Source: Eukaryota sp. TZLM1-RC (lineage: Eukaryota > Protista > Metamonada: BaSk clade). Taken from it: 64,000 nucleotides of DNA. Both the position numbers and the translations under genes were made by a program. The notes under the pieces are model-generated. The model worked only from the letters and a program-made list of their open reading frames with translations. It did not search any database and had not been told where the DNA came from. The stretch spans positions 124,001 through 188,000 of the forward strand of contig JAUPSS010000003.1 in assembly GCA_040285825.1 (NCBI GenBank), given 5' to 3'. Positions 1 to 64,000 of the stretch are shown here, piece by piece (the first letter of the stretch is position 1; each line of letters starts with the position of its first letter).

Positions 1-764
1 TCAACATTTCTTCTACTGATTGATGAGGTTCGCTCTCAAAATTCCTACAATGAGCTTTGTTTTTGAAAATACTTGTGCCTGCCTTCATGTCCTCGTACAC
101 GGTAACCCATTTCCCCACGATGTCCTGGGCCTTTACCGTCTTCTTCAACTGTTGTTAGAAAACTTCTAATCATACCTGGTTTTGCCGTGTGAGGTTTGTG
201 CTTTGGAAGGTTCTCTGACATTTGTTAGATCCATACACTGTTTTGCTGTTAAACCGACTTCGCAGGTATCTGTAATGAATATAGAGACTAACTAAATCCA
301 AAACCTAGATACAAAATAAAATTGACTAGATATAAAATTATTTTAGTGACCACATTTTTATTATTAGTCATATGCAAATACATACACAGTTAGAAGGATC
401 ACATAGGGAGGCCACCATTCCTGGAGATCTGCCAGAAACTATTCTAGTCTGGAATAAAAGAAACTTATTGTACTAAAAGACCAGTTAAGATCACAAGCAC
501 GAACTAATCAAAACCTGACATGTGATAAAGAACATGGGGGCTATGTAAATCCACCAAAATTCACTCGAAATCTGTGACAAATGTTTTACACAAGTCCCAT
601 ACTCATAATGTGATGTCAAATTTTGCAAATATCAAGTTTGTGGTTGATTAATATTATCAAAACCTGAGATAAAATTGACTAAGAATGTTTACAAGAGATC
701 AAGAAAGACATTGAAAACAGTTTCAATATGTACTATACAAAACAATGGAAGAGAAAGGGGCGAC

Positions 765-969
765 TTATTTCTTAGAAGGGACATTAGATGACGCCTGCTT
801 CTTTGCTTCAGTACGTGCCTGTTTCTCTCTCATAATTTGGGCCTGTTTTCCTTCCAATTGGAAAGACTAGCCCCACATCGTTCCACCTTGGTTTTGCCAC
901 CTTTGGGTGCTTTTTCAGCCTTTTTTGAGACCTCTGGCGGTCACGTTCCCGAGTGTTTCCGCGACTCAT
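765..969 (-). CDS. SERF/4F5 family small protein, reading frame broken by two 1-nt deletions in A-runs
   Basis: Starts MSRGNTRERDRQRSQK. Restoring one A in each of two A-runs gives ...EKAPKGGKTK...QAQIMREKQARTEAKK, with the conserved IMREKQ motif, ending at TAA 765-767. Confidence 0.7.
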
Positions 970-1286
970 GTGAATAGAAGTTGTTGAAACCAATGATGGT
1001 GGGGCCTGTTTTGTTATCACAAAATTGAATTGGGATTTAAATGTTCAATTTGGTTGAATAATAATCCCCCTGACCTTATTCCCCCTAGAAATCCCTTTGG
1101 CCTAATTCTTTCAAGATTTGTTAGTCTATTCATGATTCTTTTGGTCATCTCATCCTCCTAATCAATCTATGCTGCTCTCCTTCCATTAACTATTGATAGT
1201 ATCTACTTTTGCTGACATTTTTCAATTTGTACCACTTTGTGTCACAATTATTTATATCTCGCTAGCTAAAACACTTCTTTTACGAA

Positions 1287-2187
1287 GATGACGAAACGGA
1301 AATGGTGTTCTAGGCCATCGACCCCAACCACTCAAACCTATGTGGTTCCATTGGAACACGTTCAGGGCCGACCGTATCCAATATCTTCTTGGCACCAAAG
1401 CAACGAAATAAAGCAACGAAAAATAATTCACTCCACTTCACTGACCCACTCATCAATAGATGTTTTTGACGTGCAGAAATTGAACCATTATCTGCTTGAA
1501 ATATCAACTATCGGTGACTACAAGGACTATGAAGGTAATAACGCAAGACAATCATTGCTAAAGCAGCAATTATATCTGAGTGCTGGAAAAGCATTGAGAA
1601 GAAACACATTTGACTTCTTTATCAGAAAACAGAGAAGATTCAGCTCAATAATCAACAAGGTGAAAAAATTTGCAGACGGTCGAGAAGTAAAGGTGTGGTT
1701 TGGCAATGGAGGTGGTGGTCCATCACGTCAAAAAGTGAAAACACCACGCAAGGCATTTCTCAAGTTGTTACAACGTTCATTTGCTAATGTGAAGATCGGA
1801 GATGAATACATGACATCTGCAAAGGTGAACTGCTGCAAGATGCTACACCAAAAGATCTATTGGGAAGTTGATGGTGAAGTTAAAGTTCACAACGCCTATT
1901 TCAGTTGTCCGGAACGTAATCAAGTTTGGTCTAGAGACATTTCTGCATCACTAAATCATCTAGAAATTGCAATTAGTGAGCACTACTATGGAACAAGACC
2001 AGAAGCGTTCCAGAGACCACAAAGAAACTGGCTTCAAAGCTGCGTATTGTTCTAGAGGAGAAATGGGCTCACTGAGATTGGTGGCCAATTATTCGAGTTA
2101 TTCTAGAACGTCTGTGGACGATATCACCAAGGATGAAAGTTCTTGGAATAAGTTTGAATGATGCTTGAAGAAAGTATGCATTTCAAA
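1287..2187 (+). mobile_element. Fanzor family A, copy A1, 5'-truncated pseudogene with intact 3' end
   Basis: RuvC-I AIDPNHSNLCG lies in an alternative frame right after an in-frame TAG. Also WFGNG, RuvC-II GDEYMTSAK-x-NCC and CPERNQVWSRDISASLN (Zn finger plus RuvC-III). A 13-nt duplication near 1397-1422 shifts the frame. Highly similar to the reverse complement of 59786-60670. Confidence 0.9.
2030..2187 (+). ncRNA. Putative omega-RNA scaffold of Fanzor A1
   Basis: Identity with copy A2 continues ~155 nt past the ORF and stops abruptly after GTATGCATTTCAAA. Stems: GTTCTAGA..TCTAGAAC, ATTGG-TGG-CCAAT, CCAAGGA..TTCTTGG, and a terminal GAATG-ATGCTT..AAGTAT-G-CATTT. Confidence 0.75.
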
Positions 2188-2268
2188 ACATACCTGGAAA
2201 ATGCAGACTCAAACATTGTAAATAATTCACATCCTCTCTAGGTTCGTCCTCGAACCTTCTCTCGTTTG

Positions 2269-5200
2269 ATGGACACTTTGAATGATGTCCTCTCTTCTCT
2301 CACAAGTATCACAGTTCAGGTTTCAGTGTCTGATGATCTACTTTCTTCAACGGGATTTTCATCGTGTCACGACTTCATAAATCATCTCCAAGCTTTTTCT
2401 TTGGTCAAATGTCCTAATCAGATCATCATTCTCGACAATGTTCCCGTTTCAATAGGTTCAATACGTTTACGTTTTGTGCCATCTACTTCTGCTCTATGTA
2501 CTCTACCCCGTCCAGAAGCATTAAAGTCCATCATCCACTCACAATGCTCTCTTGTACCACCACTACCCAGTGTCTCTTTGACTCCTTCACAGATTCACTC
2601 TTCAATATCCTCACTGAGCCCTCCCTTCACTCCCTCTTCTCCTCGTTCTGCTCCCTACTTTGCAACCCCCTGGGCGAGCTCTCTCTTCAAAGATATTCTC
2701 ACTCTTTCTCCCTCAACACCATCTACCATTGGTAACGGCAATGGGGATGGGTTGCCGGTAGTAGCTCTTAATTGTTGCTCTATTGGATCCTCTGATCCTA
2801 TCCAATGGTTTGCTTCGAAGTTTTCGGCTTCACCATCAGCCTCTGTTTATGCTTTGTTCGCCACTTCTCATCAATCAAGTTCTCAATCAAATTCCCTTGA
2901 TTTGATTGAATCCCAAATGCATAAGTCTCTGGGTAAAGATAGATGCATCTTGTGTAAAGAGTACTCTAATACTGTATTTTCAAATTTGGTTAAGAGAGTT
3001 GCTTCTTTGGCATCATCAGTTGTCATCAGTAAGATCCTTGATACTTTATCCACAGTTGAGTCCCTTCCCAAGTCAAAGAGATGGTTTAAATCGTTTATGT
3101 CAAAAGATAAAGAGGATAATTGCCTTGTTGCAGATAATGAAGCTCTGATTGGCGACTTATTATTACAATTAGGACTCTATTCCAATGCAATCACCTATTT
3201 AAAATCAAGTTTGGCTGGGAAAAAGGCTAATGAAGATTGGTTTGCTTGCGCTCTGCTGGCTGAGGGGCTTGGAAAAGCTTTTTATCTACAATGTGCCAGT
3301 GGAAGTCTCGAGAAGTCAATTGAATGGTTTAGAAAATGTATTTGCTATCATTCAAGGTTCCTAAATACAAATTCTGTTGATTCTACTTGCAGGTGGCTTT
3401 ATGTCAAAAATTTGATGATTTTGGCACATTTATTTTATATAAAAGGAAATACTTCTCCACCAGTGGGTCAAAAACTAACGTCATCCGGTCAAAATGACAC
3501 GTCATCTCTGTTGTTGACTCTTATTGACTTTATTTCTGTCAAGAGTCTCAACAATACTGAGCACACTATATCTTTACTAACAAAAGCTGTTTTCAGCGAA
3601 TCACTTTCCATTTTCCTTTCTGAATCTAAGCCAAGGACTAGCTTGCTTTACAAATCTCTTGCCTCTGACCTTTACACAAAGGCAGCTCAGGCAGGTATTA
3701 AACCTTTTGGAGGCCACACCTTGAGATTAATTGGTTATGAACTTACTGTTGATCGAAGTCCTTCCATAATTGCAAGCTTGCAGTGGGTTAAAAATGGAAT
3801 TAGTGCAGGAAGAATGTTGGATAGGCACGGTGACTGTGTCATATTGCTTGGTATTGCCATTAATTCTTTTTCTTTTAGTAAAAAATTACTTTCAGATGGT
3901 TTACTATACCTTTTGATCAATATATTAGGAGTTTTTGGTGGTGGATATGGTTTTTCCGTCGAAAGTTGTGTACATGGTGTTGAACTTCCTAAAATTTTCA
4001 GGTGCTTTGTCAACTCTGAACGTGAGCTATCGATGATCCCTTCTGAACTATCCTGCTTAAATAATCAAGTTACCAAACACTTTGGAAATTCAGATTTTAA
4101 TGCACAAGAGATTAGTTATGCACTGGGAGAAGATGTTTTCTTTGATATAATATTAACGAACCCTATAGATGCAAATCTTTTGGTTAAAGAAATGTATCTT
4201 CTGTTAAGCGTTGATGGTCAGGAGGTCAAAATCAAAGTTGATGACGTGATTTCTGACAGTTTTTGCTTTGTTTTTGACCGTCAAAGGTCTACCGTCAAAG
4301 ACTTTATCCTAGAACCCTTAAAAGAATCGTCTATTTCATTTAAACTAACCAATGTTACGGACAAACTTTGCATTACGTTCAATTCTGTGGTGTTTGGCCT
4401 GTCGCCTGTGTTCAAGAGTAAATCAAATCTTTCAAATGATTCACCAGAGGTTTACTTCTCTCAATCGTTATCTGGATTCATTGGAGATGTCGTTTTTAAT
4501 TCATCTTGTCCTTTGTTGAGCTTGAATCTTTGCAATCTCAAGCAGGAAGTTTTCATTAATGAATTAACCAGCTTTGAGTTGGAAATCTGTAATTATGGCC
4601 GTGAACAAGCTCATAACGTGAGTCTATGGGTTTCTGACCCTTCTGTGGTCTATTTTGAGCTTACTGATAGCCAGAAATCTTCCGGAATGGAAGGTTCTGA
4701 TCGATTGTTGAAACACCAAGACCAAACACATTTTCTTCCTGTTTCCCCAGAAGTTCAAAGATTTCCTGATTGCGAGTTGTTTTCTTCTCCCTTTTCCCAT
4801 GTCCAAGTAATTGATAATTTCCAGGCAGCTTCAACTCAATGTCCCAATCCTGAACTACCATCTCTTGTTATTCCATCCATCCAATGCAATCAGTCAATCA
4901 CAATCAAGGGGTGGGTTCGAGTAGGTCAAGACTCCAAAGTTAGTCATGTTTCACCTTTCAAGTCGCTTATTGGATTTAGTTTGGGCTGTTTGGATTCTGA
5001 TTGCAAAGTTTTCAACGTTTTTCAATGGGTAACTGTTTTACCTTCTTTTTCCTTCTCGTTCTCCAAGTATTTCTCAATGGCAGAAGCTTCGTTATGTAAT
5101 CTTTGTTTGGAAGGATTCAATCTGCATTGCAGTGAAGGTCAGTTCAATTCCTTGTCTATAATTTCAAAGTCTCATGTTTTGAATTCGTTCAACATTAATT

Positions 5201-5958
5201 CACAGTCTTCATCGAGTCCTTTTTTAGACCTCAATAGTGGATGTAAGTTTAACAAAATGTTCACTACTAATGTAATTGAATCTGGGTCGTTCCATCCTTC
5301 AAGAATTCTGAAGAAATCAACATCAAAATTGATTGTTTCTTCAACTGATCGTGTCTCGCTTTCACCAGCTCTGATCTATTTTTTGTCTTTTGAATTATTA
5401 ATTATTCAATCACCAGGATTTCATCCTCGTTCTGATGTCGTTAAGCAAAGTTTTTCCCAGACCTCTATTTCACCTACTGAAGCTTTTGCTGTTCAAAAAG
5501 CTCAAGAAGAATTGATGCGTTTGAATTTGTTAGATAAACTCAAGTGGCCTCATTTTAGTAATGTAGCATTAATAGAATGGTCTATCGGTAATTCTATTGG
5601 TTACTCATTTAATTTTAATCTTGATTTGTTTGATTTGAACTATATTTATTCAGGTATGAAGGGTCCCTCTAGAGTCGAGCCTTTTTGTTGGTTTTCCATT
5701 GTCATTTCTGTCTATAGTACTTGTAATCATCCACTGCCGGCGTCTGCTAGACTTGCAAATTCAGATCAAATTTGTTGGAAGTCTTCAGAAGTCAAAACCA
5801 CAATGGAACCTTTCACAAGCCACAGCATCACTTTGGAACTCTGTCTTTTGGTGAAGGGTATGGTTGCAGTACCCTTTGTTGATTTTGAATTTGGTGATGA
5901 TGTAAATTTAAAGGTATGCAAAGGTGAACAATATTTAGTGTTGTCTCAAAATCAGTAG
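2269..5958 (+). CDS. TRAPP complex large subunit, TRAPPC8/Trs85-like (TRAPPC9-like not excluded)
   Basis: ~1230 aa uninterrupted ORF with TPW and PV..CS..DP motifs, helical IGDLLLQLG..Y..A...Y..NEDW..A..AEG, GEDVFFDIILTNP and C-terminal Ig-like segments. AATAAA follows the stop. Confidence 0.55.
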   Translation: MDTLNDVLSSLTSITVQVSVSDDLLSSTGFSSCHDFINHLQAFSLVKCPNQIIILDNVPVSIGSIRLRFVPSTSALCTLPRPEALKSIIHSQCSLVPPLPSVSLTPSQIHSSISSLSPPFTPSSPRSAPYFATPWASSLFKDILTLSPSTPSTIGNGNGDGLPVVALNCCSIGSSDPIQWFASKFSASPSASVYALFATSHQSSSQSNSLDLIESQMHKSLGKDRCILCKEYSNTVFSNLVKRVASLASSVVISKILDTLSTVESLPKSKRWFKSFMSKDKEDNCLVADNEALIGDLLLQLGLYSNAITYLKSSLAGKKANEDWFACALLAEGLGKAFYLQCASGSLEKSIEWFRKCICYHSRFLNTNSVDSTCRWLYVKNLMILAHLFYIKGNTSPPVGQKLTSSGQNDTSSLLLTLIDFISVKSLNNTEHTISLLTKAVFSESLSIFLSESKPRTSLLYKSLASDLYTKAAQAGIKPFGGHTLRLIGYELTVDRSPSIIASLQWVKNGISAGRMLDRHGDCVILLGIAINSFSFSKKLLSDGLLYLLINILGVFGGGYGFSVESCVHGVELPKIFRCFVNSERELSMIPSELSCLNNQVTKHFGNSDFNAQEISYALGEDVFFDIILTNPIDANLLVKEMYLLLSVDGQEVKIKVDDVISDSFCFVFDRQRSTVKDFILEPLKESSISFKLTNVTDKLCITFNSVVFGLSPVFKSKSNLSNDSPEVYFSQSLSGFIGDVVFNSSCPLLSLNLCNLKQEVFINELTSFELEICNYGREQAHNVSLWVSDPSVVYFELTDSQKSSGMEGSDRLLKHQDQTHFLPVSPEVQRFPDCELFSSPFSHVQVIDNFQAASTQCPNPELPSLVIPSIQCNQSITIKGWVRVGQDSKVSHVSPFKSLIGFSLGCLDSDCKVFNVFQWVTVLPSFSFSFSKYFSMAEASLCNLCLEGFNLHCSEGQFNSLSIISKSHVLNSFNINSQSSSSPFLDLNSGCKFNKMFTTNVIESGSFHPSRILKKSTSKLIVSSTDRVSLSPALIYFLSFELLIIQSPGFHPRSDVVKQSFSQTSISPTEAFAVQKAQEELMRLNLLDKLKWPHFSNVALIEWSIGNSIGYSFNFNLDLFDLNYIYSGMKGPSRVEPFCWFSIVISVYSTCNHPLPASARLANSDQICWKSSEVKTTMEPFTSHSITLELCLLVKGMVAVPFVDFEFGDDVNLKVCKGEQYLVLSQNQ

Positions 5959-6815
5959 CCACTCAATAAATGTAAATGTTCATGTAAAGATTCATTAATT
6001 CAGCTTTAATTTTGAATTCATGCGAATTTTCGACTAATTCTACTTTATTATCTCGGGTTATATAAGTTTTCCGAGTTTTTAACAATTGACCTTCTCCATC
6101 AAATTAAATAAAAAAGTTAAGCTTTTGTTCAAATACCTCATTACTCAAATACTCCGATATGCATGCACATCTCTATCACTTTTTGACAGCTAAATCTCTC
6201 CCACTCAGCAACATCTTCATACCTTTATCTTCATTTTTTGTAACAGCTTGAATTACACAAAAATGGTAAGTGTTTTGTCTTTTTTAGGTGCTGCCTTGAG
6301 CCAGGTAATTAGAATAAAGATAAAGTTGATTTGTTGTACCATTAGTCTATCTAAGTTTAAAGGCGCCAACAAAGATACCATATTTTCTGACTACAATCAA
6401 AAACTGGTTATGATGCATTAGGTCAACCTATGCATCTCACCTTTAAAGAACGAAGAGGACAGTATAAGAGACCGCTGCTTCAATTTCAAGGAAAAGTAAT
6501 TAGCAAAATGTATTGTGCTATTCAATTGCGTTTTGGGAAAGTTCAATTGAGAAACATGTTTTTTTTGTTTTTTATTTGATGATAAAGTTATGGCTGTCCA
6601 AATATTGTTAATCATTATACGGACTTTTCATCTCTATTCCAGTAAACAAAAATTCTACTACACTTAGAACGGTTATTAGGAAATCAGCAAATGTTGGAAA
6701 TATGGTGATTTCAATGAAAATATGAGTTTGACTACCCAACCAATATTACCCATCGATGATTTTTATCAAAATTTCTTCAATATATCAACTTTTGTGGTCC
6801 CATATTACTCTTCAA

Positions 6816-8627
6816 ATGTTCAAGTTTCTGTCTGAACTAGGTTTTCTTCAATCCGAAGATGAACAACCTTCTGTAGGTTTTACACCTGCAAATTTCGAAT
6901 CCCTTTTGAATACTATAGTCAGTTCTCTAAACGATGCTTTCATCGAACATCTTGATCCTTCTTTATTGAAGGAACAACATATTTTTTCAAATGTTTCAAA
7001 GCTTATCGATATCCTCATCGAAGAAGATAGGATTCACAAACACTCCCAAGAACCCCCCACATTTCTTTCTATAACCATCCCAATTCTTCCACGTCTAATT
7101 TCCTTATCATATGAATCAGTGGAAACGTCCATTGCTTCTGGTCAGTTGATTTCACATCTTTGTCTCAAGATACTGTCTTCTGTAATTTCTCTTTCTTATC
7201 CCATCTTGAACCACCACACTTTGGTAAGCGCTATCAATGGTATTCTTTCACAGTTTGCTTCTCCATTGTTCGCCGGAGTCTACCCACATTTACCTCTTTC
7301 CCACTTAATTTCCTCCATAGTTCGATATCTAGTGGAGAAAGGGCCTTGTGATGGCTTAATTGTCAGAGACGTTGATGGTTGTGTAGTTGATTTCCCTTTG
7401 GGTAGATTAGCGATCGTCCAAGTCAAGAAGAATCTTGAAGAACATGACATCATCAGTTTGTGTAATCTTTTACTTTGGATTCAAACTTTTTGGAGAGAGT
7501 TTTTACAAGATTTTTTTTTGGATGTTGGTGATTTGTTTGATCATTTATTTGATGGGTTTGTCAAGTCACTGGTCAAAATAGCTATGAATGAAGCTGAAAA
7601 CCATGAAAATTTCAAAATTTTTGAGCAGTATTTGAAATTTTTGGTTGAATTTTCAAGTGTTGATGTAGTTGGTTTTACTAAATCTTTTATGGAATTAATG
7701 ATTGAATCTGAAGCCCTTGATTCCTTATTGCACAAAGAATGTTTCCTGTCACCAAACACGACCATAATGACTGCTTTGACTATGACTCTCAATCACTTGC
7801 AATCAAAAACTTGTTTACTTCCATTGTATTTGTCGTTCTGTCAACGTGCTAGAATATCTGTATTAAATTCTTTTGGTGATTGTTCCATACTCTCAAATGA
7901 AAATTTCTGTTTAAAGTTTTCGCTACTTTTTTCAGCGTCTCTTCCTTTTATTTTTTGGTCAGTGAACGATCAGCCTTTACTGGAGTCTAAATTGGAGTAT
8001 GAATTGGCCAATATTAAGGATACAAGATTGTTTTTCAAGTTGATGTTCACACTGAACTCAGCGTGTCATCCTGCACGAAGTGATCCTTTGCCGCCAAATT
8101 TTGAATATTTTGAGAAAATTTCAGCCAGGAAAATCAATAAGTCCACCACAAAGCTTGTTTTGTTGGAGAAAGTACTCAGTCATGACTCCAATCATTTAGG
8201 TTCTCAATTTGTCAACTTAATCCAAAGTTTATTTTCATATTGCAGTGAAAATTGGTTCAACTCATCAATTTTGACTTTACCTTCGTTGATTTGTTTATCT
8301 TTTCTTATTGTTGAAATTTTTCAAACTTTTTCATTTTCGAGCATTTCACATACCTTATTGCTGGATACCAGAAAATCCAGTTTAAGTCTTTATAATCGTT
8401 TGCGTCAAGTCTCAGAGTCTGGGATTGGTTTCCTGACGAGTAAGTATTCTTCAATAGAAGAATTACTTTCGGTTCTTCAAGACCTTCGCCTAAGAATGAT
8501 TCGCGGTGTTATTCATGATATTGTTCCGAAACCAAATGAAGAAGAAACTACAATGTATTTGGTTAGGTGGATCATTTTCGAACAACTCTGTTTAGAACTT
8601 GAGGCGGTTTGTTCAGTTATATCATGA
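6816..8627 (+). CDS. FHIP/FAM160-like protein
   Basis: Long ORF with N-terminal LIDILIEED and C-terminal IIFEQLCLELEAVC, resembling the FHIP termini. Likely start MFKFLSELG. The stop overlaps AATAAA. Confidence 0.5.
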   Translation: MFKFLSELGFLQSEDEQPSVGFTPANFESLLNTIVSSLNDAFIEHLDPSLLKEQHIFSNVSKLIDILIEEDRIHKHSQEPPTFLSITIPILPRLISLSYESVETSIASGQLISHLCLKILSSVISLSYPILNHHTLVSAINGILSQFASPLFAGVYPHLPLSHLISSIVRYLVEKGPCDGLIVRDVDGCVVDFPLGRLAIVQVKKNLEEHDIISLCNLLLWIQTFWREFLQDFFLDVGDLFDHLFDGFVKSLVKIAMNEAENHENFKIFEQYLKFLVEFSSVDVVGFTKSFMELMIESEALDSLLHKECFLSPNTTIMTALTMTLNHLQSKTCLLPLYLSFCQRARISVLNSFGDCSILSNENFCLKFSLLFSASLPFIFWSVNDQPLLESKLEYELANIKDTRLFFKLMFTLNSACHPARSDPLPPNFEYFEKISARKINKSTTKLVLLEKVLSHDSNHLGSQFVNLIQSLFSYCSENWFNSSILTLPSLICLSFLIVEIFQTFSFSSISHTLLLDTRKSSLSLYNRLRQVSESGIGFLTSKYSSIEELLSVLQDLRLRMIRGVIHDIVPKPNEEETTMYLVRWIIFEQLCLELEAVCSVIS

Positions 8628-8689
8628 ATAAAAGCTGTAAATATGTAAAGTCTTATTGTTTTTTTCCCAAACTATATAGTTAATGATAC

Positions 8690-9205
8690 CAAGTCCTCGA
8701 CACAAGTCTATCAGCAAGAAGTTGCTGGTAGTTGCCTTGCAGCTCGCGGCACTTTGCATCCACTAGTTGTTGTAGAGGCCTACTAATGGGTAGTGCATGA
8801 TTACTACCTGTTCTTGACAAGAACAAGACAGCAAACGTCCATGATGTAGAGATTCGCTTGAGTTTCTCATACACGTGGCCTTTGCCAGGTCTGTTGAATG
8901 GATGTCTGACTTTTGGCTTAGAGACCGCCACAAAGTCAAGACACTGGATCCAGAATTGAAGCTGAGTCAGGAAATTACTGTTTTCAGGGAAGCGCACAGC
9001 AAAAACTCTGGCCAGCAAACTGCCGAGGTGAGCCATGGTGGTCACCTTGGTCAGCTGTCCATCAATGCAATCACACACTGGCCGCTCAAAGAACTGATGA
9101 ACAGAGCAGGTACGTGTCCATGACTGCATAGACCTTACTGAAAACGGAAGGTGCAGACAATCAGAATGATTGATTTCTCAGTTTCATTCACTTCTAAAAT
9201 TTGGT
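8690..9205 (-). mobile_element. Fanzor family A 5' fragment (leader plus N-terminal region), 3'-truncated
   Basis: QFWIQCLDFVAVSKPKVRHPF aligns with QFWSQCFDCVTHSRPKIREPF of copy A3 and with 61340-61600. Its leader AATCAATCATTCTGATTGTCTGCAC matches 46135-46161. Confidence 0.85.
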
Positions 9206-10307
9206 TTATTTTCCACTTCTTACATCCACAAAACAATAAAACGTGCTTATACATAGACACATTTATAACAGATACTGCACATGTTTTAAGCATTTTCTTT
9301 CCTAAAAATAGTAAACTGACGTGAACTTTGATGAAATTGTTGTTAATCCACGCAGTTGTTCGTTTAATCAAGGGTGTTTGTAGATTCAAAAAATTCGTAA
9401 AATTTCACAGTTTAATTTCTTTATTCAGCACAAACATGTTACCAAGGAGAGTCACAACATCTGTTTCTTTTTTCCCATTTCTTTCTTTCTTTGACGAAGA
9501 ACCTTTTGCTTCTCTGAGTTCACCAGTGATCTTGGCGGAACTGTTGGCTTTTCTATTATAGAAATTATAGGTTTCGTTCAGTGTCCTCAGACATTGACTA
9601 TAAAAGATTGGATCCCATACAATGGACTAGCGGAGATAACTAACAAAAGACAGTCTGTAAAGGCATTATTGGCTATTCTTGAGTCTAAACTCGAGTCTAT
9701 TGCTGATCGTCCATCCCAAGCTGCGCCAACAACTTCTGCTGTGCCATCCCCTTCAACTGTCCTTCTTGTCTTGAAACTGGACATCTGAATACTTATCATT
9801 TCCTTGTCTCTCTACTTCACACTCTTCACCCTCTTTCTACTCATCTTTCCTCCATAGAAAATGTTCCTCCTGTTTTAACTTGCATTACCATCAGTTATCA
9901 ATATACACCCTTACAACTCTGATATCGTTTGTTCACTCTTTACGAATCATCTCACTCCAATCCTAATCTACTCCAGTCTAACCTACTCCTAATATACATG
10001 AACTGCTAAAGTCTAATGAGCAGAAGATTTCTGAACTTAATGAACTCCGATTGAAACTGCATTGAAGACACTTGTAATGTTAGTCAACATGGCTTCCTTG
10101 CAGAGATTGATTTTGACTAATTTCGTATTAATGTAGTGTGATACGATAGTAAGTCTGAAAATGTCCACGCTGCTATGAGTGAAACCTATCCCCTTGAATT
10201 CAGGTTCGGACTCTTGAAAAAGAAGATTTTCTGGTTAATAACCTATTTCTTAACCTTCACTGTTTTGAATGTGCGTGGTTGATATTAATTTGTGTAAATA
10301 TTACAGA

Positions 10308-11996
10308 TGGAGATAAGAACTTAATGGTTTCAACCATCGCCCAATTTCCTCAACTCTTCAAGAACAAGAACAAAAAACAACATTGTCAAAGCAATGGACT
10401 GGTGGTCCAAACGAGACAAGATTGATTTTGAAGATCTGGATACAACGACTATTTCTCGAGTACAAAACGGTATTAGAAAAACAATGACTGTCAAAGCTCT
10501 TCCTGAAAGAGGAAGGAGAAGAGCTGTTTGGGTCACGTGGTTATATGGTGAATTATTTGATGAGTTCTCAAAGTTGAGTAATGCAGGTGTTGGATTTAAC
10601 AGTAAACTACTGGAACAATTTAGCCAAAGAAGTTTTAGAAGACAGTCATCATCCTTTATTCAAGAACGGTTACAAAGAACGAGAAGATTCCAATCCAATC
10701 AAACAAAAAATTAACCTCTTTTGGATTCAGAGTTTTATGGTATATAACAATATTGTTTCCAGAACTCAGAGCGGAAAACTCGATGTCTCTCCTGAAAGAA
10801 GACAGTTCATCAAACAAACGGTTGCCTATCATTTGGGCAAGGTGCAACGGTCCTTTGATGATGTCAGCCTTGATAAAAATTGTGTGGAAAATTTCGATGA
10901 AACCCATTTCGTGGTAAACGAATCCAACGGTAAAACTCTTGGATTTATTGGTGAAGACAAAATTTCATTGGCCGATGTTGTACAAGGATTCACTATGGTG
11001 GTGAAGCTATCAGGTGGGGTATCAGCCAAGGCATCTGTATTTTTCTTAATATTTAAGAATGCTGGACCCAATTACCCAATGCATGGTGTCCCTGACAATC
11101 TTCCCGATGTTTTTTACCGTACAGCAAAAAAAGGATTTATGACTCAAACAGTTTTTGCTGAATATTTAAGAGAGAAGAGAGTGAATGTGTCTAGAAATGG
11201 GAAGGTGTTTTTTTGTGACAATGCTCCTAGTCACAAGCTAACTGATGAGGTGCTGGAGGCTCTAAACGAACTGAAGTCTCAAGTCATCTTTTTGCCAGAG
11301 AACTCCACTCATCTTTGTCAGCCTTTTGATTCCTTCATAATTCAAAAGATTAAACAATACTGGACGAAAAAATGGCAAAAAAAGAAGCTTGAGATGATTA
11401 AGAATGGCGAATGGAGACGAATTTCCGGAAAGCTGAATAATCCCGGTAAATGTTTCTTTCTAGATTTAGCCGCTCGGTCAATAACTTGGATCAACAAACA
11501 GAAAGATGAAGATGGAGTAAGCTTAGTGAGGAAGGCAATGATTAGGTGTGGACTCTCTTTGAACTTTAATGGTTCTTGGGAAAAACGTCAACTTTTCCCA
11601 CATCTACAAAAGATTTTTGACCAACATAGAATCTATTTCAACAATAAAATGCCGGAAAATGTTTGGAAAAAATCCAAGAATTCTTCAGCTGTACGTCATC
11701 AGGAAAAATTTGATATGTCCAATGAATCCTTCATTGTAGGAGATGATGAAGATGCTTCGGTCGGAGCTGTAGAGGTGGTTAAAGTTGATGACGTTGACAT
11801 GTAGTTTCGATTGGTAGAATAAAATTTAAGTTAGATTAATTTTCCCGAAAAAGCAAATAGTCTAAGTTAGACTAGTTTTTGCATACTGAAATTAGTCTAA
11901 CACACAATTTAATTTAAGTTAAATTAAATCATGTATCAACTCCCTAAAAATGAATACACAAATTAATCTAAGTTAGACTATATTCCATGACCAGTG
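10308..11996 (+). mobile_element. pogo/Tc5-like DDE_1 DNA transposon, frameshifted transposase, right end with subterminal repeats
   Basis: NFDETHF, CDNAPSH and LPENSTHLCQPFD motifs. Repeated TAGTCTAAGTTAGACTA-like motifs at 11825-11985. Probable end CCAGTG|TA at 11996. Confidence 0.85.
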
Positions 11997-12234
11997 TAGT
12001 GAATAATATTTGAATAGTGATATATATAATAATATATAATATTAGTGACGGTAATATTATAGGTGATTTTAATTGTAACCAAAAGTGCTAATGCTCACCA
12101 AATAACTAATAGTTCCGAGATAAAATATTATCGATTCATGTTCTGTTATAGTGTTCGTTTAAGTGTTGGTAAAATCAATAGTGTCGGTGAAAGAAGCGGT
12201 GTGGTGAAAGAGGATTTTATAATTATGTTTTAAT

Positions 12235-12501
12235 TTATAATACATTCTTTTGCCCCCATACTCCCCAGAATGTAATCCTATACAGAGTTTTTTCTCTATC
12301 TTAAGAAGACTAGTTCGAAACAAAGCTAAGCTTTATCCTGACGTACCTGCTATCCAAAATATTTTTTCTTGTCTTGAGAGCTTACATAACTATAACTGTA
12401 CCTCGCTCTTTAATCACTCTGGTTTCGTTGAGCGACGAAACAACAAGTCTCCTTATTTGCACAGTGAAAGATTGAAAAAATTTGTGTCAACTGATCAATG
12501 A
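12235..12501 (+). pseudogene. Tc1/IS630-type transposase C-terminal fragment
   Basis: LPPYSPECNPIQSFFSILRRLVR matches the LPPYSPELNPIE motif. Confidence 0.75.
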
Positions 12502-12582
12502 TTTTTTCAATATATAATTAAAAAATTTTCATCGTTTATTAATTTTCTAAAACTAAAGCTGTGCATGAGGATCATTGACATT

Positions 12583-13573
12583 TTAACAGCTGTTGAACAT
12601 AAGCTCTGCATCTGCATTAACCTGTTTGGGAATCGGAGCTGAGTTCAACATCGATCGAACAAAATTACAAATTTCAGCATAATATTTTGTTGTCAAAGCC
12701 TCTCTAAAGGAGTTGACCTCTTCTTCGAGTTGTGTTTTTTTGATAAATTGTACGATCTGGTCATCGAACATTGAGACTTCTTCAATATTGTATTTGAAAC
12801 TCCTCAACATTTTGAATCTGAGCACACTTTCAGGAACAATAGAGAGATCAGCGATCGTGTTGCTTTCATAAAGCATTTTGAACTCAACCCAACCTTGAGT
12901 CGACAGGCTCAGTGTACTGCACATGCTCTGAAGACTTTCGATACTAATTACTCACAAATTTTGTTGTCGTTGAGCTTCCAGTTGCTGATTGTATAGCGTC
13001 CTAGTAATGTCTGGACAAACCTTTATGATTGTGTTTTTCCAGCTCTTGACCAAGCTCGAAGAGCTGAATCTGAAATTGGTTTCCAATTTTTGCTTGTTAG
13101 TTGTGCTTTGGATGTTGCAAATAGCGTATTCTGGTTCCAAAAAGGTGTTGTTTAGTTTTGGCTGTAGATTCAAGCTGTTCTGCAATAAACTCAATAAGAT
13201 CTAAAGCAGTAATGTGTGGTAAGTAGATTGACTTCTTTGAAGAATCTTCACTGACTACAGCTTCGTCGTCTCGAAAGTAAAAAGTCAAGAGTTCATCTTG
13301 AAAGAATTTGGCTGTACCTTTGTACGGAGCATAACAAAGGTTGAAACTAGCAACGGTAAATCCTTCTTGATCAATTCAGGAAAAGTTTAGTGAATTGGGG
13401 AATAGCTGGACGGAATTGTCCTCTTCATCAGAAGTAACATCAGAATCCATGTCATCAAAAGAGAGACATCTGCGTTTTGTGAGAGGTACAGTGTCTTCAA
13501 GATTTGTTGACAAGCCGTTGGTATATGACAGAGGAGTCTCTTGTCCAAAGTAGTCGTCGAAGTGATTAGACAT
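12583..13573 (-). pseudogene. Degraded gene of unknown function
   Basis: Four collinear ORF pieces joined by two in-frame TGA codons (13376, 12952) and one frameshift; starts MSNHFDDYFG. Confidence 0.5.
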
Positions 13574-13701
13574 TGGAAATGTTTTTTGATTTGAAAAAAG
13601 GTTATGAAACACTAGGGGGATTTGTGGGGGAATTCACCTTAAGTGAATTTCACAAGTGCACAAAACGAAAACCATTTGAATTCTTATTATTTGATTCCAT
13701 C

Positions 13702-14145
13702 ATGCATAGCACTGCTTATCCTTACCCAGTTGCTGAGAATCGTGTTTTGTCCAACTGTTCTTCAGCTGCTTGCTCATCAGAACTCCCTAGTCATATTTCT
13801 CACAGTAAGCTCTCCTGCACATGCTGTACTTCACAACATACGTGTAGATGTGATGCTGAAGAATCACACCGTTGTGGTATATCTTTAAATTCGATCAAGC
13901 GTCCTTCTTTGGGAGTGTCAGTAAAGCCTTTAAACGAGCTACATCAGCTCGATCGTCGTATAGCAAGAGCCACCAGTGTCGCTTCACGTCCCCCATCATT
14001 TGCAGATATTCTTCCTCCTCCTGCATTCGCTTCTTATGATCTATTGAATGATGCCGTTCCCTGCACCTCTACGGCGGTCGCTGGCATTCCTAGTGCCAAT
14101 GTTTTAGATCTTCCTCTGTCTAGTGCTATGAAGGAGTTTTTGTAG
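13702..14145 (+). CDS. Hypothetical small Cys/Ser/Pro-rich protein
   Basis: 147 aa from MHSTAYPYP, with AATAAA 3 nt after TAG as in other host genes. Confidence 0.55.
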   Translation: MHSTAYPYPVAENRVLSNCSSAACSSELPSHISHSKLSCTCCTSQHTCRCDAEESHRCGISLNSIKRPSLGVSVKPLNELHQLDRRIARATSVASRPPSFADILPPPAFASYDLLNDAVPCTSTAVAGIPSANVLDLPLSSAMKEFL

Positions 14146-14666
14146 GCAATAAATCAGTGTAAAGAATTCTTTTTTGTTAATTCTTAGAACAATCGCAATT
14201 TATTTATTAATTTATCACCTAAAACAAGAAAGGAATTGAATGTGAACCATTATGAGTGATGGATGAATACATGGATGGGTTGGTTGGGAATTGACAGGTA
14301 ACCTTTCTTCAGTTTAAAAAAAGAATGATTCCTAGAATCAGTTTTGTTGAGTTTCAATAAAATATACAACGCCAAGCTGAAACTTTGAAAAGGCTTTGTT
14401 CACAACGTGAACTTCACATTTATTGATTAACCATTCTATATGATGATTCAAAACAAAAATATCCGCCCAAATATTGACCGATTGTTTTGACCTGGTTGTA
14501 CTTTCCAATCGAACAATCGCATTTAAGTCAACACAGCCACACTGCGGACTACATCAAAGACCTTGGAATGGTTGAAAGAGACAAAGGTATTTGAAAACAA
14601 ACTACATTTTAACACTTTTTTCCTTACGTATGTCAAGCTTCTCTATGTTCACAGCAGTTAATCATC

Positions 14667-17370
14667 ATGGATATCACTCAATCATTTCTTCTCAGTCCTC
14701 TTCATTATATCTTTAATCCACGATCTGTTGCAGTCATCGGAGCCACTGAAAGGGTAGGCGTTGCAAAGAGCATGTTACGTTGATTCATCACTTATCGAAG
14801 CTCTTCTTTTCAACCTTATCAGATCGCCTTTTGGTGGAGTAGTTTATCCTGTCAATCCCAAAAGAGGTGCTGTTCACGGTATCAAGGCTTATCCTTCAAT
14901 CTCCGCGATCCCTGAACCTGTCGATTTAGCTATTATTGTCACTCCAGCAAAAACTGTGCCAGCAATCGTTAAGGAGTGTTCCGAGGCCGGTGCTAAGTCC
15001 GCTATTATTCTGTCTGCAGGTTTTGCTGAAATGGGAGAACCTGGTCTTGAGCTAGAACGTCAAATCGTTGATAACAAGGGAAATATGCGCATCATTGGAC
15101 CCAACTGTCTCGGTATCATTAATCCTATTCTTGGTTTAAACGCCACTTTTGCTGCATCCAACGCCAAGAAAGGACGAGTTGCTTTCTTGTCTCAATCTGG
15201 GGCTCTTTGCACATCGATTTTGGACTACTCCTTGAGGGAAAATATCGGGTTTTCTGCTTTTGTCTCAACTGGTTCTATGCTTGATGTTGACTATGGAGAT
15301 CTGATTGATCATTTTGGATCTGATCCCAACACAGACGCCATTGTTTTTTATGCAGAATCAATCGGTAACCCAAAGAAGTTTTATTCCGCTGCTCGACAAG
15401 TTGCACTCACCAAACCCATTATTGTCATTAAGGCTGGTCGTACTGCTGAAGGTTCTGCTGCTGCTGCCTCCCATACAGGATCTCTCACCGGATCTGATGA
15501 TATTCTTACCGCAATGTTTGAGCGTTGTGGAGTCTTGCGTGTTGATAAAATTGCTGAACTTTTCTATATGGCCGAAGTCCTCTCCAAGCAACCTCGTCCT
15601 AAAGGCAATCGTCTCACTATCGTCACAAATGCTGGTGGTCCAGGAGTACTCTCTACTGATTCCTTAATTTCTGGGGACGGTCAATTAACTGAATTATCAA
15701 CCGAAACAATCAATGAACTCAACTCATTCCTTCCTAACGCATGGTCTCATGGTAATCCAGTCGATGTTCTCGGTGATTCTGATGAAAGCAGATATCAAAA
15801 AACACTTGCTGTTGTTGCCAATGACCATAATTCTGATGGTATTTTGGTAATTTTGACTCCACAAGATATGACTAATCCCACAGCCACTGCTGATGCTCTT
15901 GTTCCTTATGCCAAAATTGGTAAACCAGTTTTGGCTTCATGGATGGGTGGTCAATCTGTAGCCGAAGGTGCCCGTATCTTATCTCAAGCTGGAATTCCTA
16001 ACTTTCCATTCCCTGATCAAGCTACTGATGTATTCAATTACATGTACCGCTATCAACGCAACTTGTGGAACCTTTATGAAGAAACTGAAGCCTCTTCTAC
16101 ACCTGTTCAATATGACAGAAAGCTCGCAACTGCCATGATCCAGGAAGCTTATGCCAACAAGCGTCAAAACATGTCTGAGTATGAATCAAAACAACTCTTG
16201 GCTGCTTATGGTATTCCAGTATGTAAGACAGTTGTTGCCACTTCCGCAGAAGATGCCGGCAAGGCAGCTGAGGAAATGGGGTTCCCAGTTGTTGTCAAGC
16301 TTCATTCTGAAATTGTTCTCCACAAGTCCAATGTTGGTGGTGTAGTTCTCAATCTTAAGTCCACTGAAGCTGTGAAGGAGGCCTTTAACCGTATTAAAGC
16401 TAATGTAGAGAAACTGTATGGTAATGAAGGACAACATTTCCTAGGTGTCACTGTCCAACAAATGATTTCCCTTAAAGGGTATGAAGTCATTATCGGTTCC
16501 AATATTGATCCACTTGTTGGTCCCATCATTGTCTTTGGATCTGGTGGTACCCTTGTTGAAATCTATCGTGACACTGCGATGACTTTACCTCCTGTTACCC
16601 CCAACCTTGCACGTCAATTAATGCAAAAGACTAAAATCTTTACCGCATTACAAGGTTATCGTGATGTTGGTGCTTGTGATATTCCCCTTTTGGAGCAGAT
16701 CATTGTTGGTTTTTCGCAAATGATTGTAGATCATCCTCAGATTATGGAATGTGATATCAACCCTTTAATTGTTTCTCCAGATGGCATTATCGCTGTTGAT
16801 GCCCGAATCATTCTTCAACCTGATGAGACCAAAACCGATGAGTTGCCTAAAGCTCTTGTAGCCAGCTATCCTGAAGAACTCATTCAAACTGTAGATGATG
16901 TGCTCATTAGACCTATTCGTCCCACTGATGAACCTCAGGTCAAGGCCTTTTCTGATTCCCAAGCCCACCGTCCAGAATTCTCCTCCTTCTTCAAAGATTA
17001 TGATCTAACTGGACAGATTGCTCACAACAAGCTTTCACGTATGTGTTTTATTGATTACGATCGTGAAGTGGCTTTAGTAGCTGAGACTGAAGGCAAAATC
17101 ATTGGCCTTGCCAGAGTCACCAATATTTATGGTACTTCTGAAGCTGAAATGAGTTTGGTCATTGATGCTGAATATAGAGGAAAGAAACTTGGATCTGCCC
17201 TTCTTGCTTTACTGAGAAAGTTCATGAAAGAACGTAACATGTGCCAAATGAATGCTCGTTGTAGCGTGGACAATCAAGCTGCATTACAATTCTTGAAGAA
17301 ACATGGATTCCATGTGGCTGTTCAAAAAGAAGATATTTATATCTGTAAACAAGATGTGTGCATTCTCTAA
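14667..17370 (+). CDS. Acetate-CoA ligase (ADP-forming) alpha-beta fusion with C-terminal GNAT domain; N-terminus in a different frame
   Basis: [14 protein letters not shown] (from ATG 14667), [27 protein letters not shown] (active-site His), NAGGPG, NPVD, ATP-grasp HKSNVGGV and DINP..VDARI, then [12 protein letters not shown]. Confidence 0.93.
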
Positions 17371-17421
17371 TAATAAATAGTTTTTCAATGCCCTTGGTCT
17401 GAACAATTTACAAAAATTTTA

Positions 17422-19404
17422 TTAAATCTTTTTCGTGAAACATGAACATGTACTGAAACAGTTAGCTCCACTACCTATATCCAAATTGTTTAACATAGAA
17501 ACAAGACTATCGACTTCAGATGTGTATTTTTGAAGTATAATATTACGCTTTTTCTTCATTGATGGTGTCATGAGGCCATTTTCAACGGTGAACGGGTCCA
17601 AGCAAACATGAATGTTGGAAACAAATTCAAAGCTTCGATGATTTCTTGCTTTTGCAATTTCCTTAAACCCATCAACAACTTTTTCAGCATACTTTTGAAT
17701 CTTTTCAGTGTTTCCAGCGTCTAATTGATCCTTGAGATCATCTAAAAGATTCAACGAAGGAGTAACGAGTGCAAGGAGCTTGGTGGTTTTGCCGGCAACA
17801 CAAACTACTTGATCTACCAGTTCCAAAGATTCAAGATCGGATTCAATAATTGAAAGATTGATATATTCGCCTTGAATAGACTTGACGATACCACTCTTCC
17901 TGTCAATAATAGACAATCTTCCTTTAGAATCAATTTCACCAATGTCCCCAGTCATATAGTAACCATCAGAAGTAAACACTTCCTTGGTCTTTTCAGGGAG
18001 CTTCCAATAACCCTTAAACACAGCAGGTCCTCGCATTAAGATTTCTCCTCTAGGAACATAATAATCCATTTCAGGAACATCAACAATTTTAACTTCCATT
18101 TTTCCAGTGTTATAACCAACAGTTCCGTATTCAAAAGGACTTGAACTAGTCATATCAGGGAGCAAGTCTACACAACCAGCGGCACTAGTCTCTGTACTTC
18201 CATATCCCTCAGCAAGAGGAGCACAGAGAACACAAGAAATAAAAGCAGCAACTTGTGGATCTAACTTTGCAGAACCACTGTACATTGCACGAATACGGCC
18301 CCCAAACTGTGCTTTAACCTTTGAAAAGACAAGTTTATCATAAAGTCTTGTACCAAATGCTCGATCATGACCATTTAAATGATCAAGTTTAACATTCATC
18401 GCCCTAGAAAACAGTAAGCTCTTCATGGTAGACTTTGAAACCTGGGAATTAACCTTGTCTACAATTTTGTTGAACACTCTGGGGACACCTACAAAAAACG
18501 TTGGTGCCAAACATTTAACATCATCCAAGAGTCTCAAAACTTCACCAGTATAGTAACCAATCCGTGCGCTAATGACAAACATGGTGGTTTCCAGGACAAA
18601 CTCAAACACATGGGCTAAAGGAAGAAAGGAAATCAAACAATCTTGGAAAGAAACCTCACCATAAGGGAGTCTTTCAATTAGACCAGCAGCAGAATGTATA
18701 ATATTAGAATGTGTAAGCATTGCCCCCTTTGGTTTCCCCGTGGTTCCAGAAGTGTAAATTAGGGCAACCAGGTCATCAGGTAGCACATGAGCAGCAGAAA
18801 CAAACGAGTCATTACTCTTTAATGAGGAAAAAGCAGCAGTTTTGACAGTATCATTGTTAAAAAGAGAAGGAAAATCCTGCTTTGCTTTAATAATGTCATC
18901 ATGGTCAACCATATTGTCATCAAAAAAGAAAATGTTAGAAACACAAGATGGCATATCCATATTGTGAATAGTAGATGCCCTGAAAGGTTCAACAAACAGT
19001 ACCTTACACCCAGCATCAGTTACGACATAGGATGTTTCACTAGAAGGAACTTCAGGGTATAGAGAAACAGATATGTAACCCATTCGAGCACAAGACAGAG
19101 AAACAAGCTGCCACGAAGCTCTACTACGACTCATTATACCAACTCTGTCTCCTTTGACTAACCCCAGCTTATGTAAAGATGATGAGATTTTCTCAACGAG
19201 GACTTTAACTTCGCCATAAGAAAGCCACTGGTATTCAGACCAAACAACTGCACTGTCTTGTGAGGAAGGTATACGACTACCTAAGCACTGTCTTTCAGGG
19301 TAACGGGCATAGGAAGTAACAAAGTTTCTCCAAAGAGTAAGACGCTCTTCAGGGACCACCTTGGTTTCAGTCCCAGGAATAATGTGGGGAGATGAGGCTG
19401 ACAT
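17422..19404 (-). CDS. Long-chain fatty acyl-CoA synthetase (AMP-binding)
   Basis: YTSGTTGKPKGAMLTH, FLPLAHVFE, EGYGSTE, TGDIG, IIDRK and FTVENGLMTPSMK motifs. Confidence 0.95.
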   Translation of the reverse strand: MSASSPHIIPGTETKVVPEERLTLWRNFVTSYARYPERQCLGSRIPSSQDSAVVWSEYQWLSYGEVKVLVEKISSSLHKLGLVKGDRVGIMSRSRASWQLVSLSCARMGYISVSLYPEVPSSETSYVVTDAGCKVLFVEPFRASTIHNMDMPSCVSNIFFFDDNMVDHDDIIKAKQDFPSLFNNDTVKTAAFSSLKSNDSFVSAAHVLPDDLVALIYTSGTTGKPKGAMLTHSNIIHSAAGLIERLPYGEVSFQDCLISFLPLAHVFEFVLETTMFVISARIGYYTGEVLRLLDDVKCLAPTFFVGVPRVFNKIVDKVNSQVSKSTMKSLLFSRAMNVKLDHLNGHDRAFGTRLYDKLVFSKVKAQFGGRIRAMYSGSAKLDPQVAAFISCVLCAPLAEGYGSTETSAAGCVDLLPDMTSSSPFEYGTVGYNTGKMEVKIVDVPEMDYYVPRGEILMRGPAVFKGYWKLPEKTKEVFTSDGYYMTGDIGEIDSKGRLSIIDRKSGIVKSIQGEYINLSIIESDLESLELVDQVVCVAGKTTKLLALVTPSLNLLDDLKDQLDAGNTEKIQKYAEKVVDGFKEIAKARNHRSFEFVSNIHVCLDPFTVENGLMTPSMKKKRNIILQKYTSEVDSLVSMLNNLDIGSGANCFSTCSCFTKKI

Positions 19405-19659
19405 AAGTTGTTATTTGGGTGAGGATAATAAAGCAAAATTTTTTGAAAATAAAATAAAAATTGAAAATATTGTTTAGTTGCTGCTACGCGTAAACCAAGG
19501 GTGAAAAGATAATTATTCTCAAGTACACAAAACTACATGCTAATGGGTCATAATTGCAATTCGTTATTGACGTAACAATATATATTCAATGAAAGTGAGT
19601 TTTTTCCTATTTTTGAAGTCGTTTCTCTGTTTCTTTGTTTGAATTTTTATATTCTGCTC

Positions 19660-19975
19660 ACTCATGGCTAGTTATGAAAATTGATTTCATTTCCTCGTGT
19701 TGAGGTGTAAATTGGGGTGATCCCATGGACACCTTCCTTTTTTGTCTTTCTCTTCATCCGTATTTTGTTCTTCTGAAGCCACTGTATCGAGAAATCGAAA
19801 TTGTGGCATATTTGGATGATGTTTCCTTAATAGTTCCTTCTCCTGTAGTTCAACAAGCAACAAAATGGTTTTGAATTTTAGGTTCTGGTATTGGTCTTGA
19901 ACTTAATCAAAAGAACTTGTTAGACAAAATGATCTTCCTGTAAAGTATGATGCTGCCAAATATTGGGTGTTAATC
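19660..19975 (+). pseudogene. Non-LTR retrotransposon RT fragment
   Basis: Decayed GVK.GDP motif and IVAYLDDVSLI. Probably continues at 21830-22095 after an inserted gag relic. Confidence 0.65.
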
Positions 19976-20029
19976 ATACAGTCCCGAAATTCTCTGTGAG
20001 TGACTTGATTGTTATTGAGTCACTAATAT

Positions 20030-21790
20030 GAGTCACAAACTCCCAATTTTGACAATAAAAATTTCAGTCAAATAATGGCTGCGGTGAAGAATGGGCTCCC
20101 AAATCTTTCCCTCACCAATGTTGTCGAAAGCAGAAATGCTGTTAGATAGTAAAGAAAATCTATTTCGAGCTGTCAGAGGGGCTAAGCACTCTGCAGCAAC
20201 ACAAGAGGTAATCAGGGGGTCTTCCCTGAGCAGCAGTTCTGGAACGGTTCCATTCGTAAAGAAAATTACCATACCATGAGTTCAAAGGCAGATTTCTTTT
20301 CTCTTTGCTTATTTGACTGAGGAGTTGCGGGAGAACGAGAGCACTCTTTGAGCTGTCGTCTGAGCTCAGCCACTTCTCTCGCCAATCTCACTTGAGTAGG
20401 ATCTGCTCCATTGGTATTCCTTTCTTCAATGCTTTTCTCAGTTCTACCATACAAAATGAATCTATCAATAAATTAAGAACCTTAACAGGCTCAAAAATGT
20501 CCTTACCACTCCCTTGTTTATCTCTGTCTCTATTCTGTGAACTCGCCATAGATTCCAAACTGCTAGAAAACTGAAGTGCATTAGGTGCTGGATATGGTTG
20601 CTCCTAGAAGCCTAGGGTCTGGAAAGCATTTGTAGGTTCTATAGGTTGATTTACAGCAAATTGTTCCACTGTCTCAGTAGTGGTTTCAGTAGTTGCTTCT
20701 TAACAGTTATCATACTAGTAGGTTCATCTTCTTGGTCACCCGTTTGAGGCTCAATGCTCAAGGATGAGAAAACTGTCTCCGTCTTAACAGATTCAGGGTC
20801 TGTAGTTTTTGATTCTACAAGGGTGTGTTTACTGGGATAGTAACTGGTGGTAGTCTGTGATAGTCCCATCAACATTAACCCAAAGTGGAGAACTAGAATT
20901 GATGATACCTGTGTTCTCTTGAACATTGATAAAAGCAAGTCTGAGGGGTCTATTTCTTCTATGTTCCGGGCCAAAGTAAAACGCTCATTGGTCGAGCCTA
21001 CGATTTTGTAAATGGAGTCTCTTAAAGTCCGTAGTGTATGTGAACTATCATCCCGTCTTAAAATCTTTATTCATATGTCCAAAGACGCGTTGTACTCAAG
21101 GCTAAATTTAGAAAAAAAACAGGGATTGCATCAGTTGAGAAAAAGATTCAGCTCGTTACCGGTGAAGACCCTCTGTACTCCTTCACAAGGAGTTTTCAAA
21201 CGTCCTACAACATCACGTTGAAGGTAATTCGGTGGGATGTCACAGCAAACCGTGAGATTATCTACTTTTTTAGTAGTGACATAGGGATCTATTTTTCTGC
21301 CTATCATGACGCCGTGATCAATAACTACTTCTGGACCCCAAGATGAGGGTAAGCCAGTAATAAGTTCATTTAGAGGAATGGATGTTGGGTTTCCTTGCAT
21401 CAACTCAATTCCTGCATTGAGGATCAAGGTTTGGGCTTTAATCCTATGTTGAGCAGCAACAAGAGGAGAATCCGACTTCTGCGGCTGTCTAAAAGCCTGA
21501 TAGGTGTTAGGCTGGTGGCACTAACTACCTGCCAAGTTGCAGAAGCAGAAAAACCCACATGATCTTGCTGCGGAGTCTGGCCGGTGGTAGATGGATATGA
21601 ATTACAGTTTTAGTAGAAGTTTCTGGAAAAGAAATAGAAGGAATTGATTAAACTTCTGCAGGAGCTACCGTGGTAGGAGTAGAAATGTTTTGATTCACTG
21701 CTACAGGAACTTTCGTAGAATGAGTAGTGAGTAGTGTTGGGATAATTTCTACAGAAACTTGCGTATAAGAAGCAGTAGGGTTGGTAAACT
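20030..21790 (-). mobile_element. Degraded gag region of a diverged relative of the 34067-41454 gypsy element
   Basis: DPTQVRLAREVAELRRQL vs DPAQVALASEVARLREEL, AAECLAP vs LAECVTP, and TPCEGVQRVFTGNELNLFLN vs TTREGVFRRFAGDEDNLFIN. Confidence 0.8.
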
Positions 21791-22099
21791 AATATATAAA
21801 GCTAACCAAGGCTGACACCTTTGAAGAAGCGTATGAAATTTCATGTTGATAAGTTATGTTTCGGTTCAAATAATAACCACTTAATTCGTTCTATTTCTGC
21901 AAATTTGACTACTCATTATGTCAAACATTATTTGACTCAAAGGACTAAATTTTGCGTTCAGTTCAGAACATCAATAATATTGATAATATTCCCCTTCATG
22001 CTTTTAGAGCGCATCAACATGGCCGTATTTCCCTGACCCGTTCATCTATTTTATCAAATGTTGTTTTTTTAGGTGGAGTTAAAAACTTCTTGAATGAAC

Positions 22100-23320
22100 T
22101 TTTTTTAAATATATGATTTATTTCAATAAAAAGCTATACGACAAAGTTAAAATTCTATGTCTTCATAACCCAAATCAGCCAGGAAGAATTGACTGGAAGT
22201 TTTTCCTTCATAAAAGCGTCCAAGAGATAACAAAGCTGAAGATAATAGGGGAACAACACCTTTGAAAATTGAAAATACAATTCTGTTTTGCCAAAAACTC
22301 TTCCAGTACGTTGTTTCACAGTTTCAACAAAATCATCCAAGAAAGATAAAGCAAGAGGTCCAAGCGAGCCATGAAGGGAAACTGCAGATGGACAGAGGAC
22401 AAAATGAGTATGCGATTTTGCATACAAGGACAGCAATTTTGCTTTATATTTGTCAATTTTGGATTTTTCGGGAAACAGATAAGGGGTTCTTAATTTTGAT
22501 TGAGCCATTGGTATAGAAAAATCATTGCACACATCAGTGGATCTCACATCCGTATTAATGGTAGTACCTTCAAGACCTTCAAGCATTAAATCAGCCCTAT
22601 TTCGACCAAAAGAATTCAAAGTATCTTCATCAACCAAGCGGCAGAGTAATGGTTCTAAATAAGACGCAATTTTAAATGATTTTGACATACAATAGAGTTG
22701 ATCTTTTACTGCATCATGAACTTTTGATCGGAAAGTAATAAAATGTTTACAATTGAATAGATGATTTGGAGAATTTTTTGATCATCATTTACAAACCAAA
22801 TTATGAGCCACGTTATTAGGCCAAATAAAACAACAAAGGCGTATTGTACAAGCAAATTCGGTATCATCTAAAAAAATACCATAAATTTGAGGAATCTGAG
22901 TAATTAAACACAAAGAAGTACTGTTTTGGGCAGCTAACAAAAAATTTGCGAAAGCGGGATTATCTCTAACCGAGCCAAGACGATCATTAAAATCCAAGCC
23001 TTCAAAAATTTTTGTTAACTTTTGTTGCAATTTTTTAACACAATACCTCAAATTACCTAGTGTTCTAGATGGTATTTCCTGCACATTGTCGGGAAAACTT
23101 TTATTCCAGATTTTAGAGAACAAACAATCAAGAGCTTTTCCAAGGTCTCTGAGATAATTATTGCTTGTAAAACTCAATAAATTAATATCATTGGGAAAAC
23201 GGTTGCAAAATTCAAAAACAAAATTTTTCCCTCTCCCAAAAAAGCAGCTTGACAGAGGAAAGACGATTTCGTGAAATTAATTCCACCAAAATTGGAATAT
23301 GAAAATACATGACTTCGAAT
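22100..23320 (-). mobile_element. RT-RLE non-LTR retrotransposon 3' part (thumb, CCHC, RLE)
   Basis: FRSKVHDAVKDQ, NRADL and K..KY motifs; homologous to 29770-31000. AATAAA and an A-run at the 3' end. Confidence 0.85.
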
Positions 23321-23434
23321 TAGTTCAGTATTGACATCAATTTTGAATGACTTTGCTTTAAGGTTTCCCCATCAATACAGTACATCCTCTTTGATAACAC
23401 AAGTTTCTCACTGATTTGAGCACTTGCTTCCAGT

Positions 23435-26400
23435 TGATAGTCTTTGCTCGTTTGTGTTAGACATAACCTTAGAAATGTAATGTAATTTATCACGAAGACT
23501 TGAATTGTATTCTCTCTTCTTAAGCCAATAGGCGAAACATAAACTAATAAACTATGTATAATCAATACAAAGTTATTTAATACTATTAGAGACCAACACT
23601 GCCTTTTCTTCTCTTTCGAGCGACGAGCCCTAGTAGCTCAAGTCATTGGCGAAGATGTACTATTTTTAGGGCGCTTTTTGGGAGGAGCGGAATAAGTACG
23701 GCTAGGTGCGTTGGAAGTCTTGATGAAGTCTTGATACGCAGCGGTATTTTTGATTGTGGACAAATGTTTGGTATTGATCTCTTTTCCCGGCCGTTGAACT
23801 TGGCAAAAGTCACCGTCCTGGCTGAGTACCTTTTCAATGATGTGTTCTTCCACATCACCTGCAGCAACCCACGAGTAAACTCATCGTTGGTAGGTAGGCT
23901 TGAATATCACGGAGTAAGTTGTTTGCCAGGGTCGGACTTGGGTAATACGTCATAACCGAAGATGAATTTGTATGGTGTGTGGTTTGTTATTGAGCTCTTG
24001 GAAGAGTTAATCAATAATTGCACTTAGGGCAAATATTCTGACCACACATTGTAGGTGTTGAAGTTTACAAGCAATTATTCTAAGGTTTTGCAGAATGTCT
24101 TTGTGTCGGCGCTCTACCATGCTGTTGGGCCAAAAAAACCTAGAAATTGACTTTAACACCTCTATGCCCAAAAACTTGCTCAATTCGTCGAAGACAGCCT
24201 TGGAAAATACTGCGCCATTGTCATTATGTAGTTGAAACGGTATGCCAAAGATGGCGCAGACTTTCCATATTAATGCATCTGTGGCAACATTGGCTTTTCT
24301 TTCTTCATAGGTACGATGATTGTAAACCTCGAAAAGCTGTCAATGAATACTAAGATGTATTTCTTGCCTTTTTAATCTTTTGGGAAAGGACCATTTATAT
24401 CGGCGTTGACGCGAGCAAAGGGTCTGTCAGCCCACAATAAACTAGTTGGGAAAACGTGCAGTTCAGGTACTGGCTTCGTTTTTTAACAAAAGGGGCATTC
24501 TTGGACGTGCTTATTCATGTATGTAAACATGTTTAACCACCAGTAATCACTGTTTCTGAGCTTGATTAGGCTTTCGGCTTTACTTGGATAACCTCCTTGC
24601 AAGAAGTCCATGTAACAAGTTAAGGGTGTCCTTAATCAGCGATTTCCGGAATCACTATCTTGTTATCCTGAGTTATAAATAGATCAAGCTGATCATTAAT
24701 ACTACAGTTGTTTAACGAGGGGTCTTTGGAAGCTATGGCAAGCTTCTGTTCAGATATTATCCTACAGAGCCATGGCTCGAAAATAGGAAGGTCCATGGAA
24801 CAACGTTGTTTAATGACAATGATACGTTTTAAGTTATTTGAGTCTTCGATGTAGTATCTTTCGTTTTCTGTTCCATCTTCTTTATCAACGTAAAATATTG
24901 GATGAAAATTGTGGGAGTTTTGCCGGAACAAATAATTAATCTCATGATGGTCTGCAGGCGAAATTTCTCGAAACAATATATCTGCCCAAAAGTTATCCTC
25001 ACACTTGGTATGAACCAATTCGAAGCAGAATTCAGAGAAAATGGGTGACCATCTGGTTACTATTTTGTTCTTTTCTGGAGCTGTGAACATTTAGCTTACG
25101 TTTTGGTGATTTGTAAATATGACCAGTTTTCTTCCTTTTAAGTAGTTTTCGAAAGCACTGTGAGTAATATAGCGTAGAGTTCCTTTAGATTAATTGGTCA
25201 GTATTTTTGAAAATTTGACAGCAGACGATTGAAGAAACTGATTGGCCTGCACTTTCTGTTGATTAAAGCTGTACCGGGATCATTGCCAAATTCGATTTGT
25301 TCCCAAATGACTTCGCCAACAGCAATGTCGGATGCATCGCAACTTATCAAAACATGGTTTTTCGCTGGAGGTAGGTTAAATGGCCCGTGCTGTGCTATCA
25401 GTTGTTTGAGCCATCGTGCATGTCGGTCCATTGGAGGCGTTGCGCTATGCGTTTGGATTTAATGTTGGCGTTGTTTCTCTCCTCCTTCTGAGTCAGTTTC
25501 CTGATGGGAGCAATGAGTTCAGATACCTGTAAGAGCCATTCTCTGATAAAGTTGACTGGTCCTACAAAACTACGCACGTCTTCCACAGACTTTGGTCTGG
25601 GGAAATTCATCAAAGAATCGGTTCGAGTGGAATCGATGGTCATTGTCTTGTTCTGGAAAACACTGCCCAGGATCTATATTGGGTGTCTTGAAGACACAAA
25701 GTGGTACTTTGGAAGTCCCAAGGATACTCTTCGAGATCTAGCTTGCTCGAGAACGCATCTGAGGCGATCATTGAATTCGTCAAAGGTTGAACCTATAACT
25801 ATTTTATCATCTATGTAGATGAAAATTTCGTCTCCAGAGAAAATGTCTGAAATCACGTTTTGAAAAACGGCTAAGACAATGGTGAGGCCAAAAGCTGCAT
25901 GTTTGAACATGATGCTTTTGCCTGGGATGCTCATGGCAGTCTTCTGCCAATTCTTCTCAGTAATTTTCAGTTGCCAAAAACTTTGAGGAGGTCAAGGGTA
26001 CCTAGGTGATTTTGCTTTGGGAAAAAATACCAGCACGTCGGAGATCCTAGGAAGGTTGGTCTCAACAGGAATGGTGTTGGCATTTACTTCGTCCTTGTCG
26101 CTGTAGTCACCACTGAGACGCGGCTTACGGTGATCTGGGTAGACCACTGAACAGACAGGAGATTTGAATTCATGGTTCGATGGGGCAGCGACTCCTGACT
26201 CTACAAGTTCATGGAATATTTGTTTGGCAATTTCTGAGCTGGCTGGATTCAGGGTTCGAGGGGGGGGGGGCTAACTCTAACGTTCTTTTTGTAAAAATTG
26301 ATTTCCATAGGAGGACATTCAATACCCTCTGCATAAAGCTTCAGGGTAAATGCGTCTTTGAACACGTTTAAGGTAAGAAGTAAGGATTTTTTGTATTGGT

Positions 26401-27990
26401 CATTTTCTAGGTTGATATAACAACCTGATAAGTTTACGTGTTTCAACCAACGTTCGGAAACGTTGACGAGTTTTGAGGCTTGGGATATTCGATGATCAAT
26501 TTCAGCTTCACGAAATGGTAATGTCTTGCAGGCGTCATTCAATCTTATATAAATGCTCTTGTTGTTCATAAGTCCTAGGTGACTCAACAAATCAGCACCA
26601 AAGAGAATGGTCTCATGTCCAGGAACGATGCTGAACTTGTGTTTCACGTGTACCAGCTGGTTAACGCTACCTAGTCTAACACTTAGGGTTCCAGAAGCAG
26701 TACCGAAAGACTGTGAGGTGGTACCATTGGCAATTTTGTAAAAGATAGTTTCGTTTGTACGAGTCATGTTTCAATTGATGACGTTTTCGGTAACTACTGG
26801 GCAAATTGCACCAAAGTCAATGATGCCTTTAACTTCGACATTGTTGATCAAGAAGATTTGTTGAAGACAATTTGTTGTTAATTTCATGGATTGAACCATG
26901 AATATTGCATCATAATCAGCTTGCTGTTTTGAGAAGTTGACCTGGGAGCTGGTTTCCATTGTAGGTTTTAGGCTGGATAGTGGGTTGATCAAAGAATCTT
27001 CCCATGATTGGCTTACTGTATGTGTACGTGTGTGTGATGTTAATGTAGGGGGTATGGTTTCTAATGCGCGTACATATTGACGTGAACTTTTATTGTACGA
27101 TGAAGGACTTCTGCCTCTGCCGCGTGTGCCTCTTTTGCTACGAGCCTGCTCATTATTCCATTTTTTACTGCGTTGGCAGTCCTCGCTAGGGCACTTTTCA
27201 GTGGGATGGCTAATTTGCTTGCAGAAATTGGTATTAGACGCCGTAGAAGACGGTTAAATAGAGCTTCTTTTTCTTTTATGATGTTTCGGGCTTTTACCTG
27301 GACCAGCACGCCGTTGTCTGTGGATGGCAGGTAGAGAAGACTCCGATTGATCTCGGCGACGGTTTTCAGCCTGATACGATATTTTACTCTGATACAAGAA
27401 ATCAACATGATTGATCTGCTACTGGAAAGATCTAGCATTGCAAAAGTTCTCGTATTTTATTTGAAGAACACTTAAGAACTCTTCTTAGAGTGAGCATGAA
27501 GTCAATCCATCTGTTGCCATAATCCCTCTCTGTCCAATACATGTTGATAGCGTGTAACGCGTTCAGGGTTTGATCCAGTCTGGTGTATTGGATTTTTCTA
27601 AGAATTTATTCCCAAATAATGCGTTCATCACTGCTGGTGGAAACCGTAGAGGATGAAATGGCAAGACCAGAACCTTGGTACCTTAAAGCATTGAGAGCTT
27701 CCGGTGTGACGCATTAAGCTAAAACACGTGGACTAATACGCATAGCTGATCTGAAAAAAACCTATTCGTGAACATGTTCACTGTCAGTGTTACGGAAACA
27801 TTGATCAGATGGAGACTCTTAAGATCTATTCCTAGCCAGTTCTAGTTCATCACGAAGTCTAGAATTTCGCTGGCTAATGCAACCTGAGCTTGGTCTTCGA
27901 TGTTACCTTAAGCCTCATCGACAATTCTGTCGGTGCGACTCCAGAGAATGAACCTGTTAGCAAACTTGAGAAGTTTATCAACATCTCTAA
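23435..27990 (-). mobile_element. Decayed chromovirus (Ty3/gypsy), 5'-truncated, with 3' LTR at 23435-23598
   Basis: Gag, PR (IIDFGA), RT (YIDD), RNase H (CDASD), IN and chromodomain pieces collinear with 36330-41454. A polypurine tract precedes a TG...CA LTR similar to the 154-bp LTR. Confidence 0.92.
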
Positions 27991-30900
27991 GTTAGCAGCA
28001 AATAGATTGTATCTGAATACTCCAGTTGATCAATTATTGGTCAAATCTGTATTTTTTCGAATTCACCGCAGCTCATTTTATGTCACGCTCTGAATTGTCC
28101 TAAACTGATAACTTGTCGGCTTTCTCCATTATATGATGCTGTCAGGTATATTGTTTTCAATATAGCAAGAATAATTGTCCTTTTTGCAAAAAGTTCCTCT
28201 CTAATTCTTTCAATGGTCGCCCTCTCTTGTTTTGTTTTGACTGTCAAACAAGTGATTTTCTTCGTACACCTGTTAAAATTCCTGTAGAGGTAAGTCCTGC
28301 CAGTTCTGTTCCTATGTCAATGGAAATGCGTTCTTTTTCCTCCCAATTGAAATCAAACAAATGGAACATAACAAGATTTTGGAAATTCTTTGCCAGAAAG
28401 AATAAAAAATCAATTAATTACAAACCGAAAAAAAGTAAAGCAAGTTCATCGTTTCAAGCAAGAAAATTGTTCTTGAGAGGTAGAAATGGAAGCGGTTTAA
28501 AAAATATTTTTTCAGGTAAGTTGGCTGATAATAATTATGAAACTGTTAAAAAACTGAAAGCGCTTCATCCAACCGAAAATTTTTGCCCAATTAAGCCGCC
28601 AAATTTGTGAATATTGGCTCGAAAATCCTTTTCAGGCTCATGAAGTATTCAATGCTATCGCTAAATTGCCAAAAGGAAAAGCTGCTGGTCCCTCAGGCAT
28701 TTCTTTTGATTTGTTAAAAACTGCTTGTAAAAATACCCCAGAAATTTCTAAAGATCTTGCCATTTGTTTTCAAAGTTTAATGTGTTTGAATTATGTTCCT
28801 CCACCTGAATTGACTGCTGCCCGGTTAGTTGCTTTAGTTAAACCAAGAAAAAGTAACAAACCCGATGGAGTTAGACCAATTGCTATTGGAGAGTCTTTAA
28901 CCAGGTTGCTGTCCACTCTTATTTTCAATAGAATTTCTACTAAGGCAAAAAACTATTTGAAACCTTTTCAGTTTGGCATTAAAACTATTGAAGGTGCGTC
29001 TGTTGCCTCGATGACTTCAGATGTTTTTTTCAATAGTCAGCAACATCAATATATTTTCAATTTGGACTTTAAAAATGCCTTCAATTCAGTAAAGCGTAAT
29101 TGCATTTACGATGTCCTTATTCAAGAATTTCCAGAACTATCAGCTTATTTTTACTTATTTTATGGAAAAAAGTCAGACTTATTCTTTGACACCTTTACCC
29201 TTGAATATTCTTCTGGTGTGAAACAAGGTGATCCTTTTGGCCCATTGCTCTTTTGTTTGGCTATTTATAATACTATTGAAATGACCCAGAAATAATTCCC
29301 TGAGTTACGTATTGTTGCTTATATGGATGACATTTCGATTATTGGTTCTTATGAAAGCATTTGTAGGGTATCTGAAGGCATTGCTGCGAAATACAAAGAT
29401 ATTGAATTAGCCTTGAATCCCGAAAAATGTCTCTTAATTGGAAGAACAAAACAATCTCTATTGATTGATGATGTTCAAATTTCTTTCATTAATTATTAAC
29501 AACAAGCGTTCAAGTTTCTTGGATGTTGGTTAGACAATTTGGATGAAATTTATTCCAGATTGAACAATTTATTGAAAAATTTTGATAAGGATCTTAGTTT
29601 TATTGCTGAATTTGATATTGAAAAACACATCAAATTTTTTATTTTAAAAATTTGTTATTCTGGTAAATTCACTCATGTTTTAAGATCAACTCCTCCTTCA
29701 GTGTCTCTTGATTTTTGTAGATCTTGCAACAAACTTCGGGTCAAATTTTTTCCTCATTATTGGAGGTAAATGAATCTTTAATTCGAAGTCATGTTCTTTG
29801 TTCTGCTGATTTAGGTGGAATTGTTTCATGAAGTCTTCGATTTTATGTAAAACAGCTTTTTTAGAAGGTGGAAAAAATTTTGTTTTTGAATTTTTTCAAT
29901 GGTTTCCTTATGATGTTCATATGATCCATGGTGAATCTAATTTTTATTTGAATCAACTTCAAATTGAATTAGATAATTTGCCTAGTGATATCTGGATTCA
30001 GTGTTTTCCTCAAAATATTCAAGAAATTCCCACCCGATCACTTCCAAATTTACGTTTTTGCATGAAAAAGCTTCAGCACCATCTGGTTAAGTTTTATGAA
30101 GGCTTGGATTATGAAGTAAGACTTAGCTTGGCCAAAAATAAAAATCCCGCTTTCGGTAATTTTTTAAAGGATATTCGTGATAGTTCTAGCTGCTGCTTTA
30201 GTAACTCAAATTTCCTCTGTTTATGGACTTTTGTAAAAAAAACAATGAATGGCTTTTAAACATGCGTTTTCGTTGTTTTCTGTGGCCAAACAGTTTGCCC
30301 AATCATTTAACTTGTAAATGTGGTAAACCTCTTTTGTTTACTCATCTTTTGAACTGTAAACATTTCATTACATTTAGAAGCAAAGTGCATAATAATGCCA
30401 GGGACCAAATTTATGTAATGTGCAAATCATATCGAGTAGATTCCTTTTTAGAGCCCTTGTTATCAAAATTAATTCTTGATGACCCCAATATTGATAGAAC
30501 GGGCTACAACAGAGCTTCCATGGGTCTGACAAGAATGATCTAGTTGTTCCCGGTTTAAATGGTAGTTTTACTATTTTAAACTCCATGTCTATTGAGCCTT
30601 GTAATTCCTCTAACGAACATCTCATTAACTCGTATGTAAATAATTCTCTTCTTGCAGGCGAAAAATATAAAATTGCTAAATATGCGAAACCCATTTCCTC
30701 GATTAATGAAAATTCTCATGCCCAATATAATTTATGTCCCTTTGTTTTTTCTTTGCTTGGATCTTTGGGTAAGGCTGCTATGGCTTTCCTTCAGGATTTT
30801 GTTGTAGTTGTAAAGGAAAGAACTGGAAGAATTTTCAATCGTGTTTACTGGCAAAACAGGATTGTATTTTCTATTTTTAAGGGAATGGTAAAACTGATTT

Positions 30901-31045
30901 CTGATTCACTGTCTTCTTTTGGGAAAATTTTCTGAATTTTTGGAAATTAATTGTTTTGATGTAGGGGAGGCAGGTTTTGAGGATGTAGAGTTTTAATTGT
31001 GTATTTTATGTTTTCATATTTGTTGTTGAATAAAATAAAAAAACG
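27990..31045 (+). mobile_element. Single-ORF RT-RLE non-LTR retrotransposon (CRE-like), decayed
   Basis: KAAGPSG, RPIAIGE, QFG, LDFKNAFNSV, GVKQGDP, AYMDD, KFLG, CKCG..THLLNC, R..HN..RD and K..KY, then AATAAA plus an A-tail. Confidence 0.92.
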
Positions 31046-31049
31046 AAAT

Positions 31050-31590
31050 ATGGCAAAAAATGCAAAAATCTCATGCATTAAAGAGCGTTTGCTGAGAGAT
31101 ACATTGTGATTAAACAGGTTTGGTTCTGATGAAAGAGGTGATATTTACTGTGATTGGATTGATAACACTGAAGTTGTTGATTCTGTCTCCAGCAATGTTG
31201 CAAATGACACTTTGGTTCAAAGAAGAGAACTTAATTCTGTAGATGCTCTTGAAATCAAAGCCAAAGAAAAACATAGAAAATATGACAAGATATTGAATAA
31301 ACTAATACTGATAGAAATAGACCACTGGTTTTTATTGCTTTACCATTTTCTAACAACGTAAGACTATGAGTAGAAGCAGGAACTCTTTTGAAGGATTTCC
31401 AAATAAAGGTATAGGAAAAAAATGAGAAGATTTGATATTTTTTTATGACGCTTTCGAATTCAATATGACATAATTAATAGATTACCTCAGTTTTTCAATC
31501 GGATCAAAGACACTTTAGGGAGACAGCAAGCAGATCAAGATTTTGTAGATGGAATCTTGGTTCAATGAATTTCGTCCCATCAGTTATGAG
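31050..31590 (+). pseudogene. RLE endonuclease 3' fragment of another non-LTR family
   Basis: ERGDIYCDWIDNTEVVD...ALEIKAKEKHRKYDK, a PD-(D/E)xK-type RLE layout. Confidence 0.65.
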
Positions 31591-31841
31591 TTTGTTTTGT
31601 TAAGTGTGCAAGATTAATAAATATTAATTGCTTGAAAGTGATGACAGTAGTGGAAAAGAATGTTCTTGAATGGGAAAATTCTTAAAAAAAATTAATCATT
31701 TTTGAATAATCAAAATAAAGTGAACCATAATGAAATTGACAATTGTATGATATGATAGTGTGTACATTGGCAATTTAATAGTATTTAGAAAGTTGTATAT
31801 TTAAAAAATGGCACGATTAAAGTAATAAAGACTAAGAACAA

Positions 31842-33407
31842 TCAACATTTGATCTTTTTCTCTTCCTCATCAGATCCACAAGTTCTTTTACCAACCTTTG
31901 ATGGTAAACTACCAGGGCCCCAAAAAGGAGCAGGATTCAAAGGGAATTTAGACACTCCCGTAGCTCGAGACGACAATTTTGCTGAATCCTTGACAGTAAA
32001 ATCAAATTCTGATGGCAAATCTTTTGAAAAAACAACATCCCTTTTTTCACAAGGTTTTTTATCCTCAATTGTTTTTGCATGGTCAACTAGCATACCCCAC
32101 ACATATTCCAAAGGTGCATTGGTCTTGAAGGCACGTCTATCTCCATGCCATTGGGAAACTTTGAAGCCAGCGTTTATTAAAGCAGACCTAGCAGATACTG
32201 CGGGAGGAGAAGAAACCTTCAGAATAGAAGACATTCGATCTAGATTGAAATAAAAAGGAGATTTTACATTCAACTCGTCCTTGATCATTGTGAGAATACC
32301 CTTTATTTTGTTTACAGATGTTACAAAAGGAAAAATCGCCCCAAAATCAGATTCATTGATAAGACCCAACAAACAATTGACAAATTCCTCATTATGCATC
32401 TCCCCTCCCCAAAAAGGACCTGCCATTCGAAGCCTCCCATCACAAATACTACAACAACCACCAGTCAAAATATGACCAGTTTGAATCTTTTTTCCCTGGC
32501 GTGTAGGTGTAATTTCGATACAAGGTTGCTTATACACTGAATGGCAGGTTCCACAGAATGCAACATTAATCATTTGTCCAGCCATTGACCTTGGATTCCC
32601 TCTCTTTTCCACACGAACAAAGACTCTGACATAAAAATCCACATTGAGAGAGAGCAAAGGAACCACAACTCTGTCATGCTTAGCTGCAGAAAAAGCCAAT
32701 GCAGAAAGTAGCGAGCGAACAGATGATTCCTTACAGCAGGAAGTATGCATGGGTAAAGAATTATACTTGATCATACACTTGTCAGGATATTGTCCAACAA
32801 GTACTGCCTGATCAGTAGAAGTTACACATAGCAAACCCCCTGGACGGACAGCACTCACAGCAGAGTCAATAAAAGGGGCGGCTGAACCAAAAGGATCAAG
32901 ATCAATGACATCGAAAAAGGTAGAGTCCCATGGAGAAGGGCGCTCAACAGCTGCAAAATTAGAAAACGAAAATGGTACTGGTTGACTAGATAGAGAAATA
33001 GATTTTCCAGAGAGAAACATCAAAACATTAGCATCAGAACAAACAGTTTTGACGGTAGATTCAACAGAATTGCGGATACAAGACTGCTCTATTAAGCGAC
33101 ATGCCTCAGGAGAAAGATCATTTGCTAAAATCTCGGCTACTTGATCCCCTGGCAACTCCTTGGCAAACCTGATAGAACGCATTCCGGTTGCAGATAGTCC
33201 TTCTAGAATTCGTAGTTTACGTGCAGCAACATCGGCTTTCCAGGAGGCAAGACGTATTGTGTTGTAGGTATGAATGGCAAGAAGACTAATATCGCGATTG
33301 AAGACTTGAACTGGATTATAAAACACGTCATCGCTAGCTATAACTGAAGCAGACCCCTCAGTAATTAAATGATGTCCATCTGGTATAGGAAGTCGGGACG
33401 TGTCCAT
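31842..33407 (-). CDS. TRM1: tRNA (guanine26-N2)-dimethyltransferase
   Basis: VFYNPVQVFNRDIS, LEGLSATGMRSIRFAKE, FDVIDLDPFGSAAPF, DFYVRVFV and NPAPFWGP motifs. Confidence 0.97.
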   Translation of the reverse strand: MDTSRLPIPDGHHLITEGSASVIASDDVFYNPVQVFNRDISLLAIHTYNTIRLASWKADVAARKLRILEGLSATGMRSIRFAKELPGDQVAEILANDLSPEACRLIEQSCIRNSVESTVKTVCSDANVLMFLSGKSISLSSQPVPFSFSNFAAVERPSPWDSTFFDVIDLDPFGSAAPFIDSAVSAVRPGGLLCVTSTDQAVLVGQYPDKCMIKYNSLPMHTSCCKESSVRSLLSALAFSAAKHDRVVVPLLSLNVDFYVRVFVRVEKRGNPRSMAGQMINVAFCGTCHSVYKQPCIEITPTRQGKKIQTGHILTGGCCSICDGRLRMAGPFWGGEMHNEEFVNCLLGLINESDFGAIFPFVTSVNKIKGILTMIKDELNVKSPFYFNLDRMSSILKVSSPPAVSARSALINAGFKVSQWHGDRRAFKTNAPLEYVWGMLVDHAKTIEDKKPCEKRDVVFSKDLPSEFDFTVKDSAKLSSRATGVSKFPLNPAPFWGPGSLPSKVGKRTCGSDEEEKKIKC

Positions 33408-34066
33408 AACTTCAGATATAAAACAAGTGTCCTTTACATCTTCATTTTCTAATAATCATCTCCTTCTGTTGCTGTTGTTTCGGATTTTGTGAGCTCTCAG
33501 ACCCTCTTTTTAATGTGAACTCCGATTATGTTGTCTTGCTTTGATTTGTACTGTATTATACCCATTTCCTTGTGATCGACTTTCGCACAACATTATATCG
33601 TTGTTATCGGACCAAACATTGTGATGGTTTCATCGATAGTGTTTCTTAGATTGGTGCAATTACTTGCAAGGATGTTTAGGTTAAATCATTGTGGACATGC
33701 ACAATAGTATCAAGTATCTAGCTAAAGTGAGGAGACTAGGTGTCACCACTATTTGTGTGTTCCATCTTAAGATATATTACACCATAAAATAGAAACATTT
33801 TCACTCGTTTGGCCTAGTACAGTGCTATAAGCAAGGGCTCAATTGAGGAAGTCAGAATGCATACAGACATGCATCAAAGCAATTTATTAATAACAGATAT
33901 TAAAAATGCTCAAAATGATCACAAATAGCATTAACAAGAATTATCCATAAAGTTACAATGGACTAAAACACTATTAAAGCACACAATTGTCAAAAAAAAT
34001 CAATAGAATATAATAAAAACAACTTCACTTGCTCATCAGAGACAGAAAAGCTTGTTGTTGCCTTAC

Positions 34067-34220
34067 TGTTAGTCTTGAATAGTATTTATAGTTAATAGTT
34101 TAGTTATTAGTATTCCGCCTATTGTCTTAAGATGAGAGAATACAATTCCTCTTCGTAATAAATTACACTTCTGTTACTCTACATTGTATGTCAGACAATA
34201 ACCAACAGCCAAGACCATCA
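34067..34220 (+). repeat. 5' LTR
   Basis: Four substitutions relative to 41301-41454, counted by eye. Confidence 0.95.
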
Positions 34221-37200
34221 ATACGTATTGGGTCGTCCCCGGCTCAACGTAGGATCCTTGAGGAAGAGACTGGTCCCTCTTCCTCACCACTAACCACAGA
34301 CCCTGCTTCCATGCCCCCTTGTTCGGTTGAAGCTTCTGCGCTTCCTGAAGCAACTCTCCCTGAGGGTTCCATCCCAAAGGAAGACAGTTCCCTTCCAAAG
34401 GATTCCGTTCCCATGGAAGGAAGCTCCCCTCCTCAGGATTCCGTTCCTGTGGAAGGAGACAACCCTTTCAAGGATTCTGCTCCTTCGGAAGGAAGAAGTC
34501 CTTCGTTGGTCTCCTACGACGACGAGGACGTAGAGGATTCCGTTGCTCCTCTTCCTCCTTCGCAATTGAGGGCATCTGAAGTCCCATCTTCTCCCCTCTC
34601 TGAAAGAAGCTCTGAAGTACCACCTTCACCTTCTACTCAGAGCAGAGAGACTGTTCAACTTTCTCTCACCGCAAAGGAAGGATTGGAAGACCAACCTTCT
34701 TCCTCCTCTAAGAAGGCCATTGAAGTACCATCTTCATCCCTTTCATCCAGTTCTGAGGTTCCACCCTCTCATCCTCAACAGCTCCTCCCTCCAGTTCCAA
34801 CTGTTAGGAGGAATATTCAAAATCCTGCTGTTCCAACTTCAGGATCTCCTCTAACTTCAACAGTTAGTGGAGTTAATAATCTGTCTGTTTCCCCTCACCA
34901 GGCTAGTGATTCCATTCCTAGCACTTCGGACCTTCCTTCGTATCTTTCTGAAGAGCAAAGGAAAAGGTACGAACAAATCTTTTCAGATTTGGTAGAGTAC
35001 GAGGAACCTCCCAAGGAATTCTCCCCTCTACCTCAACATCAGGTCCCTTCCACGGCACCTCCATCTGAAGTTGACAGAATTCCTGGTGAGGTCTCTAAAG
35101 AATATGTAGAGCGTTTTCTTCAAGAAGAACGAAACTGGGCAGAAAAAGACTGGATAGAGAGATTGAAGCTAGAAGAGGAACATCCTCTACACATGCTCAA
35201 CCTACCCCTTCTCAAACTAGCTCCTACGCTAGCTCGAGTGTTCATCATGGTGCTTCCCGTCAGCACAATCCTTATGCTAGATATAGGGATACACAAGTCA
35301 TTCCAGAGGATCCAGAAGCCATCCCTCCCACGGAGATGAGCAACAAACGTCCTCCTTTCTAGGGTCCCAAAGTCGAGAACGACTTAGGATTATGGATCTC
35401 TCCCAGAATAGGTCCATTTCTTACCGACGAAAGGATCACCCCAGAAACCTCCAGGAATGACCCAAAACCAACTTACGACCCAAGACCCGGAGTTAGGTTC
35501 ATGAGAACTACTCGAGAAGGAGTATTCAGACGCTTCGCTGGAGATGAAGACAACCTCTTCATAAATGTTCACAACCCTTGCCCATACCCTAGGTTCAGCC
35601 CTGGGTACAACGCATCTCTCGATATCCTTATCGACAGAGATTATAGAACAGGGTGGTGGTTTACCGAAACCACATATGGTGAAAGACTCTTTCTTTACGA
35701 CAGACGTCCTGACCATATAGCTTCATATTGTGGTCCTGACCACAGAAGATCAGGTAATCTTCAAAGAGCCCTCCAGCTCGTCACCGTTTTCCCTGGGTGC
35801 ATAGAATCCAGGATGTTAAAGTGGGTAATGGTTGAAGGTCGTATAGAGAAAACACGCTTGGTTCAACCAGCGATCTCTTCTTACCAGGTTTCAGCCCAGA
35901 TTGAAGAGATAGAACCTTCTCCTGAACCTCACCAACGCGAAGTTCCACCTTCCGCAGATCAACCTATGGAAACTTCTACAGAACCCTCGCATAACCCTCC
36001 CATGGAACAAACTGAAGAGGATGTTGTAGTAGAAGTCAGTGATGAGTCCCCAACTCCAGACTCAATTCCAACTGTGCTAGCACCAATGGAACAAACTCCA
36101 GCACCTGCACAGCCTATCGAACAATCAGTGGTTCCACCCACACCTCCTTCCACTGGTTCAACAAGTTCACAACACACGGCTCAACCAACACCTTCTACAG
36201 TTAGTTCTTCACGTTCTACTTTCTCAGGTACTTACGATAGTAACCTTCTCCTATCTTCCATGGTGGGATCAAGAGATAGAGACAACAGACGCAGAGACCG
36301 CCCTAAACGTCCAACTCTCGACGCGACTGATCTAAGAGACGTTGATAAACTCCTCAAGTTTGTTAACAAGTTTATCCTCTGGAGTCGTACAGATAGAATT
36401 GTAGACGAGGCTCGAGGCAACATCGAGGATCCTGCCCAAGTTGCTTTAGCCAGCGAAGTTGCTAGACTTCGTGAAGAACTTGAACTAGCTAGATCAGCAA
36501 AACTGGCATCTGACCAACGGTTCGACAGTGAACCAATTCATGAATGGGATCTCTTCAGATCTGCCATGCGCATTAGTCCCAGAGGCTTAGCTGAATGCGT
36601 TACACCTGAAGCTCTCAATGCTTTAAGGTATCAAGGCACTGGCCTTTCAATTTCCTCCGCCATGGTCCCAACCAGCAGACGAACGCAACATTTGGGAACA
36701 GATCCTAAGGAGAACCCAATTCAGTAGACTGGATCAAGCCCTGGATGTCCTTCATGCTGTACACATGGATTGGTCTGAGAGAGATTATGGTTACAGATGG
36801 ATAGACTTCATGCTTAACATAGGCAGAGTCTTAACGCGTTCCACCGCTATCCAAGACGTTCGTGGCCTGACTCAACAAATGAGACACATCACCATCCACG
36901 GAAACCCCGTCGACCGACTTCCTGAATGGAAAATTGCCTCTCACGTCATTGAAAGCATCGGTATTACCATCATCAGGGACAGACTCCTCAGGATCTGGTC
37001 CAATCCCTCCCATTACTACTCAGATGGCCACACCCTAGGAGAATTTTTCAGTGTTCTCCAAATAGAATACGAAAATTTCTGTAATGCTAGATCTTTTAAG
37101 GAGCAGATCAATCACGTGGACTTCTTGTATCAAAATAGAATCTCGTTTCAGACTGAGAACTGTTGCAGACAGACGGTACCTTCTCCCCCTGCTATCCCCA

Positions 37201-40200
37201 AACCAAGAGGTTCCAGCTCTGGCAGGCGCCCAAACAACAACGACGAGAAGGAAGCTCTACTCAACCGTCTTCCACTCAGTCTGATCCCAACGTCCAATGC
37301 AATTTCTGTAAACAAATGGGTCATCCGACTGAAAGGTGCCCTAGTGAGGACTGCCAAAGAAGCAAAAAGTGGAGAGAGCAACAAGCTCAACATCAAGCTC
37401 GAGGCAGAGGTTCTAGAGGTTCTGGTTTCCGTAGTCGAAGAGGCACTCGCGGCAGAGGCAGAGGCTCTTCATCATATAATAAACGTTCCCGTCACTATTT
37501 ACGCAGTTTTGAAACCATACCCCCTACAACTACAACAAATTCCCACACAGAAAACACAACATGGAAAGATTCCCTAATCGATCCTTTGTCCAACTTGGAA
37601 CATACCAAGACACACAACATTCAAGCTAATTTCTTCTCAGAACAAGCTGAATACGATTCGGATACAATATTCATGGTACAATCCATAAAGTCCACAACCA
37701 ACTGCCTTCAATTAAACTTCTCGATCAACAATGTCGAGGTTAAAGGAATAATCGACTCTGGCGCAACATGCTCAGTAGTCACGGAAGACGTCATCAGTAA
37801 TTGTAAAATGGCACGTTCCAACGAAACCATATCCTACAAGATTGCTGATGGAACTACCTCACAGTCCATTGGTACTGCTTCTGGAACCCTTAGTATTAGA
37901 CTAGGCTGTGTTACCCAGATTGTACATGTGAAACACAAGTTCAGCATCGTTCCTGGACATGAGACCATTCTCATTGGTACTGACTTGTTGAGTCACCTTG
38001 GGCTGATGAACAACAAGGGCATTTATATTAGAATGGACGACGCCTGTCGCACATTACTACTACCTGAAGCCGAATTCGACCATCGAATATCGCAAGCTTC
38101 AGAAGTCGTCAACGTTTCCACACGTTGGTTGGAACACATCAACTCATCTGGTTGTAACATCAACCTCGACAACGACCATTTCAAGAAGTCCCTACTTCAA
38201 ACTTTGAAAGAGTTCGAAGACGTATTTACCCTCAAGCCTCATGCTGAAGGTATTGATTGCCCTCCCATGGAAATCAACTTCTACAATGAAGACGTCAAAG
38301 TTAGAAGACCCCCAGGACCCTGAATCCAGCCAGGCTAGAGGTCGCTAACCAAATTTTCGACGAACTCGTAGACTCAGGATTCGCTGTCCCATCGAACCAT
38401 GAGTTCAGCTCCCCTGTCTGTCTTGTGGTCTACCCAGATCACCGCAAGCCCCGCCTTACTGGTGATTATAGTGGCAAGGACGGAGTCAACGCCAACATTA
38501 TTCCTGTTGAGCCCAACCTTCCAAGAATCTCCGACGTGCTGGTATTTCTCTCCCAAGCGAACTACATAGGCACCCTTGACCTCCCCAAAGCCTTTTGGCA
38601 ACTCAAAATTGCTGAAAAGGACTGGCAGAAAACAGCCCTGAGCATTCCCGGCAAAAGTATCATGTTTAAACGTGCAGCTTTTGGCCTAAAGAATGTCCCA
38701 GCCGTTTTCCAAAACGTCATGACTGACATCTTCTCTGGAGACGGTGTCTTCATTTACATAGATGACATCATAATCATAGGTTCAACCTTTGACGAATTCA
38801 TTGAACGCCTTCGTCGCGTCCTTGATCAAGCCAGATGCAAAAGAGTTTCCTTGGGACTTCCAAAGTGCCATTTCGTGTCTTCCAGACACCCAATCAAGAT
38901 ACTGGGCAGTGTTTTCCAAAACAAACAACGGACTATCGATCCCACTCGCGTTGAATCTTTGTTGAATCTACCTAGACCAAAGACAATCAAAGACGTCCGC
39001 AGCCTCGTAGGATCAGTCAACTTCATTAGAGAATGGCTTCCTCAGGTATCTGAGCTCATCGCTCCTATCATCAGATTGACTAAGAAGGATGGAAATAACT
39101 CCAACGTTAAACCCAAACCCCGCGCGCAACGCCTTCAATAAACCGACATGCACGACGGACTCCTTCAAAAGATCAAACAACTGATAGCGAAGCACATGCC
39201 GCTCAGCTTACCTCCCCTGGAAAACCAAATTTTAATTAGTTGCGATGCATCCGACATAGCTATAGGTGGCGTCATATGGGAACAAATCGAACAAGTCGAC
39301 GACCCCGGTACCCCCCTGATCAACAGGAAATGTAGGCCTATCAGCTTCTTCAGCCGGTTGTTAACCAACTCGCAAAAGAACTGGCCAACAAACCAAAAGG
39401 AACTCTATGCCATCCTGCTCATGTTAACTCAAAGTGGTTTTGAAAACTACTTGAAAGGAAGGAAACTGGTCATATTCACAGACCATCAAAACCTTACCTA
39501 CATGTTCACGGCTCCTGAGAAGAACAGAATTGTAACTAGATGGTTACCCATATTCTCTGAATTCTGCTTCGATTTGGTACATACCAAAGGGGAAGATAAC
39601 TTCTGGGCTGATATGTTGTCTCGAATAGTTCCGCATATAGACCATCAAGAGATCAATCATTTGTCCCATCAAACGTCTCCAAATTTTCATCCAATATTTT
39701 ACATTGATAAAATTGATGGAACAGAAAATGAAAGATACTACATCGAAGACTTAAACAACTTCGAACGTATCATGGTCATCAGAGAACGATGTTCCAACGA
39801 CCTGCCTATTTTCGAGCCATGGCTCTGTAGGATTAGGTCCAAACAGAAGCTTGCCATAGCCTCCAAAGACCCCTCTTTCAACAACTGTGTTCATAACAAT
39901 CATCTTGATTTATATATGACTCACAACAACAAGATAGTGATTCCCAAATCACTCATTAAGGACAACCTTAACTTGTTGCATGGACTTCTGCAAGGAGGCC
40001 ATCCAAGCAAAGCTGAAAGCCTGAACAAGCTCAGGAACAGCGATTATTGGTGGCCAAACATCCTCACCGACATGAATAAGCACGTCCAAGAATGCCCCTC
40101 CTGTCAGAAAACAAAGCCAGTTCCCAAACTGCACGTTCCCCCAACCGGTTCATTGTGGGCTGACAGACCTTTCGCTCGCGTCAACGCCGACGTTATTGGT

Positions 40201-41300
40201 CCTCTTCCATAAGATCAAGAAGGCTACAAATACATCCTCGTATTTATTGACAGCTTCTCTAGGTTCACGATCATCGTGCCTCTAAAAGAGATAAATGCCA
40301 ATCTTACTGCCGATGCATTAATCTGGAAAGTTTGTGCCATCTTTGGTATTCCATTTCAAATCCACAGCGATAATGGACCCGAATTTTCCAAGGCTGTCTT
40401 TGACGAACTAAGCAAATTTTTAGGCATAGAGGTGTCAAAGTCAATACCTAGGTTTTCTCCGTCCAACGGCCTGGTAGAGCGCCGACACAGAGACATCCTG
40501 CAAAACCTACGGAAATTGCTCGTAGACTTCAATGCCTACGATGTGTGGTCTGAATACTTGCCTTATGTGCAATTATTGATCAACTCTTCTAAGAGCTCAA
40601 TTACCAACCACACCCCATACCAAGTGATCTTTGGCTCAGATGTGTCTCCCAGATCAGACCCTGGCAAAATTCTTGAAATCATTGAAAGCTCGACGTCTGA
40701 GTCATCTTTTATTCAAGAAATTCAATCTAAATTTCGAAGATTGAAAGAGAAACAGGAAAAAGCAGCACACCATCAAGCTTCCAAAGCTTCCAAGCTAACT
40801 AGATCGTCAACTCCAAACCCTTTTGAAGTTGGTCAATTGGTATTGAGAGCATCTGGCTCTTCCGCTAAGCTTCATGGAGACTATTTAGGACCCTTCCTAA
40901 TTACTGAAATCGTATCCAATTCGTCTGTGAATATTAAGAATCTCTGCACAGGTACGATTGTCCAAGCTAGCGTCAAACATTTAGCACCCTGGCACTCCAG
41001 CTTGCCCACCAACGATGAGTTCCACTCCTTGTCGCTGCAGGTGATGTCGAAGAACACATCATTGAAAAAGTGCTCAGTCAGGAAGGTGACTTTTGCCAAG
41101 TGCAATGGCCAGGAAAAGAGATCACCACTGAGCATGTGTCTACAGTCCAAAATACTGCCGCGTATAAAGACTTTATCAAGACTTCAAAAGCACGTCGCCG
41201 TACTAAATCCGCTCCTCCCAAGAAGCGTAATAATTCCATTAGTTCACCTCCTGTGACTAGAGCTTCCAGGGCTCGTCGCTCGAAAGGGAGGAAAAGGCAG

Positions 41301-41454
41301 TGTTAGTCTTGAATAGTATTTATAGTTAATAGTTCAGTTATTAGTATTCCGCCTATTAGCTTAAGAAGAGAGAATACAATTCCTCTTCGTAATAAATTAC
41401 ACTTCTGTTACTCTACATTGTATGTCAGACAATAACCAACAGCCAAGACCATCA
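41301..41454 (+). repeat. 3' LTR
   Basis: Preceded by the PPT and followed by the TSD TTAC. Confidence 0.95.
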
Positions 41455-41595
41455 TTACTAGCAGCATAGTTGACTTGGTAGCCATTATTCAACAATGAAT
41501 CATTTAAACCCCATTCAGAACACTGGAAATCTCATCAAAAGTTTTCGCCGCTTGAACTCTTTGAATAACTTTCTTATGAGTTGACATTAAGTGAG

Positions 41596-41892
41596 TTAGA
41601 TTATATAAAAGAATATATATATGTTTATATATATAAATATATTATATATATTATAGTTTATATATATGTTTTCAGAGTGCTTTTTTAATAAATCATTCAA
41701 GGCTGAAGAAACAAAATACCTGGTATGTGGAGAAGAAGAAGCGTCGATGAGATAAATTAGCTGGGGAAGAGCTTCAGGGGATGATATTAAAGGATTAAGT
41801 TGTGTAGCAGCCTCATGATGATCTTGAGATGAGGCAGGTTCATAGAACTTCTTTGTTAGCTCATCGATTTGTGGTACGGCTGAAGGATCCAT
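41596..41892 (-). pseudogene. Exportin-7/RanBP16-like N-terminal fragment, cut off by a TA-rich tract
   Basis: QIDELTKKFYEPASSQDHHEAATQL...LIYLIDASSSPHTRYFVSSAL resembles the importin-beta N-domain of XPO7. The ORF runs into (TA)n at 41600-41668. Confidence 0.55.
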
Positions 41893-41914
41893 TAAAACAG
41901 ATTAATCTATTGTT

Positions 41915-42328
41915 AATGTTAACTGTTGTTTGAGTGATGAACAGGAATCTTTTCTAACTTATCGATTCTGGTATTTGTTACTCTCAAAAACGTATCAACC
42001 CCTCCAAAACAAACAAGATATTTTGCTGAGGTGAAAGCTTCAGTAATCATCAATACTTCATATCTATTTCTTTTGAGAAATTGAATCCATCCAATTGTTC
42101 GTGTAGGTCGTTGATGTTTCAAATTTTTAAAAACGTTTTTAACCACCCAGTAGTATTAAAGTGTCTTTTGGGTTGCCAGACTGCTGAACGAGGTTTTTCA
42201 ACAACCAACTTTCAGTCTTTTGCTTGTGAATAAAGGCTTGCATTTTATGAATGCTCCACAAGTCAAGATTGTGAGAGTCAATTGTCAAAAAAAATTGCCG
42301 AAGTTTGGCAACCACAAAGTAGGAAAAA
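41915..42328 (-). mobile_element. Fanzor family C fragment (bridge helix to RuvC-II/Zn finger)
   Basis: LWSIHKMQAFIHKQKTES..GNPKDTLILLG..LKHQRPTRTIGWIQFLKRNRYEVLMITEAFTSAK. Confidence 0.8.
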
Positions 42329-42329
42329 T

Positions 42330-42805
42330 CTATGAAAGTTGCTGAATTGTGTGTTGTTCTCTACCAATCAAGAGACATTTAGATGGGTTCAAAGTTGATC
42401 CAATTTCTTTGTATTTGCTGGCAATACCTTCAGAAGCTTTACAAATGCTTTCAAAAGAACCGATATTAAAAATGTTATGCATATAAGCAACAATACCTAT
42501 TTCCGGAAAATTTTTGTGGGTCATTTCAATAATTTTGTGAGTAGCCAAACAAAAGAGCAGATGGCCAAGAGCGTCGCCTGTTTCACACCAGAGGAAGATT
42601 CAAGGGTATATGAGTCAAAAATTAAATCCGAATTTTTTACATAAAAATATATAAATAAGCTGAAGGTTCGGGAATTTGCTGAAAAAGCACATCATAAATA
42701 CAATTACGCTTTACGGAATTGAAAGCATTTTCAAATACTAAATTAAAAATGTATTGATTTAAATGGCTATTGAACATCTGAAGTCATTAAAACAACAGAA
42801 GCACA
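42330..42805 (-). pseudogene. Non-LTR RT fragment
   Basis: FENAFNSVKRNCIYDV, SSGVKQ and IVAYMHN; close to 29000-29460. Confidence 0.8.
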
Positions 42806-43129
42806 GAGTTACATTTAGTTGTTTTGTTTTGGGTAAGATGATTAATTTAAATGTTGTTTTATTAGTTGTTTAATAAGCAAATATTATTTGAAAAAGTTAA
42901 ATTACCTTTTCAACTTTAATCAATTCATTACTTTAAGAAGTAAAGTGCACTAAAAATGTTAAAAAACAAAACATTTGCTTTGTATAAATTTTATATTCTT
43001 TTATATATATTCTTTTATTTATTTTTTTATGTTTATGAGATGCAGATCTTGTTGCCTCTTTGTTTTTGCTACCTTCTGCGTGTTGCAAGAATCTCTTTGT
43101 AACATTCACCTCATCCACCAGTCCTTCCC

Positions 43130-43390
43130 TGCTAAATAGGACGTAATCCTATGGGGAATAAAGATTCCGGTTTTAAAAGGAAAGGAAAGTGCCCATCTGA
43201 AGGTAAAAGTATAAGAAAAGTATTCATACCGTTTATCCTGTTTACTGAGTTAATGAGGCATTTACTTCAAAAAGATGTCACACCCATGCTAAAAAGGGTG
43301 AAATTGGAGAAAATGTAGAAACTTTATTGAAGTATGATGATCCAAACTTAACAAATAAATTGACCTCAATTAGACAGGAGATTCATGTCA
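43130..43390 (+). mobile_element. Fanzor family C-like fragment
   Basis: VILWG..GFKRKGKCPSEGKSIRKVF..VNEAFTSKRCH..VETLLKYDDPN across frameshifts. Confidence 0.6.
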
Positions 43391-43429
43391 GAAAAATGAA
43401 TCCAAAGCCTTCCACATCTAAAGGCCAAC

Positions 43430-45115
43430 ACCAATTACCCCATATCTTTTACAATTCTGGATTTCTTCCAGAATGCCCACAAGACAGGTCTCTTGTTTCT
43501 TTGTGGGAAAATTCTTTAGTGCCTTACAGAAATTCATTCAATCTTTTTCTCAATGCTTGGCTGCAATCTCAGAATTGTAATTTTATCAATAGAAAAGGGC
43601 TTTCTCCTTACCTTGCTTGTCGGGCTCGTCAATTGGCGTCTAACGTGAAGACAAGTTTACCTAAAATTTGTCAATCCTGGACAAAAAACTTTATTCGTGC
43701 TCATTGTAGAGCCCTGGATAAAACAAATGTCTTTGCAAATAATATTCTTTCACTTTTGCCAGATGAACCATTAGCCCAACCCGAGAAAGTAGTTGTTGAT
43801 TCTGTTCTTGAATACTACATCAATTTCAATTTGAATAATTCAAGAGAAAGATTCTTTTTATTAAATGTATGTAAGTTTATCTTGAATCTCCTTCAAAGAT
43901 TTCCTACCACTGCCTCCCTACTGTCCTCACATGATAAAATCACCTTTTCATCAAAGGAAATTGGTGAGCTTTTTTCTTCAATCTTGAAATTTCACAATAC
44001 TTACTCACTTTCTTTTCTCATATGCATTGCTGGAAGAAATTTGGAATAATACCTTTAGCTTCTCATAAATGTTCTAAATTTCATGAGGTACCTTCACATG
44101 TTTTCCAATCTGTGAAACAATTTCCAATTATTGAAAGATCATCTTCCAAAACAAAGTTTATCAAAAATACATGTCTAAAACGAATATTTAAACAATGTCC
44201 TTACCAAAAATTCAATATCAACAGAAAAAGTTTGAAAAATAGATTTAAAAAAATTTTATTGAAAAATAATGGTAATGAACTGCTTTTGACCTTTGAAGGT
44301 AAAAATAATGACTCAGAAAACACAGATGAGCTGGATGAACCACCGAAAAAGAAAAGAAGATCAAAAATGAAATGAAAAGTGACCCTAATGCCAACAAAAC
44401 CAGAGAAACACAGTTGAAGGGCACTAAAAAATGCCCCATCGAAGACGTAGAGAACCAGTCGAAATTTTACCTGAAATGCCCTTTATTGGCGTTAATCTTG
44501 GCCAATCAAGATTATGTGGTTACTTCTTAGATGATAATCAATGTGGAGTTATCCCTTGACCAACTGGCAGAAGATACATGACAAAACCTTCACCCAGCAA
44601 AACACTCTCCCAACCAATATTCCGTTCAAAATTTCAACCAATATTTGAAACATTGGAATTTGGTCAAGAAGAAAGTGTATTTGGAAAGTAATCGCCAGAA
44701 ATGGAAAATAATTAAATTTGATAACCGAAAAGAGAGACGGTTCAGAGAGAGTCTCCACAAATTTCAAAGGCTGGCCGGACATCCTGATAAACTCTACCTT
44801 GCTGTGGGTTCTGCTAATTTCCCTTCTCATTGCCGAAAAGTCAATCGATATGGATCAGCAAGGGCTTTCAGAAAATGGTTGTGTTATCAAAAGGATGTGA
44901 AGCACTTGTCAACCAGTGAATTTAATACAAGCAAACTGTCAAGTTGTTGCATGGCCGGGAATATTCAAGCAGGCTCATGGCAGATGCGTATTTGTACTGA
45001 GTGTCAAATAGTATATGACAGAGATATTTCCGCTGCAAAAAATATTCAAATTAAGAAGAAAGCCGAATTGTGCCCGGAAAGATACATTTGGCCAGAAGCT
45101 CTGTTGAGAAGATGA
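43430..45115 (+). mobile_element. Fanzor family B pseudogene
   Basis: REC-like RNSFNLFLNAW..ARQLASNVKTSL, RuvC-I PFIGVNLGQSRLCG (Asp replaced by Asn) near 44480, LYLAVGSANF, SEFNTSKLSSCC and CTECQIVYDRDISAAKNI. Confidence 0.85.
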
Positions 45116-45201
45116 ATAGGGAACGTGAGCATACAGAAACAAAAACTTTTGAAAAACTTTTGAGACCGATCTACAAATGCCTTAGTAGCATTTGGTAGAT
45201 C
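45116..45201 (+). ncRNA. Putative omega-RNA 3' part of Fanzor B
   Basis: Hairpin GATCTAC-AAATGC-(CTTAGTA)-GCATTT-G-GTAGATC at 45168-45201. It shares the AATGC..GCATTT core with the family-A terminal hairpin. Confidence 0.45.
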
Positions 45202-46100
45202 CACTTAGATACATCAAGTCGCGAGGCTTTGTTCTGTGAAAGCAGTAGGTGTATTCAAGTGATGTAGCCCATTGATGAAGATCATGATTGTCTTTGTCAA
45301 ATGATGCTACATGTCTCTTACAGTTTGTGAGTAGACATTGAGAAAGTTGAAAACAGGAGTGAATTTCACAGGGGAATGTATGATAAGTGAAATTCACAGT
45401 AGATTGTTGTGGTCTTAAGGCTAGTTTGAAGAGAGAAGAGGTGAGGAGAAAACGTTGAGATGCAGATATACCAACACCATGAGTGTCCCGTAATTAGGAG
45501 AGTGAAGTAGAGAGAAAGGGTACAGTGAAGAGGTTGAGGTGGGAACGAATGAGGGAAGAAGTGGTGGATGTAGGGGGAAGTGAGGCCTTTTGGAGCGCAG
45601 AGATGACACGTTTTATGTAGGAGTTAACAAAGTGTTGGAGAGACGGATCAGCATGAGAGGGGCGATGAGGTTGAGTAGTTTGGTTTTCTAGTAAGGATTG
45701 TTCTAGGAGTCAACATCTAAAGAAACAGCTTTACCAAAACTGGTCTAGATAGATTGATTGATTGGTGTTGAGGATGGATGAAATAGAAGTTGAATAGAGG
45801 TATGATCATGGTTGTAGGTCATTGAATAAGCAGATTCGTCTTGAAAAGTCCCAGTTGTGTGAAGTACGGACCTTTGAATGTTGAGATGAAAAACAAAGAA
45901 AAAGTATGATAAAGATGAATTTTGGATGATGAAACTGATGACAAACCATTTGAAACCCAATTACCAACATCAGTGACACAACATGCTGCTTTCAAGAGAG
46001 AAACACAACAGAAACCTGATGTCTCGATAGATGTACCTTTAATAAACTGTTTAAACAATCTTTATTTCAATATAGCAAATAGAAGAAAAGTTGTCGACAT
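45200..46100 (-). repeat. Unknown dispersed sequence X, divergent from and upstream of Fanzor A
   Basis: 45200-45400 is homologous to 61603-61780 (CKRHVASFDKDNHDLHQWATSLEYTYCFH vs CKKHVTVLDKNNHYLHHYVTSLEYTYCFH). Weaker patches match 9700-9885. Confidence 0.6.
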
Positions 46101-46162
46101 CGACACCAAATTTTGAAAATAACCCAAACTCAACAATCAATCATTTCTGATTGTCTGACACT

Positions 46163-48144
46163 ATGCCGTGTTCCGTCTGCCGGGCGGCCACCCACAACCG
46201 ACGTACTTGTCCTCAGAGACAAGTGTCATCACCAGATGATAATGGTTGGATTCCAGAAGCAGCGCACCACCCAAGTGCTGGCTTAAATGAGGGCGAAAGG
46301 CCACTCCCATTTGCAGTTCGCCCGCCACCAGACCCTCTCCCGTCTGCCACAACCACGACTGTGCATGTAAGCCTCCCAAGATTCTTTGCCTCTCGTGCTG
46401 CTCAAGCTATTGAGGCACAGCTTATTCACTTACGAGATGTTGCTTTCTATGCCACCTTATTGGCAAGAAAGCTTCTATTAGAATATCCGCATCTGTCCTG
46501 CTGGCTCGCTCACCGTCAATTCTGGTCGCAGTGCTTCGACTGCGTCACCCACAGTCGACCTAAAATTAGGGAGCCTTTCAAGAGCACTAACCCTGATGTC
46601 TATGAGGCTCTTACGCATATGACATCAAGTGCTACCTGGCCGTGGCCTCCGTTAGTAGAGGGCCAAGAACATCCACCCTTTTGTCAGGCTGCTCTTTTTA
46701 TCAATAGAGCTGTTCAACTCGAATCAGCTCACAGACAACTGCTGACCGATGGCCCTGTGACCTGGAAACTGAATTTCTTCAGGTCTATGGGTAAGCAGAT
46801 GGAGTGTCCTGCTCCATCAAAGTATGCCAGTTGTGTGGTTTCCGGTTCCACAATTTCTGAAAATTTAAGACAATGGTATGATGAATATCATTTTCATATT
46901 TCCAAAATTTGGAACCAAACAGTAACATCTAATGATTTGTATACGCGTGCCCTGAGGCGTGATGAATTGGATGTCACTGTTTATAATTGTTGGTTGATAA
47001 GCCATTGGGGATTGTCAATTTTACATCGTCTAGAAAGTACATGCCCAAATGTATTTCGAAGACATGCCTTATCCCCAATTGCCACCAAAGTTCCAGGGTT
47101 TGTTCCTTTTAATCAACAAGCTCTGGAATATTTCAAAAAATTGAATCCTAACCAACAATTATTACGGAACCCTTGTAAGTTTTTTAACAAGAAAAAATTA
47201 AAAACTTTCTCAGTTTCTAGCAATGGACTCTCATTGCGCTTCACTTTTTCAAAGAAACCCAAAAAGACGTGCACCAGGCGAAAAAATTCTGAAATTCAAG
47301 CATTGGGTCAAAGTCGTCCTTATTTCAGAGAGTCCACTAGAAAACGAAATAAGAGGCGAGCTAACCGACCGAGGAAAATTGCTAGACGGTCTCAAGATTG
47401 CTCGCAGGATCTGCCCATCAGAGAAGACCTTTTTTCGTGGCGGTTGATCCAAACCATTCAAATTTATGTGGTTGGACAACTGGACATTGTTCACAAGAGA
47501 ATAGGGTAATTGTTGAACAATCTGGAATTCTACTGAATCCGAAAGCAAAAGTAATTGATTTTCCCCAGCCACTCACTCAATCCTCTGTGAACACTTATTC
47601 CGTTGAGAGCTTCAACAGGTATCTCATTGAAATAGCTTCACTGATAAGGAATGATGAGCAGGAAACAATTTCTTTGGTTTCCCAAACATTGACCAATAGT
47701 ACAGAGAGAATTTTGAGACGAAATAAGTTTGATTTTGTGATAAGAAGACAAAAAAGGTTCATTCATTTTATTAACAAAATTAAGAGACTAGCTAATAACA
47801 GGGAAACTATTATTTGGTTTGGTAATGGTGGTAATGGACCTTCTCGACAATCCACCAAAGTCCCAACTAAGAAGTTTCTGACAGAAGTAAAGAAATACTT
47901 TGCCAATGTGAAGGTTGGAGATGAATACATGACATCTGCCAAAACCAATTGTTGCAAGGTACATCACAGGAAGGTGTATCATGAAGGCACTCGAAGAATC
48001 AATAATGCTTACTTTGAATGTCCTAGATGTGATGAACGCTGGTCTAGAGACATTTCCGCTTCAAGAAATAAGCTAGAGATTGCGATTTCTGAACATTTTA
48101 CTGGGATCAGACCAGAGACATTTAGAAGGGAGGTGAGAGAGTGA
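46163..48144 (+). CDS. Fanzor family A, copy A3: near-intact RNA-guided endonuclease (~660 aa if one T is restored at 47430-47435)
   Basis: N-terminal CSVCRAATHNRRTC knuckle, RuvC-I FVAVDPN, RuvC-II GDEYMTS, CC...CPRC Zn finger and RuvC-III SRDISASRN. A single frameshift falls in a T6 run. Confidence 0.92.
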
Positions 48145-48243
48145 TAGTTGTTTGTATCCATGTATTGCCTTCGGGCGCTGTGATCCTGAAAAGGAAACCG
48201 TATTAGGGAATGGAGGAATGCTACATGATGTATGCATTTCTGA
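48145..48243 (+). ncRNA. Putative omega-RNA scaffold of Fanzor A3
   Basis: GCC-TTCG-GGC (cUUCGg loop), TCCT-GAAA-AGGA (GNRA loop) and terminal GGAATGC-TACA-TGA-TGTA-T-GCATTTC. Shares the GTATGCATTTC end with A1 and A2. Confidence 0.8.
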
Positions 48244-48247
48244 TGAA

Positions 48248-48840
48248 CAGTGTTAGAATTCCGAACGTTCGGCCGAACTAGTTTTAGTTCATTTACACGT
48301 GTCAACACAGTTTTGTTTAAAAATGTTTTCCCAAATCCCTCTTTCAACTACTACAATAGATTTCATTGTTTAAAAATCTGTATTCATACATAAATCCCCT
48401 TCTTTACATCAACTTTCTTCAATGCCAAGGCACCCTGTTTACAAACTTCTGGACAACGTCAATTACGATAAAGTGTCCAAAAATATTACTTCACAGTGCT
48501 GCTGCAGTAAAATGCTAAAAGGTTCAGCCCGTCGCTTTTCCTCCCATTTCATTAAGAAGTATAGAGCTGAATATGCCTTATGTACTCAATTATCCACCAT
48601 TTATGTCAAGGATATAAACACTGTCCTAGGTTAATGACCTAGATTTAGATGTTGTAGAACTTTCTGAATAAAAGCTTACTTTGTTGGTTGATAGTGAGTA
48701 TAATAGTATAGGGAAGGAGAAGATAAACAGCGTTTTGATATTAATGAATCAAAACGAGATGCCGAACTAACCGAACGTATCAGTAGGTGCCGAACGTACG
48801 GCCGAACGTACGCCGAACTAGTTCAGTAATTCTAACATTG
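48248..48840 (+). mobile_element. Non-autonomous hAT element (MITE)
   Basis: TIRs CAGTGTTAGAATT / AATTCTAACATTG and an 8-bp TSD CTGATGAA / CCGATGAA. Subterminal CCGAAC repeats and an internal BED-finger relic MPRHPVYK..CCCSKMLKGSARRFSSHF. Confidence 0.88.
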
Positions 48841-48900
48841 CCGATGAAATTCACAGTTGTGGTCTTATTCTTAGTTGTTTTTTCTTCATTCAAACCAATA

Positions 48901-49920
48901 ATGTACCAACAGATGTATGGTACAGCGGTGGTTCCGGTACAAATGGCGCCTAATTTTGTCTATCAAGGTGTGCCAGCAGCTCAACCTAAACGCTCCATTC
49001 CAGAACGTAAGAAGAAGTCGTGTTGCACTAACTGTTGCTGTTGCTTCTTCTGTCTTTTTGTTTTTGCACTCATCTTTGGTGGTGCTTTAGTCATCTTTAA
49101 AACAATCCAGTGTGGAACTATTGATTGGCAGGAAATATCTACGTATGAATTCTCTCCCGAAGATGTATCAAACATTGATGTTTCTGCCGATCTTGCGTTT
49201 GTCAAGTTCAGCTATTCTAGTATTTCCAAGATCCAGGTTCATATACGTTTAGCTAACACAGACAGTTCTTCTGACGATGAAGTAAAACCTACATTGGAGG
49301 GTGGTTTGCTGAAAGTCGATTTAACTTCTGATCCTGTCTGGTTTCTTCTTCACTGTTTGCGAGCTGAAGTTGAAATTGAACTTCCTTTAAATCACCCGTT
49401 GAATTCAGTGGATATCCGCATCCCTGTTTTGGTCTCACACTCTATGTCATCCTCCACCACTGGTATTGATCTTGGTGAAATGAGCCTGGTGACTGTGGAC
49501 AAACTAAAGATTCGCACCGAAGTTGGTAAAGTCTTTGCCAAATCATTGAGGTCTAACCAGGTTGACATTCGTGGAACTCTGGAAGTTGCTTCGGTTTCTA
49601 TGTTCAATACCACCAATTCCGAAGGCGAAATTGTACGCGGTCAAATGTTTGTGAAATCGTTTGTCGGCTATCAAAAGTTTAATCTTTTACATCCCGGATA
49701 TTATGAATTTTCTTCAATTTCTGGCAAAATCTCACTTACTCTACATGAAACATTTTCAGGAAAGGTTTCAACATCTTCTCGTGGTAAAATTCGATATGAA
49801 GGGGAGCGATTGGTTGTTTCAGATAGTGGCGATCACTCTGTGAATTTTGAAGTTGGAGACGGAAATGATTTTGTCAATGTCCACAGCGAAACTGGGCAAT
49901 TAAGTCTCACAGCTCTTTGA
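48901..49920 (+). CDS. Single-pass membrane protein with DUF4097/adhesin-like beta-repeat ectodomain
   Basis: Likely start MYQQMYG, because the longer ORF begins inside the MITE. Cys-rich juxtamembrane stretch, TM helix and repeated x-S/T-x-x-G-x-I strands; AATAAA after the stop. Confidence 0.65.
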   Translation: MYQQMYGTAVVPVQMAPNFVYQGVPAAQPKRSIPERKKKSCCTNCCCCFFCLFVFALIFGGALVIFKTIQCGTIDWQEISTYEFSPEDVSNIDVSADLAFVKFSYSSISKIQVHIRLANTDSSSDDEVKPTLEGGLLKVDLTSDPVWFLLHCLRAEVEIELPLNHPLNSVDIRIPVLVSHSMSSSTTGIDLGEMSLVTVDKLKIRTEVGKVFAKSLRSNQVDIRGTLEVASVSMFNTTNSEGEIVRGQMFVKSFVGYQKFNLLHPGYYEFSSISGKISLTLHETFSGKVSTSSRGKIRYEGERLVVSDSGDHSVNFEVGDGNDFVNVHSETGQLSLTAL

Positions 49921-50710
49921 TTTTGTAAATAAAGTTGATTTAGGTTTTTATTACTCTTTCCCCAACTTGGTTTCCAGTATTCCACATTCAGCAGTTCAAC
50001 AATGAATTGATAAGGGAACTAAAAAATCAGTTTTAGAATTGATGAGGTAGTTGTAAGGAATCAATTGTATGAATGTAGATTTATTGAACTTTAGATAGCC
50101 ACATTTTCTATTGCGGATCAGCAAAGGTAAAAAGAACAATAAACACACAATTTCACCATTGCTATTGATGGGGTGATGCCCTCTAGTTAATAATCCAATA
50201 CACAACATTCAAGAACGAAAGATAATTTGATGCAGAAGATATGTAGTTTTCTCCTCCATTTTACAGAATTCGCTACAATGAATTGTACAAATGAATAAAA
50301 ATCGATCTTGTGATTTGAAAGAAAGAGAACTTACAAAATCGTAATAATATTTTTGACAAAAAATTGGAGTGTACTTTTCCACTGTATTCACATGCTAATA
50401 TACCAGTAGTTTATATGTTGTTCAATCACAAGACTTGATCATTGATTATTGTGGTTTTGCAGAGCTTCTTTCTTATTTGTCAATCAAGTATTCAATGTAT
50501 TCAATTGACTAGAAAAAGCATAACTAGATGATCGACTAACACTTATGCGATTATAGGCTGAACAGATGAATTACCATTGAAATTATTTAAATTACCATTG
50601 AAGAAGTACTTGAAATTGTTGTTGTTTGTGAAATGAGTTATTATACAAATACAAAAACAAATGTAGTTTATTAAATAACAAAGAGTTTCGACAATAGTAT
50701 ACAAAGGAAT

Positions 50711-51322
50711 CTAATTCTCCAACATTTCATGTTGCATGTTTTGTTCTTGCTGACCCTTCTGAAAAGGAAGGAAAAGTTTGAATTCGGCTGGTAGTTCTTC
50801 TTCAGAATAGAGACGGTCAGTGAAGTAAATTCTTCTCAAACGGCAATTGGCATGGATCTGAACACGGAGTGTTTCAATGTAATTAGTACCGAATGCTCTA
50901 CGTGTGAAATCAGAAAGATTGAATTGGATTTGGTTCCAACCTGGCTCGAGTCGCATTGGCATGGAGCAGATGAATGGCTTCACGCGGCAGTTAGCTTGGT
51001 AGTTGCTGGCGCGAAACCGACGCCTAACATTCTTATCATCAAGGATTTGGACCTCGAACGTAAAGTATCTCTTGAGATTCTTTAGAATGAAAACAATGAA
51101 GGGCAACTTGATGCCAAGAGTTTGTTTAGGATCTGCAGGACAGCTTATGTACGTTGTACTCACGTTCGTACCAGCAATTTCCAACGCAAGAGACTGAATG
51201 TCGGGGTCGGTGATTCTCTTGATGTGACCATTTCGCACATCCTTATTCCATATTTGGAGAGGCTTTGAGCCGATGGAGTAAAGAATAGAGAGAAAGCCTG
51301 ACTGGTAGCTATTACGAAACAT
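50711..51322 (-). CDS. CFAP20: Cilia- and flagella-associated protein 20 (BUG22)
   Basis: [25 protein letters not shown]...[10 protein letters not shown]...[16 protein letters not shown]...[10 protein letters not shown]. Confidence 0.98.
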
Positions 51323-51387
51323 TGAAGGATAGAGCGGTAAAACTTTATATCTGATGTTTTCGGTAGAAAACAATTTCCAATACTTCA

Positions 51388-53475
51388 CCCAATTGCCATT
51401 GGTGAATCTTTATCTCGTTTGTTAGCATCGATTGTCTTCGATCCTGTCAAAGACAAAGCTTCTAAATTTTTGAATCCTCATCAATTTGGAATAAAAACAA
51501 TTGATGGTGCTTCTGTTGCTGCTCTTGCCTCTGATACTTTTAATGCAGAGGAAAATAACTTTATTTTTAATCTTGACTTTAAAAATGCTGTTAATTCTGT
51601 AAAGCGAAAAGCAATTTTTGAAGTAATTAAATCTGATTCTCCTGAGCTATCTAGTTTTTTTTACCAATTTTATGGTAAAGAATCAGATTTAATATTTAGC
51701 TCATTTGGTCTAAAATCATCTTCTGGTGTGAGACAAAGTGATGCTTTAGGCCCATTATTGTTTTGTTTAGCTATTCACAAAACTTTAAATACCATAGCAA
51801 AAATACCCTTCTATAATAATAGTTGCTTATATGGATGATATATCCTTGATTGATTCATTTGATTTACTAGAATTGGTTGCTCAAGAAATTGCCGATTCAT
51901 ATGAAAATTTTGAACTTCATCTTAATGCGAGCAAAGGCCTTCTGATTGGCTCTTGTGCTCAGAATCTTGTGATAAACGATTCTGTTGTCCCTTTTACTCA
52001 TTATAGTAGTGATGCTTTTAAGTTCCTTGGTTGTTGGTTAGAAAATGTGCCTTACAAGTTATTTTGGAAAAAATAAAAATTGAACTTGATTCAATTTCTT
52101 CTTCAGATTTAGAAAGACATATTAAATTTTTCATGCTTAAAATTTGTTATACTGGAAGAAAAGCCCACATTTTGAGATCTTGTGCTCCTTCCACAGCATT
52201 AGATTTCTGTCGTTCCTTTAATTCAATGAGAACAGAATTTTTTGCTAATTTATTGGATGTAGAACCAGGAATGTTGAAAAATCACTTATTTTCTTCAGCA
52301 AAGTGGGGTGGTATTGGATTTACTAAATCTTCTATTTTGTGTCAATCAGGATTTTTGGGTGGAGGCAAGAATTTTATTTATGAATTTTCTCGTAGATTTC
52401 CTGAAGATTCTCATCTGTTAGTTCCTAGTTGCAGTCCATATTTGAATGAATCATCTTGTGAACTTGATAGATTGCCACTACAAATCTGGACCAAATGTTG
52501 TCCCAATCATTTCAAGAAATTCCAAACCGATCTCTTTTTAATTTGCAGTTTTGCTGTAAAAAGCTTCAACAAAAATTGTTAAAGATTTTTAAAAGCTTGG
52601 ATTTTGATGTTAGACTTGGATTGGCCAAGAACAAGAATCCCGCTGTTGCAAATCTTTTACAAAATATGTTTGATAGTACGTACTCTGCCTTAGTAACAAC
52701 AATTCCTCAAGTTTATAGCACTCTTTTAACTGATTCTGCTTGGACTTTGAATATGAGATTTCGTTCCTTTATCTGGCCTGATAATTTACCTCATAATTTA
52801 ATTTGTAAATGTTCTCAAAAAATTACAACTACTCATTTGTTAAATTGTAAACATTTTATTACTTTTAGAAGCAAGGTTCACGATGCTGTAAGAGACCAAT
52901 TATATTGTATGTGTAAGTCTCATAGAATTGAATCCTTTTTTTAACCTCTGTTGTCAAATCTGTTTGATACTGAAGATGATTTTCATAAAAATAATAGAGG
53001 TGATGTAACATTTCCTGGATTAGATGGAACCTTCATTCTATTGGATGTAATGTCTGTTGATCCTTGTAATGCCATAAATGAAAGGCTTGTTAATTCTGAA
53101 ATTCATAATCCTCTTTCAAATGCTGAAAATTTCAAAATCAAAAAATACAATGAACCTTTGTCCAAATTGGCCAGTCAACAGCATGCAAACTACAATTTGT
53201 ATCCATTTGTATTTTCTCTTTTTGGTTCACTTGCTCCAACGGCTATACGTTTTTTGGAAGATTTTGAAATGATTGTAAAAAGAAGAACTAACAGAAATTT
53301 CAACAGATTGTTTTGGCAAAATAGAATTGTGTTTTCTATTTTTAAGGGGATGTTGAAGATGGTTTCTGATGCTTTGCTTTCTCTTGGATCTCACTATGAG
53401 AAAGTTGCATCTAGTGTTTTTGTTTTGGGAGAGATGGATCATTCAGATGTTGTTTCATAGGTTTTTAATAAATCT
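51388..53475 (+). mobile_element. 5'-truncated RT-RLE non-LTR retrotransposon, decayed
   Basis: Begins at PIAIGE; LDFKNA, GVRQ, YMDD, CKC..THLLNC, NRGDV and KIKKY motifs, then AATAAA. Confidence 0.9.
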
Positions 53476-53489
53476 TTTTTTCAACTGAA

Positions 53490-56170
53490 ATATTTATTGA
53501 GATAAGAAAAATCTATCTAGAATTCAACATCCTCCAAACAAGCTTCACTATTACTAGACCTACTCACAGCATTACGTTCATATTCTACACCAATAGCTAA
53601 AAGTGCCTTTGAAATCATTGTTGGAATAGACTTGAAAATGCAGAAAACAATTCTATTTAACCAGAAAGTGGAATTCATTGTTTTACTAGACCTATTTAGT
53701 AACACTTTTTTGAAATTTTCAAAGAAGTGCAACCCTGAGGGTCCAATATTGCCAAAAAGAGAAATTGCAAACGGCACAAACTGATATTTCACAAGTTCCA
53801 CTCTACCTAACTGTGCCAAAGGTTCTTCATATTTTTTTATCTTCTTTTTTTCGGCGTTAGCTAACGGCGAATCAGCGGAATACACTAAACGAGCAGCAGA
53901 ATTTTTGCAAACATCAACTGAGACAACATCTACAACATTGAGAACACCATCGATCCCTGAAGCTACTAAATCTGCCCTTCTTTTACCAAAGGAATCATCA
54001 GTTTGATCTGAAGACAGCTTACGTACTAATGGCTCAATAAATGCCTCTATATTGAAACTTTTGCACATGGCATATAATTAATCACGAACTGAGTCATGAA
54101 CAATTGAGCGATAAGTTATAAAATACTTACAGTTTAAAATATGGGAAAGCGTAATAACACTCTTGCAGCGACAAATTAAATCATTTGGTAAAGAACAAGG
54201 CCATAGAAAACATCTCATTCTCATTGCAGTGGTCCATTGGTGATCATTAAGTAGAAGGCCATAAATGTTGGGAATCTGGGAGATTAGGCAACTTGAGCAA
54301 CTGTCTTTAAGATCAATCAAAAAGTTTGCAAAAACGGGATTTTTTTCTTTAGCCAAGCTAAGACGTACAATATAATCCAAGTTTTCTAAAACTTTCAAGA
54401 TTTTTTTCTGCAAGTCACATTTTTTTGTAGTACAAATTTTGGAAATGTTGATTTTCAAAAATCAAGCTACCTTTGTAAAGCTGCCTTTATTGGAGGTGGT
54501 AAAAATTTTATTTATGAATTTGTGAATCATTTTCCTGAAAAAATTGATCTCATTGAAAATTGTGGCAGCTCTTATTTTATTTCTTTGCAACAGGAAATTG
54601 AACACTTTCACCCAATATTTGGTCTAAATGTTTCCCCTCTGATATTGTGGAACTTCCTCCAAGAAGCTTGCTCTCCTTACCACTGACTTTTGCAAAATTG
54701 CAGAAAAAAATCTTGAAAGTTTTAGAAAACTTGGATTATATTGTACGTCTTAGCTTGGCTAAAGAAAAAAATCCCGTTTTTGCAAACTTTTTGATTGATC
54801 TTGAAGACAGTTGCTCAAGTTGCCTAATCTCCCAGATTCCCAACATTTATGGCCTTCTACTTAATGATCACCAATGGACCACTGCAATGAGAATGAGATG
54901 TTTTCTATGGCCTTGTTCTTTATCAAATGATTTAATTTGTCGCTGCAAGAGTGTTATTACGCTTTCCCATATTTTAAACTGTAAGTATTTTATAACTTAT
55001 CGCTCAATTGTTCATGACTCAGTTCGTGATCAATTATATGTCATGTGCAAAAGTTTCAATATAGAGGCATTTATTGAGCCACTAGTACGTAAGTTGTCTT
55101 CAGATCAAACTGATGATTCCTTTGGTAAAAGAAGGGCAGATTTAGTAGCTCCAGGGATCGATGGTGTTCTCAATGTTGTAGATGTTGTCTCAGTTTATGT
55201 TCAAAAATTCTGCTGCTCGTTTAGTGTATTCCGCTGATTCGCCGTTAGCTAACGCCGAAAAAAAGAAGATAAAAAAAATATGAAGAACCTTTGGCACAGT
55301 TAGGTAGAGTGGAACATGTGAAATATCAGTTTGTGCCGTTTGCAATTTCTCATTTTGGCAATATTGGACCTTCAGGGTTGCACTTTTTTGAAATTTTTAA
55401 AAAAGTGTTACTGAATTGGTCTGGGAAAACAATGAACTCCACTTTCTGGTTAAATAGAATTGTTTTTTGCATTTTCAAGTCTATTCCAACATTGATTTCA
55501 AAGGCACTTTTAGCTATTGGTGTAGAATATGAACGTAATGCTGTGAGTAGGTTCAGTAATAGTGACGCTTGTTTGAAGGATATTGAATTCTAGATGGGTT
55601 TTTTTATCTCAATAAATATTTATTTATTTAAAAAAAAATGTGACTTCGTAACGGAGATGCATCAATTTCCAATAATTTTGCTAAAAAATTGGTTCTTTGT
55701 TCATTAAAAATTCGACAAAACTCCAAAGAAATTGATGGTGATGTTGATCTCAAAATAGGAGTAAATTTTCCAGAATAACAAATTTTTAGGAAAAAGAATT
55801 TCAAATGTTTCTCAATTTTTAAATTTTCTATTGATTCTTATTCATTTCCAAATTGAGTCAACAGAGTCGAAAGTTGGCCTTTGACTTCTTCAATATTTCC
55901 CAGATAACAACCCAAAAAACGAAAACCAGACTGATCATAATTGATAAAGGGGACATTGACATCGGTAATGAAAAAATCAATTGGTTCATGGCCAATAATC
56001 AAACATTTGGAGATATTCAATGAGAGACCAATATCTTCATAACGCTGTTGAATAAAAGTTGCTATTTGTTTGAGAATTGTAATAGGAGCAATTACAGAAA
56101 TGTCATCCATATATGCTACAATATATATTTCTGGGAATTTTTCTTTTATTTCGCACATTAATGGATGAAT
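53490..56170. mobile_element. Rearranged RT-RLE element: 5' part (55632-56170, -), inverted 3' part (54412-55630, +) and a second 3' copy (53490-54413, -)
   Basis: Near-identical ORFs 53517-54458(-) and 54647-55593(+). The junction sequence AAGTCACATTTTTTT occurs at both breakpoints. Confidence 0.88.
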
Positions 56171-56229
56171 TTTCAATAAATAATGAATTTTTAATAAAAT
56201 TAATAATTCCAAAAAAAATACTTCACCCA

Positions 56230-57700
56230 TCCACATGTTTAAACTCAACCATCCGGAGATGATCGGCTTTGATCAAAATACGTTGAATTTGGAAACTCTT
56301 ATTGAGGTTTTCTAAAACCTAGGGGTCTTGTATTCAAAAAGTACTCGCTTACTGCAATCTGCCACTGGTTTCTCGATGAAGAGATATCTCTTGATCAAAC
56401 CGTCCCACATCCTGGACATGCAAAATGGCTTTGGACCTCTTCTTTTCTCCGTTCTCCATGAAGTAAAAGTCTTCACAGCTGTCAAACCGACTAGATTATT
56501 GTGATTGGGGTCCATGGCCACAAAAAAAGGATTGGCGTTCTCGGGAGGCCCTTGCTGCGTGGGAGGTGTCTCTGGTCTTTTAGAGTCACTTTCTGCTCCT
56601 GGTCTTGGATCGCTTAACTATGAGTGGCGTGGAAGTCTTCCACTTCACGTGCACCTCGAGCTTCCTTCATATTATTGTTGCTGCGCTTTATGCCAGTATG
56701 CTTGACTTTGTGTAAAAAAGGAAAACACAAGCTCACACCGTTAGTAACCACAGAGTACTCTGCGTATTTGTCCCGAGAAAAACCGAAGAGCGGTAGGGGC
56801 ACACCAGGAGCTGACCGCCAATGTTTCTGAAAGCAAAGGCATCGAGGGTTTGTTGGTTCATGTTAACGGAGCCTGAATATAACCCGCGAAAGGAAAAAAG
56901 GACATTTCGCTTCATACTGGCAGGAGAGACACCTTCCAGAAATGACAGAATGGTGAATGTAGAGTGGAGAACAGAAGCAGCACCCTCATTGGATAGTTGC
57001 ATAATAAGTTTTGTGAGGATACGCTCAAAGGTGCGCTGGATATTATTGTCGGGGACATCACCGTTGGTGTTCAGCAGAGTTTCCCATCTGGCGTTGATGG
57101 ACTCACGCGACTGGTTTGCAAAAACGGCAACTTTAGGTGAGAATGTTGCCGGGTGCAAGACACAAGAGGCATAAAAGTTGGGCGTTAAGCACCCTAAACA
57201 ACAGCAGCACGTTATGAAAATGTTTTGCTTCCATCACACCCGTATATCTGTCAAAATAGGGCGGTGTGCTTCCGCAAAAGGACGGAATGTCGCAGAAACA
57301 AAAGAGCAGTAGCACCACGAACGAACTCCTTGGCCTCCGTTACACCAGTTTAATAGACATAGTGGGGAAAAGGCCAACTCGAGCGCGACGACACAATGAA
57401 AAAAGTGTCTTAAACAACAGCCTTCCTAATGAAGGACTGCCGGTTGTGGGCACCGAGAACAACCAACGGTCACAGCACAATTTCTAGAACTGCTGCTGTG
57501 TGAGCCAACTGCTCAGGGTGGGCGCTGCAGGACCAAATGTCGAGGTTAGCCTACTAGCAAGTACCGCAGTACGTTGCTTATTCGTAAGCTGACTCTTTAA
57601 TTTCCATTGGACTACCGGAAAGAATAAGTTATTGAGTGCTGCTGCCAACGTGATGGTCATTAGAGAAGTGAACGTGACAATTGAGAGAAAGGGTTGGTTT
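56230..57700 (-). other. GC-richer decayed coding sequence, probably the 5' region of a retroelement
   Basis: Broken Cys/His-containing ORFs collinear with and upstream of the RT fragment at 55632-56170; no diagnostic motif. Confidence 0.3.
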
Positions 57701-58980
57701 CCGTTATGACAGTCGACATTATAGTTTTGTTTACTTATAACTTTTTACATCTATATAAATGAGAAGCGTGGACAGAAAAATAATTAAACACTTCATTCAA
57801 TGATGGTGGCACTGCTTCAACCAATTTTTTCCTAGAGAGTTAAATTTGATATGAGACTTGATAAAATTGTTCTTGAAGACAACAATAATTTATTTACCCA
57901 ATTGAATTTGTAGTTTCGATGTGTTTGTATGGAGTTTCAACAATTTCCTAAGGTACCGAATGCGAATGCGCACAAAGTTCGACTAGTGAATCGAACTCAT
58001 TTGCGTGCGATTGATTTCTTTTTGCGTGCGATTGATTTCTTTTTAACAAAATTATTTGTCAACAAACTTGTTTCATAAATCAATATAGAGTTCCAAAAAA
58101 ACAGTTTATTTAATCAATAATAAAAATACTAATACTTAGCACGCAAATTCATATAATAATTAATGAAAGAGACTGCCTAATCAGTCGCTTCTTCACGATT
58201 TAGTGAAGTTCCTTTAGCAGTTTAATGCTTAGTGTTTTCCGTGAACAAAAGCCTATTATTAATGTGTAATTTGCTTGTAGGTAAACGTTTTTCTGATGTG
58301 CTAATGCTTAAGCACGAGCTTGGATAAAAGAAATGGTAGCCTTCTGTTTATCATGGTTTTCCAAGTCCATCACTATTTTTTGTTTGAAACCAATGGAAGT
58401 CTGTTGTGTGGCTTATTTGAGTGTATTAAAAGAAATTGAGAGAAAGGTAGTAAAAAAACGGTGAGAACGTGAAGCAAATTGTAACACTCATCGAAAGCAA
58501 AACTTGTAAAACTGTAAGGTTTAATTTTTTTGTCAGTATGTCCTATTTTAAGCAAGTTGTTTTATATAAATATTACAAAATGAATATTTGTTTCAGTAAG
58601 GGCTCTATTGTTTTTGTTTGGATTTTAATACAGAGTTAACTGATCACCAAATTGCCAACAACAATTAACAAATAGTGACCTGAAAAGAATTGCCAACAAG
58701 ATGCTTTAGGCGCGTTCTAGAGAAGGTAAACTCATGTGAGCAACACAGACATTTGTACTTGTCATGAATAGAACTGTCGTGATGACGAGAAACTTCTCGA
58801 AGAACCTTGTAATAATCCATTATGTTTGCGGAAGTGTTTATAATTCACAAGTAGTAGATGTTTTACCTAATTTTCTAATACAAGCATAGATACCTGGGCT
58901 TGTACTAGGGACGTGCCAGTAACTGCTGTGCTTGTAATAGGGAAATGTTAATAAAAGTTATTGATCATGACAGTGGTTTT

Positions 58981-59130
58981 CAAAACCTCCACCCAGTAAA
59001 CACTCTCCCAACCAATATTTCAACCAATATTTGAACCATTGGATTTTGGTCAGGAGGAAGGTGTATTCAAAAAAGTAATCGCCAGAAATGGAAAATAATT
59101 AAATTTGATAACCGCAGACGAAAAGAGAGA
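58981..59130 (+). mobile_element. Fanzor family B internal fragment
   Basis: Close nucleotide match to 44582-44738 (AACACTCTCCCAACCAATATT...AATCGCCAGAAATGGAAAATAATTAAATTTGATAACCG). Confidence 0.85.
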
Positions 59131-59197
59131 CTTTTAAAAAAAGAAATTAAAAAACTTGGTTTACATAAAGATTTGTTAATTAACCAATTAATTGAAA

Positions 59198-59767
59198 TTA
59201 ATCTTCTAGAGTGTCCAATGAAAGCTTAATAGAATCAACAACTTTTTGATAAACCGCCAGCTGTTCTCTTAACTTAGTATTGTCATTGTCCAAAGACTCA
59301 CATTCTAAAAGAACTTGCTGCAAATCCACATCTTCACTGGTCTGATTCACAAGAGAGGTTTGCTGAGCGAGGACTTGCATCTGAGATTTCAATGAATCGT
59401 TTTCTTTTTCCAATTCAATGATTTTAGTGGCAAGGGTATTGTTCTTTTCTTCAGCAACAGAACACTTGCTACATGAAGAAGACGGTATGGTGTAAGACTT
59501 CCGTATAGAAGATTTGGGTGATACTAAAGGCTGTGTCGATTTTGGAAGAACGTTATGTTGAGGAGAACCATTGGTAGAGCCATAGTTGTGATTTGATGAT
59601 TCTGATGTATACATGTGTGATTTTGATGAAAGTGGAGCTACAACGGTTTGCTGTGCTATATTCTGCTGTGAATCATGTAGATGTTCAGCATGTTGACAAT
59701 CTCTACAGAAAGAGGGTTTAAAGATATGTCGCACAAAGCTACCACTTGAGCAACATGAACAGGGCAT
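59198..59767 (-). CDS. Hypothetical protein with N-terminal Cys/His zinc-binding motif and C-terminal coiled coil
   Basis: C..FVRHIFKPSFCRDCQH...H motif and a heptad-rich C-terminus. Confidence 0.7.
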   Translation of the reverse strand: MPCSCCSSGSFVRHIFKPSFCRDCQHAEHLHDSQQNIAQQTVVAPLSSKSHMYTSESSNHNYGSTNGSPQHNVLPKSTQPLVSPKSSIRKSYTIPSSSCSKCSVAEEKNNTLATKIIELEKENDSLKSQMQVLAQQTSLVNQTSEDVDLQQVLLECESLDNDNTKLREQLAVYQKVVDSIKLSLDTLED

Positions 59768-59785
59768 TGCAATCTGTGGTTTTCA

Positions 59786-61602
59786 TTTGAAATGCATACT
59801 TTCGTCAAGCATCATTCAAACTTATTCCAAGAACTTACATTCTTGGTGAGATCGTCCACAGACGTTCTAGAATCCTTGAATAATTGGCCACCAATCTCAG
59901 TAAGCCCATTTCTCCTCTAGAACAATACGTAGCTTTGAAGCTAATTTTTTGGTGGTCTCTGGAACGCTTCTGGTCTTGTTCCATAGTACTGCTCACTAAT
60001 TGCAATTTCTAGATGATTTAGTGATGCAGAAATGTCTCTAGACCATTCTTGATTACATTCCGGACAACTGAAATAGGCGCTGTGAACTTTAACTTCATCA
60101 TCAACTTCTCGATAGATCTTTTGGTGTAGCATCTTGCAGCAGTTCGCCTTTGCAGATGTCTTATATTCATCTCCGATCTTCACGTTAGCAAATGAACATT
60201 GTAACAACTTGAGAAACGCCTTACGTGGTGTTTTCACTTTTTGACGTGATGTTTCATCACCTCCATTGCCAAACCACACCTTTACTTCTTGACCGTTTGC
60301 AAATTTTTTCACTTTGTTGATAATTGAGCTGATTCTTTTTTGTTTTCTTATGAAGAAGTCAAATGTGTTTCTCCTCAATGCTTTTCGAGCACTCAGATAT
60401 AATTGCTGCTTTAGCAATGATCGTCTTACGTTATTACCTTCATAGTCCTTATAGTCACCGATAGTTGATATTTCAAGCAGATAATGGTTCCATTTCTGCA
60501 CGTCAAAAACATCTATTGATGAGTGGGTCAGTGAAGCAGAGTGAATTATTTTTCGTTGCTTTCGTGCCAAGAAGATATTGGATACGGTCGGCCCTGAACG
60601 TGTTCCAATGGAACCACATAGATTTGAGTGGTTGGGGTCGATGGCCTAGAACACCATTTCCATTTCGTCATCAGGTGCCTGCCACTCAGTAGCTTTTGGT
60701 TTCTGGCGAGGTCTTGGCCGTTCAACCTTGGCTTGCAAGGCATGTTTTCTATTCCGAGTGGTTTCATAGTAATCAAGTTCCCCTCTGGATCTCTTATCAG
60801 CCAAGGCTTCTCCGGACAATCTCACTCGTGTTGCTTTTGGGTGCGGTTTGAAAGTTATACGGACACTATCACCATTAGAAGACATGGTGTAGTCATTAGC
60901 TTTTGGTCTAAAAAATAAATAGGGGTTTTTCAAAATTGTCTGTGATGTGTTTTTGGTCATAAAATGGTTGAGAACCCATGTGGAAAAGGGAACAAAAGCA
61001 GGCTTCAAACTAGCAATAGGAGTGAGTCTCTGTGGTCTGAAGCTATGGGGAAAGGCTTGTTCGAGGTGGTTTTGGATTGTTAATCCGCAACGAAAGATGT
61101 AGGTACTGTTGCCTTGATTAAGGGTCACTCTTCGGGAAGAAAAAACAGTGTTGTACCTTTGCAGATCACGAACCAATAAGTTAAATAGACTAGCAGCCAA
61201 TGTATGGTGTGTGTTGAACCAAGACAGAAGAAGTTCCCGAAAAATCGTCTTGAAGTACAGAGCCAACATAAGTGGCTAATGCAGGGCAGTTTTGACCCAT
61301 TGCATACGAACAAAAGAAGTTGAGCTTCCAAGACACAAGATCATCAGTTAAAAGCTCCTGGTGGTTGTCTCGCAGCTGGCGGCACTTCGTATCCACTAGT
61401 TGCTGGAGAGGCCTACTAGTGGGTAGTTCAGATTATGACCTTTTCTTGACATAAACAAGACAGCAAACAGCCATGATGTAGAAATTTGCTGGAACTTCTC
61501 ATACACATGACCTTTGCCAGGTCTTTTGAATGGATGTTTGACGTTTGGGTCAGAGACTGCCACAAAGTCAAGAAACTGGATTCAGCATTGATGCTGGGTC
61601 AG
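59786..61602 (-). mobile_element. Fanzor family A, copy A2, 5'-truncated, with omega-RNA-like tail at 59786-59940
   Basis: ORF 60646-61269 and ORF 59941-60570 are in frame across one TAG. AIDPN, GDEYKTS and CPEC..SRDISAS motifs; tail near-identical to A1. Confidence 0.92.
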
Positions 61603-61780
61603 TTGCAATGAATTTCACATATCAAGGTTTCGAGTTTCTCAATTTCTATTCACAGGATGTAAAAAACATGTAACGGTATTAGACAAAAACAATCATTATC
61701 TTCATCACTATGTTACCTCACTTGAATACACCTACTGCTTTCACACAACAAATTTTCGACTCTACGAAGTCCGTTGGATC
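61603..61780 (+). repeat. Second copy of unknown sequence X, abutting the truncated 5' end of Fanzor A2
   Basis: TCACTTGAATACACCTACTGCTTTCACA is shared exactly with the reverse complement of 45235-45262. Confidence 0.8.
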
Positions 61781-62329
61781 CTGTTTCTCGCTCTTTTCTT
61801 TTAATAGTGTGGCAAGGAGTGCTATTAACTCTGAAATAATGACAGGAGGTTTGTCCTGTGGAAAATGTGCCGTCGTCAGGGCTGTGTTAGCCGTTGAGTG
61901 GGCGTTTTGAATGAGAGGAGTTACCTTTTAATGATTTAAATTTGGAGTGTGGTTTTGACCCGAATTCGTGCCATGTAAAAGGGAGACAGGGATATCCCTT
62001 CATTTGAGGAGTAGTGGAATTTCGACCCGAGCTAGGTTGGCTAGGAGTGAGGTGGCATCCCTTGTACTCGTTTTACTTTGAGTGGAATGTGAAAAACCCG
62101 AACTCTGATGAGGAGGAGTGGAGTGGGTTACACTCGAATTCACTTTTTTTATGTGGAGTACTCATAGCATTTGAAATTATGTAGAGAGGAGGGTTAGAAA
62201 CGTCTCCTCTTAAAGATGTCTGGGATATCCCTGACATCGGTTCACCATATACAGCGCTGTTGCTGTTTGCTGTTTGGTGTGCCTGTTGCGCACAATAATT
62301 GTTGTTGCCGTTAGCCATTATGCTAGCTG

Positions 62330-62850
62330 AAATTTAGTGTGTTCAGTAAGGTTAAGATAAAGATAAATTTATTGAATACTATTTTATATATACTAAGGTA
62401 CTCACTAGTGAGATACCTACAAAAGTCATCTGTTGATTCATTATCTATTTTATATGTTGAAAAGAAGCTACAGCTATTACCGGTATTGTCAACGTTTTGG
62501 TCTTTAAAACTATGGCGCATCCAAAAATGCAAAGCTTTGTATATCAAAAAGACCGAATCTGAACACACTCATCAAGAGTTATGGTGCATCTGAAGAAAAA
62601 GTTATTAATATAGGAGATAATGGAAGAAAGACAAAGAAATTGAAACATCACTACAATACAACAGGTGTTGGTATAAGCAATTTCTTCAAGAGTTTTGGAT
62701 ACACTTTACCACTTTAAAATAAAAACAAACATCATCAAAATGTCCGTGTTGTACAGAAAAAGTCTATATGTTTCTGAAGATACAGAATCCAAGACCATGG
62801 AGAATTGATTAAAAAATGCCGAAAGGGTAAAAGACGTCTGCCTTTGAATA
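62330..62850 (+). mobile_element. Fanzor family C fragment
   Basis: LKLWRIQKCKALYIKKTESE..INIGD..KLKHH..TTGVGISNFFKSFGY..TSSKCPCCTEKVYMFLKIQNPRPWR across frameshifts. Confidence 0.8.
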
Positions 62851-62939
62851 GTGAAATCTTTGATATCCATTATCCTTCCTTTCTCTCTTCTGTAATTAGT
62901 CAGTGGCTGTTTCTTTTCATCCAGTAGCTCTTTTTTGGC

Positions 62940-64000
62940 ATGGACCTTCTCAATGATATCAATGCTATTCAGGAGCAAAAGAACAATATTTCTCTTGAAC
63001 TTCAAAATGTTGTGTTAAACCATGCACCGGCTTTTGTTGCTGCTGTTTCAGAAGCAGACCATATTTCTGATTTAGCATCGTCCTTGAAATCTGGAATGTC
63101 TTGTCTATATTCTGCTGTTTCTCAACTAGAATCATCGGTACCCAAATTTAAAGAGTCTTGTTACCCTCCTATTGCACCACACACATCCCCCAGTGATTCT
63201 CCCCTAGCCGCTCATCTCAACAACACTCTTACTATGGGACCTTCACGTTCCTTGACCTCTCGCTTCCCTGAATCACTTTCGCCTCCCGATATCCTGTTTT
63301 TCTCTGAGAAAATTAACGTTTTGATGGTTGAGGAAAGGTTTCCTGAGGCTGTTGATGCCCTCTTATCAACAGAAAAAGAGTTGACAAATCTTTACCACAA
63401 AAGTTCTGATGTTAGAGGTTTCTTTGCTGTTCATTGTGCCCTATCAGCAGCGAAACAGGTGCGGAGTGATTTCATTCCCCTACTAACAGATTCCTTGAAG
63501 CGTTTTTGTGAATCTGAAGTGTCCACCATACTATCTTTACGTATTGAGGACTCTGATCAATCAGCTTTAAGTTCTCCAATGAGACTGTTTTCGACTGCCA
63601 GAATTAAACCATCTGACTCTAATCAACTTCCGATTACCTCACTAACCCCATCAAAACACCAAATAATTAATTTGTTAAGTCGTCTTGGTCATTTATCCAC
63701 AGCAAGGGAGACTTTGTTATCTACTTGTGAACGGTCAGCAAGAATCCTCTTGACCAATTCTCGTCTCTCGTCATCATTTAATTTCCCTAGTTCGATCACG
63801 TCATTGATTCCTGCTGATTTTGACTTGGTTCCTTCCCTTTATTGGACCGTGTTAAAGGTATCAAGGCTTTTTCAATTTTCAACCCACGAATCCCTTTCTC
63901 TAGCTCGCGCTCACAAAGTTGATGATTCACGTGTTGATAAATTGATGGTCTCTAGTTGGCTCTCAATGACTTTGAAAAAATTCCTTCTTGATTTAATTCC
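62940..64000 (+). CDS. Exocyst component Exo84/EXOC8-like protein (runs off the window; absent from the ORF track)
   Basis: Open frame from MDLLNDINAIQEQKNNISLELQNVVLNHAPAFVAAVSE (Vps51-like N-terminus), with INVLMVEERFPEAVDAL and LLSRLGHLSTARETLL. Confidence 0.65.
   Translation, partial: MDLLNDINAIQEQKNNISLELQNVVLNHAPAFVAAVSEADHISDLASSLKSGMSCLYSAVSQLESSVPKFKESCYPPIAPHTSPSDSPLAAHLNNTLTMGPSRSLTSRFPESLSPPDILFFSEKINVLMVEERFPEAVDALLSTEKELTNLYHKSSDVRGFFAVHCALSAAKQVRSDFIPLLTDSLKRFCESEVSTILSLRIEDSDQSALSSPMRLFSTARIKPSDSNQLPITSLTPSKHQIINLLSRLGHLSTARETLLSTCERSARILLTNSRLSSSFNFPSSITSLIPADFDLVPSLYWTVLKVSRLFQFSTHESLSLARAHKVDDSRVDKLMVSSWLSMTLKKFLLDLI

Follow-up and report, generated by a model that had tools for sequence, protein, structure and literature searches.

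A repeat flanking a Fanzor1 insertion in the metamonad Eukaryota sp. TZLM1-RC probably joins a shared element terminus to a target-site duplication

The window, a 64-kb stretch of the genome of Eukaryota sp. TZLM1-RC (GCA_040285825.1), carries members of two Fanzor families, A and B (Table 1). The central feature is A3, a family-A insertion whose gene has lost 9 nt after position 47354 and 1 nt after 47429. Its tail is interrupted by a MITE with relatives in L004. Excision of the MITE in silico yielded a tail that reads GCATTTC-YGA-TGAAATTCACAG, and the true right end of A3 is 48856. The public annotation places the start of the following host gene at the ATG at 48844, inside the A3 terminus. 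For comparison ~150 kb of sequence was fetched from the same genome (loci L001, L002 and L004-L012). It contributed eleven further copies of the A3 type, giving twelve with A3 itself and a sample of thirteen family-A copies in all. The strings that a first-pass annotation had reported for A3 and A2 were all confirmed directly in the sequence and at their positions.

Table 1. Features of the window bearing on the A3, A2 and A1 insertions (window coordinates)
Feature	Position	Strand	Remark
A1, strongly 5'-truncated, A2 subfamily	1288-2187	+	3' end departs after GCATTTCAAA
Family-B Fanzor relic	43401-45399	+	decayed ORF, C-terminal piece 44645-45115; structured 3' tail
B terminal hairpin, arms GTGAATTTCAC and GTGAAATTCAC	45360-45399	+	read from sequence; conserved in four B tails
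Pre-insertion target DNA, TAGATTG	45400-45406	+	7 bp between B end and A3; last five are the GATTG motif
Left TSD copy of A3, 11 bp, TTGTGGTCTTA	45407-45417	+	exact match to right copy
A3 insertion, whole	45418-48856	+	between the two TTGTGGTCTTA copies
Alternative 5' region of A3	45418-45859	+	takes the place of the family's usual 5' part
A3-type Fanzor1 core	45860-48247	+	98% identity to the eleven other fetched copies
Fanzor1 gene, dead in A3	46163-48144	+	alignment to intact copy
Omega-RNA-like tail	48145-48247	+	fold, z -2.5
8-bp TSD of the MITE, CTGATGAA / CCGATGAA	48240-48247 and 48841-48848		read from sequence
MITE	48248-48840		interrupts A3 tail 9 bases short of element end
Final 16 bases of A3, CCGATGAAATTCACAG	48841-48856	+	identical end in 10 of 11 other copies
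Right TSD copy of A3, 11 bp, TTGTGGTCTTA	48857-48867	+	exact match to left copy
Host gene	48901-49920	+	same strand as A3; starts 44 nt past element end
Right TSD copy of A2, 7 bp, ATTGCAA	59767-59773	-	shares one base, the A, with the host ATG
A2, 5'-truncated, sister subfamily	59774-61602	-	terminus ...TGAAAACCACAG
Left TSD copy of A2, ATTGCAA	61603-61609	-	matches right copy
Short relic of a B tail (X, second copy)	61610-61752	-	ends in TGAAATTC, final ACAG missing

Single-sequence searches of Pfam and the PDB did not suffice to classify the protein of family A, and a profile search was used instead. The two pieces of the broken A3 gene were searched separately, and the intact paralogue P0003 took the place of the broken gene. 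The profile of 16 family sequences matched the characterised proteins SpuFz1 (8gkh, E 2.5e-43), PpFz1 (3.3e-26) and GtFz1 (2e-19), and the residues D432, E591, C601, C623, C626 and R632-D633 are conserved. With a split RuvC motif, an RD pair behind a C4 zinc finger, and this homology, family A is on sequence grounds a Fanzor1 family. Its Pfam TNB match lies below the cut-off, that of family B above it (E 3e-07). The A gene is intronless and encodes a CCHC knuckle at the N-terminal end of the protein; intact copies are present in L001 and L002, for example, and the full-length copy of L002 occupies 2226-6103 there. The divergent 178-aa ORF of full-length copies belongs to no Pfam family and gave no reliable Atlas lead (best score 0.89). 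No HUH motif was seen in it, and it was therefore rejected as a TnpA-like transposase.

The segment upstream of A3 that was earlier designated X (45228-45352) is part of the 3' tail of the older, second Fanzor family B. The B element of the window ends with CACAG at 45399; the B copies or tails of L005, L006, L008 and L009 can be aligned with it as far as CACAG, past which they diverge, and those of L005, L006 and L009 share the same terminal 12-mer and hairpin. This 12-mer, TGAAATTCACAG, occurs at 45388-45399 and at 48845-48856 and at no other place in the 64 kb. The opposite arm of the B hairpin, TGAATTTCACAG at 45360-45371, is a third, inexact copy. Ten of the eleven further A copies end in ...GCATTTCCGATGAAATTCACAG, and the copy of L012 is mutated at the last base (CACAT). 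From the first base past CACAG, the flanks of these eleven copies are unrelated. Because all eleven further A copies run through TGAAATTCACAG and diverge after CACAG, the alignments show it to be a right-hand end that is conserved in both Fanzor1 families here, and not a guide.

In the folded tails the last 6-8 nt sit in a closing stem. At A3, CTGTGA (48178-48183) pairs with the terminal TCACAG (CUGUGA:UCACAG, z -2.5). The A2 subfamily keeps the stem by a compensatory change (CUGUGG:CCACAG, z -3.4), and the third tail stem pair is CUGUGAAA:UUUCACAG (z -3.7). A1 possesses neither the terminal 12-mer nor the partner of the closing stem. Judging from the comparison of copies and the predicted folds, a guide would begin directly past CACAG in both families, and any guide read out of A3 would open with the right copy of its 11-bp repeat (48857-48867). 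An Rfam E-value scan of positions 43000-50000 returned a sub-threshold chance match only. The 26-nt sequence GTATGC...CACAG has GT...AG ends.

In the comparison of 5' and 3' flanks, matches were anchored at the element boundaries. Exact anchored duplications measure 11 nt at A3, 9 nt at L007, 7 nt at L005 and 7 nt at A2, the last being insignificant by unanchored local alignment; at L010 13 of 14 positions match. As a control, the 5' junction of one copy was paired with the 3' flank of another, and in the 132 mismatched pairs the anchored match did not exceed 5 nt. L001, L002 and L006 have a 4-nt match only, and no clean duplication was found at L004, L008, L009 and L011. Within the 64-kb window, to which the uniqueness counts refer, the exact 11-mer TTGTGGTCTTA occurs at the two junctions of A3 only. 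The 5-mer that precedes the left copy is GATTG in the window, TATTG at four loci (L002, L005, L007, L010), TATTC once and AATTC once; (T)ATTG is found in 5 of the 12 copies and ATTC in 2, against a background ATTG frequency of 0.0084 per position. By this anchored comparison the 11-bp repeat of A3 is shown to be a target-site duplication (TSD).

At A2, the minus-strand terminus GTATGCATTTCAAATGAAAACCACAG (59799-59774) is followed by ATTGCAA, and the left junction consists of TGAAATTC and ATTGCAA (61617-61603). A duplication of 19 nt, suggested there by the first reading, was ruled out, as CCACAG of A2 pairs with its own CTGTGG. The B relic at A2 is short of its last 4 bases, for which a simple TSD model gives no account. 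Among the B copies, which are older (83-95% identity), no clear TSDs were found.

The repeat around A3 is in our judgement quite probably a composite of the 12-base common Fanzor terminus and the 11-bp TSD of a later insertion behind an older element. A B element first landed ~50 nt upstream of the host start codon. Later, an A element with the variant 5' region inserted 7 nt past the B end, directly after GATTG, and duplicated 11 bp. The first-pass annotation had rightly noticed that locus-specific ends are duplicated, TTGTGGTCTTA at A3 and ATTGCAA at A2. It had proposed insertion at X with duplications of 20-30 bp and 5' truncation; both duplication and truncation do occur, but the duplications measure 11 bp (A3) and 7 bp (A2), and X is not a specific target. 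Among the fetched A copies a B tail lies directly upstream in L006 and L008 only, and in L005 it lies downstream of the A copy on the opposite strand.

The right end is common to all 12 A3-type copies, and their 5' starts differ, with 10 distinct ones. The left junctions also show microhomology or filler bases. The stretch 45598-45860 together with the contiguous A core is common to the window copy and L006, which are different loci, and the remaining copies diverge at 45860. The variant 5' region contains no meaningful ORF and has no match besides L006 in the available sequence. These scars, read across 13 copies, point to an insertion that is anchored at the 3' end. The target would be opened directly after (T)ATTG, the right end of the element joined there to the base, and copying would proceed from the right end toward the left. 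Imprecise closure on the left could then leave the 4-14-bp duplication, microhomology or filler, and a truncated 5' end or foreign 5' sequence. The 3' end alone would be required. Two copies, at separate loci, have one derived chimeric 5' junction in common.

The Fanzor elements CRe-1/2/3 and MCi-2 have been described as constant at the 3' end and truncated at the 5' end, with TSDs of varying length behind a fixed tetranucleotide and with captured sequence on the 5' side (Bao and Jurka 2013; PMC3627910). CRe-1/2/3, Fanzor1 elements of Chlamydomonas reinhardtii and non-autonomous Helitron2, have like the A elements no transposase of their own. Their truncated copies have TSDs of ~7-19 bp after a T-rich tetranucleotide (TTTT, TTTG, TTTC and others) and extra or captured sequence at the 5' side (PMC3627910), and the guide RNA of Cre-1 extends past the 3' end into the TSD (Saito et al. 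2023; 10.1101/2023.06.13.544871). In TZLM1-RC, by contrast, (T)ATTG or ATTC serves as the motif, the terminus is ...TTCACAG, the gene lacks introns, the host belongs to the metamonads, and about half of the copies lie just upstream of a start codon on the same strand. Asymmetric terminal inverted repeats (TIRs) of the Helitron2 type are marginal: the best inverted end match, 13 of 15 with a 2-nt gap, falls within (ATTCCC)n and was equalled by 4.8% of shuffles (p about 0.05). Hairpins of the A element are present at the 3' end and weak at the 5' end. A Helitron with matching ends is not known from the TZLM1-RC genome; the ~150 kb fetched yielded no transposase, Rep or reverse transcriptase with matching ends and no RepHel gene.

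MCi-2, a Fanzor1 element of Mucor circinelloides, resembles the A elements in several ways: its near-identical 3' region is joined to varied 5' regions, its TSDs measure 11-12 bp, it lacks TIRs, its 5' ends are 'fuzzy', and its mobility is unclassified (PMC3627910). It is larger, with a shared 3' region of 6 kb, its sequence pattern (ATAATTNNNN) lies within the TSD whereas the TZLM1-RC motif lies before it, and one of its subfamilies has a partial Crypton gene. IS200/IS605 elements with TnpB (ISDra2, IS608) are comparable in the short motif 5' of the left end that doubles as TAM, the guide from the right flank and the structured ends. They make no TSD, have two fixed ends and need TnpA, whereas the TZLM1-RC elements have TSDs and varying 5' ends. 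By analogy with the proposal for CRe-1/2/3, the A elements may move at the DNA level by a one-ended, rolling-circle-like route, which we consider plausible, if still short of probable.

Retrotransposition in trans, in which a LINE-type reverse transcriptase recognises the 3' end of the Fanzor transcript and copies it into a nicked target (TPRT), is unlikely and yet fits every feature of the scars: the constant 3' end, the truncated 5' ends, TSDs of varying length, filler, and 5' transduction, including the shared chimeric 5' region. Retroposons mobilised by LINEs, such as SINEs and processed copies, have this same set of features along with junction microhomology. LINE-like RVT_1 genes lie within the fetched loci, and the CCHC knuckle at the start of the A protein would also fit. 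However, the 3.9-kb element has no reverse transcriptase ORF, no poly(A) and no simple-repeat tail, and the one LINE examined, the LINE-like element of L009, ends differently and has no tail in common with it. The cargo is a nuclease gene of DNA-transposon type with a divergent ORF upstream. A 2026 review likewise found no evidence of Fanzor-encoding retrotransposons (PMC13565253).

The duplications might instead be footprints of the nuclease, a reading that we regard as rather unlikely. Fanzor would make a staggered, TAM-distal cut at TATTG plus flank, copying of the donor from the right flank would abort, and end-joining would leave the TAM-proximal 4-14 nt. The left TSD copy always lies directly 3' of the fixed, TAM-like motif, every TSD is shorter than the roughly 20-nt guide, and end-joining typically leaves filler and microhomology. 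TSDs are moreover frequent in Fanzor-bearing elements as compared with 1 in 200 related Helitrons without Fanzor (PMC3627910). The cut site, however, has to match the donor flank, and therefore new loci cannot be seeded in this way; the chimeric variant sits at two loci with different flanks. That (T)ATTG is the Fanzor TAM, that 4-14 nt is the distance to the staggered break and that copying from the right end needs no transposase appears improbable as a whole. If true, the footprint reading would explain why TSDs and 5' truncation go with Fanzor elements here and in Chlamydomonas, and the scars would preserve, in a eukaryotic genome, a natural trace of RNA-guided cleavage.

Self-targeting had been proposed in the first-pass annotation: a fixed guide would match the linked X near a GATAWG TAM, and repeated cutting would have left indels. 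The match upstream of the gene does extend over 23 of 30 nt, and the TAM-like GATTG precedes its 11-nt part. However, 12 of the 23 nt are the terminus shared by all copies and by family B, which is base-paired within the folded tail; the scaffold would run through this 12-mer, the very outcome that the first-pass annotation had named as speaking against its reading. The true flank match covers 11 nt only and then diverges, where a full spacer would have ~16-20 nt. GATAAG (45382-45387), directly before the left TGAAATTCACAG, falls inside the B tail, so that GATAWG is no TAM, and (T)ATTG precedes the left TSD copy instead. The duplicate had been taken as cut and scarred by a 7-nt insertion. At A3 there is no scar: TAGATTG is original, untouched target DNA that ends in GATTG and carries the (T)ATTG target motif of four other loci. 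A3 is furthermore dead, with a frameshifted gene and a MITE in its tail, and X is missing directly upstream of most other copies. We consider self-targeting highly improbable. Chance similarity, or a local tandem duplication independent of insertion, hardly deserves consideration: the A2 match is indeed just 7 nt, but the A3 11-mer is confined to two junctions in the window, the duplications directly abut the element on either side, and the same pattern with the same preceding motif recurs at independent loci.

The composite reading removes a false lead, that of a self-targeting guide and a scarred protospacer at A3. It would also set the boundary between scaffold and guide for two Fanzor1 families, as far as this can be judged from sequence, which is needed for assaying intact copies such as those of L001 and L002. 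The insertion sites offer (T)ATTG as a candidate TAM. A 'new mode of Fanzor biology', as it had been called, was an overstatement, the signature having been reported for CRe-1/2/3 and MCi-2 in 2013 (PMC3627910). The 3'-anchored, TSD-forming and 5'-truncated behaviour of Fanzor1, a puzzle known since then, now extends over a green alga, a mould and a metamonad. This wider spread suggests a general property of some Fanzor1 elements rather than the quirk of one Helitron family. Successive elements are stacked just upstream of one host start codon.

The 12-mer TGAAATTCACAG, which lies both at the end of the family-A Fanzor copy A3 and upstream of it, had been read in the first-pass annotation as a guide and its match. 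The window (locus L003) was compared with eleven other same-family loci of GCA_040285825.1, giving 13 copies in total. In 10 of the 11 other A3-type copies the right end reads ...GTATGCATTTCCGATGAAATTCACAG, the last base being mutated in the eleventh (L012), and the sequences of all eleven turn unrelated from the very next base past this terminus. Folding placed the last 6-8 bases in a closing stem in A3-type tails, in the tail of A2, a minus-strand copy of a sister subfamily, and in that of B, a second and older Fanzor family. The closing stem of A2 carries a compensatory pair (A-to-G, partner U-to-C) and is thereby kept, which argues that CCACAG is the terminus proper to A2 rather than TTCACAG copied from B. 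Copy ends and folds alike indicate that the scaffold runs through TGAAAnnCACAG, an outcome which the annotation itself had named as contradicting its reading, and the shared 12-mer is best interpreted as the element end, not as a guide.

All strings quoted in the annotation were found in the window at the positions it gave, and the MITE, a small transposon in the A3 tail, proved to be real: it cuts the tail 9 bases from the end, and its removal brings back the normal end of the family. A MITE-related copy is present in L004 (269-470). From left to right, the locus consists of the B end, TAGATTG, TTGTGGTCTTA, the insertion 45418-48856, TTGTGGTCTTA again and the host flank; judged by this arrangement, the TTGTGGTCTTA pair represents the target-site duplication (TSD) of the insertion. 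The 7 extra bases TAGATTG of the left repeat copy, formerly taken for an indel scar, are intact target DNA ending in the target motif, and GATAWG, proposed as target-adjacent motif (TAM), is part of the B tail. The first 442 bp of the insertion differ from the 5' part that family members usually carry. Since 45598-45860 is shared with the unrelated locus L006 and is contiguous with the core in both, this variant 5' stretch is part of the mobile unit.

Exact matches anchored at the start of the 3' flank and at the 5' junction comprised 11 nt in the window, 9 nt in L007 (3 of them microhomology with the element) and 7 nt each in L005 and A2, and the duplication of L010 matched at 13 of 14 positions. 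When flanks were paired with the junction of another copy as a control, the maximum was 5 in 132 pairs. The 5-mer directly before the left duplicate was TATTG four times and GATTG once, besides TATTC and AATTC; the background frequency of ATTG is 0.0084 per position. At some junctions there were filler bases or (TA)n runs, and no clean duplication was present in four of the 13 copies examined. At A1, a 5'-truncated A2-type copy devoid of the terminal 12-mer, no clear TSD was found, and its 3' end appears to be either rearranged or interrupted by a small insertion. The earlier proposal of a TSD-forming insertion thus stands as regards duplications and 5' truncation, but not as regards a length of 20-30 bp, and specificity for X, the annotation's name for part of the B 3' tail, was not borne out.

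Coordinates and properties of Fanzor-associated features
Feature	Position	Sequence or strand	Details
Terminal 12-mer TGAAATTCACAG	45388-45399 and 48845-48856	window	exact strings as quoted in the annotation
11-nt repeat TTGTGGTCTTA	45407-45417 and 48857-48867	window	
A2 strings	59799-59767 and 61617-61603	(-)	as quoted in the annotation
A1 copy	1288-2210	window	departs from A2 after GCATTTCAAA; without CCACAG partner of its own CTGTGG
MITE	48248-48840	window	593 bp; 8-bp TSD CTGATGAA / CCGATGAA; imperfect terminal inverted repeats CAGTGTTAGAATT / CAATGTTAGAATT
B copy	about 43401-45399	window	C-terminal ORF with TNB domain above Pfam cut-off
Divergent ORF, ~178 aa	L002 2991-3525, L004 2989-3525, L010 4988-5524	(-)	conserved in full-length and long copies
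5' starts	2226 (L002, L005), 2554, 2680, 2989, 3710, 4343, 4636, 4723	L002 coordinates	plus variant subfamily
A3-type tail			closing stem CUGUGA:UCACAG; z -2.5 (folding)
A2 tail			closing stem CUGUGG:CCACAG; z -3.4 (folding)
B tail			closing stem CUGUGAAA:UUUCACAG; z -3.7 (folding)

The fixed right end joins the base after (T)ATTG, the left ends are variable and the duplications short and variable; microhomology and filler also occur. The chimeric 5' variant itself reached at least two loci, suggesting that the 3' end alone is needed for mobility. These scars are consistent with an insertion anchored at the element 3' end, in which copying would run toward the 5' end and end-joining across a staggered break would seal the left side. 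A one-ended route at the DNA level is our tentative choice. Terminal repeats of the Helitron2 type are marginal. Retroposition in trans seems less likely; the Fanzor elements have no tail in common with the sole LINE end inspected (L009). Fanzor-made breaks followed by aborted copying are more doubtful still, since they require a cut site matching the donor flank and so could not on their own establish the element at new loci.

For a one-ended, TSD-forming Fanzor element, a guide whose first bases recur upstream in the left TSD is to be expected as a by-product. The window match beyond the terminus comprises 11 nt after the TAM-like GATTG, too short for cleavage under the guide requirements of TnpB and Fanzor. 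With the 12-mer being the terminus and the A3 copy dead (1-nt deletion after 47429 in the gene; MITE in the tail), the proposed self-targeting finds no support.

A profile of the A family and a few relatives matched the solved Fanzor1 proteins SpuFz1 (E 2.5e-43), PpFz1 and GtFz1, and the conserved D, E, zinc-finger cysteines and RD were all found in the A-family protein, which we assign to Fanzor1 on sequence grounds. Among 1.84 billion representatives, no more than 64 relatives reached E <= 0.001. The N-terminal part of the disrupted A3 gene had an 89%-identical match to a Eukaryota sp. TZLM1-RC protein in a 17-member cluster. A CCHC zinc knuckle (C-x2-C-x4-H-x4-C; window 46163-46220), of the type present in retroelement nucleocapsid and ORF1 proteins, opens the Fanzor1 protein and is kept in intact copies. 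Apart from the Fanzor gene, the full-length element (3.9 kb; L002 2226-6103) contains nothing but the divergent 178-aa ORF, located about 475 bp upstream of that gene. This ORF is missing from the window copy, and neither a Pfam family nor a reliable Atlas lead was found for it.

Like the Fanzor1 elements CRe-1/2/3 of Chlamydomonas, the A family combines a fixed 3' end with truncated 5' ends and variable TSDs directly after a short motif. In CRe-1/2/3, 3' ends are intact and 5' truncation is frequent; on truncated copies a TSD of about 7-19 bp immediately follows TTTT, TTTG or TTTC, and the 5' side holds additional or captured sequence (Bao and Jurka, PMC3627910). By this analogy, the syndrome seen here appears to be the one already described for these elements. 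In MCi-2 of Mucor a single 3' region is combined with various 5' regions, TSDs measure 11-12 bp and TIRs are absent (PMC3627910), and the guide RNA of Cre-1 crosses the 3' end into the TSD (Saito et al., 10.1101/2023.06.13.544871).

X itself belongs to the 3' tail of family B. B tails in L005, L006 and L009 end ...GTGAAATTCACAG and diverge past CACAG, and the third near-copy of the 12-mer, at 45360-45371, is the second arm of a perfect 11-bp B terminal hairpin. Comparison of window 45360-45399 with L008 5686-5702 separated short B termini (...AGGAGTGAAATTCACAG; L008 and the A2-side relic) from long ones with 28 extra bases. These are similar to the final ~28 nt of A-type tails, and the long terminus may stem from the insertion of a tail with extreme 5' truncation, subsequently incorporated into B. 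The B relic beside A2 is without its last four bases. A 130-nt internal B fragment (90-92% to 44582-44727) lies at window 58981-59114 (+), immediately beyond the host gene that follows A2, on its 3' side, and a LINE-like element with an RVT_1 gene (762 aa; L009 8773-11483 (-)) is inserted into a B Fanzor copy and accompanied by a short A-rich duplication.

In seven of the 13 copies (window A3, A2, L001, L004, L006, L008 and L010) the element end is followed, at a distance of 6-111 nt, by a start codon on the same strand, and four A copies (A3, A2, L006, L008) have a B tail of like orientation 0-450 bp upstream of them. It looks as if successive elements landed before the same gene and older ones were pushed upstream. 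Host genes may obtain leader or start sequence from the element end. An ATG within the terminus (CCGATGAAATTCACAG, window 48841-48856) is the start codon (48844) of the downstream host gene in the public annotation, in frame with the host ORF beginning at 48901. Each tail is closed by a GTATG...CACAG unit of 22-26 nt (window 48230-48856; 59799-59774 (-); 45376-45399), which in sequence form is shaped like a very short GT...AG intron; TTCACA also resembles an initiator-type start site.
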